Source: Promethearchaeota archaeon | Lineage (GTDB): Archaea > Asgardarchaeota > Lokiarchaeia > Sigyniarchaeales > SOKP01 | Assembly: GCA_048938445.1 (NCBI GenBank) | Contig: JBHLME010000062.1 | Coordinates: 1 to 24,976, forward strand | DNA: 24,976 nt | Direction of reading: 5' to 3' | In this document: positions 1 through 24,976 of the stretch, piece after piece | Layout: every line of letters starts with the position of its first letter | How positions within the stretch are numbered: the first letter of the stretch is position 1 | The notes under the pieces: generated by a model | Told to the model about the DNA's origin: nothing | What the model saw: only the letters and a program-made list of their open reading frames with translations | Database searches by the model: none | Translations under genes and position numbers: made by a program

Positions 1-384
1 GTAGTTATCTAATTTAATTGAATTATCCATACACCATTTGTATGCAAATAAAGCAATTAAAAATAAATTTGCAAAGAAACAAAAAAAATAAAATAAAAAA
101 ACTATTCCTGTAAAAATTATGAGCACAGGTATAGTTAATAAAATTGCAATGATAATAGTAATGACTCCCATATTATCAATTGGTTTGAAAATTGAAAAGA
201 TCATTAATACAAAAATAAAACCAGCAAATATCCCACTAAAAACTAGTACAAAACTCTTAAAAAAATCATTAGGAAATAATGTAATGCTTAATATAACTAA
301 AAACCACGATAAAATGAATAGAAGTAATATAATGGTTAATAATGGCTTTTTAAATAATTGTTTCAATCCTGAAATAAATCTCAT
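1..384 (-). CDS. Multi-pass membrane protein, partial (runs off the window start); tandem paralog of 386..1441
   Basis: Not in the ORF track. ATG at 384 opens a stop-free frame to position 1: MRFISGLKQLFKKPLLTIILLLFILSWF...IFSIFKPIDNMGVITIIIAILLTIPVL...ALFAYKWCMDNSIKLDNY. This aligns by eye with MRFIEGLKDLFKKK...IFSFFIPIEDMKVITIISSIIIAIPV...AFFALKFCIDSSIKTDDY. One base separates it from the upstream stop codon. Confidence 0.9.
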   Translation of the reverse strand, partial: MRFISGLKQLFKKPLLTIILLLFILSWFLVILSITLFPNDFFKSFVLVFSGIFAGFIFVLMIFSIFKPIDNMGVITIIIAILLTIPVLIIFTGIVFLFYFFCFFANLFLIALFAYKWCMDNSIKLDNY

Positions 385-385
385 T

Positions 386-1441
386 TTATTCCTTTCCAGT
401 TTTGTATTTAAAAATGTAATATATTCCTATAATTATAGTAAAGATTATAAAAAAACAAATAAGCGAAAACGCTTGAATAAAGATTTGTCTTGCTAGCTGT
501 TCTAATGTCAATCTAAGTTGTATTTCTTGTGTTATTTTATTAATTTGTACAATTAATTTCATAATTATAACAAATAATCCGATTGAATCAATATTAGTAA
601 TTTTCAACTTTTCTTGGATATAGTCTATTCTTTCGTAAATAGAACCTATAATATATAAAAATAATAAAAAATCAATAATAAAAGATAAGACATCATAAAC
701 TTGATAATCTCGATAAAACCAACCAAACCATACATCAAATACTATATAGACTATGTATAAAAAGGTTAGAAAATAAAACATTGATATGTAGGCAGCAAAT
801 TTCTTAGTAAAAATTAATTTAATAATAGTTATACTAATTAAGAATATACTAATCCAGAACAAAATGATACTTGACCAGTAAAAAATAGTCCAAAATAAAA
901 TAATAAATTTATCTATATCGACTTTAGTTATTTGGTCAATAAACCTTAAAAGGAATCTGACTGACAAAATACTAATGATAATTGTCAAAAGAAAAAATAA
1001 AATAAATTCTAAAGGGCGTGTTATTTTTGACGCCTTTTTCTTATTTAAATAGTCATCTGTTTTAATTGATGAATCTATGCAGAATTTTAAGGCAAAAAAA
1101 GCTGTTATAAACTGATTAATAAAAATAAATACTGTAGAAATAAAAGGTATTATATCAAAATAGAAAAAAATAAGTATCACTGGAATAGCAATTATTATAG
1201 AACTAATTATTGTGATTACTTTCATATCCTCTATAGGAATGAAGAATGAAAAAATTAATAGAACAATTGTATATATAGTAAATGAAGTCATCAATAAAAT
1301 TACAATTAAACTATAAATAAAGTTGGTTTTGACAATTGAATAGTTAATAAAGAACAAAATCATTAAAATGATAAAAATTATAAAAATAACTACAAATATT
1401 TTTTTTTTAAATAAATCCTTTAGACCTTCAATAAATCTCAT
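386..1441 (-). CDS. Multi-pass membrane protein of unknown function (about 9-10 hydrophobic segments)
   Basis: 351-aa ORF rich in I/F/L with repeated hydrophobic stretches. A paralog lies immediately downstream. Confidence 0.85.
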   Translation of the reverse strand: MRFIEGLKDLFKKKIFVVIFIIFIILMILFFINYSIVKTNFIYSLIVILLMTSFTIYTIVLLIFSFFIPIEDMKVITIISSIIIAIPVILIFFYFDIIPFISTVFIFINQFITAFFALKFCIDSSIKTDDYLNKKKASKITRPLEFILFFLLTIIISILSVRFLLRFIDQITKVDIDKFIILFWTIFYWSSIILFWISIFLISITIIKLIFTKKFAAYISMFYFLTFLYIVYIVFDVWFGWFYRDYQVYDVLSFIIDFLLFLYIIGSIYERIDYIQEKLKITNIDSIGLFVIIMKLIVQINKITQEIQLRLTLEQLARQIFIQAFSLICFFIIFTIIIGIYYIFKYKTGKE

Positions 1442-1522
1442 ATATATCTTTAGATAAAAGTAATTAAAAAAATTAAGATATAATGTTATTTAACTGATTT
1501 GTTTTTTTGAAATTGTTTCCAT

Positions 1523-2281
1523 TTATTTGTAAGATTCTATAAACTCTTGAATAGTTTTAAAGTATAGGTCTCGTTTATATGAAGAAATATTATTATGACC
1601 TGCTCCTTCAATTAATACGATTTTTTTTTCAACATTTTCTTGAATGGCATTATAAATTAAATTAGCTTCCTCATGAGGAATAATATTATCTGCTGTTCCA
1701 TGAATAATGAGAATTGGCTTTAAGATTTTTTGCATTCTAATATCATTGGAAAATTCTTTTACAGATTCAGGGGTAATTTTAGAACTGCTTACACCAAATA
1801 GCTTGGTCATTATATTATAAATACTTCCGAATCCACTTTCAAATATTATTCCATTTACTCTTTCAGGATTATGGGCTCCAATTTCTGAAGCGCAAACGCT
1901 TCCAAGTGATCGACCTTTTATAAATATAGAACTATTTAATCCATAATTATCAGCCCACTCCAAAAAGCTTTCGAAGATAGGCATAGCATCACTGATCAAA
2001 CAAGTATAATATGGCTCTCCGGAACTAAATCCATAACCTCGATAATCGATCACCGCCAAATTTGCGCCCATTTCAAAATAAAAGTTCGCAAAATTAATAT
2101 ATTCTAGAGCAATTTCACCATTACCATGAAATAATAAGATAGTGGGTAAATTTTTGCTTTTTAAGAATAAAAAACCCCCAATCTTAATATCAGGATTAAT
2201 TTGAAATTTTAATATTTCAATTTCAGGTATTTTTCTTGGATAAAAAACTACATTAGATACAAGAGGATTGTCAATGAACAC
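1523..2281 (-). CDS. Alpha/beta hydrolase (ABHD13/17, BEM46-like)
   Basis: Motifs FHGNGE, DYRGYGFSSG, nucleophile elbow GRSLG, IHGTAD (Asp) and GAGHN (His). Confidence 0.9.
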   Translation of the reverse strand: MFIDNPLVSNVVFYPRKIPEIEILKFQINPDIKIGGFLFLKSKNLPTILLFHGNGEIALEYINFANFYFEMGANLAVIDYRGYGFSSGEPYYTCLISDAMPIFESFLEWADNYGLNSSIFIKGRSLGSVCASEIGAHNPERVNGIIFESGFGSIYNIMTKLFGVSSSKITPESVKEFSNDIRMQKILKPILIIHGTADNIIPHEEANLIYNAIQENVEKKIVLIEGAGHNNISSYKRDLYFKTIQEFIESYK

Positions 2282-2348
2282 AAATTATCACTTCATTAAT
2301 GATTATTTTAAACCTTTCAATGGTCAAAATAAGAAAAAAAATCATTTT

Positions 2349-2990
2349 TTAATTATGACAAATATCATACAGTTCTTTGTAAATGCTACTAAGTCTCGAA
2401 ATAACTGAATAATCATTTACATTTAATGCATTAGTTATATATGCTTGAAGACCCGTTGGAATTTTTATCCATTGTAAGAAACCCTCAATTTCAGCTTTAA
2501 GACCTGGATCGACTTGGGGAATTTGGACCGTATAACTCATTGTAGGATTATTATTTGTGGAAGAATTTCTAGGAACTTCCATTTTAGGTTCAAAAGAAGC
2601 CTCAAAAGAGCTATCTTGTATCATTGCAGCAGCTCTTGCAACAGAAGGATATGCATAATGGTACCAACCCTTTGCTTTAGGTTTTACATGAGCTAATACA
2701 TAAATATTTTTATCTGGAGTCGTCGCTCCAATGAGATGTCCTTTTTTATGACGGTTTGTAGCAACTAATCTATCTGGTGTTTGTTGAAGTAAGGAATATT
2801 TAATTCCATTAACAGTAACAGAAGCACCACGACCACTTCGCCATGAAGCAATTAGGGTCTTTAAATCGCTACTAATATTAAATTCTTTAGTATAAAATAA
2901 GCTTTTACCATTGTAATTAAAAATTATAACTTGATCGGCATCTGGATAATGCTTTTGAAGTTTTTGCACTATAGATTTATATTTTGTCAT
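2349..2990 (-). CDS. Profilin-like domain protein with a C-terminal extension
   Basis: The N-terminal ~125 aa (IIFNYNGKSLFYTKEFNISSDL...SVTVNGIKYSLLQQTPDRLVATNRHKKGHLIG) resemble the Lokiarchaeal profilin pattern as I recall it (GIKY...T.ER...TN...KGH). An S/T/N/P-rich linker and a ~55-aa probably helical tail follow. Confidence 0.7.
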   Translation of the reverse strand: MTKYKSIVQKLQKHYPDADQVIIFNYNGKSLFYTKEFNISSDLKTLIASWRSGRGASVTVNGIKYSLLQQTPDRLVATNRHKKGHLIGATTPDKNIYVLAHVKPKAKGWYHYAYPSVARAAAMIQDSSFEASFEPKMEVPRNSSTNNNPTMSYTVQIPQVDPGLKAEIEGFLQWIKIPTGLQAYITNALNVNDYSVISRLSSIYKELYDICHN

Positions 2991-3150
2991 ATTAAAAAAA
3001 TTATAGTGTTTATATTATTATATGATACAGTTAACCTTAATTCACTTAATGTATCTATTTCATTATAAATGTATATACTTAAAAAAATAAAATATTTATA
3101 AAAATAATCTAAAAATTACCATATCAATTGTATAATGTTCACGATTTCGT

Positions 3151-3519
3151 TTATTCTTCAGTTTTAAAATCATTTATAACCTCAATTTCCTTCTTGGAAT
3201 TAATTACAATTGCGGTAATTTTTACTGGAGCATCTTCATCATCAATATCTTGCTCGGGGTCAAACATTAGAAAATAAAACTTTTTTTCCTCAGATTCATA
3301 ACCAACTTCCATTTCACCACAATCTTCTGGTAAAATTGATATTAAATCATCGTCAGCATTAGATAAAACGATTGAATAAATACTATCTTCAATTATCCTC
3401 TGTTTTTTTCTAATTTCTTTAATTGTATCAAAGTCAAAATCCCCAAATGAGGATGCTACTTTATTATTTAGGTCATTCCATTCTATAAATAAATCTTCAA
3501 TTTTTTTATCTTTACTCAT
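3151..3519 (-). CDS. Small acidic hypothetical protein
   Basis: The ORF track gives 3151..3618. ATG at 3519 (MSKDKKIEDLF..., 122 aa, D/E-rich) is more plausible and leaves room for a divergent promoter region. Confidence 0.7.
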   Translation of the reverse strand: MSKDKKIEDLFIEWNDLNNKVASSFGDFDFDTIKEIRKKQRIIEDSIYSIVLSNADDDLISILPEDCGEMEVGYESEEKKFYFLMFDPEQDIDDEDAPVKITAIVINSKKEIEVINDFKTEE

Positions 3520-3657
3520 ATAGTTCAAAATCTCATCAATGAATTTAAACTTTTTATTATAACCCAAATAATTCGAAGAACTCACCAAAGAATTATTCTT
3601 AAATTTGAATATAATCAAATATTATATAATTAAATTAGATTGAATAGAGATAGTTCA

Positions 3658-4233
3658 ATGGATATAAAGCTAATAAAACCTAAACATGTAGGCACTATTA
3701 GTATTGAACAATGCATATACATGCGTAAAAGTGTAAGAGCTTTTACAGATAATAGAATTGAAATCGAAAAAATTTCACAAATATTATGGGCTGCTCAAGG
3801 TAAATCGAAACATCGAAGAACTGTACCTTCCGCAGGTGGAACTTATCCTTTAGAAATATTTATAATTCTTAAAAATCAAGGGTTATATCACTATAATTTC
3901 TTGAAAAATCTTTTAATACTTAAAATCCAAGGAGATCTAAATGAGAAACTAGCTCAAGCATCTTTAAATCAAATGTTTATTAGAGATGCGCCTTTAAATT
4001 TAATTATATGTGTCGATTATTCTAGAACTACAAATCGATATGGAAAAAGGGGTAAAAGGTACGTGTTAATTGAAGTTGGCCATTGTGCTCAAAATATTCA
4101 TTTACAATGCATAGCTATGGGTTTAGAATCAGTCCCTATTGGAGCATTTAAAGACGAACAAGTTAAATTATTATTAAACCTTCCACACAACCTTGATCCT
4201 ATTTATATAATCCCAATTGGATATAAAAAATAA
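3658..4233 (+). CDS. SagB/ThcOx-family nitroreductase-like FMN oxidoreductase
   Basis: Motifs RKSVRAF, LWAAQG, RTVPSAGGTYPLEI, EVGHCAQNIHL and PIGAF. ATG at 3658 is preferred over TTG at 3640. Confidence 0.9.
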   Translation: MDIKLIKPKHVGTISIEQCIYMRKSVRAFTDNRIEIEKISQILWAAQGKSKHRRTVPSAGGTYPLEIFIILKNQGLYHYNFLKNLLILKIQGDLNEKLAQASLNQMFIRDAPLNLIICVDYSRTTNRYGKRGKRYVLIEVGHCAQNIHLQCIAMGLESVPIGAFKDEQVKLLLNLPHNLDPIYIIPIGYKK

Positions 4234-4247
4234 GACTTGAGAAAAAA

Positions 4248-4985
4248 GTGAATGATATAGGAGAAAATTTTAAGAGAGTTAAAGAATCTATTGATTTTGA
4301 TGAAATAAATGATTTTTTAATAGAACTAATAAATAAACCTGATATTAATAACCTCAAATACTTAGATTATTTCTTAGAAAATTACCAATCAGATATCCTT
4401 GACAAAATCATGATAAATATCATTTATTTAATAGGTCAAATTGGATGCATTGAAAATATAGATGCAAAATATCAGGAATTTTTATTAGAGGAATATTTCA
4501 AATCAGATAGATGGATAAGAAATGAAATATTAAAATCACTTGATTTGATTTCTAATAAAAATTATTTATCTAAAGAATTAACTCAAATTCTTGAATATTC
4601 TTTATTAGATGATTACAATCCAATTAAAATCAGTTCTCTTTCACTCTTACTTAAATTTGATTCATTGTCAAACAGCATTAGCAAGAATTTATTAAAATTA
4701 TCAAATTTTTTAGATTCTAATTTGATTGATATTTATACGAAAGTACTTAGAAAATTTTTTATTAATGAAGATCAAATTTTTCAATTATTAAATAAAGATG
4801 AGACTTACAAGACTTTAAATAAAAATTCTATAAGGACCTTACTAATTACTTTTTTTAAATCCATACTTGATTTGGAGAGTTTTAGAGATTTAATCTCGAA
4901 TGCGAAATGGGAAATAAAGTATAAAGAAAATTTCTTGAAAGAAATTTATACATTTGAAAAAATTTTGATGAAAAAAATATATTAA
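4248..4985 (+). CDS. HEAT/ARM-like alpha-helical repeat protein
   Basis: HEAT-like segments NIIYLIGQIG, SDRWIRNEILKSL and LLDDYNPIKISSLSLL. It starts 14 nt after the nitroreductase stop and shares a TTAA with the stop of the convergent ATPase gene. Confidence 0.6.
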   Translation: MNDIGENFKRVKESIDFDEINDFLIELINKPDINNLKYLDYFLENYQSDILDKIMINIIYLIGQIGCIENIDAKYQEFLLEEYFKSDRWIRNEILKSLDLISNKNYLSKELTQILEYSLLDDYNPIKISSLSLLLKFDSLSNSISKNLLKLSNFLDSNLIDIYTKVLRKFFINEDQIFQLLNKDETYKTLNKNSIRTLLITFFKSILDLESFRDLISNAKWEIKYKENFLKEIYTFEKILMKKIY

Positions 4986-6217
4986 ACATAAAAATTATTC
5001 AAGATTTCATTTAAGTCTTCATCAGAGTAAATTATCAAATTAAAGATTTTTATTAAGTTTTTTATAATCTCTCTAGGATTACCTTTCGTTGCCATGTAAA
5101 TATTACTCAAAATTTTTTCATTTAATGGGAACAATTCTTTTGGATTATCCTCTAAGAATTCCAAAAAATGTATTTTTTCTAAGTAAGACTTCATATTTTT
5201 TCTGTAAAACTGAAATAAATCATATTCATTAAAATTATTGATAGTTATTGGTTCAATAAAGCTTGATAATAAATCTGGATTTTTTTCTTGTATGATTTTT
5301 TTAATATCATCTAAACTTTCTTCTGATTTGAGAGTGATGATGACTTTAAGACCATTTATATGTAGCAATTTTAAAATTTTATCGAGAATTTTTTGAGCTT
5401 TTATTTTTTCAGGGGGACTTTCATCGTTTCCATAGAGCCAACTTGAGGAATAAATATTATTTTCATCAGATTCAACCTCATCATCAAAACTTTTCATTAA
5501 TCCTATTAATCGTTCAAAATCATCGATATATAAAACACTACCTAATTTTGAATTTTCAATTATTATTTTAAGTAAAGTAAATGCATATTGATTTTTTTTT
5601 AAATCATTGCTTAAATTCAAGCGAGATAAATTTTTATAATCCATCAATTCTCCAAGTAACCAGTTTTCTGCTTCGATTTTCTTGTATGGATCCAATTGGT
5701 GTGTGACAATCACACTTATAACCTCTTTTAATACATCATTATTTTCAAAATTATTATTAAGGTTGGAATATCCATGTTCCTTGACTTTTTCAATATCTGC
5801 AACATGGAAAAAACCAAATTTTTTTTCTTGCGCGCCCCATTTATTACAAAGTTCATTCGTTATACTCCTCAGAACCTTAACACCCATTTCTTCCAAAAAC
5901 TCTGAATAAATGTTATAATAGAATTTTCTATATACATTTTCTAAAGAAATATATACGGTATTATAATAATAGAGCTTTTTCTTGATACTCCAAAATAGAT
6001 GAGTCTTTCCGACTCCAACACTAGCAATTATTGGTAAAATAAAATTTTGTTTATGGTTTTCAGTCAGTTTAACAATTGATTGTAAAGTATCCTTTCTAGA
6101 ACTAACTACTCCTACTTTTTCCTCTATTTCTCCTGTAGAAACAAAATTTTTAAAAGGATTTAGTCCAATTTTTAGGTAGTTTAATAATTTTATTTTTTTA
6201 TTTTCATATAGCAGCAT
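4982..6217 (-). CDS. P-loop NTPase (AAA+-like), function unknown
   Basis: Walker A ASVGVGKT, Walker B LYIDDFE, lid-like ATKGNPREII and N-terminal NPF motif. Confidence 0.8.
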   Translation of the reverse strand: MLLYENKKIKLLNYLKIGLNPFKNFVSTGEIEEKVGVVSSRKDTLQSIVKLTENHKQNFILPIIASVGVGKTHLFWSIKKKLYYYNTVYISLENVYRKFYYNIYSEFLEEMGVKVLRSITNELCNKWGAQEKKFGFFHVADIEKVKEHGYSNLNNNFENNDVLKEVISVIVTHQLDPYKKIEAENWLLGELMDYKNLSRLNLSNDLKKNQYAFTLLKIIIENSKLGSVLYIDDFERLIGLMKSFDDEVESDENNIYSSSWLYGNDESPPEKIKAQKILDKILKLLHINGLKVIITLKSEESLDDIKKIIQEKNPDLLSSFIEPITINNFNEYDLFQFYRKNMKSYLEKIHFLEFLEDNPKELFPLNEKILSNIYMATKGNPREIIKNLIKIFNLIIYSDEDLNEILNNFYV

Positions 6218-6234
6218 TGGTATTCAAAAATAAT

Positions 6235-6870
6235 TTATTTTATTGATTCACTTAATTCTTCAATACCTAATATAATAACATATTCTAAAACCTTGTCTTG
6301 AACATTAACAAGTGGCTCATATGACACGGATAATTCTTCATTTTTTCCCCGTCCAATAATCAAGCAATCGTAAAAAACAGGATTCCCTCTTTCATCAATA
6401 ACAACACGATCAGCAATACATATTCCATTAAGAATTGCAGCAACAGGATTTTTTAAGATTTCTCCCTTAAAAAAATCCAAGTGGTTGATAATATAAGGAT
6501 GATGGTTCAAATATAATCCTGCTGTATGAAGTAAATTTATCGTAAATGGGAACGCTTCGGAGAATTGTCCTTCATCATATTGAGTCATTATATCATCAGA
6601 GATGCGAATAATATATTCAAAATCATTTAGATTGAATATCTTACTTTTTATTTTTTTTGAAAAAGCTGTCATTTTTTGGCCATTTAGATTAAATCCTGTA
6701 ATCATTGCATCCTTAAAGCTTACATTGTCATCTTTTATTGAAATATTGTCGGAAAAAATAATTTTATTAGGGCGACTATCGAGAATTGAAATAATTGAAC
6801 CACTAAAATCTTCCTTGATTACAATATTGTTTAATTTGTCATATAATACAATATCTTTATCTAGTAGCAT
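6235..6870 (-). CDS. Hypothetical protein, probably co-transcribed with the NTPase
   Basis: 211-aa ORF with an ATG start and a 17-nt gap to the NTPase gene. No motif recognised. Confidence 0.75.
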   Translation of the reverse strand: MLLDKDIVLYDKLNNIVIKEDFSGSIISILDSRPNKIIFSDNISIKDDNVSFKDAMITGFNLNGQKMTAFSKKIKSKIFNLNDFEYIIRISDDIMTQYDEGQFSEAFPFTINLLHTAGLYLNHHPYIINHLDFFKGEILKNPVAAILNGICIADRVVIDERGNPVFYDCLIIGRGKNEELSVSYEPLVNVQDKVLEYVIILGIEELSESIK

Positions 6871-7125
6871 GTCTATAAATTATGATATTCTGTGGATAAT
6901 TTAATGTTTACCATCTTCATGTATATTACATTAAATTCATAAATAAAAATGCGATCTAAAAATAAAATCTATATCAAGTAATTCTGGATTAGAATCATTG
7001 TTATATTAAGTTCTTTTTAGTATTTTTTTCAATTAAAATTAGATTTAAAAGTTATTTGACCAATGTTTATATATCATTACTTGCATACTTTATTTAACCT
7101 ATATCAAGAAGAGTTCTATATAGTT

Positions 7126-8370
7126 ATGGGACAATCCAAATTCTCAAGTACTTTATTAAACCTTTCTAAAAGCGATTTATTAAAGAGAGCTGAGGAGTTC
7201 ATTTTTTCAACTGGAATAAATGATGGTGCTTCTAAATTATGTAAAGCAAACATGAAATATGGTCTAGCACAATTTCATCTCATTCAAGAAAAATATGGAT
7301 TTGAACCAAAAGCAATGTTTATTAGCTCTCCAGATGAGACTATTTCTAGAAATTTAATACGTTGGGAATCAGGATTAGGATATGGAGGAAGGATTAGTTG
7401 GGGAAATGGTAATCAAAAAATCATATTTCTTAATACTAAACCTAATCAATGTGGAATATTAGCTGGTGGATTAGAAGAACCTCCAGACCCATATGATCTT
7501 ATAAAAAAAATAGATGAGATAAAGAATATCGAACTTTATTATGATCAGATTAAACTCAAATGGGATTATGGGATAAGTAATCACTTTATTAACTGTTTTA
7601 AAACATATAATCTCTCAGATATCGACCTTCCACCTTATTTATTCTTCATTCATGGAAGTGCTCCTGAACTTCGTGATGACACTTATGGTATTGGTTTCTA
7701 TTTTGATAAATCAAAAACTCTGAAGGAACGTGCAATTGAAGAAGAAACTATATTTGGCAAACAATATATTTTGTTAGATGACGACGCAACCGAATTTCTT
7801 AACTATACTGATAGAGCTCTTGAATTTTCAATGGTTAAGCGAGAAATGATCGCAGAACACTTATTTGGTAAAAATATCGAAGTAATATGTAATCAACCCC
7901 ACCAATTTTTAAAGGATTACAACAATATGTATTTGGGCTCCAATTGCACTGATATCTCATCAGATAAAATAAAAAATAATATATTCCCAATAACTCTAAG
8001 GGCAGATCTTTCAGCTTATTTATTTAAAGGGAAAAAAAATTTATCTGAAATAACGATCAAAAACTTAAGATTCTTGGAAAGAGCAAATAAATTAAATCTA
8101 TTAGATACATTATTAAATGCAGATATCTTACCCCACGGGGGGGGATATAAATTTCCAGATATAAAAGATATTCATCAAATCTTAGAGTACAAATATCAAA
8201 AATATTTTTCTTGCTCAATGATGTTAGATACTACTCGATATAAAATAATCAGAGATCCGAGTCAAATAGAATACGAATATAGAGGGAGAGAAGTTGTATT
8301 GAAAACCCTTCAATTAGATTTGGGAGAAAATCTTGCTAGATTAAATCCTATTTTTTCATTAAAGCTATAA
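7126..8370 (+). CDS. Divergent RtcB-like RNA ligase / nucleotidyltransferase
   Basis: Motifs occur in RtcB order: SPD (MPD), GLGYGG (GFPIGG), PNQCG (DINCG), GISNHFIN (GSGNHFLE), IHGSA (IHTGSRG), PHQ (AHN), PHGGG (CHGAGR) and C-terminal ARLNPIFSLKL (ARLRP...KG). Start is ATG 7126 (MGQSK) or 7063. Confidence 0.65.
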   Translation: MGQSKFSSTLLNLSKSDLLKRAEEFIFSTGINDGASKLCKANMKYGLAQFHLIQEKYGFEPKAMFISSPDETISRNLIRWESGLGYGGRISWGNGNQKIIFLNTKPNQCGILAGGLEEPPDPYDLIKKIDEIKNIELYYDQIKLKWDYGISNHFINCFKTYNLSDIDLPPYLFFIHGSAPELRDDTYGIGFYFDKSKTLKERAIEEETIFGKQYILLDDDATEFLNYTDRALEFSMVKREMIAEHLFGKNIEVICNQPHQFLKDYNNMYLGSNCTDISSDKIKNNIFPITLRADLSAYLFKGKKNLSEITIKNLRFLERANKLNLLDTLLNADILPHGGGYKFPDIKDIHQILEYKYQKYFSCSMMLDTTRYKIIRDPSQIEYEYRGREVVLKTLQLDLGENLARLNPIFSLKL

Positions 8371-10447
8371 TTATTTTACTTTAGATCCTGGTTTTATATC
8401 CTTTTCGGGAGTAAGAAATGCAACATTTTCACCGTCATCAGCGGCTAATAGCATTCCTTGACTAAAAATACCTTTGAGTTTTCTTGGCTCTAAATTTGTT
8501 AAGATAATTATTTTCTTACCTAATAAATCATCATTACTATAGAAATCTGCCAAGCCAGCAACTAAAGTTCTTGTTTCAGTTCCAATATTTACTTTTAGTT
8601 TTAATAATTTATCTGCTTTGGGTACTTTTTCAACACTCTCAATCACTCCTACTCTAATATCAAGTTTGCTAAAGTCTTCATAAGAGATAAAATTCTTTTT
8701 TTCTTCCATTGAATCTTCCTTGTTTTTTAATTTATTAAGTTTTTCTTGAAGTTCTTTAACATCCAATTTTTGAAAAAGTGGTTTTGGTTTATTTATTTTA
8801 TGATTATCTTTTATGGAATTTTCATCAAAATCATACCAATTTAATTCATTCAAATTTTTTTTAATATTTAAAAATTCTAAAACTCTAGTAGAAGTATCAG
8901 GAATAAAAGGAGCTAATAATATTAATATTGCATTAACTGTTTGAATACAAATATTAAATACATGTCCTGCTCCTTTTTTATTTTCTTTTATCAAATGCCA
9001 TGGGGCTTTTTCATTTAGATAAATATTTCCTTCTTTTGCAAAATTTACAATTGCTTTTAAAGCCTTTTTTAGTTTAAATTGATCAATCAATTTACCTACA
9101 ACATCAGCGATGGTGTTTATTTTTTTAATAAATGTTTTATCTATAACATCTAATTCTCCTTTTGGAGGGACAAGGCCACCAAATTGTTTATTTATAAAGG
9201 TTAATGTACGATGAATAAAATTACCAATGTTATCATTTAATATTTTAATATTATTTTCAAATTCCGTCCAAAGAAAGGATGTATCAGATTTTTCAGGTCT
9301 ATTGATAATTAGACTGAATCTCCAATAATCTACTGGTGCAAGTTCCAATGCCTCATCAATCCAAATGCCTACACCCCGAGATTTCGAAAATTTCGCATTT
9401 TCATACATTAAGAATTCAGTTGAAGAAACATTATATGGTAGCACTAATTCTTTTGGATTATGTTTATCGTCATTATATGCAAGTAGTAATCCTGGGAAAA
9501 CAATCAGATGAAAAATAATATTATCTTTCCCAATAAAATAAACGGTTTTGGTTTTAGGATCCTTCCAAAAATAGTCAAATTTTTCAGGTTTATTAATGAT
9601 TTTCTCAGCCCATTCTTTGACAGCAGAGATATATCCTAAGACGGCCTCAAACCACACATAAATCGTTTTATTTTCAGCACCTTGAAATTTAGCAGGAATA
9701 CCCCATTTAAGATCCCTGGTTATTGCTCTCTCAGGTAAACCCTCTGCAATGCTATTTAGGCATACTGTTCTTGCATTTGGAGGGATAATCTTATTATCTT
9801 CTATAAATTTTGCTAATCTATCCTGTAATTTAGGAAAGTTCATGTACCAATGTTTAGTTTTTTTTATTTCAGGAGAATTATTACATATAACACAATAAGG
9901 ATTTTTTAATTCCAAAGGTGTTAATAATTTTTGACATTGATCGCATTGATCTCCTCGAGCTTTTTCATCTCCACAATAGGGGCATACTCCCTCGACAAAT
10001 CTATCGGGTAAAAATAAGTTATCTTGGTTACAATAGAGAGATTCTATCTCTTTTTCAAAAACATAACCATTCTTTTGAACATCGTGGTAAAAATCTTGAA
10101 CAAATTTCTGATGAGTTGGATTGTGCGTATGAGTATAATTATCATAAGAAATATTCCATTTTTCAAACAAATCCTTGATAATCTTATGATTTTCCATTGC
10201 TAATTCTTCTGCATCCATATTTTTTTGCTTAGCAGCAACGGCTACAGGAGTGCCATGGACATCTGAACCGGATACAAACACAACATCATTTCCCTTCAAT
10301 CTCTGATATCTTGCGAAAATATCTGCAGATAAAACACTCCCAATCATGTTCCCTAAATGTGGTTTTGCGTAAGTGAGCGATTTGCTTTACCTAAATCGCA
10401 TTCACATAAGGCCATGCGGAAGTTACAATCCATTTATTTTTTGACAA
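8371..10447 (-). CDS. metG: Methionine--tRNA ligase, split by a 31-nt insert: join(10447..10400, 10368..8371), 681 aa if the insert is removed
   Basis: Segment 1 from TTG at 10447 reads MSKNKWIVTSAWPYVN. Segment 2 reads AKPHLGNMIGSVLSADIFARY... The body has GSDVHG, Zn-knuckle cysteines (CPYC, CDQC, CVIC), ITRDLKWGI, YVWFEA, FIGKDNI, KFSKS, the anticodon domain NEKAPW and a C-terminal tRNA-binding OB fold (LDIRVG...SQGMLLAA). Confidence 0.95.
10369..10399 (-). other. 31-nt frame-disrupting hairpin insert in metG (candidate archaeal mRNA intron; boundaries uncertain by about 2 nt either way)
   Basis: Minus-strand sequence GCGATTTAGGTAAAGCAAATCGCTCACTTAC. It has a perfect 7-bp stem GCGATTT/AAATCGC with a 9-nt loop. 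TAG (10393-10391) stops the upstream frame and TAA (10389-10387) stops the downstream frame. Intronic TCAC pairs with exonic GTGA. Confidence 0.7.
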
Positions 10448-10459
10448 ATTAAGAATTCT

Positions 10460-10464
10460 TCACC
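10460..10464 (-). promoter_or_regulatory. Possible Shine-Dalgarno-like GGTGA upstream of the metG TTG start
   Basis: GGTGA ends 12 nt before TTG 10447 in otherwise AT-rich DNA. An in-frame TGA at 10462-10460 rules out an earlier start. Confidence 0.35.
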
Positions 10465-10582
10465 AGAAAATATTTTATTTAATAATAAAAAGTGTTCTTT
10501 GATTAAATATTTTAGATTAAATATGGATTAACGATTATTAATAAAAACTAAGAAATGAATTAATGAGTTTTATATAGACTAT

Positions 10583-11758
10583 TTATCTATTTGTAATTTG
10601 AGAACCACAATATCTACATGCCTTAATATCTATAATAATTTTATTTAAACAAGTTTCGTGATAATAAGCTTTACATTTACTACATTGAAAAACATTAGTC
10701 TCATTTGAAAAAATATTCCTACAATAAGAACAAGAAGCATCAATTTTCCCGATTTCATCTTCAGGAATCGATATCATTTCAGTTGTTTTTTCATTTTCAA
10801 TAATTTTTATTCTTTTAGTGCTTATTTTATCATCATCAAATAATGCAATTACAGATTTAGGTACTTTTAATAGGAAGAAACAAAAGGGACATCTGAATAT
10901 GTTCTCTTTTAATTCTGATTTTTTCGCCCATTGTGCAGCACAAGAAATATGCATTGTGCGATCACATGAAGGACAACTTCTCCCTTCCGTAAAAAAATCA
11001 GCTCCTGTTAAAGGTGCTTTAATTGAATGACAAATTGCACATTTTTGTTTTTCAATTATTTTTCCACTCATTAACATTTGTATTTCCGCTAATGAGGGCC
11101 TTCTAAGTGATAAAGCAATTTCACTAATTAATGGTGTTTTATCCTCTTTTATTTGAGCATAAAATTCATTTGATTCTTTAATTGTCTTCTTAGATGCAAA
11201 CGATTTTCCAGAATTTATAATAGCTTTTACATTATTAAAATATCCAAATTCTCCATCAGTTAATTGAGCGATTAGTTTTAATGAACTTTTTTCTTCATTC
11301 AGAGTCTTACCAAATTGACATGTATCAATAAAAATTCCTAATCCTTTAGCTATATTAACAATTTTTTTTAACTGTTCATTGAATTCAATAGATTTTAAGT
11401 CGCAGATGACAAAAATTCTAAAAATCTTTCCTCCAACTTTTCGCATCTCTTCAACTAGAATTTGAATTGCAAAAGATATTCCTTCATGTAATATTGCTTT
11501 ACCAGATACATCTATTCTTTCTAACGAATTCATTAATTGTTCCTCATCAAATGAAAATGGAATAATCTTTTTAGGAGATTTACCAATTGTTAAAATGGAG
11601 ATCCGGTCTTTAGGATCTATAGAAAATTTAGTTTGAATAAAAAGTTTGATGATTTCAAAAGCGACATCAAGTCGTCGCGGCTCAAAATCATTTCTCATCA
11701 TTGAACGAGATGTATCAAGAATTACTACCGTGTCTTCTATACGCTCAGTTGATCCCAT
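10583..11758 (-). CDS. VWA domain (Ssl1/p44/Rpn10-like) protein with two C-terminal RING/PHD-like zinc fingers
   Basis: MIDAS-type start ILDTSRSMMRNDFEPRRL. Finger 1: CAIC..CPSC-x4-H-x2-C..CPFC. Finger 2: CSYC..CSKC-x4-H-x2-C..CRYC. Both follow a C4HC3 pattern. Confidence 0.85.
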   Translation of the reverse strand: MGSTERIEDTVVILDTSRSMMRNDFEPRRLDVAFEIIKLFIQTKFSIDPKDRISILTIGKSPKKIIPFSFDEEQLMNSLERIDVSGKAILHEGISFAIQILVEEMRKVGGKIFRIFVICDLKSIEFNEQLKKIVNIAKGLGIFIDTCQFGKTLNEEKSSLKLIAQLTDGEFGYFNNVKAIINSGKSFASKKTIKESNEFYAQIKEDKTPLISEIALSLRRPSLAEIQMLMSGKIIEKQKCAICHSIKAPLTGADFFTEGRSCPSCDRTMHISCAAQWAKKSELKENIFRCPFCFFLLKVPKSVIALFDDDKISTKRIKIIENEKTTEMISIPEDEIGKIDASCSYCRNIFSNETNVFQCSKCKAYYHETCLNKIIIDIKACRYCGSQITNR

Positions 11759-11939
11759 AAAACTTTCAGATGATATATATTATTATTAGAATTTTTGATA
11801 TATATAATAAAAAAAGAATTTAATATAAGTATCTTTTTAGGAGAACTATTCCTCTGATAAATTCTAGATTGTATTTGAAGAAATATAATAATCTAATTTA
11901 TTATTATACTCAAAATTAGAATAATATTAAAAATTGTAT

Positions 11940-13310
11940 TTAATCATTATTCATTAAAAATCTATAAGCAAAAAGTGTAAAAACCTTAATTGAATTGATA
12001 AAATCTTTAACTGAGATATATTCATTTGTAGTATGTGCTATCGTTCCATTTCCAGGACCAAATAATATTGTTTGAAGGCAATAATTAGAATTACGTAAAA
12101 AATGAGCATCAGAAGAAGCAGGAAATAATAGATATATTGGTTTTTCTTTATAAATTTCTTCAATAGTCGAGGAAAGTTTCTCAAGGACCAGAGAATCTTG
12201 CCAATCCTTCCAAAATGATGCTTCTGAAACCTTTATAACTTCAAAATAGACAAAAACATCGCGAGGGTTACCGATAGGTGAGTCTCGGACATCATAACCT
12301 AATTTTATAATTAGGTTCTTAAAAGCATTTATAGTAATCTCTGGAGTTTGATTAGGTAAAAGTCGAAAATCAATGGTTGCAGAACATTGATTGGGTATGA
12401 CGTTATCCTTAATTCCACCTTCAATCATGTTTAAACTTTGAGTGAATTTTGAAATTGATTGAATTATGGGTTTAATATTGGGATTTTCTGTTAAATAATT
12501 TTGATAACTTTCATTATCAGGAAAAGATGATGCAATATTATTTTCTAATTCTTCTTGAGTCATCGAGGGTTTGATATCTTTTATATTGAGCATTTCTTCT
12601 TCAATATTATCTAAATTCTGTATTATTTCACTCATCATTGTGATAGCATTTTTACCTAAAAAAGGTGCAGAAGAATGACTTGAAATTCCATTAGTAATAA
12701 CTTTTAATACAAGTCTACCTTTTTCTCCAAGAATTATTGTTTTGGGAAGATTGATTATTCCAGAGGGCTCTCCAACAATTGAAAAATCAACTTTTATGGA
12801 TCTTTTCTTAAAAATATTATCAAGACACCATTGCGTACCTAATTTACCTCCTGTTTCTTCATCAGCAACAGCATTTAAAATTAAATTATTTTGTGTTTCA
12901 ACTTTTAATTGTTTTAATATTTTTAAAGCGATAGTCATAGCAGCTAATCCACCTTTCATATCAGTTGATCCTCTACCAAAAATTTTAAGATTCGTGCTAT
13001 GTGCTGATAAAGGAGGATGTTTCCACTCAGAATCTGTTCCTGGTGGGACAACATCCATGTGCGCGTTGTATAGAAGATTTTTACCATTTAAGTTATCATT
13101 TAAACAGGCAAATAAATTAGCTCGGTTAGTCTCAAAGGGGAAAATTTCACTTTTTATATTTGATTCTTCTAAAAATGATTTAATTTTTATCGCGATATCT
13201 TTTTCATTTCCAGGGGGATTGAATGAATCAATCTGAATAAGAGTTTTTAAAAATTTAATGAAATCTTGTTTCTTCTCATTAATAGTCTTAAGAATTAATT
13301 CTTCAATCAT
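11940..13310 (-). CDS. M20 family metallopeptidase (ArgE/DapE-like deacylase)
   Basis: Motifs NAHMDVVP, GRGSTDMKGG, DEETGG, VGEPS, SDAHF and AHTTNEYI. Confidence 0.92.
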   Translation of the reverse strand: MIEELILKTINEKKQDFIKFLKTLIQIDSFNPPGNEKDIAIKIKSFLEESNIKSEIFPFETNRANLFACLNDNLNGKNLLYNAHMDVVPPGTDSEWKHPPLSAHSTNLKIFGRGSTDMKGGLAAMTIALKILKQLKVETQNNLILNAVADEETGGKLGTQWCLDNIFKKRSIKVDFSIVGEPSGIINLPKTIILGEKGRLVLKVITNGISSHSSAPFLGKNAITMMSEIIQNLDNIEEEMLNIKDIKPSMTQEELENNIASSFPDNESYQNYLTENPNIKPIIQSISKFTQSLNMIEGGIKDNVIPNQCSATIDFRLLPNQTPEITINAFKNLIIKLGYDVRDSPIGNPRDVFVYFEVIKVSEASFWKDWQDSLVLEKLSSTIEEIYKEKPIYLLFPASSDAHFLRNSNYCLQTILFGPGNGTIAHTTNEYISVKDFINSIKVFTLFAYRFLMNND

Positions 13311-13450
13311 CGAGATGAATAGTATTTATATTCTTATGATATTATGCAATATAAAGCTTTTAATTAAATTCTTTTGCAAGTTTTTTTTTAGCAAATTTTA
13401 AAATTATATACATGTTTTACTAATAATAATTTATATACTTGAAAAGAAGC

Positions 13451-16400
13451 ATGCTATATCAAAAGAATAAAAACTCAACAAAAATTTTTGTAATATGTGT
13501 ATTTGTTAGTTTAATTGTCTCTTCAAATATATTGTTAATTAGTTCTCTTAGTCCTATTAAAGGAAAAGGTGACAATAGTTTATATGAAGATAGTATAAAT
13601 TTAGATACTTCCGCACTTTTTGATTTATCTGACTATTTTATCACGGGAACGGGCAATTCTTTAGAAACAAGAACATATGCAGAAAATCTCTCCTACTCCA
13701 ATAATAATCTTGGATATTTTAATATAGCCGCGCCTACAACACCAATGCGCTTATCTTATGGTGAATTCAATTTTACCTTTCAAAATAATTATACAACGGA
13801 ATATGTCTTGGAAGAAGATAATGCTTTATATCCAAGCGAACATTTTGATAACTATAAAGCCAATTTTCAAGATTCTGATTTCACAATAAATGATGGTACA
13901 ATAGAAACTGGGACGGCAGATGAAATAAAAGATAATAACCAAGATTCATATATGAGGTTTATATCTTCAGGAACTTCATTAGATTTTACTATAAAAAATG
14001 ATTTTACGGGTGCCGCATACAGAAGAGTTGCGTTCGATCGGAGTAATATTTTGGGATTAATAGTGAATTATACTTATAGCATCAATCAAACTGTTAGTTT
14101 AACTCTTCATATGAAAAATGCCTCTGATGATAGTTGGAATATTATCTTAGATAGTTTTAGTTTAAATGCTAGCACTGGAATCGATTCTTTTAATGAAATT
14201 TTCATTAATACTAATTTAAATTTCATTAATTCGACTGATATAAGCGAGATAAGGTTTGATTTTACTAGTAGTTCAGATCCTTTCAAGCTTGAATTAAGAG
14301 AATTTTCTTTAAATTCAACGATGGGTTTTGAATTACCAATATCTTCCCAAGAATACGTAGCTCTTGAATTTGATTTAAGAGGTGAAAGCACTCAAGTAAA
14401 TGGATTCTATGCTTGGATCAGAACACTTAATTTAACTGATGCAATTGGAAAAACTTTAAACATCTCTCTATATGAAGCAAGTGGAACCATAGTAAGAAGT
14501 GACGGCAGTCTATTAAGTTCAACTATAAAACCAAATAATAGCATGTTAATTGATACAAAATTATTTTCATACCAAGGTGATGATATTACTTATTTTGATT
14601 TTAATATTGGAAACACCTATAATCTTACATTTAACAATTACTTCATCGTTATCAAATCTGACGCATCAGAAGGAACTTATTCATTAGTAACTATCCCTGG
14701 AGCTCCTTATGGAGATGAAGATAAAATAGATCATCAATTAAAAAGAACTATTGATGATGGCTCTACCTGGAATCGTGCTCAAATTACTCAAGGATCTTAC
14801 ACGACTCCATGGATAGATGCAAGCTCATTTAAATTAAATGTTACGAGAGGGTATATACCTTCTGATTTTAACGATACTTTACAAATGGAAAATATTTACA
14901 TTAATGATAAAGCCATGAGTTTTTATCCTTTTAGTGGAAATGCCAATGAATATGGAAATGCCGAATGGGGTAAGGGGGCGTGTAATGATACATTTTTACC
15001 TCACATAGACGACGTAGCAAGTAATTTTCAATTAGATTTAACTTGGAATAGTAATATCACTAATGGGTTTGAATTTAATGTAACATATCATGTAGTGGCT
15101 TATGCTGTAGGAAGTACAACTACCACCTATGAAGTCAAGTATGATGGTATTCCAAAATGGTCATTGAATTTTACATTGAATACAAATATTGCTAACTGGA
15201 ATTATACGGAATTTTGGTATGTATATCCGAATGATATGGATGCTCATAATTTGAAAGATCCTAATTATAATGAGATTTTAATGAATTCTACTAGTAATGA
15301 ACTTCCAAATCCAGAGAATATAATTTATGATATAGTCATTGTAGACTCCAATGTCAATGGAGAATATTCATTAAACCTTACCAGTACGAATTATTTATCA
15401 ACTTCCCAACAAGTTCATAGTTATATCAATTACAATAGCACTCTTTGGGAAACTAAAGGTTTCATGTATGGGGATAATATTTCTATTAGTCTTGATGTAA
15501 AAGATCATAATAATCAAGCACCTACTAGTGGTGATGCTAATGTATCGCTTTTTATAGATGGTACTTATGATACATCTCTTACCAGCGATATAGGGAATGT
15601 TTCTGAGGATAATAAATATCTAATTTATTATTTTGGTAATCAATCAATACTTGATGTTGATAGTAGCGTTCTATTTAATAAGTATTACTACTTAGGATAC
15701 TTTTGGACTAATGGTACTGCTATTGGATGCAAAAAATCCCAAATTTTCATCGATAATTATGTTCTTGATTATTCTAAATTTGAATATGATGAAGATGTCA
15801 AAGGTAATCTATTATATATTAAACATCTTAACAAAAATTATAAATATTGGGAAGATTATAACCTATTGGTTGCAACTGTAAATCAAACTACATCGAAACC
15901 ATCTTATCCTATTTCAAAAATAAATTTAAATAGACAATATTCTTACACTAATCCTTTAATACCTGTTCAATTAGATTTAGTCCTTAATTCTTTTAAACAA
16001 AGTGAGGATATTTTAAATCCTGATGAGACCATTGACTTTAAAGTTGAATTAGAAAATTTAGAGTTATCATATAATTTAAAACTGAGAATTAAGGTTCAGC
16101 TTGTTTCCCTTGTTAATGAAGAATGGATAATTGCGGAAGGATATTCAACAACGCAAATCTTAGATTCAAGTAATAGTGGAACTGGAGATCATAAAAAAGA
16201 ATTTGATGTCACCCTTACCGTTCCATCTTATGAAAGCATGAATCAAGAATGGTATGGTAAAAATGCTCCAATAAGGAAAGGAGGGGCTAAAACTATAGTG
16301 ACTATTTATTATGTTGATCAAGATGAGATTTTTGGAGTATATGAAAGCGATGATTATTCCATCTTAATTGACGATAATGAAAACAATTTTGAAGGTTATA

Positions 16401-17701
16401 TAATAGGTTTAACACATAGAGTTTCTAGTACGACTGATCCACTAGTAAATATTTCTAGAAATGACTGTCTTTATAATCAAACGGGCTATAATACAACCAT
16501 TATAGTGAATTATTATACGAAATATTATGCAAGTATATATGATGATTACATTGCTAACTTTTCTTTAAAAATGCATAGTTTATTTGATAATATAGCAACA
16601 ATTCCAAGTGATATTGATGATGTTGATGAATTTAATTTAACTTCAGTTTTAAAAACCGAATTTGGTGAAATCTTATCCGGAAAAACAGTAACATGTCAAT
16701 ACCAAAATGAAACAGGTGGTTGGACTAATTTAGACAACCCTATAGATACAACTGATCAAAATGGAAAAACCGAATTTGAGATAATTTTAAAAGATTTAGT
16801 GAATATTTCTGAAAGTTTTAAAATCAGATTAATGTGGAGCGGTAATGAAACTATCAATGGTACAATACAAGAAGAGCTAATCATAAGGAACCCTTCAACA
16901 GCATCATTAACTATCTTATTAGGGTCATTACCAACTGTATATAAGCGTATTCTAAATCAAGTTATTATTAGGTTTTCTAATACAGGTAACAAGGTATTAT
17001 CAATTTTTAAGGATAATATTACTATTTCCATTAAGGAATTCGGAAATGATATAAGTATTGACATTTTTTATAAAAGTGCTTTACAGAATCTTGCACCTGG
17101 GGAAGCAGTAGATATCACAATTCAATTTTTTCTTCCATCTATAGATTCAGAAACAATTTATCTTAATATTACAATCAATACAGAAGACATAACTCAAAAA
17201 ACTACTATAATTAGTCTTACAGCTATAAATCCAACCTATCTATCAAATATTTCTTTGATTATAATTTTATTAGCAATTGCAGGAATTTTCCTTTTATGGT
17301 TAGGTGCGGTTCTCTATTCAAGGCGAGTAAAATATAATATAAGACAATCCTTAAAAGAACCAGTTAAAAAGGAACGACCAAGAAGAGGTAGATATGTAAA
17401 ACCATCAGAATTAAAACCTATAACAAAGATTAAGGAACTTGAACAACCTAAACTTGAAAAAGAACCTAAAGTAGTAGAAAAAATTGTAGAAGAAGAAAAG
17501 CCAACTACAGATTTAGATTCTCTTTTAGCTGAAACAGGGATCGATACAACAGTTAAAAAACCACAATATTCTCGTTCTGCTTTAAAAAAATGGAACCTTG
17601 ATAAATTACGGGATTATTGTAAAAAGAATGGTATTAAATTCAGTTCTAAAACTACAAAATCTGAACTAATAGATAAAATTTTAAGTAAAAATAAAAAATA
17701 A
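13451..17701 (+). CDS. Large membrane-anchored cell-surface protein with a cytoplasmic C-terminal HeH/SAP/Rho-N-like domain
   Basis: N-terminal basic plus hydrophobic signal or anchor. A ~1200-aa N/S/T/D/Y-rich region with many N-x-S/T sequons follows, then TM helix ISLIIILLAIAGIFLLWLGAVLY, a K/E/P-rich linker and terminal LKKWNLDKLRDYCKKNGIKFSSKTTKSELIDKIL. Start is ATG 13451 or TTG 13439. Confidence 0.8.
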   Translation: MLYQKNKNSTKIFVICVFVSLIVSSNILLISSLSPIKGKGDNSLYEDSINLDTSALFDLSDYFITGTGNSLETRTYAENLSYSNNNLGYFNIAAPTTPMRLSYGEFNFTFQNNYTTEYVLEEDNALYPSEHFDNYKANFQDSDFTINDGTIETGTADEIKDNNQDSYMRFISSGTSLDFTIKNDFTGAAYRRVAFDRSNILGLIVNYTYSINQTVSLTLHMKNASDDSWNIILDSFSLNASTGIDSFNEIFINTNLNFINSTDISEIRFDFTSSSDPFKLELREFSLNSTMGFELPISSQEYVALEFDLRGESTQVNGFYAWIRTLNLTDAIGKTLNISLYEASGTIVRSDGSLLSSTIKPNNSMLIDTKLFSYQGDDITYFDFNIGNTYNLTFNNYFIVIKSDASEGTYSLVTIPGAPYGDEDKIDHQLKRTIDDGSTWNRAQITQGSYTTPWIDASSFKLNVTRGYIPSDFNDTLQMENIYINDKAMSFYPFSGNANEYGNAEWGKGACNDTFLPHIDDVASNFQLDLTWNSNITNGFEFNVTYHVVAYAVGSTTTTYEVKYDGIPKWSLNFTLNTNIANWNYTEFWYVYPNDMDAHNLKDPNYNEILMNSTSNELPNPENIIYDIVIVDSNVNGEYSLNLTSTNYLSTSQQVHSYINYNSTLWETKGFMYGDNISISLDVKDHNNQAPTSGDANVSLFIDGTYDTSLTSDIGNVSEDNKYLIYYFGNQSILDVDSSVLFNKYYYLGYFWTNGTAIGCKKSQIFIDNYVLDYSKFEYDEDVKGNLLYIKHLNKNYKYWEDYNLLVATVNQTTSKPSYPISKINLNRQYSYTNPLIPVQLDLVLNSFKQSEDILNPDETIDFKVELENLELSYNLKLRIKVQLVSLVNEEWIIAEGYSTTQILDSSNSGTGDHKKEFDVTLTVPSYESMNQEWYGKNAPIRKGGAKTIVTIYYVDQDEIFGVYESDDYSILIDDNENNFEGYIIGLTHRVSSTTDPLVNISRNDCLYNQTGYNTTIIVNYYTKYYASIYDDYIANFSLKMHSLFDNIATIPSDIDDVDEFNLTSVLKTEFGEILSGKTVTCQYQNETGGWTNLDNPIDTTDQNGKTEFEIILKDLVNISESFKIRLMWSGNETINGTIQEELIIRNPSTASLTILLGSLPTVYKRILNQVIIRFSNTGNKVLSIFKDNITISIKEFGNDISIDIFYKSALQNLAPGEAVDITIQFFLPSIDSETIYLNITINTEDITQKTTIISLTAINPTYLSNISLIIILLAIAGIFLLWLGAVLYSRRVKYNIRQSLKEPVKKERPRRGRYVKPSELKPITKIKELEQPKLEKEPKVVEKIVEEEKPTTDLDSLLAETGIDTTVKKPQYSRSALKKWNLDKLRDYCKKNGIKFSSKTTKSELIDKILSKNKK

Positions 17702-17712
17702 AAAAAGAAATG

Positions 17713-18066
17713 CTATTTGGCAATATTCATTAGATTTCGTTTAAGAAGTCCTAATGACGAACGACCATCAGATCCCGCCAAAGCAATTAATATAATATCT
17801 GATGAACTGACGATTACGGTGAAACCCCCCTCTAATTCAATCGTAGTGTCTTTCAATGCTCCTTTATCGACCTTATTACCAAGGGTATTTGCATCTTTGA
17901 TAATGCTCGCACAGGCTTTTGCTATAGTTCCATGATCCATTTCTGTTAATGTTTGACCTACTAATACACTCCCATTAGTATCCGCGGCAATCAATCCTTC
18001 ACATTCAGGTACAATATCCATCAATTCTGCTAATTTCTTTTCTATAACAGCTTTATCCATTGGCAT
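17713..18066 (-). CDS. Roadblock/LC7 (MglB-like) domain protein
   Basis: 117 aa with a helix, EGLIAADTNGSVLVG, a second helix, GALKDTTIELEGG, ILIALA and a final SLGLL helix, which is the typical roadblock pattern. Confidence 0.85.
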   Translation of the reverse strand: MPMDKAVIEKKLAELMDIVPECEGLIAADTNGSVLVGQTLTEMDHGTIAKACASIIKDANTLGNKVDKGALKDTTIELEGGFTVIVSSSDIILIALAGSDGRSSLGLLKRNLMNIAK

Positions 18067-18317
18067 ACTTCTCTTTTTTATTTAATTAAATAGAATAGAT
18101 TAAATAAACGTTCTTAAATTAATGAAGAAATTATCGTATATAATTATATATCATATAAAATAAGGTAATTATAAAAACATTTGCGTCTCTATATGAATTA
18201 TTCATGTGGTTTATTTATAAAAATTCGAGCACTAAATTTTTAAAGTTTAAATTTATTTATATTATATTCTAAGTAGATTAATACATGTATTTTTTGATAA
18301 ATTAATGTGAAAAGAAA

Positions 18318-18602
18318 ATGATCGATATAAATGAAGTTAAAGCAATAATAAGGAGATTTGAAGAAAAGGAGGGTGTACGGGGAGTTATTATATGTGATTC
18401 TAGTGGCTTACCAATTAAATCAAATTTAGATATCAATATTACTGAAGAAGTAAGTGCTTATATTACCTCTCTTATAGGAAAATCAAAACAAGTATGTGAT
18501 GCTCTAAACGAAGGATCCTTAAAATTCGTTAGACTTGAAACAAGTAGGGGAGAGGTAATGATTGCTTTAGAAGAAAACTTAATATTAATAATTCTAAAGT
18601 AA
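18318..18602 (+). CDS. Roadblock/LC7 domain protein (dynein light chain roadblock-like)
   Basis: 94 aa with EGVRGVIICDSSGLPIKS and LKFVRLETSRGEVMIALEENLILIILK, resembling DYNLRB-type proteins. Confidence 0.9.
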   Translation: MIDINEVKAIIRRFEEKEGVRGVIICDSSGLPIKSNLDINITEEVSAYITSLIGKSKQVCDALNEGSLKFVRLETSRGEVMIALEENLILIILK

Positions 18603-18762
18603 CTTAATTTTCTTGATTTATGATATAGTGTTTTGTTCTATTCTATAAGTAAATAGATATTAACTTTTTTTAGATATTTAATTAATAATAAATTAATTTT
18701 GATTATTAATATAAGAGTTAAGGATTAACCAATAAAGTAAGATTTAAAATGTGATGTAATGG

Positions 18763-19392
18763 TTATAAAAAATAGTTTTTAAACATATTAAATTTCCTTT
18801 CTTCTCCTATAGTAGTAGTTCCCATATGTCCTGAAAGAATAAGAAAGTTGTCTGTTAAATCTGGGTTATACATTATTTTATTTTTAATACTTGAAAATAG
18901 TTGTAATTGATCTCCACCAGGAAAGTCTGTTCTTCCAATACTTCTCCTGAATATTAAGTCACCTGTGAAAATTATCCCATCAATATGATTATCATCAACA
19001 TTTTTGACATCTTTAGTATAAAGACTAATACTTCCTGGTGTATGCCCCGGTGTTTCCAAAATATTTAAATTTATATCATCTAAGATGATTGTATCACCTT
19101 CTTCGAGCCATTTATCCGCCTCTTTATCTATTCCATAATGCATTGAATCCTTTTTTGAATACATCAATGGTGTATTAAAATGTTTGATAATCCTTCCTGC
19201 TTTCATAGAATGATCAAAATGGCCATGAGTTAAAATAACACCAGTTACTTTTACATCATTTCCTAAATTTTCAACTACTTCTATAATTGTTTTAGGATCT
19301 GCTCCAGGATCAATAATTACTATTTTTTTGTCTGACCCAAAAATATAACAATTAGTACCCAGATGTCCTACAACAAGTTTTTTTAGTATCAA
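18763..19392 (-). CDS. MBL-fold metallo-hydrolase (glyoxalase II/YcbL-like)
   Basis: Motifs TNCY, IIDPG, LTHGHFDH, TPGHTPGS, FTGDLIF, GRTDFPGG and SGH. Confidence 0.92.
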   Translation of the reverse strand: MILKKLVVGHLGTNCYIFGSDKKIVIIDPGADPKTIIEVVENLGNDVKVTGVILTHGHFDHSMKAGRIIKHFNTPLMYSKKDSMHYGIDKEADKWLEEGDTIILDDINLNILETPGHTPGSISLYTKDVKNVDDNHIDGIIFTGDLIFRRSIGRTDFPGGDQLQLFSSIKNKIMYNPDLTDNFLILSGHMGTTTIGEERKFNMFKNYFL

Positions 19393-19449
19393 TTTTTACG
19401 CATCCAAAAAAAAGTAGATAATAATACGAAAAATGAAAAGTTATATAAT

Positions 19450-19752
19450 TTATTTATTTTCATTATGGTTGTTGATTAATTCATTTAATTCTACCAATTT
19501 ATTATATATTGTTAAACCTTTTTCGGTTAACTTTATATATTTCTTGTTTTCATTTTGTTCAATTTGAATTAATCCTTTTTTAATTAAGTCGTCTTTAACT
19601 CGAAAATAAGAATTATAATAACTAAACTTATTTAATTCATTATAAAATGTATGTTTTTCAACTCTATAATTCTTAAACGATGTTAACACTTTATAAGTGT
19701 CTCTAAACCCCTTTTTTTTTAGAAATTGTACTAAGTCTTCGATTACTAACAT
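19450..19752 (-). CDS. Small winged-helix-like protein (putative DNA-binding)
   Basis: 100-aa basic protein. LIKKGLIQIE...YIKLTEKGLTIY is the typical wHTH wing signature. Confidence 0.7.
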   Translation of the reverse strand: MLVIEDLVQFLKKKGFRDTYKVLTSFKNYRVEKHTFYNELNKFSYYNSYFRVKDDLIKKGLIQIEQNENKKYIKLTEKGLTIYNKLVELNELINNHNENK

Positions 19753-19951
19753 TATAACCCCTAATTCTAAGGTATAACTAAAATTTGACTAAATAGTAAT
19801 TAAATAAAAGTGTAAAGATTAAAAAAGTTTTTGGAATTCAGATATGTTCTGCTTATATATATATATTGTATTATGATATCTATCAAGTGCTGTATCTGCA
19901 CCTATATTTAAAATATCTTAAATTTTAATATCTTATTTCAATTAATTATTT

Positions 19952-20698
19952 ATGAAGAATAACAAGAACATTTTAAAAAAAATGTTCGAGATTGGGAATG
20001 GCAATGTCCCAATCGTTTTATCTTGCCCTCATGGAGGTTTTAAAAAACCTAAATTAATTCCTGACATAAAAAAAGGAGTTAAATTATCAGATAGATATAC
20101 ATTATATTTGGCTAGAAGAATTATTCATGATTTAAACATTAAAAATATCAAGTTATACTATATTTTTAGTAAGGCTCACAGAAGTAAAGTTGATCTTAAT
20201 CGTCCTCCTGGAACCTCAGCTGCATTTGATCAATCATCTGAGTATGCAAGAGAAATTCATTATTTGTTTCATGATAAAATAAAGAATCTTGCAAAAAAAT
20301 GCATCAAATTATATAACAAATGTTTATTTATTGATTTTCATGGTTTTACTAAACCACACCAAGAATATCAAGATATCATATTTGGTAATATTTTTTCTAA
20401 TACTTTATCAATTAAACTTAAAAATCATACATCTGAAGATCCTCAATTTTGGGGGGTGAAAGAATTTAAAACACAATTTCTAAATCATTTTACTATCGAT
20501 GATGGACTTGGTGTAAATGATATTAATATTGGATATTCAGGAGGGTATATCACTCATCAATTTTATAGAAAGGAGAATATTAATGCAATACAAATAGAAA
20601 TAGCAGATAATATTCGTAAGAGTATTGAAATCTCAAACCTTTTTGTAGATGACTTCATAAAAGCAATATTAAATTGCTTGGAAAATATTAATTATTAA
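19952..20698 (+). CDS. N-formylglutamate amidohydrolase-like Zn hydrolase
   Basis: Motifs LSCPHGG, SDRYT, HRSKVDLNR, IDFHGF, YSGGYIT and NAIQIEI. Confidence 0.8.
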   Translation: MKNNKNILKKMFEIGNGNVPIVLSCPHGGFKKPKLIPDIKKGVKLSDRYTLYLARRIIHDLNIKNIKLYYIFSKAHRSKVDLNRPPGTSAAFDQSSEYAREIHYLFHDKIKNLAKKCIKLYNKCLFIDFHGFTKPHQEYQDIIFGNIFSNTLSIKLKNHTSEDPQFWGVKEFKTQFLNHFTIDDGLGVNDINIGYSGGYITHQFYRKENINAIQIEIADNIRKSIEISNLFVDDFIKAILNCLENINY

Positions 20699-20722
20699 TA
20701 AAAAGAATTTTTTATATATTTC

Positions 20723-21523
20723 TTGAATGATGTAACCGTGAAAATGGATATAGCGCTTATTCAAATGGAAATAGAAGACGGAAATAAAGAAAAAAACATT
20801 AATAATGCTTTAGAAATTCTAAAATTTTTAGAAAATTCCATTAATAAACCTGACGTTGTTTGTTTTCCCGAACTATTTACTTCTGGTTATGATTTAAGAA
20901 ATGTTAAGAAACTCGCTGAAAAGATACCTGGACCAACAATTGAAAAAATATCTGAAATTTCTAAAAATAATTTCATTGTTTTGGGAACTATCTTAGAAAA
21001 AAAAGATGATCGATATTACAACACGGCCTTTATATTGAGTAAAAACGGACAAATTATCGGAAAATATTCAAAAATTCATTTATTTTCTCCAATGTTAGAA
21101 AAGGAGTTCTTAACACCTGGAAATGAAATAAATATCTTCACTTTAACAGAATTTAATAATTTAAAAATAGGAATTACAATTTGCTATGACTTAAGGTTTC
21201 CAGAATTATTCAGAATTCTGACATTAAAAGGCGCTCAAATAATCTTCGTTCCTTCCGAATTTCCAAGTCCTAAGAGTAAAACGTGGTTAACATTAATAAA
21301 GGCTCGAGCGATTGAAAATCAGGTTTATATTATTGGAACAAATCGGGTTGGTAAAGGAAATTCAGATACATTTTTTGGTAATTCTATTGTCACAAATGGT
21401 GAATATTCAGAAATTTTAGGTAACCAACAAGAAATTAAGATATATAATATAGATCTAGAATCATTGGATAAAATAAGACAAAAACTACCCCTATTAAAAG
21501 ATCGCCGGAGTGATTTGTATTAG
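20723..21523 (+). CDS. Carbon-nitrogen hydrolase (nitrilase/amidase family)
   Basis: Catalytic triad motifs FPELF (Glu), YSKIHLF (Lys) and ICYDLRFPE (Cys), plus ARAIENQ. The start may be one of the slightly later GTG or ATG codons. Confidence 0.92.
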   Translation: MNDVTVKMDIALIQMEIEDGNKEKNINNALEILKFLENSINKPDVVCFPELFTSGYDLRNVKKLAEKIPGPTIEKISEISKNNFIVLGTILEKKDDRYYNTAFILSKNGQIIGKYSKIHLFSPMLEKEFLTPGNEINIFTLTEFNNLKIGITICYDLRFPELFRILTLKGAQIIFVPSEFPSPKSKTWLTLIKARAIENQVYIIGTNRVGKGNSDTFFGNSIVTNGEYSEILGNQQEIKIYNIDLESLDKIRQKLPLLKDRRSDLY

Positions 21524-22271
21524 AATTGGAGGAATTATTGATATATCCACTAAGGATATCCCAGGAAAAGCTTCAATGGTAATTTTTACAGTCGGATGTA
21601 ATTTTAAATGTGAATTCTGTCATAATAAATACCTGCTCTTTAATAGCGTAGGAAAAGATATTTTAATTAAAGATCTGATCAAAAATATTGAATCGAATCA
21701 ACTTGTGGGAAGCGTGAGTATAACTGGGGGAGAACCTACATTACAAGAGGACTTAATTGGTTTATGTAAGGAAATTTCAAAATTGGATAAATTCATCAGC
21801 GTGGATACGAATGGTTCCAATCCAGAAATAATAAAAAACCTAATTCCATACGTTAATAGGATCGCATTAGATTTCAAGACAAATCCTTTAGACAATAAAA
21901 GATATGAAGAAATTTCACGAGTCAAATTAGGTTCTACCAAAGTTCTTGAAAGTTTTACTATATTAAATAAGAGTGAAAAAATACAATTCGAAATTAGAAC
22001 TACCTACGTGGAAAACTTAATGATACCAAGAGATATTCATGAAATCATTTGTTTCTTAAAGGAACAAAAATTTAAAGGAACTTATGTTCTACAGCAATAT
22101 CAATTTTCTGAGGGCGTTGGAGATGAATTAAAAGATAAATTTGAAAAACCTCTTCATTCTACTTTACTTGAAATATTGAAACCATATAAAGATCAAGATT
22201 TGGGTTTCAAAGTATATTTGAGAAGTGATGTAGTAGGTTATAAACCTATTGAAGAATTATATAAAAATTAA
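21510..22271 (+). CDS. Radical SAM protein, anaerobic ribonucleotide reductase activase (NrdG)-like
   Basis: CxxxCxxC motif GCNFKCEFCHN, plus ITGGEPTLQ, VDTNGS, IALDFK and EIRTT. It overlaps the end of the nitrilase gene by 14 nt. Confidence 0.85.
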   Translation: MICIRIGGIIDISTKDIPGKASMVIFTVGCNFKCEFCHNKYLLFNSVGKDILIKDLIKNIESNQLVGSVSITGGEPTLQEDLIGLCKEISKLDKFISVDTNGSNPEIIKNLIPYVNRIALDFKTNPLDNKRYEEISRVKLGSTKVLESFTILNKSEKIQFEIRTTYVENLMIPRDIHEIICFLKEQKFKGTYVLQQYQFSEGVGDELKDKFEKPLHSTLLEILKPYKDQDLGFKVYLRSDVVGYKPIEELYKN

Positions 22272-22283
22272 GGGATTTAAAAG

Positions 22284-23825
22284 TTATTCTTTATCTTTTA
22301 ATTCAAGGTATTTTAACATTATTTTTAGACCGTTTTCCATAGCACAGCGAACATTTCTCTCATTCCAATTTGAACCTATATCATCATTAGGTTTTCTTTT
22401 TTCATTAATCAAGTTAAGAGCATCTCTATCGGTGTGATAATATGTAAGATAATCTTCCCAAATGATTCCCTCTAAAGAAGATGCTTTCAATCCACCTTTT
22501 ACTAATCCAGCAGCATCGGTTCCACCGGCCATACTTGGCATTTCAACTAACTTATAAGGGATTTCTAATTCTTCACAACACTTTACAAGTAAATTGTATA
22601 CTTCGGGACTAAGGTCAGTTCGCGTAGTATTTTCCCTAGTAAATATTTTCTGGAATCGAGATTCGGTGAGAGATTCACCGTTGACCGCGGTGGTGTCAAT
22701 TTGATTGTATTCTTTAGCATGTAGATTACAGAATGCTAAAGATCCTCTCAATCCTATTTCTTCACATCCAAACAATACGAGTTTTACTTCTGTTTTTTTG
22801 GGTAATAATTCTGGATAATTATCTTTCCAATCCTTTAAAATCTTTCCAATACAGACAACGGGAGCCACTGCAGAAAGATTATCTATTACTCCGGGAGTCG
22901 CTTTTCTTGAAGCAAAAAAAACAAGAGCAACAATATTAATAATACTTTTTATCAACAACCAAATCACGATTTTCATTAAATTTTGGTTAATAAAAATAAA
23001 TTGCCAAAGAACAATATCAATTAATAAAGAATATATAGTTGTGCTCAAAATCGAAACATAACCATTTAAACTCATATTCTTAAGTGCTCCAAAAAGTACT
23101 TTTTTACTATTTTTAAATCCTAAGAAAACAACTGTTAATATTATAGGAATAAGGATAATTATCCATATTAATAGATTTAAAATAACAAATACAAAGATTT
23201 CTGGTATAAAAATAAATACTATTTGAAACAAGTAGATAATTATATAGGAAATTAATAAAACGACGCCCATAGCATAAAAATATGCATAACCCTGTTTCGT
23301 ATAATGTATCAGGTTAAATCTAAAAGCACTATCTATATGCCCGGAAAAAATGATTCTTTTTTTTATTTCACCTTTAGGTTTTATTGTTCCTACTACATTT
23401 TGAGACGTTCCTTGCTTGTATGGCAAGAATTTAGGAGTCCATTCTTCATAACAAAAAAATTGTTTGTAAAATATGAACAGACCAAATATTCCAATTAATA
23501 AGCAAATAATAGATCCCATAAACAAAAATATTTGATAAGGAAATATTTGATCTATTAAAAAAAATCCTACAAATATTCCTATTGATATTAAAATCAAGGA
23601 AACATCTAATCGGATCCATCCTAAAAATGCTCTTGGATATGTTTTAAATTTTTCGAGCTCAACGGTATCACAATATTTACTTAACTCATCATGCATTAAT
23701 TCTGAAGCTTTTCTCTCCGCATTACTACAAGGTGCACGAGGTCCACACTTGTTAATAATCTCTGAAATGACATTATACATGTAATCCGAATTCTCATCTG
23801 AATCAATAATGTATTTATTTGACAT
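22284..23825 (-). CDS. Membrane-embedded M28 family peptidase
   Basis: Motifs GPRAPCS, SQNVVG, FSGHIDS, GVIDNLSA, GCEEIGLRGS, GGTDA and YHTDRD, with about six hydrophobic segments inserted within the peptidase domain. Confidence 0.85.
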   Translation of the reverse strand: MSNKYIIDSDENSDYMYNVISEIINKCGPRAPCSNAERKASELMHDELSKYCDTVELEKFKTYPRAFLGWIRLDVSLILISIGIFVGFFLIDQIFPYQIFLFMGSIICLLIGIFGLFIFYKQFFCYEEWTPKFLPYKQGTSQNVVGTIKPKGEIKKRIIFSGHIDSAFRFNLIHYTKQGYAYFYAMGVVLLISYIIIYLFQIVFIFIPEIFVFVILNLLIWIIILIPIILTVVFLGFKNSKKVLFGALKNMSLNGYVSILSTTIYSLLIDIVLWQFIFINQNLMKIVIWLLIKSIINIVALVFFASRKATPGVIDNLSAVAPVVCIGKILKDWKDNYPELLPKKTEVKLVLFGCEEIGLRGSLAFCNLHAKEYNQIDTTAVNGESLTESRFQKIFTRENTTRTDLSPEVYNLLVKCCEELEIPYKLVEMPSMAGGTDAAGLVKGGLKASSLEGIIWEDYLTYYHTDRDALNLINEKRKPNDDIGSNWNERNVRCAMENGLKIMLKYLELKDKE

Positions 23826-23894
23826 AATAGAAATTTAACTTATTAAATTATAAAAATAATTTGAAATGGGAATTAGACTAAAAAGTCAATCTAT

Positions 23895-24347
23895 TTATTT
23901 TAACTTCTCTTTTCTTTTTTTTAAAATTATGTAGTAAATCAATATTCCTAAAAGTGCCCAAAATAAGAATGACATTACCCAACCCATGACTAGATTGAGA
24001 CTAAGGGCTCCAAAGACAAATGAAAAACAAGCAGCATATTCTAAAATGATATAAGGTACATGGGTTTTTGTATTTGATCTAAAATCATATTTTAAAATAT
24101 AGTCAAGAATTAATTCCACAATTAAATATGAGAGAATCAATAAAATAAAAATTATAAATCTTATATCTTTTTGAATTAAGATATAGTTTATTAGAACAAG
24201 GACGAGAGGAAAAATTAAAGCTGTGAGAATGATTCCAATTATTTTAACAAGCTTCATTTTTTCTTTTATTACAAGAAGGAATACGATTATGATTGTAATA
24301 AAAAAAATAAAACCGGAAATTATAAAACTCCAATCGAATATTACCAT
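23895..24347 (-). CDS. Small multi-pass membrane protein of unknown function
   Basis: 150 aa with about 5 hydrophobic helices, a polar motif ELILDYILKYDFR and a basic C-terminus. Confidence 0.75.
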   Translation of the reverse strand: MVIFDWSFIISGFIFFITIIIVFLLVIKEKMKLVKIIGIILTALIFPLVLVLINYILIQKDIRFIIFILLILSYLIVELILDYILKYDFRSNTKTHVPYIILEYAACFSFVFGALSLNLVMGWVMSFLFWALLGILIYYIILKKRKEKLK

Positions 24348-24603
24348 TTTTTGTAAACCTTTATTTAATGAAATTTTAAATTGCTTATTTAGTATGAAAA
24401 TTAATTATGTATAAAACCATATACGTAAAAATATTATCTGCGCAATATCTCTGTGACATCTTAATATATTAAAAAAACCGTGAAATAAGGGATCAATTCT
24501 TTTTTAGGCACTATTTAGGTATAAAAGAATTTAATCTTATTTTATTATTAATTTTTTTTATGTTATATCTTTGAGTTCCTTAGAGGAAATTAAAAAAATA
24601 GTA

Positions 24604-24879
24604 TTAATCCTTTGAATCGGCAGTCATTATCAAAAGAGATTGATTTTTAGATAATTCTTTAAGTAATTCTTGAATAAGTGCATCACTATCATTAAGTCCT
24701 GCCCTCTCAAGTCTTTCTCTTAAAAATTTTTGAATAAGGTTTTTAACTTCGCGAATATCATGCATTTCTGGATCTTTTTTCATATCTCTGAGGGCTAGTC
24801 TAATCATTCCAGAACAGGGCATTCTTTTTAATCCCGTTTTTTCAGCTAAAATAATTCCAAAAAAATTTACGACATCCAA
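24604..24879 (-). CDS. Small hypothetical protein
   Basis: 91-aa ORF with a TTG start, 3 nt downstream of the stop of the upstream partial gene. Confidence 0.7.
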   Translation of the reverse strand: MDVVNFFGIILAEKTGLKRMPCSGMIRLALRDMKKDPEMHDIREVKNLIQKFLRERLERAGLNDSDALIQELLKELSKNQSLLIMTADSKD

Positions 24880-24882
24880 GAC

Positions 24883-24976
24883 TTATTTTCCCTCAAAAGT
24901 TTTCATTATTTCTTCATCAGATAGTTCAATCTCTTCATCACCATAAGTATAATTGCGATTTAACCAGTTTTTAAAC
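24883..24976 (-). CDS. 3' end of a CDS that begins outside the window
   Basis: Open frame ...FKNWLNRNYTYGDEEIELSDEEIMKTFEGK* ending at TAA 24885-24883. Not in the ORF track. Confidence 0.65.
   Translation of the reverse strand, partial: FKNWLNRNYTYGDEEIELSDEEIMKTFEGK

Follow-up and report, generated by a model that had tools for sequence, protein, structure and literature searches.

How can an archaeon make its MetRS from a metG gene whose reading frame is broken right beside the HIGH-type motif of the enzyme? The question is raised by a 24,976-nt stretch of DNA from a Promethearchaeota archaeon, analysed here as a whole and called the window, in which a 31-nt insert parts the two coding portions of metG. 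An earlier note on this DNA had proposed that the insert is a miniature BHB mRNA intron in an otherwise intact essential gene, and this core idea is backed by the comparative evidence given below. Because the insert is conserved and folds into the BHB shape that EndA cuts, it is most likely a rare mRNA intron, and we put the probability that it is a BHB intron of an Asgard protein-coding gene, spliced by EndA and RtcB, at roughly 0.8.

The interrupted gene and its predicted product

The gene is organised as follows:

8371..10347, minus strand: metG, 658-aa ORF lacking the N-terminal HIGH region
10364..10394, minus strand: predicted BHB intron of 31 nt, conserved in G002 (3/31 differences) and G004 (7/31)
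10395..10447, minus strand: metG exon 1, 53 nt, with TTG start, encoding SKNKWIVTSAWPYVNA and two bases of an Ile codon
8371..10363, minus strand: metG exon 2, completing the Ile codon with its third base and continuing with PHLGN as far as the TAA stop
10460..10464, minus strand: Shine-Dalgarno-like GGTGA, 12 nt 5' of the TTG start, read from the sequence

The HIGH region is absent from the 658-aa ORF, since its alignment to the Pfam profile tRNA-synt_1g (PF09334) begins only at position 21 of 391 (E 1.7e-135, 21-391). The missing part lies upstream in another frame, which runs from TTG 10447 to ...KNKWIVTSAWPYVNAI and ends with TAG at 10393-10391; TAA at 10389-10387 closes the downstream frame. 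The earlier note had read this arrangement and both stops correctly. Its observation that deleting 31 nt restores the frame with normal MetRS spacing was also reproduced: HLGN, the motif at the HIGH position, becomes contiguous with WPYVNA only once the insert is removed, and the predicted spliced CDS encodes 681 aa. Further domains within the ORF are Anticodon_3 (PF19303) and tRNA_bind (PF01588), and KFSKS is visible, which we take to be a KMSKS-type motif, so that the gene product has the catalytic domain, the anticodon-binding domain and, after removal of the insert, the HIGH-type motif of a MetRS. Motifs like GGTGA, GGTAA or GAGGT also lie upstream of the start codons in uninterrupted relatives. 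Gene callers will annotate such a MetRS as N-terminally truncated or as a pseudogene.

The insert is genuine DNA and its presence is beyond chance. Contigs from two other studies, X5 (record 14, 10341-10474) and X8 (record 21, 10346-10496), cover it with 0 differences. It recurs with substitutions in two congeneric genomes, G002 and G004, and an insert of 32 nt, placed one base upstream, is found in three species of another genus (G006, G135 and G136). An insert at the metG site is thus present in 6 of the 154 genomes of the order, with 0 matches for a reversed-pattern control, and in each of the three own-genus genomes where a metG was detected. That it arose in assembly or sequencing, suggested only by the coincidence that 31 nt is a common k-mer size, is refuted by the identical contigs of two other studies and the substituted versions in the assemblies of five other species. 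The insert is no multi-copy mobile element, because a blastn-short search of the whole genome gave only chance matches of 11-17 nt, and Rfam returned a chance match only (BSnc150, E 0.89, 17.7 bits against a gathering score of 73). A metagenome scan with a degenerate pattern yielded four loci and no interrupted metG; two of the loci were unrelated, and the other two were uninterrupted MetRS genes in which the pattern matched upstream by chance.

The insert could also be the mark of a decaying or non-functional metG, disabled by an insertion, replaced by a working MetRS that was left unassembled, or lying on a contaminant contig. The genome is a draft in 256 contigs (96.5% complete, 8.2% contamination), no MetRS match was found in the congeners G001, G003 and G005, and metG is sometimes absent from bins of this kind. 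Against this, dN/dS of the spliced CDS in the six species is 0.026-0.126 (0.03-0.13 when rounded; 10 of the 15 pairs with computable dS, dS being saturated), which indicates strong purifying selection on both exons, and no additional stop or frameshift occurs across 2 kb of metG in any of them. Synonymous changes in G002 and G004 leave the exon 1 peptide conserved, and the insert is retained and constrained across species, including every own-genus genome with a metG. The PF09334 profile search of the genome, which gave metG 468.6 bits, found no second intact metG, which the earlier note had named among the things that would count against its reading; the next match, of 88.4 bits in a 942-aa frame, is read as another class I synthetase, and metG is the single MetRS gene of the draft genome. 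We therefore consider decay very unlikely.

Programmed frameshifting or stop readthrough would instead translate part of the insert, leaving about 10 extra residues in the HIGH loop. The downstream frame of G002 speaks for this, being open from just after GUGA with an overlap of about 10 nt with the upstream frame. In the window, however, the upstream frame ends at the TAG and the downstream frame opens only past the TAA, and a single shift fails because the one closes before the other opens. The six genes have no common slippery motif and differ in geometry, and we regard this explanation as extremely improbable.

Predicted fold, probable splice register and constraint

The elements of the predicted fold of the window, and of a fold competing with it, are the following:

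10397..10400, minus strand: exon strand UGCG of the central 4-bp helix, which the free MFE fold contains
10366..10369, minus strand: central helix, intron strand CGCA, from register scoring and the MFE fold
10394..10396, minus strand: 5' bulge AUU, predicted cut between 10395 and 10394
10363..10365, minus strand: 3' bulge AAA, predicted cut between 10364 and 10363, with unpaired C 10362 next
10389..10393, minus strand: intron helix h', 5' strand UAGGU, pairing with ACUUA 10374-10370
10386-10384 with 10378-10376, minus strand: inner intron pairing of AGC with GCU, fold prediction
10403..10407, minus strand: outer exon-exon helix, 5' strand AUGUG (Tyr-Val codons), pairing with 10361-10357 in MFE folds
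10377..10399, minus strand: 7-bp hairpin GCGAUUU/AAAUCGC, alternative fold that excludes the central helix

When 13 registers were scored per gene, exactly one stood out in each of the six genes, and this register restores the frame in all six, with a product, WPYVNA[I/V]PHLGN, that matches 51 intronless relatives. In the window it is 10394..10364, the only one of the 13 with 4/4 central pairs. It yields Ile, the commonest residue at the junction among the 51 intronless relatives (VNAI 19, VNAT 11, VNAV 4, VNAK 0), and the closest of them, L052, reads GTG AAT GCG ATA CCT there. The earlier note had favoured a register six bases upstream, 10400..10370, built on GUGA/UCAC. Both pairings that it described, GCGATTT 10399-10393 with AAATCGC 10383-10377 and GTGA 10405-10402 with TCAC 10376-10373, are present in the sequence, but its register has a 2-nt 5' bulge, 3/4 central pairs and an h' of 1, and it would place Lys (VNAKPH) at the junction in the window and G002, a residue found there in 0/51 intronless relatives. 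The cuts are placed within the bulges by the tRNA 37/38 convention, for which one tRNA of the own genome (tRNA-Ser CGA) served as a check.

The motif varies in strictness among the six genes. The central helix has 4/4 pairs in the window, G002 and G004 (UGCG/CGCA) and in G135 (ACGC/GCGU), and is relaxed to 3/4 in G006 and G136. Helix h' has 5 contiguous pairs in the window and stops after 1 pair in G002 and G004, where a mismatch is followed by further pairs; in the 32-nt type it has 10 (G006), 2 (G135) and 9 (G136) pairs, with h of 2 in all three. A flanking helix of at least 2 contiguous pairs is thus present in the window, G006, G135 and G136, and strictly not in G002 and G004, where the MFE fold widens the 5' bulge to 5 nt, as a 5x1 loop. 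An offset outer helix AUGUG/CACAU folds in all six genes; in the window two unpaired A (5' strand) and one additional C (3' strand) separate it from the central helix, so that strictly h = 0. The middle base of the 3' bulge varies (A, with U in G004 and C in an X5 contig), as expected of an intronic bulge base. When the local 56-57 nt are folded freely, the MFE structure is identical to the BHB-constrained one in four of the six genes. Among 20000 shuffled introns per gene, the fraction doing equally well was 0.0005 for the window, 0 for G006, 0.0001 for G136 and 0.0064 for G135; G002 (0.067) and G004 (0.084) alone do not beat shuffled introns.

Selection appears to act on the insert and on the codons around it. 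Within the own genus the intron differs at 3, 7 and 4 of 31 positions compared with 61-65% of 4-fold sites (binomial P 4e-9 to 2e-6), which indicates that it changes far less than synonymous sites. The codon pair GTG and CCA, which contributes to the outer helix, occurs in 6/6 intron-bearing genes versus 3/51 intronless ones, and Asn is encoded by AAU in the own genus, its U pairing with an intron A, and by AAC in the other genus, its C pairing with an intron G. The synonymous sites of the exons thus fit the predicted fold and co-vary with the intron. The earlier note had proposed to look in relatives for inserts at this site with covarying stems. Such inserts are present, and within the own genus no compensatory double substitutions supporting the helices were found; the three intron changes that separate the window from G002 disrupt a pair in two cases and create one in the third.

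In the own genus a stop directly follows AUU (UAG in the window and G002, UAA in G004) and a hairpin lies at the same site, which recalls translational bypassing of the T4 gene 60 type. The mRNA would then stay unspliced, with take-off near AUU, a skip of 31 nt and resumption at CCA CAU, and the skipped length is within the range of known bypasses. However, AUU does not match the landing codon, AAA in the window and G002 or AUA in G004. In the 32-nt type the stop comes three codons after GCA, and none of the take-off candidates (GCA, GAU/AAU, AAU/AUU and UCU) matches AUU/CUU before CCA; if take-off were at the stop, the HIGH loop would gain three residues. Bypassing also leaves the BHB geometry and the synonymous-site pattern of the exons unexplained, and to our knowledge no bypass is known from archaea. 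We regard it as highly doubtful, and the BHB intron as the better account of the locus.

The 7-bp hairpin described in the earlier note is not the intron helix of the predicted BHB; it competes instead with the central helix and acquires a U-C mismatch in G004. When enforced it reaches -10.8 kcal/mol, against -11.6 kcal/mol for the BHB fold, with pair probabilities of about 0.27 and 0.72, and two near-isoenergetic folds exist in all three own-genus species. This fold pair, the relaxed motif in G002 and G004, and a conservation of the intron that exceeds the apparent need of a simple hairpin could point to removal by a nuclease and ligase other than EndA and RtcB, or to a bistable regulatory element that is removed conditionally. 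The register that fits the EndA ruler is, however, the one that restores the conserved protein in 6/6 genes, and no other archaeal system is known to us for the precise excision of about 30 nt; we thus hold this explanation to be decidedly unlikely.

Splicing machinery and the search for further candidate introns

The genome encodes two EndA paralogs of family PF01974 (107.4 and 69.7 bits), which lie at C26:40624-40848 and C80:11345-11590, and RtcB (563.7 bits). According to the accessible part of a preprint on Asgard archaea (10.64898/2026.10.13.758758), their tRNA genes are heavily interrupted by introns and EndA of the (alpha-beta)2 type occurs in 44 of 60 genomes. The tRNA introns predicted by ARAGORN served as calibration for the motif. 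Among the 14 of 15 intron-bearing predictions that were tested, the one with a 1,634-nt intron being left out, only tRNA-Ser CGA (1/14) matches the canonical BHB at its stated length, with the cut at 37/38; ARAGORN intron predictions are unreliable in this genome.

A BHB scan of the own genome gave 964,257 raw motif matches, and 1,880 sites yielded 4,230 candidates that would join ORFs. A Shine-Dalgarno filter left 1,241 sites, and the scan is uninformative because these correspond to nearly every adjacent same-strand gene pair. A motif-free scan based on paralogy covered 11,875 frames of at least 60 codons and 4,474 adjacent pairs, 39 of which align consecutively to one paralog. Single in-frame stops account for 20 of the 39, and two of the other 19 have a BHB-compatible junction consistent with the paralog; with an h' of 2, both are weak and do not convince as introns. 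No second convincing coding-sequence intron was found in this limited scan of frames of at least 60 codons with paralogs in the own genome. Since the scan is blind to exons below 60 codons and to genes without paralogs, it does not show metG to be the sole case.

Predicted splicing, its meaning and known systems

We propose that in the pre-mRNA the exon strand UGCG and the intron strand CGCA would form the central helix with AUU and AAA as bulges, the rest of the intron would fold into a hairpin, and the Tyr-Val and Pro-His codons (AUGUG/CACAU) would pair as the outer exon-exon helix. A two-subunit EndA would cut both bulges and RtcB would join the exons. The joint ...GCG AU/A CCA... (the slash marking the ligation point) would give WPYVNAIPHLGN and hence the full-length MetRS with its HIGH-type motif, with ...SAWPYVNAIPHLGN... 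as the predicted junction-spanning peptide. Cleavage and ligation are here inferred from sequence and fold. The 32-nt intron of the other genus would work likewise, and the MetRS tree favours two independent gains, by which it was probably acquired independently of the 31-nt intron.

Because the two folds differ by less than 1 kcal/mol and the intron sequence varies far less than synonymous sites do, it is conceivable that splicing gates MetRS synthesis, a regulatory role that the earlier note had also raised. We tentatively suggest a wider scenario, which we think rather unlikely as a whole, in which a codon-built mRNA hairpin loop resembling an anticodon arm was colonised twice, the own-genus intron is bistable, and its splicing gates the synthesis of the enzyme. 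In that case protein-mediated splicing of mRNA would be one of the regulatory steps used by Asgard archaea, and the twice-colonised site would be a natural model for the entry of introns into coding genes in the lineage closest to eukaryotes.

If the metG intron itself is real, BHB introns of coding genes extend to the Asgard group, the archaea closest to eukaryotes, and splicing by EndA and RtcB can be obligatory for a core translation enzyme. With two intron types one base apart, intronless closest relatives and co-varying synonymous sites in the exons, the locus offers a comparative system for studying intron gain, the codon constraints that introns impose and the real substrate range of Asgard EndA. 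No BHB intron of an Asgard protein-coding gene, or of any metG, turned up in the literature that we searched; supplements might list cases.

Several known systems resemble this locus in part. T4 gene 60 and the mitochondrial byps share with it a short insert, an in-frame stop, a hairpin and an otherwise intact essential gene, but the metG insert is without matching take-off and landing codons. For Asgard non-canonical tRNA introns, the accessible part of 10.64898/2026.10.13.758758 describes repeated gains and relaxed motifs. They share with the metG insert the predicted enzymes and the definition of the motif, which comprises a 4-bp central helix of exon and intron strands, 3-nt bulges, and helices h and h'; the metG host is instead an mRNA in which Tyr-Val and Pro-His codons make up the exon helix, and the same bases are therefore constrained both by the protein they encode and by the RNA structure. 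In Haloferax volcanii, HVO_1309 has a 46-nt BHB intron in its 5' UTR that is excised as a circle (PMC7714728, as far as accessible). That intron too is an mRNA substrate of the archaeal splicing endonuclease, as is predicted for metG, but it lies in an untranslated leader and leaves the frame intact, whereas the metG insert breaks the frame and the protein needs its removal.

The same source, in its accessible part, names the intron of cbf5 as the only additional BHB intron reported in archaeal mRNA. In the Crenarchaeota (Desulfurococcales and Sulfolobales) this intron is distributed patchily and was gained and lost among relatives, as the accessible part of PMC2738675 describes; the metG insert has a patchy distribution of this kind too. 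In the own genome the TruB_N domain of cbf5 is without interruption. Splicing has been demonstrated for cbf5 and is predicted for metG. Like the metG insert, the cbf5 intron is short, lies in an archaeal coding sequence, is flanked by a BHB and is a substrate of EndA and a ligase, the last being a prediction for metG. The metG insert differs in interrupting the gene of an essential aminoacyl-tRNA synthetase in Asgard archaea (Promethearchaeota), in its length of 31-32 nt, in adjoining the HIGH motif, and in comprising two introns one base apart that are probably two gains. The metG insert thus probably adds a new member to the class of introns first described for crenarchaeal cbf5.

The metG locus and reality of the insert

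The missing N-terminus of the methionyl-tRNA synthetase was found upstream of the 658-aa metG ORF in a different frame, and the interruption described in the earlier note was borne out when frames and stops were verified in the sequence:

8371..10347, minus strand: metG ORF, 658 aa, methionyl-tRNA synthetase (MetRS) by Pfam
TTG 10447 to TAG 10393-10391, minus strand: upstream frame, reading SKNKWIVTSAWPYVNAI
10464-10460, minus strand: GGTGA before the TTG start

Pfam assigns tRNA-synt_1g (1.7e-135), Anticodon_3 and tRNA_bind to the 658-aa ORF, with the tRNA-synt_1g match not beginning until position 21 of the 391-position profile. A TAA at 10389-10387 closes the downstream frame. As had been claimed, rescue by a single frameshift across the insert is impossible in the window, because the two stops are arranged as TAG-G-TAA. 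Directly upstream of metG lies a 391-aa ORF (10583-11758, minus strand) with Cys-rich C-terminal motifs that include several CxxC pairs.

The insert is genuine DNA. Two other studies yielded contigs that cross it with zero differences (X5 record 14, 10341-10474; X8 record 21, 10346-10496), which contradicts an assembly artefact, as do its presence in six genomes and the selection on both exons. A net 31 nt is missing from a further X8 contig, that of a diverged relative, where the sequence is GCG ATT CCT CAT. The 41 related genomes yielded 30 metG loci, 4 interrupted at the insert site, 25 uninterrupted and 1 cut by a contig end. Scans with degenerate patterns detected an insert in 6/135 genomes of the family, and in no others than these 6 among 154 genomes of the order; the reversed-pattern control gave no match.

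Types of metG insert
31 nt: window's genome (G000) and congeners G002 and G004
32 nt, sequence unrelated to the 31-nt type: G006, G135 and G136 of another genus (3/42 of its genomes)

In the window's genus, the insert is present in 3/3 genomes where metG was found; three other congeners gave no metG match. No second copy of the insert was found elsewhere in G000, and no Rfam family matches it.

The G000 assembly (96.5% complete, 8.2% contamination) contains one MetRS according to a PF09334 search; the remaining matches are weak, come from frames 485-1070 aa long and were read as other class I synthetases. When the insert is removed in silico, the predicted products are 680-685 aa long for those of the six genes that are complete within their locus, and dN/dS is 0.026-0.126 for the 10 of 15 pairs with computable dS, with synonymous sites near saturation. 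The exon 1 peptide is unchanged despite synonymous changes. The single MetRS, the low dN/dS and the kept exon 1 peptide mean that metG is needed, that the two frames must be joined and that both exons must be translated. The same evidence, together with the conserved insert, contradicts a decaying pseudogene and upholds the previous description of an otherwise intact gene, no second metG having been found in G000.

Register and fold of the insert

Comparative and structural evidence suggests, with a probability of about 0.8, that the insert is an intron cut by the archaeal tRNA splicing endonuclease EndA, with the exons joined by the ligase RtcB. Scoring followed the published bulge-helix-bulge (BHB) definition as restated in the preprint 10.64898/2026.10.13.758758. 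There the central helix consists of four exon bases preceding the 5' bulge, paired with four intron bases that precede the 3' bulge; each bulge has 3 nt, and helices h and h' lie outside, in the exon and the intron respectively. For each gene, scores were computed for every one of the 13 registers with an unchanged excised length. The cut was set after the second bulge base, since no other placement lets the tRNA anticodon stem serve as h for an intron at 37/38; this convention was reproduced on tRNA-Ser CGA of G000. One register stands out in each of the six genes.

Best register in the window (minus strand)
10395: end of exon 1
10394-10364: predicted intron
UGCG 10400-10397 with CGCA 10369-10366: central helix, 4/4 pairs
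AUU 10396-10394 and AAA 10365-10363: bulges
UAGGU with ACUUA: intron helix h', 5 pairs

The central helix and bulges of G002 and G004 are identical to these, and their h' is broken after one pair. In the 32-nt type, the exon strand ACGC faces the intron strand GUGA (3/4 pairs), GCGU (4/4, G135) or ACGU (3/4), with h' of 10, 2 and 9 pairs and h of 2 pairs. The best register restores WPYVNA[I/V]PHLGN in 6/6 genes, and the predicted junction matches GTG AAT GCG ATA CCT, the sequence at this place in the closest relative without the intron, L052. Of 51 intronless relatives, 19 read VNAI, 11 VNAT and 4 VNAV, and none has K there; the register of the earlier note (10400-10370), which gives Lys in the window and G002, 3/4 central pairs and an h' of 1, was abandoned. 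In 20,000 trials, shuffled introns equalled the observed quality at frequencies of 0.0005 (window), 0 (G006), 0.0001 (G136) and 0.0064 (G135), and more often in G002 (0.067) and G004 (0.084). Left unconstrained, the local 56-57 nt have an MFE fold identical to the BHB fold in 4/6 genes and close to it in the remaining two, and this fold adds an outer exon-exon helix, AUGUG/CACAU, formed by the Tyr-Val and Pro-His codons. Intronless relatives, shuffles and folds lend support to these registers.

Constraint and competing structures

Comparisons inside the window's genus show 3, 7 and 4 intron differences in 31 positions, against 61-65% at 4-fold degenerate sites of these genes (P 4e-9 to 2e-6); the contrast is weaker in the other genus (22-31% in the intron versus 36-48% at 4-fold degenerate sites). 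The outer-helix codons Val GTG and Pro CCA occur in 6/6 intron-bearing but 3/51 intronless genes. The Asn codon is AAU in the window's genus, its last base pairing with an intron A, and AAC in the other, pairing with an intron G. Points against the BHB model are that no compensatory double change was found within a genus and that 2 of the 3 substitutions between the window and G002 break an h' pair.

The stems reported previously are present, including the 7-bp hairpin (GCGATTT 10399-10393 with AAATCGC 10383-10377), which uses GCG of the central helix and so competes with the BHB fold. The enforced hairpin and the BHB fold reach -10.8 vs -11.6 kcal/mol in the window, -11.1 vs -11.7 in G002 and -8.7 vs -8.3 in G004; base pairs of the hairpin have probabilities of about 0.25-0.35 and base pairs of the central helix about 0.60-0.74. 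Such bistability might underlie the unusual conservation of the intron. Of the miniature mRNA intron first proposed, the insert and the intact gene stand and, by comparison, a BHB-type intron is supported; the register first proposed and the hairpin as intron helix are not. Translational bypassing of the insert is very improbable: although in the 31-nt type a stop follows AUU immediately, which would suit it, neither type has matching codons for take-off and landing.

Machinery, origin and known cases

Besides RtcB, G000 encodes two EndA paralogs, which would fit a two-subunit enzyme. Asgard tRNA genes are described as heavily interrupted, with repeated intron gains and relaxed motifs, in the preprint 10.64898/2026.10.13.758758. 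ARAGORN reported only 44 tRNAs in G000, 15 with introns, and 1/14 tested intron calls fits a canonical BHB at its stated length (one call with a 1,634-nt intron was excluded); ARAGORN thus captures the tRNA genes of G000 poorly, which the heavy interruption of Asgard tRNAs would lead one to expect. On contig C215 (6483-13791), 21 of the 44 are clustered and intron-free, unlike the intron-rich tRNAs elsewhere, and may be a contaminant or belong to a mobile or viral element in a bin with 8.2% contamination.

In a quick maximum-likelihood MetRS gene tree (59 rows, midpoint root), the 31-nt genes, three in all, group together (support 100) with intronless L052 as sister, and the three 32-nt genes make up a second clade (support 99), nested in the other genus beside intronless G139, G137 and G115. 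If the intron had been gained once in the distant past, some eight or more losses would have had to follow. It is more parsimonious to assume that neighbouring bonds of one hairpin loop each gained an intron, though this is not proven by a quick gene tree, and loss may be easier than gain.

A motif-based BHB scan of G000 was swamped by chance matches. A motif-free scan for adjacent frames aligning consecutively to one paralog, blind to short exons and paralog-less genes, gave 39 pairs, 20 of them single in-frame stops, with no convincing BHB junction in the remaining 19. TGA accounts for 12 of the 20 stops. At least five copies of a ~650-aa paralog family (C20:4734, C204:3270, C117:2685, C4:5939, C214:61309, all outside the window) have one in-frame TGA each, aligned to the same position and set in TGT-NNN-AT[AT]-TGA (Cys-x-Ile-TGA). 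There is also a 674-aa paralog without interruption, and the pattern resembles a CxxU selenocysteine site rather than broken genes. On C218, C37 and other contigs, several neighbouring frames, parted by a stop or short overlap (for example C218, TAA at 3917; C218:10350-12521, 13-nt overlap), match successive parts of one 1168-aa paralog on C4. A large multi-copy gene may have decayed or been frameshifted in these copies.

Full-text literature searches, supplementary files aside, found no published BHB intron in Asgard coding genes or metG. According to PMC7714728, cbf5 was as of 2020 the sole reported BHB intron in archaeal mRNA besides that in the HVO_1309 5' UTR. The TruB_N domain of cbf5 is uninterrupted in G000. 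The closest known case to the proposed metG intron is the cbf5 pre-mRNA intron of Crenarchaeota, as described in PMC2738675.
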